From a virus (taxonomy: Duplodnaviria; Caudoviricetes), in the IMG/VR virus record IMGVR_UViG_3300037721_000080, positions 1-38,683 of that record: a stretch of 38,683 nt of DNA; one strand, 5' to 3'. The notes beneath the pieces were generated by a model. It was given only the letters and a program-made list of their open reading frames with translations. It was not told the origin of the DNA and ran no database searches. Both the position numbers and the translations under genes were made by a program. Shown piece after piece: positions 1 through 38,683 of this stretch. Each line of letters opens with the position of its first letter. Within the stretch, counting starts at the first letter, position 1.

Positions 1-133
1 CGTCGGGATCTGTAGCCGCTTCGAACTCGTCAAATGCTTCACGGAGGCCGTCCGAGGACTCTTCAGCCTCCGGCTCCTCTTCCTTCTTCTTACCCATCGG
101 TGCAATCACCAGGGCGTTGAGTCCTTGAGCCAT
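1..133 (-). CDS. 5' part of a small acidic late-operon protein (runs off the window edge)
   Basis: ATG at 133 gives MAQGLNALVIAPMGKKKEEEPEAEESSDGLREAFDEFEAATDPD..., open to position 1; overlaps the end of the upstream gene. Not in the ORF track. Confidence 0.65.
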   Translation of the reverse strand, partial: MAQGLNALVIAPMGKKKEEEPEAEESSDGLREAFDEFEAATDPD

Positions 134-555
134 GAGTACTTCGCCATGCTCCGCTTGAATCGGAACGTGAAGAACACTTCGTTACCCGAAGCCGCCGCGA
201 TGTCGGCCGCCGAAGCAGTCGTAATCGTGGTAATCTTCATGGTCATCGCAGTGCTGGTGTTCAGGTTAGCGGGAACGGCGGTCAATTGAACTTTGCTATC
301 CGCGGCCGTGGCGAGCATCAGCGAAACCGATGCGCCAGTGAGGCAGTAGAAGCTATCTTCAAAGGTCAGCGTATATTCGCCAGTGCCCGAATGGACAATG
401 GAGGCGATACCGGCCGGAAGCGTCGTGCTGAGGCCGTCTTGGCTTCGGAACGCAACGGGGTCGGATGCACCGTTTACGGAAAACGCACCGGAGATGACAA
501 CTTCGCCTTTATTCGCGCAAAGTGCAGCCGGAGCGTAAGCTCTAGTTTGGGGCAT
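106..555 (-). CDS. Putative virion structural protein (head decoration/cement-like)
   Basis: 149 aa, A/T/S/G-rich with beta-strand character; directly downstream of the major capsid gene; AGGAG Shine-Dalgarno upstream. Confidence 0.6.
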   Translation of the reverse strand: MPQTRAYAPAALCANKGEVVISGAFSVNGASDPVAFRSQDGLSTTLPAGIASIVHSGTGEYTLTFEDSFYCLTGASVSLMLATAADSKVQLTAVPANLNTSTAMTMKITTITTASAADIAAASGNEVFFTFRFKRSMAKYSWLKDSTPW

Positions 556-565
556 ATCTTAAATT

Positions 566-599
566 ACTCCTAAGGAGTGGGGCGGCTCACAACCGCCCC
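566..599 (-). promoter_or_regulatory. Two adjacent hairpins between the capsid and decoration genes
   Basis: GGGGCGG/CCGCCCC stem (579-599) with no U-tract, and ACTCC/GGAGT stem (566-578) covering the AGGAG ribosome-binding site. Confidence 0.45.
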
Positions 600-607
600 T
601 ATCCTAA

Positions 608-1822
608 TTACAGCGCGACGCGCCCGTTGTATCCGGGAGCAACGCAACCAAGTTGCGCGTAGTACTTCGCGCGGACTTCGACACCGTCGTTGGTCGTCTG
701 ACGAAGCATCTTAAGACCATCGCTGTTCTCAAAGCGGGGAACCTCGCCAAGCGAGTAGAGCTTCCACGTGTCCTTCTGGAGGATCCAGCCGGTATTCGAG
801 GGGCAGTAGGCGTCCGCGAGGACGTCGACTACGTTCGTTCCACAGGTGATCTGAATCGAGCGGAATCCGAACTCGCCGTCGTTCGACTGAACCTCACCGT
901 ACATCACGCGGCTTCCAAGCGATGCCTGGAGGTTCGCGAATTGAGCGAAGTTACAAACGAACAGGTCCGGCTTCGCGCCTTCGCGCGCAACACGGGCCAC
1001 CGAGCGGAGGATCTTCTCTTCGATCGCGATGCCAGCGGGCGCCACGCTGGAGGGAATGCGGATACCACCGAGGCGGTTCTTGCTGACCGAGCGGTCAACG
1101 CCGAAGAACGGCGTAGAGCTGGGAGCCGATGCCGGAACCCATCCACCGAGACCGGTGACCTTACCGTTAAGGTCGCCGGCAACCTGGATGAAGTCGCCAA
1201 CGATGAGGCCCGTGACCTGAGTCGTAACCCAGTTGGCGTCGCTGGTGAGCGTTCCGAGGTCATAGTCGATACCCGTAACCGTCGCCGTACCCGTGCGGGG
1301 CGTAGCAGCGTCGGTCGCGGAGAACGACAGTTCCATGTCAATGTCAAAATTGACAATCTGCTCAATATCAGCGAGGGTCAGCGTCACAGTCGAGAGAGCC
1401 CCGACGGTGCCGATCGAACCAGAACCCGTCCCATAAAGGGCCGTGCTGAGGGAACGAACGAGCTGCTTAAACATCCCGTCGATTTCCGTAACGCGGGCCG
1501 AAACGAACGCAGCCTTATCGCCTTCGGAGGCTTCAAGGGCCTCGTTTTCGATAGTGACCACGCCGTAGTCCTTCGCGCGGGTGAGCACGAAGTCTTCGGT
1601 GCGAGCGGGGGCAGCGGCGGCTTGGGCATTCGCAATCGAAGTGCCGCGGCCAGCCGGGGTGGAGAAGAGAATCGGAATCGGAAGATTCTTGCCCTTCATC
1701 GAGGTCATGCGCGGCATGACGGCGAGCAAAGTGCTCTCGCCGTACTGCATCAGCTTGACCTTCATGTCATCGTAGTAAACTTTAAGTACGCCGTCGAGCG
1801 ACGTAGTCGTAGCGGAAGTCAT
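608..1822 (-). CDS. Major capsid protein
   Basis: 404 aa; follows portal and scaffold genes in P22-like order; AGGAG RBS; size and composition typical of HK97-fold coat proteins. Confidence 0.85.
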   Translation of the reverse strand: MTSATTTSLDGVLKVYYDDMKVKLMQYGESTLLAVMPRMTSMKGKNLPIPILFSTPAGRGTSIANAQAAAAPARTEDFVLTRAKDYGVVTIENEALEASEGDKAAFVSARVTEIDGMFKQLVRSLSTALYGTGSGSIGTVGALSTVTLTLADIEQIVNFDIDMELSFSATDAATPRTGTATVTGIDYDLGTLTSDANWVTTQVTGLIVGDFIQVAGDLNGKVTGLGGWVPASAPSSTPFFGVDRSVSKNRLGGIRIPSSVAPAGIAIEEKILRSVARVAREGAKPDLFVCNFAQFANLQASLGSRVMYGEVQSNDGEFGFRSIQITCGTNVVDVLADAYCPSNTGWILQKDTWKLYSLGEVPRFENSDGLKMLRQTTNDGVEVRAKYYAQLGCVAPGYNGRVAL

Positions 1823-1845
1823 TGTATTGAGAAACTCCTAAGAAA

Positions 1846-2940
1846 TTATTTCCAAGATCCCACTGCACGCGCCAGACGTTCGTCGTCATTTCGCGGAGTG
1901 CTTTCGCTCTTAGTGGTGCGCGTTGCGGTCATCTTGTTGGTTATGGTTTTAGCCGGTTTAGGCTCTGTCTTCTGACCCTCAGACTTGGGAGCACTCTCTG
2001 ATTTAGGAGTCTCGGCTTCTGCCGGTTTCCCGGCTTGTTCCTCCTGCCATTTCTGGAAGGTCAGCAGCTTTTCAAGATAAACTGCAATCTCTTCATAGCC
2101 GACTTGATTACTGCCGGCGGCCTTGCGGGCCACGGCGATAATGTCGGCGTCTGCTTCTTTCGAAAGAAGGGGGTACTTGTCCCCGTCTTTGACGTGTTTG
2201 AGGAAACCCGCGTTTTCCGCATGAACAGCTTGCTCGTACTTCGAGCGGTTCTCTTCCTCTTGCTTGGCTTTCTCAGCGGCTTCTTTCTTATCCGCTTCGG
2301 CCTTCTCCATCGCTTCAAGCTTTTGCTTGAGCTTCTCAGTCTCGCTGTTGCTACGTGCAATCTGGTCTTCGGGGGCTTGCACGCCTCCGTTGAGCCGACG
2401 TCGCGTAAGACGGTCGTAGAACGCGTCCTTGGTTGTTCCGCGCTTCTTAGCGACGGTCTCCAGGAACTGCTCCTCGTCCTCTTCGAACAGCTTGACGAGC
2501 GCATCAATGTCCGCCTGGCGCTTCCCCAGGTCGGTCATGCGCGACTTGCTCACCGTCTCGTGCTCTGCACGGGCGGCTTCCAGCTTCGCGAGCTCGTCCT
2601 TAAGACGGGCCTCTTCGCGCTGTACGGCCTTGCGCTGGCGCTCTAACTTAGCGAAACCACTCGATAATTTCTCTTGAGTGACCGGCTCGGCCTTTACAGG
2701 GGGGCTTAGTTCCGTAGGCTTCTTAACCTCCGGTTTAGCTTCTTCCTCTGCCTCTTCCGGCTCCGGTTCGGGGCGTTTCGGCTTAGGCGGTGCTTTCTTG
2801 GTCATCCCTCTCGGTGAGGGCTTGTCCATCTTAGCGATCGTCTGTTCAATCTCGGTCGCTAACGGCGTCTTCCCCGGAAGTTCCGGTTTCGACATCTCGG
2901 GTAGGGGGCTAGGCGCTCCCTGATTTTCATCAGCGCTCAT
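1846..2940 (-). CDS. Capsid scaffolding protein
   Basis: 364 aa, highly charged E/K-rich coiled coil with disordered ends and a short basic C-terminal helix (DDERLARAVGSWK); lies between portal and capsid. Confidence 0.75.
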   Translation of the reverse strand: MSADENQGAPSPLPEMSKPELPGKTPLATEIEQTIAKMDKPSPRGMTKKAPPKPKRPEPEPEEAEEEAKPEVKKPTELSPPVKAEPVTQEKLSSGFAKLERQRKAVQREEARLKDELAKLEAARAEHETVSKSRMTDLGKRQADIDALVKLFEEDEEQFLETVAKKRGTTKDAFYDRLTRRRLNGGVQAPEDQIARSNSETEKLKQKLEAMEKAEADKKEAAEKAKQEEENRSKYEQAVHAENAGFLKHVKDGDKYPLLSKEADADIIAVARKAAGSNQVGYEEIAVYLEKLLTFQKWQEEQAGKPAEAETPKSESAPKSEGQKTEPKPAKTITNKMTATRTTKSESTPRNDDERLARAVGSWK

Positions 2941-3038
2941 TAAATAAGCTACTCTTTACTATCATCAGCCGATAGTTAAGCTCACGTTACTAACGTGTAT
3001 TGGTAAGAAACCGGACTTAACGCGCCGGTAGCGTAAAA

Positions 3039-4949
3039 TCACATCGGTACGCCAGGCGGCGCACCAGGAGGAGCAGCGCCAGGCTGCATCTCCATAGGCA
3101 TCTCCATACCGGGCGGGGGAGCGTTAGGATCCATTCCCGGGGGAGGAGGCGGAGGTTGCATAGCCATTTCGCCTTCTACGACAATCTCCAGGAGCTCACG
3201 TAGCATATCAAGCCTCTCTTCTGGGCAATGGTTGCGCTCAGCGTTCAACAGGAGCGCCACGGCGAGGGGCTTGACCTGCTGCATGTCGACGTACGGATCT
3301 GGCGTCCAGGGGATACCCTTCTTTACGATGTCCGTAAGCCGGCGCATGATCGCTTTCTTAGAAGCAATCACCGGATTCATCTCGGCAAATTCGCGGGTGT
3401 CCGGAAATTCACAGAGCATCATGCCCTCATCCTTGGTTACCCAACCAATGCCGACCCACTCTTGGACTATCGCCATCTTCTCGCCGGGGTTGCTCGGAAG
3501 AGCGTTCGTCGGATATGCGCGGATATCGAATTCCGACTTCTTGATATTGATATCTTTGAAATCAAGCTCCTCGTACCCACCTTCGACGTTAAATCGAACC
3601 TTGTAGCCCTTGATCCCCCTGGCGCACTCAATCATCTTAGCGGCCGCGTCCAGCGCAAACTGCTCATAGCTATCCGCAATAATCCGAAGCCGCTTGCTAT
3701 GGTTCTGGAGTATCGTCCTCAGAGCGCGGCCGCTGACGTCCCCACCAACCGTCTGACCTTGCGCGGTCATCTGGCTAATACCGGTAATCTCGTAAGCCTT
3801 GCGCTCCAACTGCCAAAGATGCTCGAAAATCTGCGGTGACACGGGCGTCTCCGCCACCGTGCTAGGCGGCGTACCCGTGTATTCGATGATATCACCGTCA
3901 TTCGCGCGCATGTGAGCCGGATTCACCTTGCTGCCACGCTCAATGAACACGCGCGTGATACCGAGCTTGGCGAAAGCACGCTGAATCTTGAGTAGGAGAC
4001 GGTTAATCTCCTTCTGGACGCCGGCTAGTTGCTCCGTGAGACCCTTACCCCAGAAGCCGAACGGGCGTTTGAGCCAGCGGAGGAACACGAACGGGTGGTC
4101 CTCACACTCTTCGTTCAACAGTTCAATGTCATCATCGCCAACGGCGATAATGTGGCGCCCGTCTTTGGCGTCGGGACCGCTTGGCATGTGCCAGGCCTCA
4201 ACGACCTGAAGCAGATCTGACGTCGTGTCGTACATGAGCGGGCCGCGGCCGTTGGATAGGCCGCTACTGGTGCACGTCGAGAGGCGAGCGCGGAGCTCCT
4301 TACCCTTTTCAGTGTCATCAGTGTACTCCGCGATCAATACGCTACGGTCAATCCACTTCGTTTGATAGAAACACGTCGGCTTCCCGTACATACCGTCGGC
4401 TTGGTCGACCAACAGTTCCCACGGGAACACTCTGTCCAGCGCAACTTCTTTACCGGACTCATACACTTTAAGGATGCCGGTCCCAGCCCATTCGGCGTCG
4501 AGGAAAATCTCCGGCGCAAGCTCGTAGAAGCCAGTCTTATAGAACTGACCCTCGCAGAACTTGTCTAGCTTCTCTGCGGCTTCGCGCTTGTCCCAATCAG
4601 CACCGTTCGTTGTGAACGTCGCCTTGGGTTTATTCTGGCAAATCTCCGCCTGTGCGGCGGAACAGCAGTTTTCGATAACGTTGAGACCAACGGTCTCGTT
4701 ACCGGCGATCTGCACCGAGATAGCCGGACGGCCCGCACTGAACGGTGATAGGCCAGCGATTGCCGTCCCCCCATGCATGCGTGCCCAGTGGAGGAAAGAC
4801 TCGTAGAGATAAGCCTGGCGCGATGCAATCTGCCTAGCCGTGGCCATCATGTCCGCGGCTTGGTTCTTCTCGTCAGAGGACCACCAAGAAAAGTTGACCG
4901 GTTTATCGCCGGCTGGCGTATGGCGTTCGTTAGCTGGAATGCGTCTCAT
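3039..4949 (-). CDS. Portal protein
   Basis: 636 aa downstream of TerL; segments such as FWGKGLTEQLAGVQKEINRL and AYEITGISQMTAQG typical of P22/podovirus-type portals; Pro/Met-rich C-terminal tail. Confidence 0.85.
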   Translation of the reverse strand: MRRIPANERHTPAGDKPVNFSWWSSDEKNQAADMMATARQIASRQAYLYESFLHWARMHGGTAIAGLSPFSAGRPAISVQIAGNETVGLNVIENCCSAAQAEICQNKPKATFTTNGADWDKREAAEKLDKFCEGQFYKTGFYELAPEIFLDAEWAGTGILKVYESGKEVALDRVFPWELLVDQADGMYGKPTCFYQTKWIDRSVLIAEYTDDTEKGKELRARLSTCTSSGLSNGRGPLMYDTTSDLLQVVEAWHMPSGPDAKDGRHIIAVGDDDIELLNEECEDHPFVFLRWLKRPFGFWGKGLTEQLAGVQKEINRLLLKIQRAFAKLGITRVFIERGSKVNPAHMRANDGDIIEYTGTPPSTVAETPVSPQIFEHLWQLERKAYEITGISQMTAQGQTVGGDVSGRALRTILQNHSKRLRIIADSYEQFALDAAAKMIECARGIKGYKVRFNVEGGYEELDFKDINIKKSEFDIRAYPTNALPSNPGEKMAIVQEWVGIGWVTKDEGMMLCEFPDTREFAEMNPVIASKKAIMRRLTDIVKKGIPWTPDPYVDMQQVKPLAVALLLNAERNHCPEERLDMLRELLEIVVEGEMAMQPPPPPPGMDPNAPPPGMEMPMEMQPGAAPPGAPPGVPM

Positions 4950-5137
4950 AAGCCAACGTGCGCGTACGTCACGTCCTCATCTTCTTGGGCCTCGCGCTCC
5001 TCGCGCCGTGCAAGAGGTTCATCTTTGAATTCAGGTAAACTGGGACCCAGTTGGAGCTCTAGCTCCGGAGTCTTATATAGATGAACATTATGCTCTCGCA
5101 ACAGCGCGAGGAGTGAGGCTAGTTCTTGAAGCTGCAA
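4946..5137 (-). CDS. Hypothetical protein
   Basis: 63 aa, tightly packed between neighbours in the late operon; start codon uncertain. Confidence 0.6.
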   Translation of the reverse strand: MQLQELASLLALLREHNVHLYKTPELELQLGPSLPEFKDEPLARREEREAQEDEDVTYAHVGL

Positions 5138-5139
5138 TA

Positions 5140-5646
5140 TCAGGCTTCTGCGAATTCGAGCACGACGCGCATATTCGGAATGGCTACGCCGTTTCCGGTG
5201 TGCGTCTTCGCGAGCGTGATCGTGAGATTTTGCGCAATGGCGACGCCGGCAAGGTTGCTATAGAGAGCGACCTGCGAGAGTGCCACCCAGCTCGTAGCAG
5301 CCGTGGTAATGGCCGTACCAATGGCCGTTTGTGACCCACCGCCGGCTTGCGGACGCGTACCGAGTTGGAGCGTCGTATAGTGCGACGCATCAAGCGTCAC
5401 GGCCGCGTCGGGGAGAATGTACGCACCGAAGAGAACGATTCCGCCGGTGTGATTCGGCGTAACCGTGAACAGAGCGCGCTCGATATCCGTGCTCGCAGCA
5501 GCGTCTACGGCGCAATAGCAAACGACATACTTTTTGCGGGCCTGGTTCCAGTCATCGGCCGAAATCGCCGGGGGAACAGCGCCAGAAGCCGTCGCGTGAG
5601 CGGCGTATTGACCTACCTGAATCGTCTTAATATTTCCGACTGACAT
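5140..5646 (-). CDS. Putative virion structural protein
   Basis: 168 aa, A/T/G-rich beta-type composition; GAGG RBS; head gene module. Confidence 0.55.
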   Translation of the reverse strand: MSVGNIKTIQVGQYAAHATASGAVPPAISADDWNQARKKYVVCYCAVDAAASTDIERALFTVTPNHTGGIVLFGAYILPDAAVTLDASHYTTLQLGTRPQAGGGSQTAIGTAITTAATSWVALSQVALYSNLAGVAIAQNLTITLAKTHTGNGVAIPNMRVVLEFAEA

Positions 5647-5718
5647 GTGCGTAAACCTCTAAGATAAGTAAGCTAAGTGTAAGTGGGTTCAGTTGCGCCT
5701 GTGCGCAACTCGCGTTGT

Positions 5719-6435
5719 TTACGCAAGTTCGTTGCTGCGATCGTAAATCGGAGTGGGAGTAATCGCGGCTTGGCGATTCGGCAGTGCCGGAGGGGCGGCC
5801 GGAGGAGCTTGGGTGTTGACCTGACCGGCGGGTTGCGGACGGTAGGCTTGTGAGTTGTACTGAGGAAGACCGCCACCAATACCGGCATTGCCGTTAGGAG
5901 CGCGATACTGAGGAGCGCTGGAGGGCGAAGCCTGGGGCGGCATGTACGGAGGCGTCTGCTGTTGCGGCTGGTATTGCCGGCGCTGTTGCATCCACGGGGG
6001 AGGTCCGCCGTAGCCTTGACCGCCCTGTTGCATCCACGGGGGCGCCCATTGCGGCATCTGAGGAGGTCCGCCCCATTGTTGTGGAGCTCCCCCCCATTGC
6101 TGCTGAGGAGGTCCACCCCATCCGCCACCCTGCGACTGCATCCACGGGGGGAGTGAATTACCGAAACCACCGAAGCCTTGCTGACCTCCGCCGAATCCGC
6201 CGCCATATCCCTGTTGCGGCATCTGGGGCCGATACTGCGGCGCTTGCGGCTGAGGAAGCGACTGACGTTGACCCCAACCCATCGGCGACTGCTGCGCCGC
6301 TCGCTGGAGCATACCCGGGGCTTGCGCTTCCGGAGCTTCCGCCACGGACGCGGGGATACTCATCGTCGGCGGGGGGAACGGTTCGACGTTGGCGTTTTGC
6401 GGGACGATGGGGGGTGATTGCGGGTCAATGATCAT
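5719..6435 (-). CDS. Low-complexity P/Q/G/W-rich (prion-like) protein, 238 aa
   Basis: ATG at 6435 overlaps the TerL stop (ATGA) with GGGAGGA RBS upstream; PPWMQ x3 and (Q/G)WGG x3 repeats. Confidence 0.75.
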   Translation of the reverse strand: MIIDPQSPPIVPQNANVEPFPPPTMSIPASVAEAPEAQAPGMLQRAAQQSPMGWGQRQSLPQPQAPQYRPQMPQQGYGGGFGGGQQGFGGFGNSLPPWMQSQGGGWGGPPQQQWGGAPQQWGGPPQMPQWAPPWMQQGGQGYGGPPPWMQQRRQYQPQQQTPPYMPPQASPSSAPQYRAPNGNAGIGGGLPQYNSQAYRPQPAGQVNTQAPPAAPPALPNRQAAITPTPIYDRSNELA

Positions 6436-7940
6436 TCTGAGTCCTCCCACCAGTGTTTCTCCTGGTCGGCTTCTTCCTCTTCTTTTTGGATCTGTAGTTC
6501 TTCGCGAGCGTTAACGGCTTCGGGACTATTGTATTTAAGCCAGTAGGCCTGGGTGCCAAAGCGCTCAGTGACGCCTTGCACCTCGGACCCCTGCCTCTGG
6601 AAACAGGCCAGGACAAGCGCCGAAACCAAGTCGCCGTGGCTACCGTTGGTACGCGGCTGCTTAATGCTGATAGCGCCGCCGCTGGTTGGCTGTGAGGTGA
6701 CGAGCTTAAGCTGGTCGATAAGCCTCTCGTGCTTCGGGAGCTTGATCTGCCCATCTAAGAGCAGACGGCGGAACCGGACGTAAACCTCTTGGTTCCCCTT
6801 AGCGCCTTCGGGTGCGATGGTGAAGTGGAGGTCGTGTGTTTCGAGATGCTCTGAGATACTCTGTCGGTAATGACCATCAGCGGTCAAATAAGCACATTTA
6901 TGCTGCTTGAGTGTCGCGGCGAACTGAGCGACGACCACGCTCGGCTTAAGCGGCTCGTCCACTCCCGGTCGGAGCTCCACAAGTTCGCCCGGCCAGTAAA
7001 TATCGTCATAGCGATGGACGATGGCCAGTGCGGAACTGTCGGAACGAAAGCCGAAGTCCCCACCCGCGGTCACTACGGCGCCAGCACGGGGGGCCAGTGG
7101 CAGGATGATACTGGTGTCGATCGCCCGTTCGATGGCGACAGGGTCAAAGAACGAGAGAGAGCCAGCGGAGAGAGGGACGGCCAAATACTGGCGGCTCCAC
7201 TCAATCTGGTCGGGCTCTAACTCGTGAGATTGTGCTTCTGAAATCGTTGGATTCGCTACCCACGTGGGGGCGTAGCGAACCATCTGGCTAGCTGTGTCGC
7301 CAGCGACGAAAGCTTTGTGATGCGCGTCTAGCGTGCTGAACGGGCTAGAGCTCAGGAACATACGGGCGTTCGGCTGAGTGGCCATCGTGGGCCGAAGAAA
7401 AGCTAAAATTGTTTCCGCGGGGTTCGCCCCGGTCTTCTCGTTACGCCAGAGCGAGACTTCGTCAGCGATAACGCAGATTGCCGTGAAACCAGCCGCGGCC
7501 ATGGTTGAAGCAGCGAACACTTTGAACTTCACCGATCGTTCAGGTAGTTCGATGGTGTCGCCAGTGCGCTTGTAAGGAATCTTACAGGCTTTAAGGATTG
7601 ATTCGATCGTATCGATACGCTCGAACGCCTGGTCTTTATTGACCGAGACGATAGCGACGATGCCGGGGTCGCCCGGGGGGACCTTGTGCTGGCCAAACAT
7701 CGCCTCGCAGACTGCAACGCGGCAGAGCGTGGAGGATTTACCAGCACGGCGACCTGCTCTGATAACGAGCTGGCGTCGGGTGGAGCGGTAGAACTCTCTG
7801 ATGGACTCATGCCACCAGTCGGAGGTAACGGGGTAGCCGGCTTCTACGAGTTTCTTATCTAACTGACAGTACCGCTCGTAGAAGCTATCGGAGGAGAGAC
7901 GGCGTTTGGCAGATTCGAGGTAGGATCGTTCTAATGACAT
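6432..7940 (-). CDS. terL: Terminase large subunit
   Basis: Walker A AGRRAGKS, Walker B VIADE, coupling motif LSSSP, RNase H-type nuclease GGDFG...DSSA and C-terminal HGDLVSAL. Confidence 0.93.
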   Translation of the reverse strand: MSLERSYLESAKRRLSSDSFYERYCQLDKKLVEAGYPVTSDWWHESIREFYRSTRRQLVIRAGRRAGKSSTLCRVAVCEAMFGQHKVPPGDPGIVAIVSVNKDQAFERIDTIESILKACKIPYKRTGDTIELPERSVKFKVFAASTMAAAGFTAICVIADEVSLWRNEKTGANPAETILAFLRPTMATQPNARMFLSSSPFSTLDAHHKAFVAGDTASQMVRYAPTWVANPTISEAQSHELEPDQIEWSRQYLAVPLSAGSLSFFDPVAIERAIDTSIILPLAPRAGAVVTAGGDFGFRSDSSALAIVHRYDDIYWPGELVELRPGVDEPLKPSVVVAQFAATLKQHKCAYLTADGHYRQSISEHLETHDLHFTIAPEGAKGNQEVYVRFRRLLLDGQIKLPKHERLIDQLKLVTSQPTSGGAISIKQPRTNGSHGDLVSALVLACFQRQGSEVQGVTERFGTQAYWLKYNSPEAVNAREELQIQKEEEEADQEKHWWEDSE

Positions 7941-8281
7941 CGGCCGAAAAGGCGCCAGCCCTTCGGACGCTTGGTCACTGGCGCAGCAAGCCAGCGTTCA
8001 TTCTTAGGGAGCCAATCGACGAGCATCTTTTCGACGTCTTGTAGGAATCCCTGTATGTAAACAGCTTTGTCAGTGGAGTAAGGAAGAAAAGAAACGTCGA
8101 ACGCGGCGACGCGCGCGCCCTTCATGATAACCAAGTCGTTGGGACCGTTCGTAGTCCAGGAGACGCCACTCCACTCTCGCTGGTTTTGCTTCTTCCATTC
8201 ATCACACCAGTCGTTTAGAAAGGCGCATAGGAGCTTTGCGGGATCTTTAATAGGAATGCTCCAGTAGACCGAGCGTGTCAT
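7931..8281 (-). CDS. Hypothetical protein
   Basis: 116 aa, coupled to neighbours in the late operon. Confidence 0.6.
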   Translation of the reverse strand: MTRSVYWSIPIKDPAKLLCAFLNDWCDEWKKQNQREWSGVSWTTNGPNDLVIMKGARVAAFDVSFLPYSTDKAVYIQGFLQDVEKMLVDWLPKNERWLAAPVTKRPKGWRLFGRCH

Positions 8282-8547
8282 TACTTCCGACCCTTACGCT
8301 TAAGGTCCCGAACCTCAACCAGACGCGTCTCGTCGGTGATGCTATCCGTAGGTACATCTTCAGAAGTACCGACGTTTCGTATCATTGAGGCCGGAGACAT
8401 GTACCAGGCTCCGCCCTTCTTACGCCACTTGAGCCACCCATCCGGACCGAGTTCAAACTCGTGCGTGTCGGAGAGGAGAACGGTGGTGCGAAGGTCGGGG
8501 TCGACTAGGGTGCAGTATTCGCGGAATTCAACGGAGATGATTTTCAT
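8281..8547 (-). CDS. Hypothetical protein
   Basis: 88 aa, stop/start overlaps with neighbours. Confidence 0.6.
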   Translation of the reverse strand: MKIISVEFREYCTLVDPDLRTTVLLSDTHEFELGPDGWLKWRKKGGAWYMSPASMIRNVGTSEDVPTDSITDETRLVEVRDLKRKGRK

Positions 8548-8753
8548 TTGAAAGGCCCCTTACCGTCGTAAACGCCGTGGCACTTTTCATCGCCTGGCAT
8601 ACCGCGGTCCAACGCGATAGCTGTCCAACTTTCACGAGTGGGGTGTACTCGCATTTGTCGTGCTATTACCGTAAAGAACTGCGCCAGTTGGGTGAAATAT
8701 TCTACGTCGCCATAAAGCATCGGTCGACCATTTCTCATCGATCCGCCCCCCAC
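8544..8753 (-). CDS. Hypothetical protein
   Basis: Up to 69 aa, fills the operon gap; start may be the later ATG (MRNGR). Confidence 0.5.
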   Translation of the reverse strand: MGGGSMRNGRPMLYGDVEYFTQLAQFFTVIARQMRVHPTRESWTAIALDRGMPGDEKCHGVYDGKGPFK

Positions 8754-9043
8754 CCATCACGGGCCATCAATTCAATCGCATTGAAAATGCTGTCGTTGCC
8801 GACAACGTCGCACGCATAGACCCAGATGCGAATCTTGAAATTGTTTGGCGGATTACGTTGCTGAACGTGGACCCAATAGCCTTCACCGTTGGGATTGGCA
8901 CGAGCAACACAGTTGTACTTGCGCCCGAGAGAGGCCACTTTCTGGACGAATTCCTCCGTCTTGAGCGCGCCTTCGGCATCAAGCTTCGTCTTCCATTCAT
9001 TCGCAGTGGCAATGGCGCCCTCTTCAGCTGAGTCGAGATACAT
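8735..9043 (-). CDS. Hypothetical protein
   Basis: 102 aa, GGAG RBS, operon-coupled. Confidence 0.6.
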   Translation of the reverse strand: MYLDSAEEGAIATANEWKTKLDAEGALKTEEFVQKVASLGRKYNCVARANPNGEGYWVHVQQRNPPNNFKIRIWVYACDVVGNDSIFNAIELMARDGWGADR

Positions 9044-9362
9044 AATCTAACTCCGCCGAATGGATCGCCGACTCTAGTTCGTTTACTTGCCGTTCGTGCT
9101 CATATCGCACCGACAGAAACTCATACGCCGTTGCTTCCGGAACTCCGTACGCCTGCTGGCAGCAGCGAACGATCGCAGTAGACAGATCGGTGCTGCGACT
9201 AACGCCCACACCTTTTACTGATTTAGTCTTCCGGTCGTGTTTCTTATTCGTAATAGGCAGTTGACCCTTATATGGTCGCTTCTGGGGAGCGTATTGCTCC
9301 ATTTCTTCGTTCCAATGAACGAGCGCGTCGACGGGCGGGGGAGGCTTACAGCCGCAGATCAT
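9024..9362 (-). CDS. Hypothetical protein
   Basis: 112 aa, ATGA overlap with the upstream gene. Confidence 0.55.
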   Translation of the reverse strand: MICGCKPPPPVDALVHWNEEMEQYAPQKRPYKGQLPITNKKHDRKTKSVKGVGVSRSTDLSTAIVRCCQQAYGVPEATAYEFLSVRYEHERQVNELESAIHSAELDYVSRLS

Positions 9363-9625
9363 AGTTCCCCCAATGCCCGAGCGTTCTTCTTCTCCGCCCT
9401 GAGAGCACGACGTGCGTCGCGCTTAGCCAGTTGCTTCCGATGCTCGCGAGCCTCGCTGGCCACAACGCGGCGTTCGTGCCGGTTCAGACGGTTATGCACG
9501 TCCTCGAGGGACGGTTCCGTGTTGCCGTTTGCGAGCTCCGCTAGCTGGTGCCGAGCTATAATAGCTTGGCCCTTGGAGAGGGTAGGGAGTCGGAGCTTGC
9601 GGCGGATGAGGTCCTGGGAGGTCAC
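9359..9625 (-). CDS. Basic hypothetical protein
   Basis: 88 aa, R/K-rich; GTGA overlap with GroES. Confidence 0.55.
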   Translation of the reverse strand: MTSQDLIRRKLRLPTLSKGQAIIARHQLAELANGNTEPSLEDVHNRLNRHERRVVASEAREHRKQLAKRDARRALRAEKKNARALGEL

Positions 9626-10008
9626 GCAATCCCCACGATGCGCTTGTCGTCCTTCTTACCAGCCGGCTCGGCAATTCGCAGAGCAACGTCCTCCTCATCA
9701 AGGAGGCCAGCGATGTAATCGTCTTCTACGACGTATACGACTTCGCCGTTCAGTAAAAACGGCTGAACGAATGCGTTAGCGGTCAACTGAATGTAGTCGC
9801 CCGGCTTACAGTACGTCTCGCGAAACCCAGTTGGGGTCATTTTCCCCGGCCCAGCTGCAACGACCTTCGCACGCTTCGGGGTTTTCACCTCCGTTGCATC
9901 GGGTCCATTGCTAGACTTGTAGGTCTCGGGCATCAAAATGCCGCCCTTAGAGACGTTGGGAATGTCGACGGGAATGAATTGAACGAAGTTTCTAACAGGC
10001 TTAAACAT
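9622..10008 (-). CDS. groES: Co-chaperonin GroES (Cpn10) family protein
   Basis: FKPVRNFV...SKGGILMPE (mobile loop)...KVVAAGPGK...KPGDYI...NGEVVYVVEDDYIAGLL matches the Cpn10 pattern. Confidence 0.88.
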   Translation of the reverse strand: MFKPVRNFVQFIPVDIPNVSKGGILMPETYKSSNGPDATEVKTPKRAKVVAAGPGKMTPTGFRETYCKPGDYIQLTANAFVQPFLLNGEVVYVVEDDYIAGLLDEEDVALRIAEPAGKKDDKRIVGIA

Positions 10009-10017
10009 ATCAGTAAA

Positions 10018-10587
10018 TTACCTTACTCTGCCGAAGTTAAACCGTCGGCTTGCGGTCAAAACTCTATGGAGCTCCGTCATATCGACGGGGGTCAGCACCA
10101 CTGGCGCCCTATCACCCACCGTCTCACTCATTACTGAGGTACGGGTGTGGGTATGCTCCAACCCGGCGGCGTGCAGGATTTCATGCATTGCGACGCTGAC
10201 GAACTGTTCTGAGGTACGTATCCGGTCCGGGACCAGATAGAGGTCCATATCGGCCCGAATGCAAATCCCCACGATCGGCTCCGGCTTCCCTTTGGCGTGG
10301 CGATAATCGAACTTACGTGTAAGCTCGTCCTCTCCGAGGATGCGTAGCAGGCGCCAGGAGCCTTGAGGAACCCAGAACCGCGCGGGGTCCAGCCCCGAGC
10401 GGAGTTGGATGTGTAGGAGCCCACCAGACTGGATATTCAGCGAAATCGCAGCAGCTTCCAGTAAGTTACGCTCACCTGGGGTAAAGGCATCATCTACATA
10501 GATGGTTAGCGACGTGGGCGCGGAGGGGACCCTTACTACCGGACTACTACACCCCCACAGTAACGCACACAGTAACCAAAACTTCAT
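10018..10587 (-). CDS. Lipoprotein zinc metallopeptidase (metzincin/matrixin-like)
   Basis: Lipoprotein-type signal MKFWLLCALLWGC; HEILHAAGLEH (HExxHxxGxxH) and Met-turn SVM. Confidence 0.8.
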   Translation of the reverse strand: MKFWLLCALLWGCSSPVVRVPSAPTSLTIYVDDAFTPGERNLLEAAAISLNIQSGGLLHIQLRSGLDPARFWVPQGSWRLLRILGEDELTRKFDYRHAKGKPEPIVGICIRADMDLYLVPDRIRTSEQFVSVAMHEILHAAGLEHTHTRTSVMSETVGDRAPVVLTPVDMTELHRVLTASRRFNFGRVR

Positions 10588-10615
10588 TGACAAAGTAACT
10601 TAAGGCCGATACCGT
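10587..10615 (+). promoter_or_regulatory. Sigma70-type promoter for the 10661 regulator gene
   Basis: TTGACA (10587-10592), 17 nt, TACCGT (10610-10615); abuts the start codon of the divergent late operon. Confidence 0.65.
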
Positions 10616-10660
10616 TATCGCCGTTAGCTGTTAAATCCTAAACCCTAACCAGGAGGCACT

Positions 10661-11035
10661 ATGGAATACACGTCACTGTCGGCCCGTATATATAAGATAC
10701 AGTTGGACTTTCTGAAGAAAGCTGCAAAAGTGCTAGGAAAGTCGCAAGAGCGTGAGGTTTCGATCGGCGATTTCGTCCGCCTAGCGAGCCTAGAGTACGC
10801 AGAGAAGCTACTCGGTGAGAAGCAACCGGTCTGCCCACCGTTCACGAAAGGCCGTAAGACGGCCGCCGCAGTCGTCGCTAGCGCCCTGGGAATGGACCGC
10901 AGAGCCTGGGAGCGGGGGATCATCGAGGCGGCTACGAAACACGCGCTATCAGCGATGGGTGAGACGACGAACCGTAAGTCAGATATTGGGGGCTTGGCCC
11001 CCCAAATCGCCAGGCGACGCTCTAAAACCGGCTAA
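10661..11035 (+). CDS. Putative DNA-binding regulator (ribbon-helix-helix-like)
   Basis: AGGAGG RBS; N-terminal strand TSLSARI then helices LDFLKKAAKVLG and SIGDFVRLASLEYA fit an RHH/CopG pattern; monocistronic and divergent from the late operon. Confidence 0.6.
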   Translation: MEYTSLSARIYKIQLDFLKKAAKVLGKSQEREVSIGDFVRLASLEYAEKLLGEKQPVCPPFTKGRKTAAAVVASALGMDRRAWERGIIEAATKHALSAMGETTNRKSDIGGLAPQIARRRSKTG

Positions 11036-11043
11036 GCGTACTT

Positions 11044-11068
11044 AACCCCCGGCGTAGGGTCGGGGGTT
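11044..11068 (+). terminator. Intrinsic terminator-like hairpin
   Basis: AACCCCCG/CGGGGGTT stem right after the 11035 stop. Confidence 0.65.
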
Positions 11069-11073
11069 TGTAC

Positions 11074-11108
11074 TTGACGTAAGCGAGGCTGGTGATTAAA
11101 GTACCTCA
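11074..11108 (+). promoter_or_regulatory. Sigma70-type promoter with GTAC operator-like sites
   Basis: TTGACG-N17-TAAAGT; TAAAGTACCTCA overlaps the -10 box. Confidence 0.6.
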
Positions 11109-11147
11109 GTACGCATCACTCGTCTATTACAGAGCGCCAAGCCTGCC

Positions 11148-11405
11148 ATGAAGAAATACAAAGTTGGCGATAAGGTCGGACCATACGTAATTTTAGAAGA
11201 ACGGTCGGAACGTTATCACGGTGGCCGTGTTTTCAGATGTGTATGTAAATGTGGAAAGCAACTCGATCGCAGGGTTGGTGACTTATCCGACACACACATT
11301 GGAAGCCATCGCGGATGTAGGTTGTGGTATCTAGATAAACGCTCGCGCGGTGGGTTGGTCGCTCTAACCGTGGCGCTGGCCGTCAGTTGTGACTCGCGCG
11401 CTTGA
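11148..11405 (+). CDS. Small protein resembling the N-terminal domain of phage HNH endonucleases, with no nuclease domain
   Basis: KVGPYVILE...FRCVCKCG parallels KVGPLTVLE...WRCECECG of the 32700-33398 HNH. Confidence 0.55.
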   Translation: MKKYKVGDKVGPYVILEERSERYHGGRVFRCVCKCGKQLDRRVGDLSDTHIGSHRGCRLWYLDKRSRGGLVALTVALAVSCDSRA

Positions 11406-11881
11406 GGTTCCCCCGGCACCTCGCCCGTCTCCAGCCGAACGGCTATTCCTGCGGTCCAGCGGCGCTGAGACACGCGATGCTCTGCTACGGCGTGCAGCGC
11501 TCGGTCCGGTGGCTAGCCAGCGTCTGTGAGGCGGATAGCGACGGTACGAACGAGGTTCACCTGCGATGCGCGGCGCGTGCTTGCGGACTACGTCTCGAGT
11601 ATGCCAAGTTCCATACGTTGGCGCTTACGCAAGAGACTATAAGGTGGCACGTTCGCCAGGGACACCCGGTGCTGCTGTGCGTGGATACGGCGACGGATGG
11701 ACCATGGCAGCATTGGATCGCCGTTGTGGGGGCAACGGCACAGTATGTCACAGTCTGTGACAGCGCTCGTCCGGGGCCGGTCGTCAGGAGGCATACCTGG
11801 AAGCAGCTGATGCGACGTCTGGCGGTGTGGGAGGGGGAGCGGATGAACCGATACGATGTTTATGCATTAGTTCGTACGTAG
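11402..11881 (+). CDS. Peptidase C39-like cysteine protease (stand-alone)
   Basis: LQPNGYSCGPAALRHAM (Q-x5-C), GT motif, HWIAVVG and DSA give the Cys-His-Asp triad. Confidence 0.8.
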   Translation: MRFPRHLARLQPNGYSCGPAALRHAMLCYGVQRSVRWLASVCEADSDGTNEVHLRCAARACGLRLEYAKFHTLALTQETIRWHVRQGHPVLLCVDTATDGPWQHWIAVVGATAQYVTVCDSARPGPVVRRHTWKQLMRRLAVWEGERMNRYDVYALVRT

Positions 11882-11921
11882 AGTACTTTACTTTCTGTCC
11901 GGGCCGACGTATCAATAGGGC
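11881..11921 (+). promoter_or_regulatory. Repeated phage promoter, copy 1 (leaderless)
   Basis: AGTAC-TTTACT(11887)-N17-TATCAA-N6-ATG(11922). Confidence 0.7.
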
Positions 11922-12125
11922 ATGGACTGCTCCCCCTCGTATCACACGGCGTTACGTACTCTCTGGCGCGTCGGCATTGACATTACGCACATTGGTGTCC
12001 AAGATGACGGTCGGGGGAACCGCTTGGAACTGTGCAACTGTAAAAAGTGCGATAGCACGCTGGCGAGGGAGATGAGGCGGAGTGAGATGCCGCCACCTCC
12101 GATGCCGATGGAGAGGGTCCGATGA
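11922..12125 (+). CDS. Small Cys-containing hypothetical protein
   Basis: 67 aa, LELCNCKKCDSTL; starts at the predicted +1. Confidence 0.6.
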   Translation: MDCSPSYHTALRTLWRVGIDITHIGVQDDGRGNRLELCNCKKCDSTLAREMRRSEMPPPPMPMERVR

Positions 12126-12550
12126 ATACAGCGCACGAACGGGAGGACGAGGGGTTCATCAGCTATGTCCGACAACGCCCGGACGTATACCCGTACCTGA
12201 ACGTCTTGACTCGTACCGAACTGATTCAAAAGGCGCGAGCCCTAGCTGGGAGTCGTCAGTTGAACTTCCACACGATTGCAGAGTGTCTAGAAAACGGACA
12301 CAGGGACGCTATGCGGGCAAGTAAAGCCGTTAGCGAACCTGTTCCACTTGCGCCCGCGCCTGTGACGCGGGGGTTAAGTGCTGGTGGTGCGGGAATGAGT
12401 AAGCAAGATGGGTGCCCGTGCGGCGACACGTGCTGCGATAATCCGGACGTAGACAGACTTGAGCATGAGTGCCCGACCGACGAGTTCTGCGAGGATTGCT
12501 ACGCGTCGCACTGTAACAACTGCCATCGTACGTGCTGGTGTGACCTCTAG
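12122..12550 (+). CDS. Hypothetical protein with Cys-rich C-terminus
   Basis: ATGA overlap, GGAGAGG RBS; last 51 aa contain 11 Cys. Confidence 0.55.
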   Translation: MNTAHEREDEGFISYVRQRPDVYPYLNVLTRTELIQKARALAGSRQLNFHTIAECLENGHRDAMRASKAVSEPVPLAPAPVTRGLSAGGAGMSKQDGCPCGDTCCDNPDVDRLEHECPTDEFCEDCYASHCNNCHRTCWCDL

Positions 12551-12566
12551 TGAGGAGCCCTAACTC

Positions 12567-12812
12567 ATGACCCACCCCATAGGCCAGTCCCCCGCTGCAA
12601 TCCACGCGCGCATCACCCGGGAGCTCTCCATGCTGACCGTAACCACGGGGTACGTGATTAAGCAGCGCTACGCGGACGATTCCTGGCACGTTGTAGGCCG
12701 GAAGAAGACCATCTTACGGGCGAGAGTGTTCCGTGATGGGTTGAAGGCGCATTACGGGAACGTGTTTAAGATTGTTAGGATGTATCGGAAGGTAAGATAT
12801 AGCCATGAATAG
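12567..12812 (+). CDS. Hypothetical protein
   Basis: 81 aa, GAGGAG RBS. Confidence 0.55.
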   Translation: MTHPIGQSPAAIHARITRELSMLTVTTGYVIKQRYADDSWHVVGRKKTILRARVFRDGLKAHYGNVFKIVRMYRKVRYSHE

Positions 12813-13056
12813 GTTGCAGCGATTAAACGAGCTCAAGACTTTGAAGAAGGGGTGGCTGAATGGTGATGGTAAGGTAATCACCAAAGCTGCGCTATCTAAA
12901 GCGGCAGAGCTAATCGTGCCGCGCATTTATCCTACGGTCGATGGTGGTATCACGCTTGAGACGGACGAATACGACATTATCGTTCGACCAGATGGAACAG
13001 TGGATATCATCTGCGGTCGCACAGTGGTTGGCGTGTATGAGAAGTGTATTTTTTAA
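12805..13056 (+). CDS. Hypothetical phage protein
   Basis: 83 aa, RLNELKTLKKGWLNGDG...PRIYPTVDGGITLE. Confidence 0.6.
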   Translation: MNRLQRLNELKTLKKGWLNGDGKVITKAALSKAAELIVPRIYPTVDGGITLETDEYDIIVRPDGTVDIICGRTVVGVYEKCIF

Positions 13057-13447
13057 CGACGAACGAAAGTGGCATGCCAGCCACCCATTCGACGACGTCT
13101 TGCAGGTCGGTACAGCCAAGGCAGTTGGCTACGTATGCACGGAAGAAACGCCCGATATAACTGCCGATAAGCTGGTTCTTGTCCGTTCCGCCGACGATTC
13201 AATCTACAGCCGCACCTTCTGGGTGTGCGATCGTCTAATGGCACAAGCTGTGCTCGATAAGCACAGCGCAACGGTAACGGCTCACGGCTGGCCTATGGAC
13301 GCACGACGTTTTTTCGTGCGATTGGTGTTTGAAGATATCCCACACAACGCACTCTACCACGTCGTTTGCGACCTGTTTAACAGCTGGTGTCTACACTGCG
13401 AACCGCCGCCGGTTTGGCGCGACGGAGTAGCCTATGCCCGCCGATGA
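13037..13447 (+). CDS. Hypothetical protein
   Basis: 136 aa from ATG 13037. Confidence 0.55.
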   Translation: MRSVFFNDERKWHASHPFDDVLQVGTAKAVGYVCTEETPDITADKLVLVRSADDSIYSRTFWVCDRLMAQAVLDKHSATVTAHGWPMDARRFFVRLVFEDIPHNALYHVVCDLFNSWCLHCEPPPVWRDGVAYARR

Positions 13448-13537
13448 TACCGGCCGTCTCGCCCTCAAGTCCCGAATCATCCGTGAGTTAGAGGCGGAGG
13501 TAGCCAGGCTCCAGGCTGAGTTACGAGAATTAAAGAA

Positions 13538-13580
13538 ATAAGTACTTTACTTATTCGGCGAAGTGACGTACTGTTTAGGT
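13538..13580 (+). promoter_or_regulatory. Repeated phage promoter, copy 2 (leaderless)
   Basis: ATAAGTAC-TTTACT(13546)-N17-TACTGT-N6-ATG(13581). Confidence 0.75.
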
Positions 13581-13748
13581 ATGAAGACGACGACAGAGAC
13601 GCTCCGCTGGACGATGAAAGACCTGACCAACGTTATCGTTGCCCAGGAAGAGATGGTTAAGGCTGGTTTCAACTGCCCCAAGCTCGCCACGTACTGGACT
13701 CAGTTTCTCGCCGTTGAGACGGAACTCAAGAACCGCGGTGCGCTGTGA
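13581..13748 (+). CDS. Hypothetical protein
   Basis: 55 aa from the leaderless ATG. Confidence 0.6.
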   Translation: MKTTTETLRWTMKDLTNVIVAQEEMVKAGFNCPKLATYWTQFLAVETELKNRGAL

Positions 13749-14008
13749 TTACGGACAGCGTGCAGACCGTCCTAGCCTGGGAAGCCGAGTGGGTGAAGAC
13801 CCGCGGACGGCTTTCCGTTGGCATGGCGAAAGCCGCCGCAAGGGGATGTGAGACCAGGCTGACCGATGTGTGGGCTGGTGTCATCGCCCGAGCGGTAGCG
13901 GCTGAGGGCGGCGCATGGGCGCAGCTGCAAAAGGAACAGATTGCGCAACGTCTGGAGCAGGATGCCGCAATGAAAGCAGCGTCTTCGCGTCACAGATTCG
14001 GATACTAG
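13745..14008 (+). CDS. Hypothetical protein
   Basis: 87 aa, GTGA overlap. Confidence 0.55.
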   Translation: MITDSVQTVLAWEAEWVKTRGRLSVGMAKAAARGCETRLTDVWAGVIARAVAAEGGAWAQLQKEQIAQRLEQDAAMKAASSRHRFGY

Positions 14009-14135
14009 CTTATTTTACGTTGTAACTGAACGCGGAATGCACGGTATGCCCAGCAATGGGAGAGCACGCCAGGAACCCTACAACATGACGCCGTGTAATG
14101 TGGGGACTTTTTCAGTTACAACGTTGAGTAAGCTA
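14006..14135 (+). ncRNA. Candidate structured non-coding RNA (long closing stem, internal hairpin, possible pseudoknot)
   Basis: Perfect 14-bp inverted repeat 14017-14030/14111-14124, extended by 14006-14015/14126-14135 with G-U pairs on the + strand; CCCA-GCAA-TGGG GNRA hairpin inside; intergenic. Confidence 0.55.
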
Positions 14136-14161
14136 CGAGCTGGCACCAAACTTTCCGACGG

Positions 14162-14204
14162 ATAAGTACTTTACTTTCTCTCCGCCGTGCCGTATTAAAT
14201 AGGC
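14162..14204 (+). promoter_or_regulatory. Repeated phage promoter, copy 3 (leaderless)
   Basis: ATAAGTAC-TTTACT(14170)-N17-TATTAA-N6-ATG(14205). Confidence 0.75.
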
Positions 14205-14300
14205 ATGAGTGACGAACGCAAAACAGTCCCGGCCCCGCCGATTCCGAGTTCGGAGCTGGCGCGCGAGTGGGAGCGTCGTCTCAAGGAGAGTGCCAAATGA
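14205..14300 (+). CDS. 31-aa peptide
   Basis: MSDERKTVPAPPIPSSELAREWERRLKESAK; starts at the predicted +1; ATGA-coupled to the next gene. Not in the ORF track. Confidence 0.55.
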   Translation: MSDERKTVPAPPIPSSELAREWERRLKESAK

Positions 14301-14455
14301 CCCGCGAATTGTTTGACATGGCGATTGCTGAGTTTGATTCCCGCGCTGAAATCGCGCTCCAGTCTGGCGACTTCGAGGCCGTAGAGGCTCTGTACATGGA
14401 AGCCGTCGCGGCGCTGGATGGTGAGGAGCCGACGGATGAAGAGGTGAGCCTGTGA
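14297..14455 (+). CDS. Small acidic protein
   Basis: 52 aa, AAGGAG RBS, very D/E-rich. Confidence 0.6.
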   Translation: MTRELFDMAIAEFDSRAEIALQSGDFEAVEALYMEAVAALDGEEPTDEEVSL

Positions 14456-14952
14456 AGTACCTAGCGCTCTGTGCTCTGCTGACTGCCGGCTGCGCCGGAC
14501 CCTCTGGCCCGTGGAACGTCGATGAAAGATTCTCCGAGGCCGAGCAGGCCGCCATCGCACAGGGTGCAGCAACCTGGCCTGTACCCATCGAGCTCCGCTT
14601 CGGACAGCATGTAAACGCCTTCCAGACGGACGCGCGGGTCATCGTCCGAGTGGACCGCGACGTGATGAACGTCGCCTATCCGGAGAGCCGGGGGCGCAAC
14701 GTACGCGCCGTTACCTTCGACCAGCAGAAGATCCTCCTAGAGCCGGACACGATGAACGCGCCGCTCTGGTGGACCGTCGCTCACGAGCTGGGTCACGGTA
14801 TGGGCATCGAAGACCACGTGAGCGACCCGGGGTCCGTGATGTATTCGACGCTGGACCTCACGGCCGTGCGCTGGTGTGTGACGGAGTACGACGCAAGCGC
14901 GTACCGAGCTGCTACGGGGCAGTGGATGGAGAGCACATGTGGTTCGCAATAG
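14452..14952 (+). CDS. Lipoprotein zinc metallopeptidase (metzincin-like)
   Basis: Lipobox MKYLALCALLTAGC; HELGHGMGIEDH; Met-turn SVMY; GAGG RBS. Confidence 0.8.
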   Translation: MKYLALCALLTAGCAGPSGPWNVDERFSEAEQAAIAQGAATWPVPIELRFGQHVNAFQTDARVIVRVDRDVMNVAYPESRGRNVRAVTFDQQKILLEPDTMNAPLWWTVAHELGHGMGIEDHVSDPGSVMYSTLDLTAVRWCVTEYDASAYRAATGQWMESTCGSQ

Positions 14953-15336
14953 GCGTCGTTGTGGGCGTATATGGTACGGTGCTACTGATGTATCTCGTGG
15001 TGGGTGCGTTGTGGGACGTGGTAAAACGCATCCTCCGATGAAACTCGACCTACAGATATACATGCTCGAAGAGAGCATCCGCTATTGGCGCGCCGTTGTA
15101 GTGAAGCTGGAAGCGCAGCTAGAGAAGCTGAAGGCTAACCGCCGCTCTTAGGCGTCCAGCCCCGCGGCTTCCTGCCCGGCATGGCGTGATGGCCAGCAGG
15201 GGCTGGGGGCTCGCGACGGTCGCAGAACGAGCAACTGCCGAGTTCGTGGACGTGGTCCTCCTCAGCCTTCTTACCGAAGATGGCGTCCCAGCCTTCATCG
15301 TAGGCGCGGGATTGTGGATGGGTGATGATCTTCATT

Positions 15337-15738
15337 TTACTTACACCATTCTGCGAAATCGGTGCGCATTTGGTCAATGTCTCCAGTTTCTAGACAGCGC
15401 GCGACAATGCCTTCAAGGCTACGTCGGCGTCCTTGCGCTGTGTTTACCATCTCGAGGAGTGCGTCGACGTACGCCGGCGCATCGGCAATGAACTCTGCGT
15501 TCTTCCGGCCTTGTGCAGTGGCCGTGTCTCCGCTCAGAATGTCAACCGTTGCGACACACGCTTCTTTACCCGCGTCTTCAGTGCAGAGAGGGCCGCTAAA
15601 CACCGCGCTGTAGCTGTTGTAGAACCATGGTGTGGGGGAGATAGCAGCGCGCGCCGCACGTATCGCTTCTATTGTTTTAGACACGTTTGCCTCAATTCGG
15701 TACGGGGAGTTCAACGCCATACTTAGCTTTAACCACAT
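15337..15738 (-). CDS. Ead/Ea22-like phage protein
   Basis: AAISPTPW...NAEFIADAPAYVDALL is the Ead/Ea22-type pattern; true start is probably internal. Confidence 0.6.
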   Translation of the reverse strand: MWLKLSMALNSPYRIEANVSKTIEAIRAARAAISPTPWFYNSYSAVFSGPLCTEDAGKEACVATVDILSGDTATAQGRKNAEFIADAPAYVDALLEMVNTAQGRRRSLEGIVARCLETGDIDQMRTDFAEWCK

Positions 15739-15994
15739 TGTGCAACTCTCGCCAGAAATCCGCCTCGGGTAGGCTGTCCGGTTCGAGAATAGCCGCCGCC
15801 AACTGCTCCGACGCCGTGTTCGTACTCAGTGCCATGCACCGTTCATACGCTTGCAGCGCGTGGAGGACCTCACCAGCCGTGATGGCAGGTCGGCTGATAA
15901 TCTCCACCAGCCGGTCGAATGCCTTGCGTAGGAACGCGCGACGACGGTGGCGAGGGATTAGGTCCATTGAAGGACGACCGCGAGGGAGAGACAT
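15692..15994 (-). CDS. Hypothetical protein (N-terminal PRGRPS)
   Basis: 100 aa helical ORF. Confidence 0.55.
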   Translation of the reverse strand: MSLPRGRPSMDLIPRHRRRAFLRKAFDRLVEIISRPAITAGEVLHALQAYERCMALSTNTASEQLAAAILEPDSLPEADFWRELHNVVKAKYGVELPVPN

Positions 15995-16199
15995 AGGGTA
16001 AGGCTCCAGATAAGTAGGTTATAGTAAGGGTGAAACATATCACTTAAGCTTTTTAAGCAATTCTCCCACATAACGCTGAGAATCCTCTAAGTGTTGCTTC
16101 AGACTGGCGATTCGCCTATCCTTCTCGAGTGATTCCCGTACCAGCATATCGATAAAATCGTGATCGCTGGCGTACCCAGCTACTTCCGCCAGCTTGTGT

Positions 16200-16409
16200 T
16201 TAGAGGGCGAGGATGGCATTGCTGATAACGGCGGGTACGTAATTGTAGGTGCGGAGAACGTTGCTGGCGAAGACGATGGCGCCGAGGCGGCTTTTGCCAA
16301 GGTTGGCAATGGCGTAATTGTAGGCGCGTTTGGCGCGAAGGTTGAGGATGTCGCGGGGGCTGGCGTAGTTGTTTTTATCGCAGTTGGTTTTGATTGCGTC
16401 GTTGTTCAT
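16200..16409 (-). CDS. Hypothetical protein
   Basis: 69 aa; ATG at the predicted +1 of promoter copy 4. Confidence 0.55.
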   Translation of the reverse strand: MNNDAIKTNCDKNNYASPRDILNLRAKRAYNYAIANLGKSRLGAIVFASNVLRTYNYVPAVISNAILAL

Positions 16410-16452
16410 GCCCTTATACTACGGTACGCCTCCAAGAAAGTAAAGCACTTTA
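16410..16452 (-). promoter_or_regulatory. Repeated phage promoter, copy 4 (leaderless)
   Basis: Minus strand TAAAGTGC-TTTACT-N17-TAGTAT-N6-ATG(16409). Confidence 0.7.
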
Positions 16453-16453
16453 A

Positions 16454-16651
16454 TTAATAATGCTCGTAAAGCTCATGCCACTCCGGCGTTGCCTCCTCGG
16501 GCAGTTCTATCTCAAGGGTAATGCGCTTCCCCTTAGCAGCCAGGGTCAGAGCGGCGTGAAACGGTTCCTGTGTAAGGCGAAGCTTTCGGAATTGAAGATA
16601 TGCGTCGATGTCGTACATTGTAGTATACTTGGTGTGGTCTCCAGCCCCCAT
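16454..16651 (-). CDS. Hypothetical protein
   Basis: 65 aa in the minus-strand run. Confidence 0.5.
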   Translation of the reverse strand: MGAGDHTKYTTMYDIDAYLQFRKLRLTQEPFHAALTLAAKGKRITLEIELPEEATPEWHELYEHY

Positions 16652-16673
16652 CTATTCAGTATATTCTAGCCTG

Positions 16674-17264
16674 CTATCGCAGGCGCGCTTCGGCGGCTTC
16701 GGCTCTCTCCACAGCGTCCAGGTGCATACCGCCGCTCTGTTGCCATCGCGTCCAGAAGATCTTAGCGGCGGCCTTCCAATTCTCAGCCCGCCGTTGCGCG
16801 CCACGCCAGTGCCCCTTGACAGTTTCGGTTCTGTCGTCGCGTCGTCGCCACAGATCCAGATTCACCTTCTCCGCCTCGGCCAGCTTCGCTTCCAGCTCTT
16901 TCAGGTGCGAATTGTAGACCTCGTTGGCTGCGTTGAATGACTCGTCGTTCTCGGCTAGTTTCGCGCGCAGCTCCTCAACCAGCTTCGCCATCCCCTTCGC
17001 GCCGTCGTCATGACCGCGCCACCAGGCGGGATGCGCGCCGTCGGTGCCGTCGAATTCGGGACGGTCGCGGAGAGAGTCGACCATGTGAAGGAGCTTGTCG
17101 CGATAGACATCGGGGTACATCGCGCGAATCGCCTCAAGCTCAGTCGCGTCCTCGAATCCCTGCGCCCGAAGCCGTTCTTCTCTCGCAATTCGGCGCGCTT
17201 CCGCACACGTATGCTCGCCCAAATATGCGCTGTTGCACTGCTGGCAATGTTGATAGATGCTCAT
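16674..17264 (-). CDS. Hypothetical protein with N-terminal Cys/His cluster and coiled coil
   Basis: ATG 17264 in ATGA overlap with AGGAG RBS. Confidence 0.6.
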   Translation of the reverse strand: MSIYQHCQQCNSAYLGEHTCAEARRIAREERLRAQGFEDATELEAIRAMYPDVYRDKLLHMVDSLRDRPEFDGTDGAHPAWWRGHDDGAKGMAKLVEELRAKLAENDESFNAANEVYNSHLKELEAKLAEAEKVNLDLWRRRDDRTETVKGHWRGAQRRAENWKAAAKIFWTRWQQSGGMHLDAVERAEAAEARLR

Positions 17265-17569
17265 CGCTTCGGGCTCCTGACGTAGCGGACCACAGTGCCA
17301 CCGCAGAGGCTCACGCATTCATCAGCGTTGGTCCTGTCGCCGTAGACGTCGTAGGGAGCGTTCTCCCCGTTGACGATTACGAACACCTCATCCGGCCCCG
17401 CCGGCACTTTGGGCACCTTCACGCTCTTCACCGGTCTGCCGCGCTCCGGCGCAATCGGTCTGTCGTGTAGTAGCCCATCGTCGTCCGGCACTTCGGGCGC
17501 CGAACAATATCCAGCTGGCACATCATTCGGGTCCGTCACTTCGGGCGGTGGCTCGGCTGGCTTGCTCAT
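17261..17569 (-). CDS. Hypothetical protein
   Basis: 102 aa, ATGA-coupled. Confidence 0.55.
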   Translation of the reverse strand: MSKPAEPPPEVTDPNDVPAGYCSAPEVPDDDGLLHDRPIAPERGRPVKSVKVPKVPAGPDEVFVIVNGENAPYDVYGDRTNADECVSLCGGTVVRYVRSPKR

Positions 17570-17796
17570 TTCGCCCTCAGCGCGCGGAGGCAGTCGGGGC
17601 AGTCAGGCTCACCCTTTTCTTGACCCCATCGCATGGTCACGAACATCCCACATGCGGTCTCATCGGAGATGGCGTTTCGGTCCGGCCGTGTACGGCCAGC
17701 GTTGGCGGTTGCACACCAACCAGTGCGGTGTTTCACGATCCAAACATCGATCGGTTTACTCTTCGGCATCGGAGGGACCTTTCGCCCGGCGGTCAC
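17566..17796 (-). CDS. Small Zn-finger-like protein
   Basis: ETACG...PDCPDC; GGAGG RBS. Confidence 0.55.
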   Translation of the reverse strand: MTAGRKVPPMPKSKPIDVWIVKHRTGWCATANAGRTRPDRNAISDETACGMFVTMRWGQEKGEPDCPDCLRALRAK

Positions 17797-18014
17797 GACA
17801 CCACCTCCTCAACCAGCTCCCGCTCGGCCCTATTCAACCCGTCGGCGCAGTCGTAGTCGATATTGTCCCGATTGACGACGTGAACGTCAAGGTCCGGGTA
17901 CTCTTGACACAGGTCTGGAAGGAGCGACAGCACATCGGCGAATGAGACGTATTCCGCCGTAGTGTGCTTGACGTAACCACGGCTATCGGTGACTTCTACG
18001 ATGTATCGGTTCAT
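17793..18014 (-). CDS. Hypothetical protein
   Basis: 73 aa from ATG 18014, GAGG RBS. Confidence 0.55.
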   Translation of the reverse strand: MNRYIVEVTDSRGYVKHTTAEYVSFADVLSLLPDLCQEYPDLDVHVVNRDNIDYDCADGLNRAERELVEEVVS

Positions 18015-18030
18015 TGCGTCCCTCACTCTC

Positions 18031-18073
18031 ACCAGAAGCATACGACCGTCGACGGAGAAAGTAAAGTACTTAT
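18031..18073 (-). promoter_or_regulatory. Repeated phage promoter, copy 5 (short leader)
   Basis: Minus strand ATAAGTAC-TTTACT-N17-TATGCT, then a ~16-nt leader with GAGG before ATG 18014. Confidence 0.75.
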
Positions 18074-18086
18074 TTCGTCGGGCCGG

Positions 18087-18350
18087 TCACTTAAGCCCCT
18101 CCTCCAACCTATCCAAAATAGCCTCCCACTGCTCCGGCCACAGCTGTTGCAGCTTCTCCGGGGTGGTGACGACGTAACAGCTCTGACGGCCTCGCTTGTC
18201 CACCGTCGCATCGATCTTCATCGCGATGCCGTGCTTATGCCACAGGCGGCAGACCCGCTGCGGCTTCCAGCCGACGAGTCTGGCTACCTCGTGAGCGTAG
18301 ATGTAGACGGGGTATTTCAGGGGGGAGGGCGTGCGTTTAGGTGCGGGCAT
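18087..18350 (-). CDS. Putative HTH DNA-binding protein
   Basis: YAHEVARLVGWKPQRVCRLW resembles a MerR/Xis-type HTH. Confidence 0.5.
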   Translation of the reverse strand: MPAPKRTPSPLKYPVYIYAHEVARLVGWKPQRVCRLWHKHGIAMKIDATVDKRGRQSCYVVTTPEKLQQLWPEQWEAILDRLEEGLK

Positions 18351-18541
18351 AAGTAGTGTTCCAGCGGACGCCGCCATAGGTGTGAAAGACGACGTGGCGA
18401 CCTGTATCGAGCCAGCGCTTCATGACGAGCTGGCCACGGACGTAGACGAAGAGTTCTCTGCCGTACTGGACGGTGAAGGTTGAGGGGTTCATTCGGACAG
18501 GAGCCAGGCTGTCGCCCAAGCCAACAATACGAACAGTAACA

Positions 18542-18835
18542 TCACGCCAGCCTCTCGTTCAGCGAACGCGCTAGCCCGTAAACCTCGACGCTCAGCAGGT
18601 CCAACTTCTCGGCGTCCCCGCTCCGAATCTCCTCTAGGCGGTCCTCTGTTACTACAACGCACCCGAGCATCATTCCTCTGCGCGATAAGCGCACGACGTA
18701 TTCCTCGTTTCGATAGTCTACAGTAGCGTCGAAACGCAAACGCTCTAGTTCGGGCTCAACTAGATCCACAAGTAAGTTGGTGAGGTAGATCGCCGCTTCA
18801 AGTTCGTCCGTTAGTTTAATCCGTACGGTACTCAT
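18542..18835 (-). CDS. Hypothetical protein
   Basis: 97 aa, ATGA overlap, GAGG RBS. Confidence 0.55.
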   Translation of the reverse strand: MSTVRIKLTDELEAAIYLTNLLVDLVEPELERLRFDATVDYRNEEYVVRLSRRGMMLGCVVVTEDRLEEIRSGDAEKLDLLSVEVYGLARSLNERLA

Positions 18836-19431
18836 GCCGCTTCCTCTTCCCAGCTAGTGCTATTCCACGATCTCCACATTCGCACCCTAAGCAGGTCCGC
18901 CTGCTTCCGAATCCGACGCAACAGCGAGGCGCGCCACTCGGTCGGAACGGTGCGCTGTGCCAGCTCGAGGTTAGCCAGGCGCTCGTCGGGGCGTAGGCCT
19001 TCGACGGGGGTCTGGGAGCGTAGGTAGGTCTGACCGCTATTCGTATGAGCGTAGAAACACATGAGCCGACCTGGGTTGGCCTGGTGTGCCCACCTACAGC
19101 CGCTGTCTCCATACCACAACTCTAGAAGTCTAGCGCCGACGGCATCATTACGTTCAACCGCCAGCATGCGGCGCGACACGCGCCCGAATCGATCCAGAAG
19201 CTCGGGGTCCATCTCATATGCGGGATGGCTGTCTTCACGGGGCACAAAGATATATTTCCACTTCTCGGCACCATGTAGAACAGGGATTAGCTTATTGCTT
19301 GGATTGCGCGAGAATATCTGCGCACGCTCTAACGTACGTCCAAAGTTACTATGGAAGAAGGTTGACGTCCCCGCACCCAAATACCAGGAAATTTCATTCT
19401 CGTCTCGTAAACTGATTCTCAAGATGCCCAC
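18832..19431 (-). CDS. Hypothetical protein
   Basis: 199 aa, operon-coupled. Confidence 0.6.
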   Translation of the reverse strand: MGILRISLRDENEISWYLGAGTSTFFHSNFGRTLERAQIFSRNPSNKLIPVLHGAEKWKYIFVPREDSHPAYEMDPELLDRFGRVSRRMLAVERNDAVGARLLELWYGDSGCRWAHQANPGRLMCFYAHTNSGQTYLRSQTPVEGLRPDERLANLELAQRTVPTEWRASLLRRIRKQADLLRVRMWRSWNSTSWEEEAA

Positions 19432-19895
19432 CGTTCGTGTCTAACTAATCGTCCAACGTGTTGCCTACGTATCCCGAAGTCCGCCGCAATTGTACGGTGG
19501 TTCTCACCGTCGGCAGCGCGACGTCGAATCTCCTCAACCTTCTTAAGTGTGAGCTTAGAAGAGGGATGGTCTTCGCCCCTTACAACGCGGTGGCGGCCTT
19601 TCGCCATCTTATCGGCAGTGTTCTCTTGGTTCGTACCAAGAAATAAGTGTTGAACGTTACAACACTCTGGCGTGTCGCACTTGTGTAGTACACACATACC
19701 ATCGGGTATGGGTCCGTGTTCAAACGTCCACGCGGCGCGATGAGCCTTTACCTGCTTATGCTCGCCGTCATGAATGAGCCCATAACCGTTCTTGTCACCA
19801 GCCGCTGTCCAGAGCAAGCAGCCTGTCATGGGCTCAGGACACAGTTTCGATTCAAACCGCTCCTTAAACGGTGTCTTGGGACGGCTACCTCTCAT
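19419..19895 (-). CDS. HNH homing endonuclease with C-terminal HTH
   Basis: GCLLWT...KAHRAAW...VLHKCDTPECCNVQHLFLGTNQEN (HNH_3 type); C-terminal KLT...IAADFGI helix-turn-helix. Confidence 0.9.
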   Translation of the reverse strand: MRGSRPKTPFKERFESKLCPEPMTGCLLWTAAGDKNGYGLIHDGEHKQVKAHRAAWTFEHGPIPDGMCVLHKCDTPECCNVQHLFLGTNQENTADKMAKGRHRVVRGEDHPSSKLTLKKVEEIRRRAADGENHRTIAADFGIRRQHVGRLVRHERWAS

Positions 19896-19896
19896 C

Positions 19897-20181
19897 TTAC
19901 AACTGCTTCAGCACTCCACTAATCGCATAAGCCATACCAATGTAATACACCCGCTGTGACTCATCGCCGGTTGCCCGGCAGTCGCGAGCCAGCGCCGCGT
20001 AATGCTCACGGTCGCTCGTAAGCCGCTTGCGCATGGCCTCTCGCCGGTTCAGGAGCCGCACCACCCGGTGCTTGTTCCCAGGGCTTGCAGTGTTGGCGTA
20101 GCGCACGCCGTCAACAGCCGCTTGACGGTCGGTGTACTTGGAACTACGCCAGCCATCGGAGCCTACGACTTGATATCTCAT
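19897..20181 (-). CDS. Hypothetical protein
   Basis: 94 aa, tightly packed. Confidence 0.55.
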   Translation of the reverse strand: MRYQVVGSDGWRSSKYTDRQAAVDGVRYANTASPGNKHRVVRLLNRREAMRKRLTSDREHYAALARDCRATGDESQRVYYIGMAYAISGVLKQL

Positions 20182-20400
20182 TTAGTTCGCCCCCATGTCT
20201 CTAATCGGAACCCTACCCACTTCAGCCAGCCTGATGATATTCACCATCGTCGTCGCAAACTCACAGAGTTGCTCCGGTGTAGCCCCCGCTTGCAGCAGCT
20301 TTCCGATTCCGAGGAGGATCGCCTTACCGATGAGTTCATCGGTGCCCTCACGAATCGCAGAGATTTGTTCTTCAGAGACCATCTGAGGTGTCTTTGACAT
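20182..20400 (-). CDS. Hypothetical protein
   Basis: 72 aa from ATG 20400. Confidence 0.5.
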   Translation of the reverse strand: MSKTPQMVSEEQISAIREGTDELIGKAILLGIGKLLQAGATPEQLCEFATTMVNIIRLAEVGRVPIRDMGAN

Positions 20401-20629
20401 CGAACGCGTGATCGGCCATCCAATGGCGCATGTGCTCGATTCCGCCCCTGAGCTCACAGCGTAATTGTTCCGGGTCGCGGTCGGGGGAAACGGATACGAC
20501 CAGGTGATGTTGGTGGCGAATGCGAATCTCATATCGCCCGTCTTCTTTAGATTCAATCCACGTCTCAAAATACGTAGGGAGATCAGCCTTCGTCTCGTCC
20601 AGAATCGCTTGAATATCTTCTTTCGTCAT
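20372..20629 (-). CDS. Hypothetical protein
   Basis: 85 aa from ATG 20629; AGGAG upstream. Confidence 0.55.
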   Translation of the reverse strand: MTKEDIQAILDETKADLPTYFETWIESKEDGRYEIRIRHQHHLVVSVSPDRDPEQLRCELRGGIEHMRHWMADHAFDVKDTSDGL

Positions 20630-20645
20630 GTTTCCTACTCCTAAG

Positions 20646-20867
20646 TCAGAGACCACGTCGGATCCTGATACGTTCGCTTGCTCGGATGTCCGCAACGAAG
20701 GTGGAGATGAGCTCAGAGCTGGTCGACGGGTCGTGCGTGTACGCCGCAGTGACGATAGGTCCGAGCATGTCAGCGATTTGCAGGTCTGTAAGCTCCGCAA
20801 GGCTCTCGGCGATTTCATCGTCGCCCGGGGGAAACCAGTCGGTCGGCACGCGGTGTGTGTCAGACAT
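20646..20867 (-). CDS. Hypothetical protein
   Basis: 73 aa from ATG 20867; GAGG RBS. Confidence 0.5.
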   Translation of the reverse strand: MSDTHRVPTDWFPPGDDEIAESLAELTDLQIADMLGPIVTAAYTHDPSTSSELISTFVADIRASERIRIRRGL

Positions 20868-21036
20868 CGAGGCGTCCTCGGATGTAGGCAGAGCGGGAGC
20901 GGAGAGCGGTGGCGATGTCGGAGGACAGAGCTGACAGGGTCCGGTCGGTGGAGGCAAACTGAGCAGCGTCGCTGTCGGCGTATTCCGCGTGCTCATCGTC
21001 GGTCTGCATCATCGTTTCGAGATCGTCTTTGTTCAT
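20860..21036 (-). CDS. Small acidic hypothetical protein (58 aa)
   Basis: MNKDDLETMMQTDDEHAEYADSD...; GAGG RBS; first gene after the 21085 promoter. Not in the ORF track. Confidence 0.55.
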   Translation of the reverse strand: MNKDDLETMMQTDDEHAEYADSDAAQFASTDRTLSALSSDIATALRSRSAYIRGRLDV

Positions 21037-21057
21037 GGTGCGTTACCTCGTGATGTA

Positions 21058-21085
21058 ACAGTAAGGTACCTTACTTATTTGTCAA
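21058..21085 (-). promoter_or_regulatory. Sigma70 promoter with a perfect 16-bp palindromic operator
   Basis: TTGACA-N16-TACTGT; AGTAAGGTACCTTACT (21060-21075) covers the spacer and -10 box. Confidence 0.75.
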
Positions 21086-21276
21086 GGCGCCCTGGGCGGG
21101 AACGTAATAAAATCACATGACAGTTTGCCATGGGCGGCGAGATAGTTTCGCATCTTCATCCGTAGTTCTACGAAGCGCTCGCCACTCAAGTAGGCTGTAA
21201 TTTCATCTTTAGTTAGCCCGGACTCAGTAAGAATCTGCTCTTTCAGCATCCTATTGAGCCTATCAAGCGAACTCAC
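21082..21276 (-). CDS. Hypothetical protein
   Basis: 64 aa, GTGA overlap. Confidence 0.5.
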   Translation of the reverse strand: MSSLDRLNRMLKEQILTESGLTKDEITAYLSGERFVELRMKMRNYLAAHGKLSCDFITFPPRAP

Positions 21277-21905
21277 TTACCCCTCACTGCATACGCGTGG
21301 TATTTTCTGCACGTGAAGCACGCATACCGACCGTCCGACAGATTCGGTTCGGCGTAGTTATTCGACTCCAGACACCGCACACAGGCCATAGGGGGGCGCC
21401 TGGGAGGAGCCGCCTCAGCGCCAGCTGGCTCGATGTCGTCATCCGACACCCAGTACTGAGTCGTGCCGAAGATCACCCGATGGCGTAGGGAGTCGGTAAC
21501 GATTCCCTCGATGTCATACGTCCCCACGTCCCCAACCTTTGCCCTCACGACGGCTAAGCCGACGCCTTCCCCATGCTCTCGTGTAGCTCTGATTCTGTCT
21601 CCTGTCCTGTACGTATGGAGGACCGTAAGACCGGAATCCACCGCGTGCCAGGAACCCTCGGTGTACGTCACGATATGGTCACCGCCATTGCTGAGACCTA
21701 CGACACCTACGCCGTGAGTGGGATGACGGACCCTATCGCCTACGTTGAAGGCGACGAGGGGTCGGAGCTCGGAAGCTAGATAGGGCCACATCATCGCACC
21801 CGTATCCCATTGTACGCCAAACTCTCCCGCGTCCACCCTGGTAATGGTTCCAGTGTAGGTTAACGGTAGCAGAGCGTACTTTACTCTATCGCCTACTTTA
21901 AACAT
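21273..21905 (-). CDS. Protein with tandem (F/Y)xxGDR(V/I) SH3/KOW-like modules and a C-terminal Zn finger
   Basis: FKVGDRV, FNVGDRV and YRTGDRI repeats; CVRC...CFTC; GGAGG RBS. Confidence 0.65.
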   Translation of the reverse strand: MFKVGDRVKYALLPLTYTGTITRVDAGEFGVQWDTGAMMWPYLASELRPLVAFNVGDRVRHPTHGVGVVGLSNGGDHIVTYTEGSWHAVDSGLTVLHTYRTGDRIRATREHGEGVGLAVVRAKVGDVGTYDIEGIVTDSLRHRVIFGTTQYWVSDDDIEPAGAEAAPPRRPPMACVRCLESNNYAEPNLSDGRYACFTCRKYHAYAVRGK

Positions 21906-21948
21906 CGCTGTGCGCCTCCAGGACGCTCTCGGACCTCGGACCCACTCG

Positions 21949-22110
21949 CTACCCGTTCCTCGGCTCCTCTGGCGCCAGCAAGGCGCTCAGAGCCAGCAAC
22001 AGCCCACAGACCAGGGCCCACCAGAACAGCTCCGGTCGGTGGGTCAGGACGGCGCCACAGGCGATGGCCACGTTTGCCAGGGCGCCGAGGTAGAGGAGGA
22101 CGATTCGCAT
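21949..22110 (-). CDS. Small two-TM membrane protein (53 aa)
   Basis: MRIVLLYLGALANVAIACGAVLTHRPELFWWALVCGLLLALSALLAPEEPRNG; preceded by TTGACT-N16-TATACC-N6-ATG. Not in the ORF track. Confidence 0.55.
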   Translation of the reverse strand: MRIVLLYLGALANVAIACGAVLTHRPELFWWALVCGLLLALSALLAPEEPRNG

Positions 22111-22226
22111 GTTACTGGTATAATACCCTAGATAATGAAGTCAACTACTTTACTCCCTCACACCATAAATACAAAAGTAAGTAAGAATATTTTATAAAGA
22201 GTACGCGCGCGAGGTGGGGCTGTAAG

Positions 22227-24242
22227 TTACTTTATTTTACGGTACACGCGCTGCGTTTTGCCGTTCAGCCACTCGGGTTTATTCTCCCAGTGTAATCTTT
22301 TCAGGCACACTGCAACTCGCTGCTGTATGTTCTGGTCCCACTTGTCGCGGGATACGCCGAGATGATCTAGAATCTCCGCCACTGTAATCTCGGGTAGGTT
22401 ACTGAGGTAATGACCAATCAGTTCCTGCCACGGGTCGGAAACGAATCGCCTATCTTGCTCCGCCTTACAGAGGCGTACCTCCTCAGGCGTATCCGGATAC
22501 CAGCGCCGTTCCGTCTCGTAGAGTTCGACGGCTTCAGCCCAGAGCTGATCGCGGTCTCGCTTGAGCGCATTGATATCGATTGCGCCACACTTGACGGGCC
22601 AGTAGCGACGTCCACCGGTGGGGTCGATGAGATACTCGTCTTCATTCGTCGTGCCGATAAAGACGCACTGGCGAGGGAAGGAGCGGGTCGACTTCTCGAA
22701 CGCCGGTCGGAAGCGGTCTTCGCAGGAACTGAAGAACGCCTTAGCGCGGGAGGAACCGGTGCCCTTAAGCGCAGCTAACTCCGCAAGCTCAACAATCCAC
22801 ATACCCTGTATGTTCGAGTAAGCGTCCTTATCGCCTAGGGGTATAGGCGTATCGGAGAACCACTTACCTCCAAGGATACCGACAGACTTAGACTTACCGT
22901 GCCCCGTTTCACCCTCAAAGATAAGAAGGGAGTCCACCTTGCAGCCGGGGTCGAGGACCCGAGCAACGGCGGATATCATCCACCATTTCCCTACAAGACG
23001 AGCGTAAGGCGTATCAGCTACGCCTAAGTAGGTACTCAGCCAGCGCGAGACGCGGGGGATTTTATCGTACGTGAGGTTCGTCGTCAGGTACTCCCGCACT
23101 GGGTGTACCGCTCGCTCGTATGCCGCCATGCGAATAGCGGAGCAGACGATCGTCTCGGTAAACTGCGTATTCGTTTCGGCTAGAAGCCACTGCTGAACGT
23201 AGGAGTAATGATGGTCCAGTGCCTCACCCGGCTTAGGTGGGGTGAAACCAGAGACTAGAGGGAGGGTATCGCGCCAGAGGTACTTGTTCGCGAACTCGTC
23301 GTAGATGAGTTTACCGGCCCAGTCCTTATGGTGCGTGATGTACAGCGCCGCGTTAGCCGTCGTTTTCTGAGGGCGGTCCTTACCGAAGATGATTCCATGT
23401 TTCCACATGTCGTCGTCGGTGAGTGAGACGGACGCATCGATAACGCTGGGCTTAGCGCTACCCGGCTCGTACTTGCTGGCTGAGTTGGCGATCGTGTGTA
23501 CCTCCGCGACGTCCAGAGGAGGACGACAGCGCCCCTCGTTCATTGCCTTGAGCGCTGCGAAAATCTCCGAGTACTCGAACCCCTGGTTGCGTAGCTTCGC
23601 CCCATGTTTAAAGAGCGTTATGTTTCGTTCGCCATGAATGACGTTATCGGGTACGGCCCCGAGAGGAGCCTTTGGCTTGCGTAGCGCCTCGAATACCCAT
23701 TGCGGTAACGCTGCAACGTCGTCGGTACTCGCCCACTGGTAGGTACCACCGGAGATGTGGATACTTGGGGGCGCGACGATGTAGCCGCCATCACCACGCA
23801 CGTCCACGCCGTTACCGAGAGAAGCGGCCGAGTTGCGGAGCTCCTCCGTCACCGAGAACAGAAGATGCTTTCCACCGCCACCCGTAGCGGATTCAAGCGT
23901 CGGGGGAAGTGGAGCGTTAGCTTGCTCTACGGCCGCCAGTCCCTCCGTGCCACCGTGGCGGGGATCGATATCGATAACGATGAGTCCGTTACCGGTACGG
24001 AGGCCGATGTTCGCTTGGGGCCACTTGCGCCACCATGCGCGGATGACCTCTGGGTCCGTACTCGCTCCAGTGAGACCGTTCTCAATGCGAGGGTGCTTAC
24101 CGGCGCGACCGCAAGCGAATGCGCCACACGTGCATTTCTCGTTTTTGATACTGTGTAGTGGGAAGACGGGCCAGTTGCGGGAAGCGTAGTAGAGGGCGAA
24201 ATCAAGGGGGGAAGATGAGAGCGCGGGTAGGTTCAAGGACAC
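22227..24242 (-). CDS. Primase-helicase: Prim-Pol + PriCT + VirE/VapE-type NTPase
   Basis: WPVFPL...GKHP...ANIGLRTG...VIDIDPRHGG...TGGGGKHL...DVRGDGGYIVAPPS (Prim-Pol); GERNITLF (PriCT); EGETGHGKS, WIVELAEL, FIGTTN, DPTGGRRYWPV (VirE/VapE). Confidence 0.92.
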   Translation of the reverse strand: MSLNLPALSSSPLDFALYYASRNWPVFPLHSIKNEKCTCGAFACGRAGKHPRIENGLTGASTDPEVIRAWWRKWPQANIGLRTGNGLIVIDIDPRHGGTEGLAAVEQANAPLPPTLESATGGGGKHLLFSVTEELRNSAASLGNGVDVRGDGGYIVAPPSIHISGGTYQWASTDDVAALPQWVFEALRKPKAPLGAVPDNVIHGERNITLFKHGAKLRNQGFEYSEIFAALKAMNEGRCRPPLDVAEVHTIANSASKYEPGSAKPSVIDASVSLTDDDMWKHGIIFGKDRPQKTTANAALYITHHKDWAGKLIYDEFANKYLWRDTLPLVSGFTPPKPGEALDHHYSYVQQWLLAETNTQFTETIVCSAIRMAAYERAVHPVREYLTTNLTYDKIPRVSRWLSTYLGVADTPYARLVGKWWMISAVARVLDPGCKVDSLLIFEGETGHGKSKSVGILGGKWFSDTPIPLGDKDAYSNIQGMWIVELAELAALKGTGSSRAKAFFSSCEDRFRPAFEKSTRSFPRQCVFIGTTNEDEYLIDPTGGRRYWPVKCGAIDINALKRDRDQLWAEAVELYETERRWYPDTPEEVRLCKAEQDRRFVSDPWQELIGHYLSNLPEITVAEILDHLGVSRDKWDQNIQQRVAVCLKRLHWENKPEWLNGKTQRVYRKIK

Positions 24243-24412
24243 CAGTCTCCAGTTTCGGGGTCAAACAGTTCGGCGCTTTGTTCGTATTCCTCCCAGGCTG
24301 CTACAGCTTCGTCGTAAATTCGCGAAGCGAAGTCCTCGGGAGTCTCAAACTCGGCTCTAGTTGCATGCAATCGTGCGAGATAGATTTGCGTGAATATTTC
24401 TAGGTCGGTCAT
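24233..24412 (-). CDS. Small acidic hypothetical protein (59 aa)
   Basis: MTDLEIFTQIYLARLH...; ATGA overlap with the upstream gene. Not in the ORF track. Confidence 0.55.
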   Translation of the reverse strand: MTDLEIFTQIYLARLHATRAEFETPEDFASRIYDEAVAAWEEYEQSAELFDPETGDWCP

Positions 24413-24804
24413 TTACGTTTGCCTCTGTATCTGCATTGCTCGCACATCGCAGGTTCTCCCTTAGCTCGCGACACGGCGGGCCTGCCTTCGCAGTAATAGC
24501 AATCACGCACGCGCACCACGGGGATCGGCGTGAGCTCAGCAGGCTCCGGGTCCGGCTCGGGAGGAGGCGTAGGGATGTAGAAGGCGGTAGTGGGTTGGAG
24601 GTCCGCTGCGTGAGCAACCATGCGTTGCTCGTACTTGTATCCACAAGGCAGCGAGCACGATTTCCACTGGACAATAAAATCCCAAGGATTCCCATTTTCA
24701 ATGAGAACGACCTGGCCAGTTGTCCCAGCCTGGATTCCTTTTCCGGGTGGCTTAAGGTCCACGTCGGTTCGGATGACCGCGTCGCCTACCTTAAACTCTT
24801 TCAT
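24409..24804 (-). CDS. SH3/KOW-like + Zn-finger protein
   Basis: FKVGDAV...; CYYC...CEQC; GGAGG RBS. Confidence 0.6.
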   Translation of the reverse strand: MKEFKVGDAVIRTDVDLKPPGKGIQAGTTGQVVLIENGNPWDFIVQWKSCSLPCGYKYEQRMVAHAADLQPTTAFYIPTPPPEPDPEPAELTPIPVVRVRDCYYCEGRPAVSRAKGEPAMCEQCRYRGKRK

Positions 24805-25067
24805 CGCTTAACCCTCCCCACCGCCTCAGCCGCGTCCTTACCGGTAAACAACCCATAGGTTGTAAGGAGTGCCTTGATTTCAGCTATAGCGTCGCTGCGT
24901 CCGTGCTGGTATCCCTCAGCGTACGTGTCGTCGGGGTCGGAGAGCTCTGCCTGTAGCAACTGCGCCAGGTTCCAACGGACCAGCGCCGGAGCGCCGATGC
25001 GGTGGCATTCTTCGATAGCGTCGCGAACGCCTCGTTTGTAGCTAGAGGCGGGGGGATCGTTTTTCAT
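24801..25067 (-). CDS. Hypothetical protein
   Basis: 88 aa with YKRGVRDA / YQHGRSDA repeats. Confidence 0.55.
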   Translation of the reverse strand: MKNDPPASSYKRGVRDAIEECHRIGAPALVRWNLAQLLQAELSDPDDTYAEGYQHGRSDAIAEIKALLTTYGLFTGKDAAEAVGRVKR

Positions 25068-25251
25068 CTAAATAACTCTCCAATAACCAGACAGCACAAG
25101 CGGCGCCCCACCATGGAAGCGCCGCTAAGGAACCTATACGGAAGAGAATAATGCTAGGGCGCATCGAGGTTCACTCGGCTCCCATGATTGCGGATGTAGC
25201 GCAGATCCCGACATACCTCCGGTGGGGAGGAGCAGGAGAGGAGGAGCAGTG

Positions 25252-25440
25252 TCAGGGCAGCGTATCGGTACAGCGACAATAATTTTTCCAATCGAAGCTG
25301 AATGACTTTGCCCCAAGCTCCGTGCAGGTCTTTCGACAGGCCTCGAAGTGGGTCCGATAATTATCCAGTGCAATCTCGTGATGCGAGCGAGGGTCGCACG
25401 CGATCACAAAGACTGAGACCAGGATGGCTGCTTTCATCAC
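25252..25440 (-). CDS. Small putative lipoprotein
   Basis: MMKAAILVSVFVIAC lipobox-like signal; further Cys pairs. Confidence 0.5.
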   Translation of the reverse strand: MMKAAILVSVFVIACDPRSHHEIALDNYRTHFEACRKTCTELGAKSFSFDWKNYCRCTDTLP

Positions 25441-25700
25441 TTCAGATACTCGTCCGCAGCGTGCCAGATCTCCTTCGCCACTCTCAGTCGCTCAACGTCG
25501 TCCGGCATTGCCGCCAGCTGCACGCGCACGCTGGTGATAAGTCCGTCGGGGCTCTGCACGACCTGCACGGCGTGCTTGTTAATCTCTTTGCTGCTGAGTG
25601 TGACCTCGGTCCCGTCTGCCTTGACGCAGCGGCGTGAGCGCCCCGTGCGTTCGTGGACGGTGAGGGGACCGTGGGTGGGGTGAATGAAAGATGAGATCAT
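25437..25700 (-). CDS. Hypothetical protein
   Basis: 87 aa, ATGA-coupled. Confidence 0.55.
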   Translation of the reverse strand: MISSFIHPTHGPLTVHERTGRSRRCVKADGTEVTLSSKEINKHAVQVVQSPDGLITSVRVQLAAMPDDVERLRVAKEIWHAADEYLK

Positions 25701-26062
25701 ATGATTCCTTTTTCTGCGTTTTCAAACGTTGTTTTTATCTCGTCAAAGTCACTACTGATAAGCGCAATCGCACCGTGGCTCTGCCACATGGCGATGCACT
25801 GCTTTTGCTCGTCTGAGGCACGTCCCTTGCCGTTGGGGTTCTTGAGTTCCAGCCCGACGATACGAGCGAACTTCTTTCCGACCATCGACGGAGTGACGAC
25901 GATCGAATCGAACCCCACAATGTCCGGTGTACCCGTGCCGAGTCCCCCGGAGACCCAAACGCCTTTGATCTTCGTATGCAACTGCGCGTTGCGGTACAGC
26001 ACACGGCCAGGTACGCCTCCGATTGCGAGTCGTACGGCGTGTAACAAGTCTCTTTCAGCCAC
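25697..26062 (-). CDS. VRR-NUC family nuclease (PD-(D/E)XK)
   Basis: ERDL...GTPDIVG...GLELKNPNGKGRASDEQ...W...G. Confidence 0.85.
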   Translation of the reverse strand: MAERDLLHAVRLAIGGVPGRVLYRNAQLHTKIKGVWVSGGLGTGTPDIVGFDSIVVTPSMVGKKFARIVGLELKNPNGKGRASDEQKQCIAMWQSHGAIALISSDFDEIKTTFENAEKGII

Positions 26063-26070
26063 AGGTCACC

Positions 26071-27498
26071 TCACGGAGAGGTGCCGAAGACGTCTTTGTA
26101 CCTGCTGTAAGCGTAGCCTTTTTTGTAGTTTCTTGCGTCACCGTAAGACCGCCACAGTGCGAGCTCGCGTTGTTTACGAGCCTCGGGTAGCTCACTCAAC
26201 CATGACTTAGGTACGTGAGTCCCGAAAGTACTGTAGTAACTAGATACAACGAAGTCAATGGAATATCCTCGATTTAAGCTGAGTTCCAACAGACGAAAGA
26301 ATTCGTCGAGCTTCGCGGACTCCGGCGTATTCTCATGATCGAAAACGAGCTTGAGAGAATCGGAGTAAATTACCGGGATTTTCCGCTCTTTTCGAGGGAA
26401 CGTAAAACCACATCCTTCGCACGTCGCACGTCCAGCTAACTGCGTTAGCCCACACATAACGCACACGGCGAGGGGCGGTAGCTTCGTTAGGTCGAAGGAC
26501 TTACCGTCTAGCGTGAATTCGCGGTCAATGTGTGGGAGACCGTGCTGCAATGACGAGCCGACCAGGTCGATTACAATCGCTCGCGTCTTACCCGGTGCTG
26601 CGCGTAGGACGCGGCCACACTTCTGCATGTAACCGCCTACGAAGTTGCACGCGGACGCTAAGATGCATACGCTGGCCTCGGGAACATTCACGCCTTCCGT
26701 TAGAATGGCGTCCGAGGTCAGGATACGTAGCTCGCCAGACTTGAGGCGAGCGATGGCGGATAGCCTTTCGCGGCGCCCTAGCTTCGAATGGACAGCCGCT
26801 GCGGGGATACCAGCGGTAGTCATGCGACGCGCCACATCCTCGGCCGTATCGATTCCTCGCACGAAGCAGAACCCACGTTCGCCTTGCCCGTAGGTCTGGT
26901 ACGCGTCCACCGGGTCGCAGGCCAGGTCAGAACCGCGATGCTCCGGTGGTTGAAAGACCATCGCATGGACGATCTTCTTTGCCCGTAGGAGCTCGCTGTA
27001 TTTCGCCGCTACGATGAGTCGGTCGAACATCTTGAGCGGTTTGTCGTCGGACCTGCACGGCGTAGCCGACGTGCCTACAATGAAGGCATCCGGGTAGAAC
27101 TCTAGGAGCCGCTGGAACGTCTGAGCTGGCAGGTGCTGAACTTCGTCATAAAGTACTACATCTGCTTCGGGTAGAGGCGTAGTCTTACGTACGGCACCTT
27201 GTATGCTGATGATTTGCAGTGGAGCGTAGGGGCTGCGATTGAAGCCGGGGGCGATGATGCCTACTGGGAACTCGCCTAGGGCTTTCGCGCGCTCCGCAAA
27301 GTCCGCCATGATCTCGGACAAGTGCACTACGAATAAGACGCGCTTACCGTTACGGATACACGCGGCTGCGATCATAAGCAGAATGACCGACTTGCCAGCA
27401 CCGGTGGGGGCTTGGACTATTACGCGTTTAATGCCTTCGTTAAAGGCTGCGCGGACGTCGTCTACTGCGCGCGTTTGGTAATCGTACGGGGAGATCAC
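26071..27498 (-). CDS. Superfamily 2 DEAD/DEAH-type helicase with Zn ribbon
   Basis: Q motif YQ, APTGAGKS, DEVQH, SATP, LTEGVNVP, QKCGRVLR; CVMC...CEGC. Confidence 0.92.
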   Translation of the reverse strand: MISPYDYQTRAVDDVRAAFNEGIKRVIVQAPTGAGKSVILLMIAAACIRNGKRVLFVVHLSEIMADFAERAKALGEFPVGIIAPGFNRSPYAPLQIISIQGAVRKTTPLPEADVVLYDEVQHLPAQTFQRLLEFYPDAFIVGTSATPCRSDDKPLKMFDRLIVAAKYSELLRAKKIVHAMVFQPPEHRGSDLACDPVDAYQTYGQGERGFCFVRGIDTAEDVARRMTTAGIPAAAVHSKLGRRERLSAIARLKSGELRILTSDAILTEGVNVPEASVCILASACNFVGGYMQKCGRVLRAAPGKTRAIVIDLVGSSLQHGLPHIDREFTLDGKSFDLTKLPPLAVCVMCGLTQLAGRATCEGCGFTFPRKERKIPVIYSDSLKLVFDHENTPESAKLDEFFRLLELSLNRGYSIDFVVSSYYSTFGTHVPKSWLSELPEARKQRELALWRSYGDARNYKKGYAYSRYKDVFGTSP

Positions 27499-27983
27499 GC
27501 GACACGCTTTAGATAGGCAATTGCCGACTCTAGAACCTTTGGATCATCGTTCGCGTAACCGAGCAGTAAATTACACGTCATACATAGGAGTCCGCGGACG
27601 CGACCAGATGTGTGGCAGTGGTCCACGTTTAGATCGGCGTCGTTTATGCAAATTGCACAGCGCTTCTGTTGCGCCGTTTCGAGAAGTTCCTTCTCGGCTA
27701 GGGTAAGAGTGTAACCCTTACTTTTTCCGTTATGTTTTAAATTACACTCAGCGCAGAACGATTTATTCACGGTCCGCGCATCGCAACCGTTGATGCACAT
27801 GCCAGCCGCCTGGCGCGCCTTACGTCTGACCTGTGTCGATTCGAGACACCTTTTACAGTTAACGAATTCACTGTCACGTGGATTGCCGCATTGACATAGA
27901 CCGAGGGACCTACGTTCAGCGCGGAGTCGTTTGGAATAGTTGTGGCTGTAGGCGCGCCGCGCCTCGGGATCTTTAAGCGGCAT
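27495..27983 (-). CDS. Endonuclease VII-family (His-Me) nuclease
   Basis: CAIC...VDHCHTSGRVRGLLCMTCNLLLG; N-terminal Cys repeats. Confidence 0.88.
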   Translation of the reverse strand: MPLKDPEARRAYSHNYSKRLRAERRSLGLCQCGNPRDSEFVNCKRCLESTQVRRKARQAAGMCINGCDARTVNKSFCAECNLKHNGKSKGYTLTLAEKELLETAQQKRCAICINDADLNVDHCHTSGRVRGLLCMTCNLLLGYANDDPKVLESAIAYLKRVA

Positions 27984-28116
27984 TTCTTTTCTGCTTACGA
28001 GATGTCTTCAAATGAAACGATAAGAACCAGAACAACGAAACTGACACTACAAACATCAGCCACGTCATTCGAAGGAGCTGTTCGATCGCGCGGACTTGAT
28101 GCTTCCAGAGCGGCAT

Positions 28117-28518
28117 CTACTTCCCGCGCAGCGCCGATAAGATCGTGCTCGGGTCCTTATCGAACAGACGAGCGACGTCGCAGTTTGACCAGTCCAGCGC
28201 CTTGAGCATCTGGTATATTTCCTTCCGCGCGGCGTGGAGTCGCTTCGATTTGGACCCCTCTCCGAGTTCGAACGGCGCTACGCCGCGTCTCTTGCAGACC
28301 TCCAGCACGCGGTCCCACAATCCGAGACTCTTTAGAATCTCATCGAAAGGGTTACGAACCGGCTGGGACCTGCGAGAATCGATATGCCGACCACGGGGGC
28401 GCGTCCTGGCGTTCGTAGGCTCCCCTCGCGCGCGTCGCTCCTCCGCTACCTCCTCGGCTGAGAGGCCGAACGCGTCGCTGCTACCACCGTCAACGTGAAA
28501 CCCCGGCCCGATCTTCAT
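28117..28518 (-). CDS. HTH protein similar to the DnaA C-terminal DNA-binding domain
   Basis: VCKRRGV...ELGEGSKSKRLHAARKEIYQMLK...SNCDVARLFDKDPSTILSAL follows DnaA domain IV; start uncertain. Confidence 0.7.
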   Translation of the reverse strand: MKIGPGFHVDGGSSDAFGLSAEEVAEERRARGEPTNARTRPRGRHIDSRRSQPVRNPFDEILKSLGLWDRVLEVCKRRGVAPFELGEGSKSKRLHAARKEIYQMLKALDWSNCDVARLFDKDPSTILSALRGK

Positions 28519-28700
28519 ACCGGAAAACGTAAGCACGATTCCGCCGCTGTAAAGCACCTTACGCGTTTCAGCGTATTTCGACCTGTGACACCACTGTGCT
28601 TCCTACTGCGTCCGGCCACTGCAAACCGTGCCGATTACATCCCATCTGGAGCCGATGTATTACACCAGCTCCCGGGACCTAAACGCGTGATATTATTGGG

Positions 28701-28747
28701 TGGGCCGGGAGGGACTCGAACCCTCGACCTACGAATTAAAAGTCCGT
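28701..28747 (-). mobile_element. attP core: 3' half of tRNA-Lys(UUU)
   Basis: Minus strand ACGGA-CTTTTAA-TTCGT anticodon arm, AGGTC, GAGGG-TTCGAGT-CCCTC T-arm, CCGGCCC-A acceptor strand; no D-arm or 5' acceptor strand; about 60 nt downstream of the integrase. Confidence 0.85.
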
Positions 28748-28810
28748 GCGTCCAGAATAATACACGAGTGAATACGAGAGCTTACAAGATGACGCGTCGC
28801 GTCTGTGCTC

Positions 28811-29881
28811 TCACTGTGCTTCATCGTCGGGCCAAACCACGCTCTCAATCAGCTTCGCCGTGACTTCCACATCGTCGACCACGTAGCGCTCGTCCAGCAT
28901 GCGCGTCGTCGTGTGCCGACTGATGGTCTTCAGGACCTCGTTCGGAATGCCGGCGTGTGAAAGGAGCGTCATGTGTGTCCGACGTAGGTCGTTCGATGAG
29001 CAGCGCTCGATTCCGGCTCGCACACATGCGCGCTTCAGAGCGCGGTTAAAGTTCAACCACGGTGAGAACAGTTGCTCCGGTCGCTTGTACAGCGACCACT
29101 CTAACAGCCGCCGGAACGCGGGGGCGATCGGAATCACGGCGTCCGCTTTCTTGCTCTTGGTCCCGCGCACGCGAACGCGCCACGTGGTTAGGTCGTGGTC
29201 CTTCTTCCTGGCGTGCTCCGACTCCGACATGCGAGCGCCGACTGCGATGTGCCAGGCGACTTGCTGCGCACGCTCGATACTCTCCGTCGCCATGAACGCC
29301 GCGATGAGAGACGCTATCTCTGGCCAGGGGAGATACCTCTCACGCTTGGTCGCACCCACCGCGAACCGGCGAGACCGGGTGACGTGGTCGACGTTGTGCG
29401 GGTATGCGCCGCGTGCGCTCTCTAGCCTGAGTCCGAGACGAAGGTCCTGGAGCTCCTTGTGGATCGTGTGCTGGCTGACCGTCGTGCCGATCGCCGCCCC
29501 GCCCTCCTCGCGTCGCTGCGCGATGTAACGGCCAACGGCGTCGTAGGTGATATCGACGATGAGAGAATCCGCTCCGAAGATTCGGGCGAAGTGCGCCAGC
29601 TTCTCTTCGTGGTATTTAAGCGTGCGCTCCGAGACCAGCCCATGTCGCCCCTTGGCGGCACGCCGATCATCGAGCACATGGTTGATCATTTCGGCAATAG
29701 TCGTACGGCGCGCGGCTGTACCATGCGGATCGGCCGCGTCTCTCTCGAGCTGTGCTCGGACATCCCGAGCTGCTTCGCGGAAGACACACCCCGTGCTGAT
29801 TCGCTTGCCACCGACCGTCGTCCACCAGAACTTGCTACCGGGTCGTTTCCACAATCCGTCTTTGCTGAAGTGTCGCGCCAT
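28811..29881 (-). CDS. int: Tyrosine recombinase (phage integrase)
   Basis: VGARMSE (R), GTKSK (K), NDLRRT (HxxR with His replaced by Asn), SRHTT (H), DERY (Y); N-terminal arm-binding and SAM-like regions. Confidence 0.9.
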   Translation of the reverse strand: MARHFSKDGLWKRPGSKFWWTTVGGKRISTGCVFREAARDVRAQLERDAADPHGTAARRTTIAEMINHVLDDRRAAKGRHGLVSERTLKYHEEKLAHFARIFGADSLIVDITYDAVGRYIAQRREEGGAAIGTTVSQHTIHKELQDLRLGLRLESARGAYPHNVDHVTRSRRFAVGATKRERYLPWPEIASLIAAFMATESIERAQQVAWHIAVGARMSESEHARKKDHDLTTWRVRVRGTKSKKADAVIPIAPAFRRLLEWSLYKRPEQLFSPWLNFNRALKRACVRAGIERCSSNDLRRTHMTLLSHAGIPNEVLKTISRHTTTRMLDERYVVDDVEVTAKLIESVVWPDDEAQ

Positions 29882-30018
29882 ATCCGGAAGTCCTCCTCGC
29901 TAACGCGGAGTCTTGGGACCTTTCCGGCGCCGATGTCAACGTATTTCATACGACGCATCAGAGTGCGCGCATGGCGTACGGAGCAATCCAGAGCTGTGGC
30001 TACGTCGTGGGCGCGCAT
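29686..30018 (-). CDS. Excisionase-like HTH protein overlapping the int 5' end
   Basis: MRAHDVATALDCSVRHARTLMRR...LRVSEEDFRIW matches the Xis/HTH_17 pattern. Confidence 0.7.
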   Translation of the reverse strand: MRAHDVATALDCSVRHARTLMRRMKYVDIGAGKVPRLRVSEEDFRIWRDTSAKTDCGNDPVASSGGRRSVASESARGVSSAKQLGMSEHSSRETRPIRMVQPRAVRLLPK

Positions 30019-30176
30019 CGTTCGGCTTCAAGCTGCCTGACCCGAGCCCTGAGCTCCATGCACCGGTCCATCAGCTGGTCGCGTGCCCATTCGAACCGTC
30101 GTGCGCGTTCGCGCTCCTCGGCTAGCTCAGATTCGAGCGTCGTAAGGCGGGAGTAGAGGGATGCTAATTCATCCAT
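30000..30176 (-). CDS. Small coiled-coil protein
   Basis: MDELASLYSRLTTLESEL...; starts at the stop of the upstream gene. Confidence 0.5.
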   Translation of the reverse strand: MDELASLYSRLTTLESELAEERERARRFEWARDQLMDRCMELRARVRQLEAERCAPTT

Positions 30177-30409
30177 TAGGTCAGGTCCGAAATGAAACGG
30201 ATCGCCATAGCCGCCACTTGAATCGCTTCTTTCCTCAGTGCGGCTCTGTCCCGCTTCTTCGGACTCTTCTTGATCTCGTCCCATAACTCCTCAACTTCTT
30301 CCAATAGGATTGCGTATCCCTCATGCTCGCTGCGCATCGGAGGGAAGTTCTGTTCTGCGGCGTGTAGTTCCGCCATGACCGCGTCGTAGTCTGCTAGCTT
30401 CATTGCCAT
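30176..30409 (-). CDS. MazG-like (all-alpha NTP pyrophosphohydrolase fold) small protein
   Basis: EHEGYAILLEEVEELWDEIKK...LRKEAIQVAAMAIRF. Confidence 0.65.
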   Translation of the reverse strand: MAMKLADYDAVMAELHAAEQNFPPMRSEHEGYAILLEEVEELWDEIKKSPKKRDRAALRKEAIQVAAMAIRFISDLT

Positions 30410-30486
30410 TTCCTATTCACCAACGCGCATAGCGCGAAGCCAATCACCAAACCGATAACGATGCCGACGAAGTAGGTACAGAGCAT
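30400..30486 (-). CDS. 28-aa single-TM peptide
   Basis: MLCTYFVGIVIGLVIGFALCALVNRKWQ fills the gap after PolB-C. Confidence 0.4.
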   Translation of the reverse strand: MLCTYFVGIVIGLVIGFALCALVNRKWQ

Positions 30487-30487
30487 A

Positions 30488-31258
30488 TTAGTAGCCGGGG
30501 AAGAGACGACGCTGGCCTTTACGCTCTAGAATTGCCTGGAGCTTGGCCTCTGCACACATCTTCGCTTTAACCCTCACCTTAGCCCAGGGTTTCCAATCGT
30601 GGTCCGGGAAGGCAGCTTCTAAGAATCGCTCGGTAGCAGGCCAGCATGCAGATTCCCATAGCCACGCGCGATCGAACACGCCAGTAAAATCACTTACTGG
30701 AATGACTTTCATAGGTGATACACTACCATCTATAACGACGTACGCAAGCTTCCCGTCCGTAGATTCGCCACGGTCGCGAAGTATTTTAGCCACCGTAACG
30801 GCCGGACTCGTGACGTCGTATTCGTCCACGTCCTTACTTAGAGCCTCTGCCAGCGATATGAGTTCAAGCGGTAACTCGTCGTGTAAGATACGATTCCGGT
30901 GCTCCGTAATTACAATGTGGTAGTCTTCGGGTTCGAAATTACCCGTGACGAATAGGTCCACTACGGCCTTCTGTAGGTTTGCAGCGAGCTTACACACGTC
31001 GCCGCGCATGTACTCTAGACCCTTGATAGCCGGTTTACCGGAGCCAGCGAACCGGCCGGCGTAGCGCTTCTTAGCCGTGAACACAACGAACTCGAGCTGC
31101 TTGTCGGTATCCAGCTTGACGCGGCTGTTCGTGCACCCGTACGCGGCGAGTAGCTTCGGGTAAATCTCTGTATTACACTTGTCTACGAACGCCCGGAATT
31201 CCTCCTTCGTAGCACCAACGATGAAACAGGAGTCAGTGTCGGAATAAACAGGTTTCAT
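30488..31258 (-). CDS. Family B DNA polymerase, C-terminal part (motif C to thumb)
   Basis: Begins MKPVYSDTDS; AKKRYAG; IKGLEYMRGD. Confidence 0.88.
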   Translation of the reverse strand: MKPVYSDTDSCFIVGATKEEFRAFVDKCNTEIYPKLLAAYGCTNSRVKLDTDKQLEFVVFTAKKRYAGRFAGSGKPAIKGLEYMRGDVCKLAANLQKAVVDLFVTGNFEPEDYHIVITEHRNRILHDELPLELISLAEALSKDVDEYDVTSPAVTVAKILRDRGESTDGKLAYVVIDGSVSPMKVIPVSDFTGVFDRAWLWESACWPATERFLEAAFPDHDWKPWAKVRVKAKMCAEAKLQAILERKGQRRLFPGY

Positions 31259-32703
31259 GCCGCCTCTGCCGCCGCGAGCGTCTGCTTGATTAGGAACACG
31301 CCGGTCTGAGTAACGCTCTCCGCGATGTCTCGGTCATAGAACCGGCTGTACTTGCTCCCCACGCACCCGTAGAAGCCGTTCGCAGCGACCTTGAGCGCCG
31401 TACTCATCCGATCTGCTTCCTTCCACTCAACCGTTCCAGGTGGGAGAGACGCTGCTTTTTTCTTCCACTCGCTGCGCATGTCTAGAAGCTTCTCCAGTGC
31501 CATCGGGAGCATACCCTTCGGGCTATTGGCAAACGTCAAGCCAGTGGTCGGAGCCACGCAACCAGGCTTCCCCTTGGTCTCCGGCGACATGTTCCACGTT
31601 ATGAAGATAGACGGGTATAGCGCCGCGAAGTCGGCTACGTGAACATCCTTAATGATTCCAGTTAGTTGGGGGTCCATAACGAAAGCACCAGGGTACTTGT
31701 CGCGTGTAGGGAAGTAGCTCGGTTTCGTGGGGAAGCGATACCCACGCTCGGCACCCATACGCAGCATGATTCCGTCAACCAGCTCGGTAGGCTTAATGCC
31801 GTGCGTATCGAGAAACCCGTTACACACGTTCGTAATGGTCTGGTAGAGCTCAATAAACCCGCGCTTCTGTTCAAGCTCTACGAGGATTTCGGTGTCCCTA
31901 AGGCAATAGTCGGCCATCTTCTGGCGCTTGGCTCCACCGGCCTCCCAATACTCCCAGCAAAATTTGCTATCGAAGTCGTGCTTACCCTCACCTAGGACCA
32001 TGCGTGCTACGTGGTCCAGTCGATAGCTCTGCTTTTCCTCACCAGAGGAAGCGGCGGTGTTAGCGCGCTTGAATAATTGCATAAAATCGAGCCAGAGCCA
32101 TTGCTGCATGTAGCGCTCCAACGCTCGCTGGTCGGGCGCTAGACGGCGCATACGGGCACGCAACAGGGGCGCGTCGAACCCTTCGCCGGGGGTCGTAATC
32201 CACTGACCGTTTTTGAATTCTCGGTTGTCCCACGAACTCCCGAGATTCCAACCGGACACTGCATCGTACGGCTCTAGATCGGCCATCAGCTCGCGAAGCA
32301 ACAATCGTTCGTCGTGGTCCGTATCGCCCTTGAGCAGATTGACCTTACGAAAGCCGTCGTTATCGGCTAGCGCATAACAGAGGATGCGCATGTCGGACAT
32401 TCTGCTGAACGGCACGCGAGAATCCGACTCAAGGTCCAATTGGCAGATTCGCGGCGGTTGGATCTGAATGTCACTCGCGTCGGAGATGATACGCCGCGGA
32501 GGCATCACGTCGGCTTCCAGCATGCCGGGATTAGCCTGAGCGTACTGCTTGCGGTCAGCGTAGCGCTTGAATGTGATGCGCTCTCCGGCGGCTGTAAACG
32601 CCTCAAATGAGGCCTTGCGTGTCTCCGTTAGTCGCTCGCCTTGCGGGGAGCGGGAGAGAAGGTAGACGTTCGAGAAATCGTGGTAGCAATTGACGAGTTT
32701 CAA
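31255..32703 (-). CDS. Family B DNA polymerase, N-terminal part (3'-5' exonuclease, motifs A and B)
   Basis: ExoI DLESD, ExoII GWN...FDAP, ExoIII YCLRD, motif A DFAALYPS, motif B KVAANGFYG; no DTDS. Confidence 0.9.
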   Translation of the reverse strand: MKLVNCYHDFSNVYLLSRSPQGERLTETRKASFEAFTAAGERITFKRYADRKQYAQANPGMLEADVMPPRRIISDASDIQIQPPRICQLDLESDSRVPFSRMSDMRILCYALADNDGFRKVNLLKGDTDHDERLLLRELMADLEPYDAVSGWNLGSSWDNREFKNGQWITTPGEGFDAPLLRARMRRLAPDQRALERYMQQWLWLDFMQLFKRANTAASSGEEKQSYRLDHVARMVLGEGKHDFDSKFCWEYWEAGGAKRQKMADYCLRDTEILVELEQKRGFIELYQTITNVCNGFLDTHGIKPTELVDGIMLRMGAERGYRFPTKPSYFPTRDKYPGAFVMDPQLTGIIKDVHVADFAALYPSIFITWNMSPETKGKPGCVAPTTGLTFANSPKGMLPMALEKLLDMRSEWKKKAASLPPGTVEWKEADRMSTALKVAANGFYGCVGSKYSRFYDRDIAESVTQTGVFLIKQTLAAAEAA

Positions 32704-33398
32704 AGGGGAACTCCCGTGGAGATCGGAGCACCCGCGATATCAATCGCTGAAAGAAGACGCGTAAACTCGCTCGCGGAGAGCTCGCCCTTGGCACGATTAA
32801 CCCATCGACAGCAGAGGACTATATTGCCAACGGCATACCCCTTAGCCGAGTCGACTCTATCGAGAGAAGGGAACGTGGGGAACCAGGGCTCGGGTGAATA
32901 CTCAAATATAGCGTTCGTGTAATAACACCGGCCATCTTGTATTGTATGCCGGAACATAATGTCATCCGCGGTGATTGCAAAGTCGATCTCGCGGGCCTTT
33001 GCGCTTTCTCGCGACATTTGAAATAAGCGCTTCCACCACTGCTCCGATTTCCGGCGCTTTATACCGGCAGCCGCACTAATGCGGATACGGTCAATGTTTT
33101 CGGCATACCATTTACGTCCGCGGACACCGTTACATTTACGACAACCATCCGGTCTACCGTCTCGGAAGTTCCAAAATTCCTCTGTCATGTCCTGAGGCCC
33201 GCAGACAGAACAGTTCTTCTTACCGTCGCGGTACAGGCACTTACACGTTCGGTCCTTCCACTTCTTCAGTGCCCATCCGGTCAAAATGCGGGGGGTTCCG
33301 CACTCACATTCACATCGCCATTTAGACGGCCTTCTGTTCAGACACTCTAGGACGGTGAGAGGCCCGACCTTGAATCCGGTACGATCGATGAACTTCAC
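32700..33398 (-). CDS. Free-standing HNH-type homing endonuclease
   Basis: GRCYYT...PSLDRVDSAKGYAVGNIVLCCRWVNRAK; N-terminal WRCECECG domain. Confidence 0.8.
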   Translation of the reverse strand: MKFIDRTGFKVGPLTVLECLNRRPSKWRCECECGTPRILTGWALKKWKDRTCKCLYRDGKKNCSVCGPQDMTEEFWNFRDGRPDGCRKCNGVRGRKWYAENIDRIRISAAAGIKRRKSEQWWKRLFQMSRESAKAREIDFAITADDIMFRHTIQDGRCYYTNAIFEYSPEPWFPTFPSLDRVDSAKGYAVGNIVLCCRWVNRAKGELSASEFTRLLSAIDIAGAPISTGVPL

Positions 33399-33658
33399 TT
33401 ACTCAACCTCTGAATCTCTCGGTTGATGTAGTACGCGGCTTTGCGTAGGTCTTCTAGCTCGCGTCCCTTAAGTGAGGCACGCCAGAGATACTTAACCGCG
33501 TTACCCAGGTTGAAATTCATGTGCTCCGTGATCTGAATGCACTCTATACCCGATGCGTGAGACGTGTAATGACGCGGCTTGTTAACCGCGTCATCGTCGT
33601 CTTTCATCTGTTTGGGTCGGCAGACACAGGACTGTTGAGCGCACAGGTTGCAGAACAT
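33395..33658 (-). CDS. DUF3310 family protein (T7 gp1.7/SaV-like)
   Basis: DAVNKPRHY...IECI...FNLGNAVKYLWRA..KG..LEDLRKAAYY. Confidence 0.88.
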   Translation of the reverse strand: MFCNLCAQQSCVCRPKQMKDDDDAVNKPRHYTSHASGIECIQITEHMNFNLGNAVKYLWRASLKGRELEDLRKAAYYINREIQRLSK

Positions 33659-33667
33659 CGTCTGGCA

Positions 33668-33731
33668 TAGATAATGCGCGTAAAGTATTTGTCAACTACC
33701 CATTGACGGCCAAACTTAAGTACCTTATCCT
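33668..33731. promoter_or_regulatory. Back-to-back divergent promoters for the replication and recombination operons
   Basis: Plus: TTGACG(33703)-N17-TATCCT with TTAAGTACCTTA in the spacer. Minus: TTGACA (33695-33690) with a weaker -10. Confidence 0.7.
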
Positions 33732-33750
33732 GGACGCTGAGAGGAGAAGA

Positions 33751-33903
33751 GTGATGCTCGAAAAATTAGAGAAGGCGATGAATACATGGCGAATCCGCAC
33801 GATCCGAAGTCTCACGGCGGATGAATACCGCCTGGCCCGCATGGTGGACATAGAGCTCCTGGCGGTGCTTGAGCGGATGGTGCGGGAGATGAATAGGCGA
33901 TGA
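33751..33903 (+). CDS. Hypothetical protein
   Basis: GAGGAG RBS before GTG/ATG; the ORF-track start is the -35 box. Confidence 0.55.
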   Translation: MMLEKLEKAMNTWRIRTIRSLTADEYRLARMVDIELLAVLERMVREMNRR

Positions 33904-34055
33904 CCACCGAACGCTGGTACGTCAAGCGCTCTGGCGATGCCCGGATCTACGGCCTGACTGAGCGCCGCGAAGACGCGGAACTGCTCGCCACGCGCCTAGC
34001 TCGGAATACGGGGGATGAATTTTACGCGATGAGGAAACCGGAGGAGAAGCGATGA
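33900..34055 (+). CDS. Hypothetical protein (51 aa)
   Basis: MTTERWYVKRSGD...; ATGA overlaps at both ends. Not in the ORF track. Confidence 0.55.
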   Translation: MTTERWYVKRSGDARIYGLTERREDAELLATRLARNTGDEFYAMRKPEEKR

Positions 34056-34363
34056 AACGGAGATATTGGGGCCTGTACGACTTAGGCGGCGCGACCTGGC
34101 TAACTGCCGATTCGACTGGCGGGAAACGCGAATACGCTAGAGCGCCGGAAGTTAAACGACGACGGTTTATGTCGCTGAGTTCCGCTATCGGATTCATTGA
34201 AGGTCATGGGTTGAATCGTCTCATCATTCCCAAGGAGTTCAGCGCTGTTCGTAAGCTACCCACCGCGCAGCAATCCGCCCTCAAAGCAGCCGCGCAAACC
34301 CTAAGCGTCCACGGCTTCAAACGCGAGAGCACGGCGCTCCTTGAGGCGTTTGGGCTGCTATGA
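34052..34363 (+). CDS. Hypothetical protein
   Basis: 103 aa, GGAGGAG RBS. Confidence 0.6.
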   Translation: MKRRYWGLYDLGGATWLTADSTGGKREYARAPEVKRRRFMSLSSAIGFIEGHGLNRLIIPKEFSAVRKLPTAQQSALKAAAQTLSVHGFKRESTALLEAFGLL

Positions 34364-34569
34364 GAGCCGCAACCCAAACCGCTAAAGCCGCCGTCCTAGG
34401 GCGCCTGCTATCGTCATGGATAGCGCAACCGGATTTGACACTTGGTCAGCTACTCGCCGTCGCGACGCTGGTCGGTACGCCGGAGCGAGCACAGAGGGTG
34501 CCGCTGCATACGGTGGATGACGAGGAGCTGGCTAGGTTGGTGGAGGAGTTCTGTCATGCTGATCACTAA
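34360..34569 (+). CDS. Hypothetical protein
   Basis: 69 aa, ATGA overlap. Confidence 0.55.
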   Translation: MRAATQTAKAAVLGRLLSSWIAQPDLTLGQLLAVATLVGTPERAQRVPLHTVDDEELARLVEEFCHADH

Positions 34570-35452
34570 TTCAAGGCTCAGAGCCTTCCGCCGATGCCCC
34601 CGTTTCCATCAGCACGCCTACGTCGACCTAGTCCGCCCGATCGAGAAGTCCTACGCGCTCCGATTCGGCACGCTCGTTCACCTAGCTCTCGAGGCTTGGT
34701 GGTCCACCAGCGATAACCGACTCATCGCAGCTATGGCTGCTATCTCGCGTGGCTGTGATGAGGAATTCGACGAATTCGATCGCGTCAAGGCCGAGGAGCT
34801 CATGCGTGGCTACCACGCCCGCTGGTGTGACGACGTCTACGAGACCATCTCCGTAGAGCAAGAGTTCTCTATCCCCATCGAGGGAGGCCACACACTCGGC
34901 GGTAAGTTCGACGCCCTGGCCCGTAAGAACGGTAAGACCTACATCGTTGAACATAAGACAACGAGTTCTAGCCTGGAGCCTGGGGGCGACTACTTCCAGA
35001 GCGTGTGTACGATGGATAGCCAGGTCTCCACGTACTACCGCGCAGCAAAGGCTTTGGGGCATGATGTCAGTGGGTGTGTTTACGATTGCATTCTGCGTAT
35101 TGCTCTCCGGCCTTATAAAGCAGGTAAGACGCGCAAGGAAGACGAGACCCCCGAAGAGTTCCGTCTTCGTATCCGTGCAGCCATCGCAGACGAGCCAGAG
35201 AAGTACTTCGCCAGATTTGCCATCGTCCGCACCGAGCGGGACGAGACCGAAGCTGCGTCTGATTTACGGCGGACGATCCGACACCTCGAAATCGCGGTAG
35301 AGGAGGGGAGCTATCGGAATACCGAGAGCTGTAAGGACTTTGGACGTACGTGTGAGTATCACGGGGCGTGCTCTGGCACCGAGTCGCTGGATAACCCGCT
35401 CAAGTTCCGCAAGTCGGAAACGGCTAACGAAGAACTCGTGCAGAGTGCTTGA
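34556..35452 (+). CDS. PD-(D/E)XK exonuclease, Cas4/AddB-like with 4 Cys
   Basis: FRRCPR...FGTLVHLALE...EQEF...GKFD...VEHKT...QVSTY...C-x6-C-x5-C; GGAGGAG RBS before ATG 34556. Confidence 0.85.
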   Translation: MLITNSRLRAFRRCPRFHQHAYVDLVRPIEKSYALRFGTLVHLALEAWWSTSDNRLIAAMAAISRGCDEEFDEFDRVKAEELMRGYHARWCDDVYETISVEQEFSIPIEGGHTLGGKFDALARKNGKTYIVEHKTTSSSLEPGGDYFQSVCTMDSQVSTYYRAAKALGHDVSGCVYDCILRIALRPYKAGKTRKEDETPEEFRLRIRAAIADEPEKYFARFAIVRTERDETEAASDLRRTIRHLEIAVEEGSYRNTESCKDFGRTCEYHGACSGTESLDNPLKFRKSETANEELVQSA

Positions 35453-35477
35453 CTAGCATAGGTAACGTACGTAAGAT
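35449..35477 (+). promoter_or_regulatory. Sigma70 promoter with GTAC-centred site
   Basis: TTGACT-N17-TAAGAT; TAACGTACGTAA overlaps the spacer and -10 box. Confidence 0.7.
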
Positions 35478-35496
35478 ACGCGTAAGGAGTTGAGAA

Positions 35497-36414
35497 ATGA
35501 TCAAACGTAAAATCACCAAGCGCCCACCGCGCATCGTCGTACACGGTGTGGCATCTGTAGGCAAAACGACCCTCGCCGCACACTCACCGTCTCCGGTCTT
35601 TATTTGCTGTGAAGACGGAGCACGGGAAGTAGACGCGGCCGTCTACACGTTCGACGATAAGGACCGCGTGCAGCCTAAGACGCTGGACGAGTTCCGCGCC
35701 GCTGTGCGTGATATCACCAAGAGCCACGAGGGTTATAAGACGCTCGTAATCGACGGCGTCTCCGACCTTGACCGGCTCGTCTCGCAGCACCTTTGCGCGA
35801 AGAATCCGAAGTGGGGAGGGGACATCCAATTCCTCGGCTACGGCCGACCAGAGGCCCTGATTCTAGGTGTCTGGCGTGAGATGGTCGCGGAGTTCGAAGA
35901 AGCGAATAACGCGGGCCTAGGCATCATTCTTCTTGGCCACTCGCGGGTGGAGAACTTCGCTCCCCCGGATGCTCCGAACTTCTCCCGCTACCAGCTAGCC
36001 GTCACCAGCCACAAGCTGGGAGACGTCGCCGGCCTGCTATTCGGCTGGAGTGACGTATTCGGCTTCGCTCGGTTTATGCAAATGACGACTGAAGCTGGCA
36101 AGCGAACGATCGGCACCGGTATCCAAGGTGCCCGCGTTCTTCAGCTCCAGCGCTTGGACTCGAGTGACGCAAAGTGCCGCTACAAGAACGCACCGGCTCA
36201 GATTCCCATGTCCTGGGCTGAGCTTGAACGCGTGATGACCGCCGGGGACGTGAATGCGGAGGACCTCCGCAGTCAGATCGAAGCTTTGATTCCGAGTCTG
36301 CCGGCTGATAAGCGCGCCGCTACCACAGCGTGGCTTACGGACAGTCTTACAGTTGACGACCTTGTCATCGGTCTTGACAAGGTGAAATCGGTAATTACGT
36401 TACAGGCTCAATAG
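35497..36414 (+). CDS. AAA_24 / Sak4-like ATPase (single-strand annealing recombinase)
   Basis: HGVASVGKTT, EDG, YKTLVIDG, IILLGHS, WSDVFGF, AKCR. Confidence 0.85.
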   Translation: MIKRKITKRPPRIVVHGVASVGKTTLAAHSPSPVFICCEDGAREVDAAVYTFDDKDRVQPKTLDEFRAAVRDITKSHEGYKTLVIDGVSDLDRLVSQHLCAKNPKWGGDIQFLGYGRPEALILGVWREMVAEFEEANNAGLGIILLGHSRVENFAPPDAPNFSRYQLAVTSHKLGDVAGLLFGWSDVFGFARFMQMTTEAGKRTIGTGIQGARVLQLQRLDSSDAKCRYKNAPAQIPMSWAELERVMTAGDVNAEDLRSQIEALIPSLPADKRAATTAWLTDSLTVDDLVIGLDKVKSVITLQAQ

Positions 36415-36425
36415 GAGAGTACTCT

Positions 36426-36911
36426 ATGTCTGATCTCATCCCCCAAGGCAATTATAGTTTCAAGGGTTTCGGCATGCCGGAGCTCGGCAGTTCGCCAGAG
36501 AAGAACACCCCGTTCGTTCACGTCGCCGTTCAAATCGTCGGCGGCGCGTACGATGGTCGCGTCGTGAGTCGTGACCTCTTCTTCACGGAGAAGACCACTC
36601 AGCGAACGATGGAGGGCCTCAAAGCTCTCGGGTGTACGTTCCCCGGCAATAACATCGACGACTTCACCGGCTACGGGTCGACTACGACCACCGGCACGGT
36701 GGAACACGAGACCTACACGCCGAAGGATGGCGGAGAGCCGAAGACGGTTGCGAAGATTGGCTTTATCAATAGCAACTTCGGCGTCAATGCTGCTGCGCGC
36801 ATGGATGAGGCCCAGAAGGCTGCATTCCGTGCGAAGATGATGGGCACCGTCGCTGCTAGCGGCGGGGTCAAGAATGGTGTAGTGGCTGCTACGAGCAAGG
36901 CACCGTTCTAA
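36426..36911 (+). CDS. Single-stranded DNA-binding protein (DUF669-like)
   Basis: LIPQGNY...G.YDGR...VEHETY..., C-terminal PF tail; follows the Sak4-like gene; AGGAG RBS. Confidence 0.7.
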   Translation: MSDLIPQGNYSFKGFGMPELGSSPEKNTPFVHVAVQIVGGAYDGRVVSRDLFFTEKTTQRTMEGLKALGCTFPGNNIDDFTGYGSTTTTGTVEHETYTPKDGGEPKTVAKIGFINSNFGVNAAARMDEAQKAAFRAKMMGTVAASGGVKNGVVAATSKAPF

Positions 36912-36974
36912 GTTACTGGCTGGTCATCTGATCAAACTTCAATGTGATCAGTCACTGTCCTTCCAGACGTCGTG

Positions 36975-36999
36975 CCCCCGGACGTTAAACGGGGGTTTT
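36975..36999 (+). terminator. Intrinsic terminator
   Basis: CCCCCG/CGGGGG stem followed by TTTT. Confidence 0.65.
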
Positions 37000-37089
37000 C
37001 CAAGCAGAGTGTATGGGCGCGACACGGGTAACCGGTTAGTAAAACCCCGCCGATTAAGTTCGGCTTCTACCTACGCTCTGCTTGGAGGA
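36996..37089 (+). ncRNA. Candidate structured cis-regulatory RNA that sequesters the downstream RBS
   Basis: TTTTCCAAGCAGAGTGTA pairs with TACGCTCTGCTTGGAGGA (G-U pairs on +) and encloses GGGT/ACCC and GCCGA-TTAAGT-TCGGC hairpins. Confidence 0.5.
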
Positions 37090-37093
37090 TAGA

Positions 37094-37267
37094 ATGGATA
37101 CCACTACCACGATGCAGCTTTCCCTAGACGGCGTCCGAGTCGGTCGCAACATCGGCTTTAAGCTTGCTCGTAAGCAAGCCGCTCAAATCGTCCTCGATGA
37201 GATTAAGGACACTGCGCTGGCGCTGAAGGTGTTCAAGCTGATTATGGGGATGGTGGACGGCGTATGA
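37094..37267 (+). CDS. Hypothetical protein
   Basis: 57 aa from ATG 37094, GGAGGA RBS. Confidence 0.55.
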   Translation: MDTTTTMQLSLDGVRVGRNIGFKLARKQAAQIVLDEIKDTALALKVFKLIMGMVDGV

Positions 37268-37470
37268 CCTACGCAGAGCTTGCAGAGGCGGCTCGCGTAC
37301 GGTTCGAGGCGCTGACTCCAGAGGAGCAGCGCGCTCACCGTGCCGACCAAGCTGTATCATACGCTTTCCACTGCGCTAAGTCGTTTCGGCTGGCGGGTGG
37401 GACGTATGAGGAGTTCGTAGAGAAGTATGGGGAGGAGCTTAAAGCTCAGTGGCTAGCTAACCACTCCTAA
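37264..37470 (+). CDS. Hypothetical protein
   Basis: 68 aa, ATGA overlap. Confidence 0.55.
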   Translation: MTYAELAEAARVRFEALTPEEQRAHRADQAVSYAFHCAKSFRLAGGTYEEFVEKYGEELKAQWLANHS

Positions 37471-37489
37471 AACTCCCCTTCAAAAACTT

Positions 37490-37526
37490 AACCCCCGGAG
37501 AGCCGCGTTCTTGGCTTCCGGGGGTT
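37490..37526. terminator. Probable bidirectional terminator between convergent operons
   Basis: AACCCCCGGA-g-AGCC / GGCT-TCCGGGGGTT stem with A/T-rich flanks. Confidence 0.7.
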
Positions 37527-37553
37527 GTTCATTTTGAATCTATAATTGTGCCT

Positions 37554-38120
37554 TTAAAAGGCTGGTTTACTTACCAGATCAATCCGTTTTAATAGCTCCT
37601 GGAATTCTTGCGATGAAAAATCGTTTTTCGCATAGTTGACCCAGAGACAGCTAATAACGACATTGGCTTTCGTGTAGCCTAGTTTCGAGTCGACTCTGTC
37701 AAGTGACGGACCCAGTGGATTCTTGGGCTTTCTCACGGTATCGATTAGAGTGCCGGTGTAATAGCATCTGCCAGCCTGCGAGGACATTAATTCCGTCAAG
37801 AATGCAATATCGAGGTCGCAGGGTAGACCGGTTTCACGACTACGCTTTTTGGCTCGATTTAGAAGTCGCCGCCGCCAATCTGTGTAGTCTCTACGAGTCT
37901 TCTTTTCATGCGACCGCGAGTGCGTTCTGTTGTATTTCCTGTGGATTTCGAGAGATTTATCGTGGTTGTTAGCGCGCCATTTCTTCGAATTTTCGCAAGT
38001 ACATATCTTACAATAGTACCCTAAACCGTCGAGGCTTTTGGCTTTGTACCAAAATTCCAGTGTCGATAACTTCGCTTGTTTGCAAAGTTTGCACTGTTTA
38101 TGTGTAGCTACGTCTAACAC
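37554..38120 (-). CDS. HNH-type homing endonuclease (paralogue of 32700-33398)
   Basis: GRCYYTG...PSLDRVDSKLGYTKANVVISCLWVNYAK; N-terminal CKLC...CKIC; visibly AT-richer than the flanks. Confidence 0.8.
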   Translation of the reverse strand: MLDVATHKQCKLCKQAKLSTLEFWYKAKSLDGLGYYCKICTCENSKKWRANNHDKSLEIHRKYNRTHSRSHEKKTRRDYTDWRRRLLNRAKKRSRETGLPCDLDIAFLTELMSSQAGRCYYTGTLIDTVRKPKNPLGPSLDRVDSKLGYTKANVVISCLWVNYAKNDFSSQEFQELLKRIDLVSKPAF

Positions 38121-38150
38121 TCTTCTGATAAATTTATCGAGATTCCGATA

Positions 38151-38339
38151 TTACCACCTCGCGTTGTAGAACGCGGGGTGGGTGGCGGATTCGAAACCGC
38201 CTACGCAGTCAACGCAGGTCCTAACGTCCCCCCTTGGATCGGGGGTCCCATCCGGGAATTGTCGGCGTTTGATCATCCGAGTTCCCCCACACGTCTTGCA
38301 CAAAGACCACTTCGGCTTCTCTTGCTTCGTCATCGGCAT
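38151..38339 (-). CDS. Small Zn-finger protein
   Basis: CKTCGG...CVDCVG; overlaps the lysin 3' end in another frame. Confidence 0.45.
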   Translation of the reverse strand: MPMTKQEKPKWSLCKTCGGTRMIKRRQFPDGTPDPRGDVRTCVDCVGGFESATHPAFYNARW

Positions 38340-38682
38340 CCCTCGCCACCTGTGTTAGGTCAATCAACTGCGGCTTCACCGTGCCGCGGAGAATCGTGTA
38401 GTTCAGCGCCGCAACCTCGTACGTGATGTGGTTACCGGTACAGTGCATACCCCACGGATTCTTGTCCGACGGACGCACCGAGCCAGCATTGAAGGCAGCC
38501 GACACCTTGGGAAAGTTGTTCCCGTATCGCTTCGTTAGGTCCAGGATGTACCGCGATGCAATTGTCGTATTGAGCTGAGGGTCTTTCAGCTGTTCGTCAG
38601 TGTGACCACCAGACCAGTAGGTGGAGCCGTCGGGGCGCTTCGTTTGCTTGCGCCCCTTAAGGCTCGGGTGGGTAATCTGAAA
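38221..38682 (-). CDS. Lytic transglycosylase (SLT-domain) endolysin, 5'-truncated by the window edge
   Basis: The frame is open to the window end: FQIT...LKDPQLNTTIASRYILDLTKRYG...VSAAFNAG, corresponding to SLT motifs II/III (GLMQ, DP..N, AYNAG). Confidence 0.8.
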   Translation of the reverse strand, partial: FQITHPSLKGRKQTKRPDGSTYWSGGHTDEQLKDPQLNTTIASRYILDLTKRYGNNFPKVSAAFNAGSVRPSDKNPWGMHCTGNHITYEVAALNYTILRGTVKPQLIDLTQVARDADDEAREAEVVFVQDVWGNSDDQTPTIPGWDPRSKGGR

Positions 38683-38683
38683 C

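Follow-up and report, generated by a model that had tools for sequence, protein, structure and literature searches.

The intergenic stretch at positions 14006–14135 of a 38.7-kb virus record (the window, i.e., the whole stretch of DNA analysed, 38,683 nt) raised the question whether a long inverted repeat enclosing several smaller helices marks a structured RNA and, if so, to which family such an RNA belongs and what it might do. The window carries genes for capsid, portal, terminase, GroES, helicases, integrase and polymerase; its terminase had one distant relative among the cultured-phage records (33%), and ARAGORN detected no tRNA in it. The candidate RNA sits among small plus-strand ORFs without known family, and stops interrupt five of the six frames in 13990–14150, the remaining open frame being on the plus strand, where no gene was called. 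The leaderless promoter-like repeat upstream of it proved to be real, with three strict matches in the window against 0.12 expected. The repeat consists of TTTACT, 17 nt and a TAnnnT-like element, with 6 nt between its end and the start codon, and its copies (11882–11924, 13541–13583 and 14165–14207 on the plus strand, 16399–16450 and near 18065 on the minus strand) are predicted to drive leaderless early transcripts converging on the 12–18 kb region. The RNA is probably carried at the 3' end of one such unit, in the sense of its neighbours. The features of this unit and of the RNA, named as in the text below, are the following.

13541–13583, plus strand: promoter-like repeat with putative promoter activity, running to the ATG of the predicted leaderless transcript
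13581–13748 and 13745–14008, plus strand: two small upstream ORFs of no family, matching only themselves and predicted to belong to the same unit as the RNA
14006–14030, plus strand: 5' arm of the outer closing stem (P0); its first 3 nt (14006–14008) are the stop codon of the ORF 13745–14008
14032–14034, plus strand: 5' strand of helix A, pairing with 14067–14069; weak in this copy (3 bp), 3–7 bp in the family
14038–14045, plus strand: invariant U followed by the 5' strand of helix B, which has 7 bp starting at 14039, the last of them an invariant G-C and an invariant U-G
14046–14048, plus strand: invariant junction strand AUG, the predicted scissile region, with a putative cut after 14046 under a hammerhead-like reading
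14049–14060, plus strand: hairpin C, with an invariant closing C-G, a covarying second pair and a variable loop
14061–14066, plus strand: invariant junction strand AGAGCA
14067–14069, plus strand: 3' strand of helix A, the first pseudoknot, crossing B
14076–14082, plus strand: 5' strand of helix D, the second pseudoknot, crossing B
14085–14089, plus strand: near-invariant junction strand AUGAC (UCGAC in variant L459)
14090–14098, plus strand: 3' strand of helix B and the conserved A14098, an A in 14 of 15 lineages
14099–14105, plus strand: 3' strand of helix D, pairing with 14076–14082
14111–14135, plus strand: 3' arm of P0, pairing with 14006–14030
14165–14207, plus strand: next copy of the promoter-like repeat, beginning the following unit

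Several other features of the window were recorded beside these. A phage GroES-like co-chaperonin (9622–10008, minus strand) lies beside the terminase block and, judged by eye, the contig of the homologue L012 seemingly encodes one too, beside RuvC. A DNA polymerase in two ORFs and four endonuclease VII/HNH genes (30488–32703, minus strand, and 27495–27983, 32700–33398, 37554–38120 and 19419–19895) form a combination for which a split gene or homing elements are possible. The ORF 14452–14952 (plus strand) gave a small matrixin-like (M10) metallopeptidase match of 25.7 bits, just under the curated cut-off, covering stretch 86–137 of a protein with a lipoprotein-like start.

In the outer stem P0 of the window copy, the 14-bp perfect arms reported earlier were located at 14017–14030/14111–14124, and the full 25 positions comprised 22 Watson-Crick pairs, two G-U pairs and one U-U mismatch, so that the claim of exclusively G-U deviations in the outer part held for two of the three and not for the third. 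The energy of this stem was −31 kcal/mol. Folding of the plus strand was far more stable than expected (z −5.46; 0/200 shuffles as stable), with a smaller effect on the minus strand (z −2.20; 8/200 shuffles as stable), and when the window was simulated 200 times with a Markov model, four of the simulated sequences contained any inverted repeat of at least 14 bp within 200 nt. Since a 151-nt contig from a second study (X3) spans 13981–14131 and is identical throughout, the long stem is not an assembly artefact.

Homologues were sought with patterns taken from the interior of the element. A 17-nt exact scan of viral contigs produced two loci: L001 had 24 nt in common with the window and a helix B different in sequence yet complementary, and L002, with 17 nt in common, was excluded as lacking helix B. 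A gapped pattern made from three common interior strands retrieved 116 loci (34 viral, 62 metagenome and 20 GTDB), to which a membership filter of five further pairs in B (B≥5) and three in C (C≥3) was applied. It was passed by 28 of the 116 loci against 0.12 expected by chance (7/34 viral, 21/62 metagenome and 0/20 GTDB), and the 88 others were excluded, including L034 and L038, which had B and no C. The family is real; the filter divided the pattern loci cleanly, 28 passing on B and C and 88 failing. The window and the 28 matches represent 20 distinct core sequences, and a relaxed scan added the variant L459, making 21, which fall in 15 lineages of phage-like DNA; the lineages were defined by common flanks, and the variable parts of their representatives were 50% alike at the median and 68% at the maximum. 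The identified neighbour genes were of phage type, although not all individual metagenome contigs are proven phage. The AT-rich L214, without a model match, was excluded, and L097, L279 and L587 were also dropped from the family. The covariance model alone gave no separation (30.8 bits for L459 vs up to 27.4 bits for pattern-selected non-members), so that the membership of L459 rests on its four helices and its intergenic place.

The motif was present as a single copy per record in all eight member records searched and in the window (61 bits, the next score being 10.9). BLASTN against cultured phages gave no match for the window and only chance matches of 21–24 nt for three homologues, and an exact pattern with the window's own B and D strands had zero viral matches. 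A model search of 10 single cellular genomes returned two weak matches only (21–23 bits, no core), and in two phylum samples none of 151 and none of 151 genomes had a match, with 30 candidates scored per genome.

The interior motif is about 75 nt long, with the strand order A5, U, B5, AUG, hairpin C, AGAGCA, Y, A3, D5, AUGAC, B3, A, D3. The hairpin at 14049–14060 and the helices 14038–45/14090–97 and 14076–82/14099–105 of the preliminary description were found where it had placed them; helix A is a third helix absent from that reading. Among the 20 aligned sequences, all 180 of 180 cells counted for helix B and for two aligned pairs from hairpin C were paired, 46 of them changed on both sides; none of 500 shuffles reached the same and slid registers gave at most about 47–48%, a test that is partly circular, as the members were chosen on B and C. 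RNAalifold recovered helix B as well. The helix has 7 bp in all members, with one invariant U ahead of it, and starts with a U-G pair in 15/15 lineages, imposed by the pattern for L459 only. A 7-bp helix with a single base before it is the classic geometry of an H-type knot, with which AUG, AGAGCA and AUGAC would meet at a single junction.

Helices A and D played no part in the selection of members, although both were spotted by eye in the same sequences before testing. In swap tests helix D (4–9 bp) formed 6.47 bp with its own partner and 3.81 with swapped ones (energy −12.4 vs −6.5), and helix A (3–7 bp) 4.67 and 2.97 bp (−7.4 vs −4.3); none of 100,000 permutations was as good in either case, while a wrong-pair control was equalled by 66,543 of 100,000. 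In the window copy alone D was strong (0/28 swapped partners as good) and A weak (17/28 as good). As A and D each cross B, the predicted fold of the family, derived from the alignments, is a double pseudoknot of four covarying helices, A, B, C and D. The pseudoknot is thereby favoured over the two alternative folds that had been left open, since both crossing helices are conserved with covariation, which was found in all four helices across 15 lineages. The earlier description as a novel structured ncRNA with a pseudoknot was sound and indeed understated, there being a family, two pseudoknots, a near-invariant core and no Rfam match. The GNRA loop pointed out in hairpin C is not essential, as it was read by eye in only 8 of 15 lineages. 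G-U pairs are kept on one strand, in 5 of 20 sequences at one pair and as the invariant U-G at another.

The closing stem behaves differently from the interior. L012 has a P0-type stem of 15 bp, unrelated in sequence to that of the window; in L040, L085 and L094 it measures 9–10 bp, and in most other lineages it is at chance level, so that stems of at least 9 bp occur in 5/15 lineages. The family-wide trend is modest (69 of 50,000 permutations as good, and 485 of 50,000 without the window and L012). The 25-bp closing stem is a local and not a family feature, and the interior is the real finding.

Within the interior, a core of about 20 nt (GUAUG, AGAGCA and AUGAC) hardly varies while its surroundings do, within the limits of pattern searches: the core letters were largely fixed by the patterns, and each relaxation was tested by only 5–7 viral members. 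With AGAGCA freed (52/64 parts, 120 loci), six loci had full B, i.e., five known members and one without C; with the 5' half freed (61/64 parts, 120 loci) there were seven, i.e., six known members and one without C, and neither relaxation yielded a structured match with an alternative sequence. The 3' half freed (39/64 parts, 120 loci) gave five loci with B and C, four known and one new with UCGAC, and the ends of B and C freed (19/64 parts, 120 loci) gave one known member and a doubtful one that was dropped. The family may be larger and looser than collected, as variants differing in several strands at once would escape the patterns. The invariant bases can also pair otherwise, CA with UG in the alignment fold and AUG with CAY by eye.

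The motif is intergenic and mostly in sense orientation, without any neighbour gene in common, in phages of 36–67% GC. It lies between DnaB and an RNA ligase in L012, after tRNA-Thr and before the terminase small subunit in L015, behind recT in L033 and after the portal gene in L459, followed there by a terminator and a promoter; in the L030 group it fills a 114-nt spacer between tRNA-Arg and tRNA-Gly within an array of 10 tRNAs, in L024 a sigma70-type promoter is located 45 nt upstream, and in L051/L086 a hairpin and a promoter are downstream. An RNA ligase adjoins the motif in 1/15 lineages only, and the other downstream neighbours are the terminase small subunit, tRNA-Gly, a deaminase and proteins without assigned function. 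The distance to a preceding ORF is 8–36 nt in the window, L012, L033, L086, L088 and L609. In the L050 group the motif takes the form of a cassette of ~95–165 nt, flanked on both sides by a repeated hairpin, and its neighbours change.

Some further elements were observed around the homologues. Arrays of a 29–36 nt hairpin repeat separate exchangeable cassettes, one of them the motif, in L050, L056, L069, L090, L096 and L099. A second short conserved element, without an Rfam match, occurs near the motif in 3/15 lineages (L024 at +178, L044/L054 at +110, L033 at +610); its 23 identical bases include a 5-bp hairpin whose loop is rich in purines. In L095 direct repeats flank the motif: 41-nt copies lie at −381 and −56 relative to it, and a related one follows immediately downstream. 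In L044 the motif is followed by a long hairpin-rich non-coding stretch (1230–1480, minus strand) with a single chance match in Rfam at E≤10; a hatchet-like reading of it had no Rfam support. L611 (G004) carries 10 tRNAs in an array at 1886–5388, and two of them have a TAT anticodon.

Of the explanations considered for these results, chance resemblance produced by the search patterns deserves practically no credence. The core letters are indeed pattern-fixed and pattern-selected non-members score up to about 27 bits; it is refuted at the level of the pattern split, 28 loci with B and C against 88 without, and of the swap tests passed by A and D. An element acting as DNA, such as a MITE-like insertion, a cruciform or a single-stranded DNA signal, would suit the 25-nt terminal inverted repeat of the window copy with TA at both ends, yet is highly improbable in view of the single copy, of arms wholly different among homologues and absent in most, of the G-U pairs kept on one strand and of the much better folding of the plus strand. 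A MITE in particular was rejected on the single copy and the unrelated arms. As a candidate target-site duplication, the window copy has only the TA belonging to the palindrome itself. We consider it unlikely that the motif is a cis-acting element, either a knot blocking exonucleases or marking transcript ends or a riboswitch-like switch. In several lineages it lies directly downstream of a stop codon or closes a unit at the 3' end, which would agree with this, as would the window helix D, which with a U-run forms a terminator-like hairpin (−14.3 kcal/mol) competing with helix B, and the nested fold (−23.6), which in a pseudoknot-free model outscores B+C or C+D (about −14). Against it, a U-run directly follows D in 1/21 loci, the terminator-like alternative being confined to the window; there is no downstream gene family in common, the positions including 5' ends, 3' ends, mid-operon sites and a tRNA spacer; and 20 fixed bases are not obviously needed for a purely mechanical block. 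A riboswitch context was rejected, as the motif is in no 5' UTR of a common gene class and its downstream neighbours differ. An SD-like site was seen near the 3' end of the motif in L094 and L100.

Quite possible, on the other hand, is a stable small RNA released from phage transcripts, whose invariant pocket would bind a small molecule, a conserved host protein or an RNA and which would act as a decoy or sponge in early infection. Its release could proceed through RNase III in the window, through tRNA processing in arrays of the L030 type and from an own promoter in L024. In favor of such an RNA are the 25-bp (window) and 15-bp (L012) closing stems with the weaker family trend (485/50,000 without both), the filling of the tRNA-Arg/tRNA-Gly spacer, the L024 promoter, the cassette-like shuffling between repeated hairpins in six loci and the place among small early ORFs under repeated promoters in the window. 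It is opposed by the lack of a common neighbour and of a long closing stem in 10/15 lineages, and one would expect a protein target to drift between phages ranging from 36 to 67% GC, in contrast to the invariant core. The RNase III-released small RNA suggested at the outset may fit the window copy and L012; long closing stems occur in just 5 of 15 lineages. Its proposed role as an antitoxin mimic found no backing: ToxI-like type III antitoxins are tandem pseudoknot repeats beside a toxin gene, and such a system was rejected here, since the motif is a single unit without tandem repeats and no toxin family was found among 68 neighbour proteins scanned.

Self-cleavage is the explanation that we tentatively prefer: the core may act as the catalytic centre of small self-cleaving ribozymes that form a new class, with the cut predicted in GUA-UG near 14046. 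The process would build on the helices A, B, C and D, covarying in 15 lineages with A and D crossing B, and on GUAUG, AGAGCA and AUGAC, which within the limits of the pattern searches hardly vary. The RNA would be transcribed in the same direction as its neighbours and, in the window, form the 3' end of the leaderless early unit; the invariant strands would meet at one junction for the chemistry, following the 5'-to-3' type III hammerhead order around a re-wired core; and the cut would end or process phage transcripts or tRNA precursors. In the window copy, the 25-bp stem would hold the cleavage products together unless RNase III also cuts. Ribozyme candidates have been picked by size, pseudoknots and strong conservation (PMC10085705, PMC5737381), and self-cleavage is favored because the size, knots and conservation of the motif agree with these published criteria, because its contexts resemble those of prophage hammerheads (PMC3088659), and because its strands are in type III hammerhead order with seven core matches and a swapped 3-8 pair. 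Counting against cleavage, 10 of 10 non-hammerhead candidates of one published screen did not cleave (PMC10085705); the likeness to the hammerhead was noticed post hoc, as one of many families considered, and breaks down at U4, A14 and A15.1, in stem II and in the spacing that follows H17; and there is no known ribozyme nearby, a single copy per record and an RNA ligase in 1/15 lineages. A stable released RNA would agree at least equally well with the closing stems, the place in a tRNA spacer and the cassette-like behaviour, and the ribozyme is placed only slightly ahead of it.

The motif apparently represents an undescribed RNA family of phage-like DNA, absent from Rfam 15 and with an unusually complex predicted fold. 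Literature searches, with subscription papers mostly outside their coverage, produced no description of it. Neither GAGAGCA nor AUGACGC occurred in a text search of the PMC10085705 supplement, and text searches of four supplementary files of PMC10690425 gave no match; the motif may be among the 10,006 unnamed automatic candidates of that study. Few classes of self-cleaving ribozymes occur in nature, and every new fold has brought new insight into RNA chemistry. With its two pseudoknots, its four covarying helices and its ~20 fixed bases, the ~75-nt RNA would be of value either as a new ribozyme class or as a new phage binding pocket; should it have neither role, it still stands as an RNA family with good support that Rfam 15 lacks.

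Comparison with known systems began with Rfam 15, in which the window had no match at the gathering threshold and 13950–14200 none at E≤10; this covariance-model search, suggested as a check in the preliminary description, pointed to no family, including twister, pistol, hatchet, twister-sister, glmS, riboswitches and group II domain 5. The 20 member loci scanned gave only tRNAs at gathering and, at E≤5, one weak snoRNA match over a copy (21 bits vs 36, E 3.5), which was judged to be chance; no known ribozyme was found in these loci or in the window. GUAUGC...GCAY resembles the upper part of group II domain 5, a likeness without an Rfam match. Retron msr-msd elements combine terminal inverted repeats with an adjacent reverse transcriptase; the repeats are present here, but a retron was rejected as no RT was found among the 62 window proteins or the scanned neighbours, which are on fragment records. 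The early regions of T7-type phages carry RNase III processing stems, likewise long, intergenic and at an early gene boundary, from which the present stem differs in closing a conserved folded domain and in being optional in the family. Orphan, 'biochemically sophisticated' motifs such as raiA, ROOL, GOLLD and RAGATH had no match to the motif in Rfam 15 at E up to 5–10, and ROOL and GOLLD are much larger than ~75 nt. Covarying pseudoknots, highly conserved bases and an association with phages or tRNAs are common to these orphans (PMC5737381) and to the motif.

HDV-like and theta ribozymes (PMC13635239, PMC10879173) resemble the motif in a double pseudoknot of similar size and in phage tRNA neighbourhoods, and its helices A, B and C follow the order of P1, P2 and P3. 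Membership was rejected on three grounds. The 2-bp P1.1 formed from loop 3 (PMC13635239) is absent, the second knot being a helix of 4–9 bp with the 3' tail, and the loop of hairpin C varies freely, unlike the loop 3 that makes P1.1. The catalytic C opening J4/2 (PMC10879173) is absent as well, the strand before B3 being AUGAC and in one case UCGAC. Finally, theta starts within 5 nt of the tRNA 3' end, and helix A starts 13 nt (L030) and 28 nt (L015) away.

The closest likeness is to the hammerhead. Prophage hammerheads are phage-intergenic with variable neighbours (PMC3088659), as is the motif. They often occur in sets, in contrast to the single copy in 8/8 member records and the window. As in type III (order S-C-G; PMC3088659 and PMC10085705), the motif starts and ends in the helix that precedes GUH; a hairpin follows, succeeded by a purine-rich strand of 7 nt and, ahead of the returning helix, a GA strand. 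Set against the published core (PMC3088659), the motif agrees position by position at G5, A6, A9, G12, A13, U16.1 and H17 and has G3-C8 in place of C3-G8, an agreement with a chance of 0.004–0.01 for one post hoc comparison among many families considered. Hammerhead membership was rejected because four defining features disagree. The strand C3 U4 G5 A6 N7 G8 A9 reads GAGAGCA and G12 A13 A14 A15.1 reads GACG, i.e., A replaces U4, C replaces A14 and G replaces A15.1, leaving neither CUGANGA nor GAAA; CUGAnGA was present in 3/26 loci, all three of one lineage, and elsewhere than in the core place. U16.1 H17 at the end of stem III corresponds to G14044 U14045 A14046, with the U pairing to G and not to A, and two extra bases follow H17. 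Stems I and II are not found beside the core: position 3 doubles as the closing pair of the hairpin, and the strands at the place of stem II pair with the 5' and 3' flanks, forming the two pseudoknots, and not with each other. No Rfam hammerhead match was obtained. There is nearly an even chance that the motif is a new class of small natural ribozyme, doubly pseudoknotted and either related to the hammerhead junction or convergent with it, with G3-C8, C14 and G15.1 in a re-wired core and traveling as an exchangeable phage cassette, or else, more boldly, a phage RNA that acts as a sponge for a host signalling molecule and is the first of its kind.
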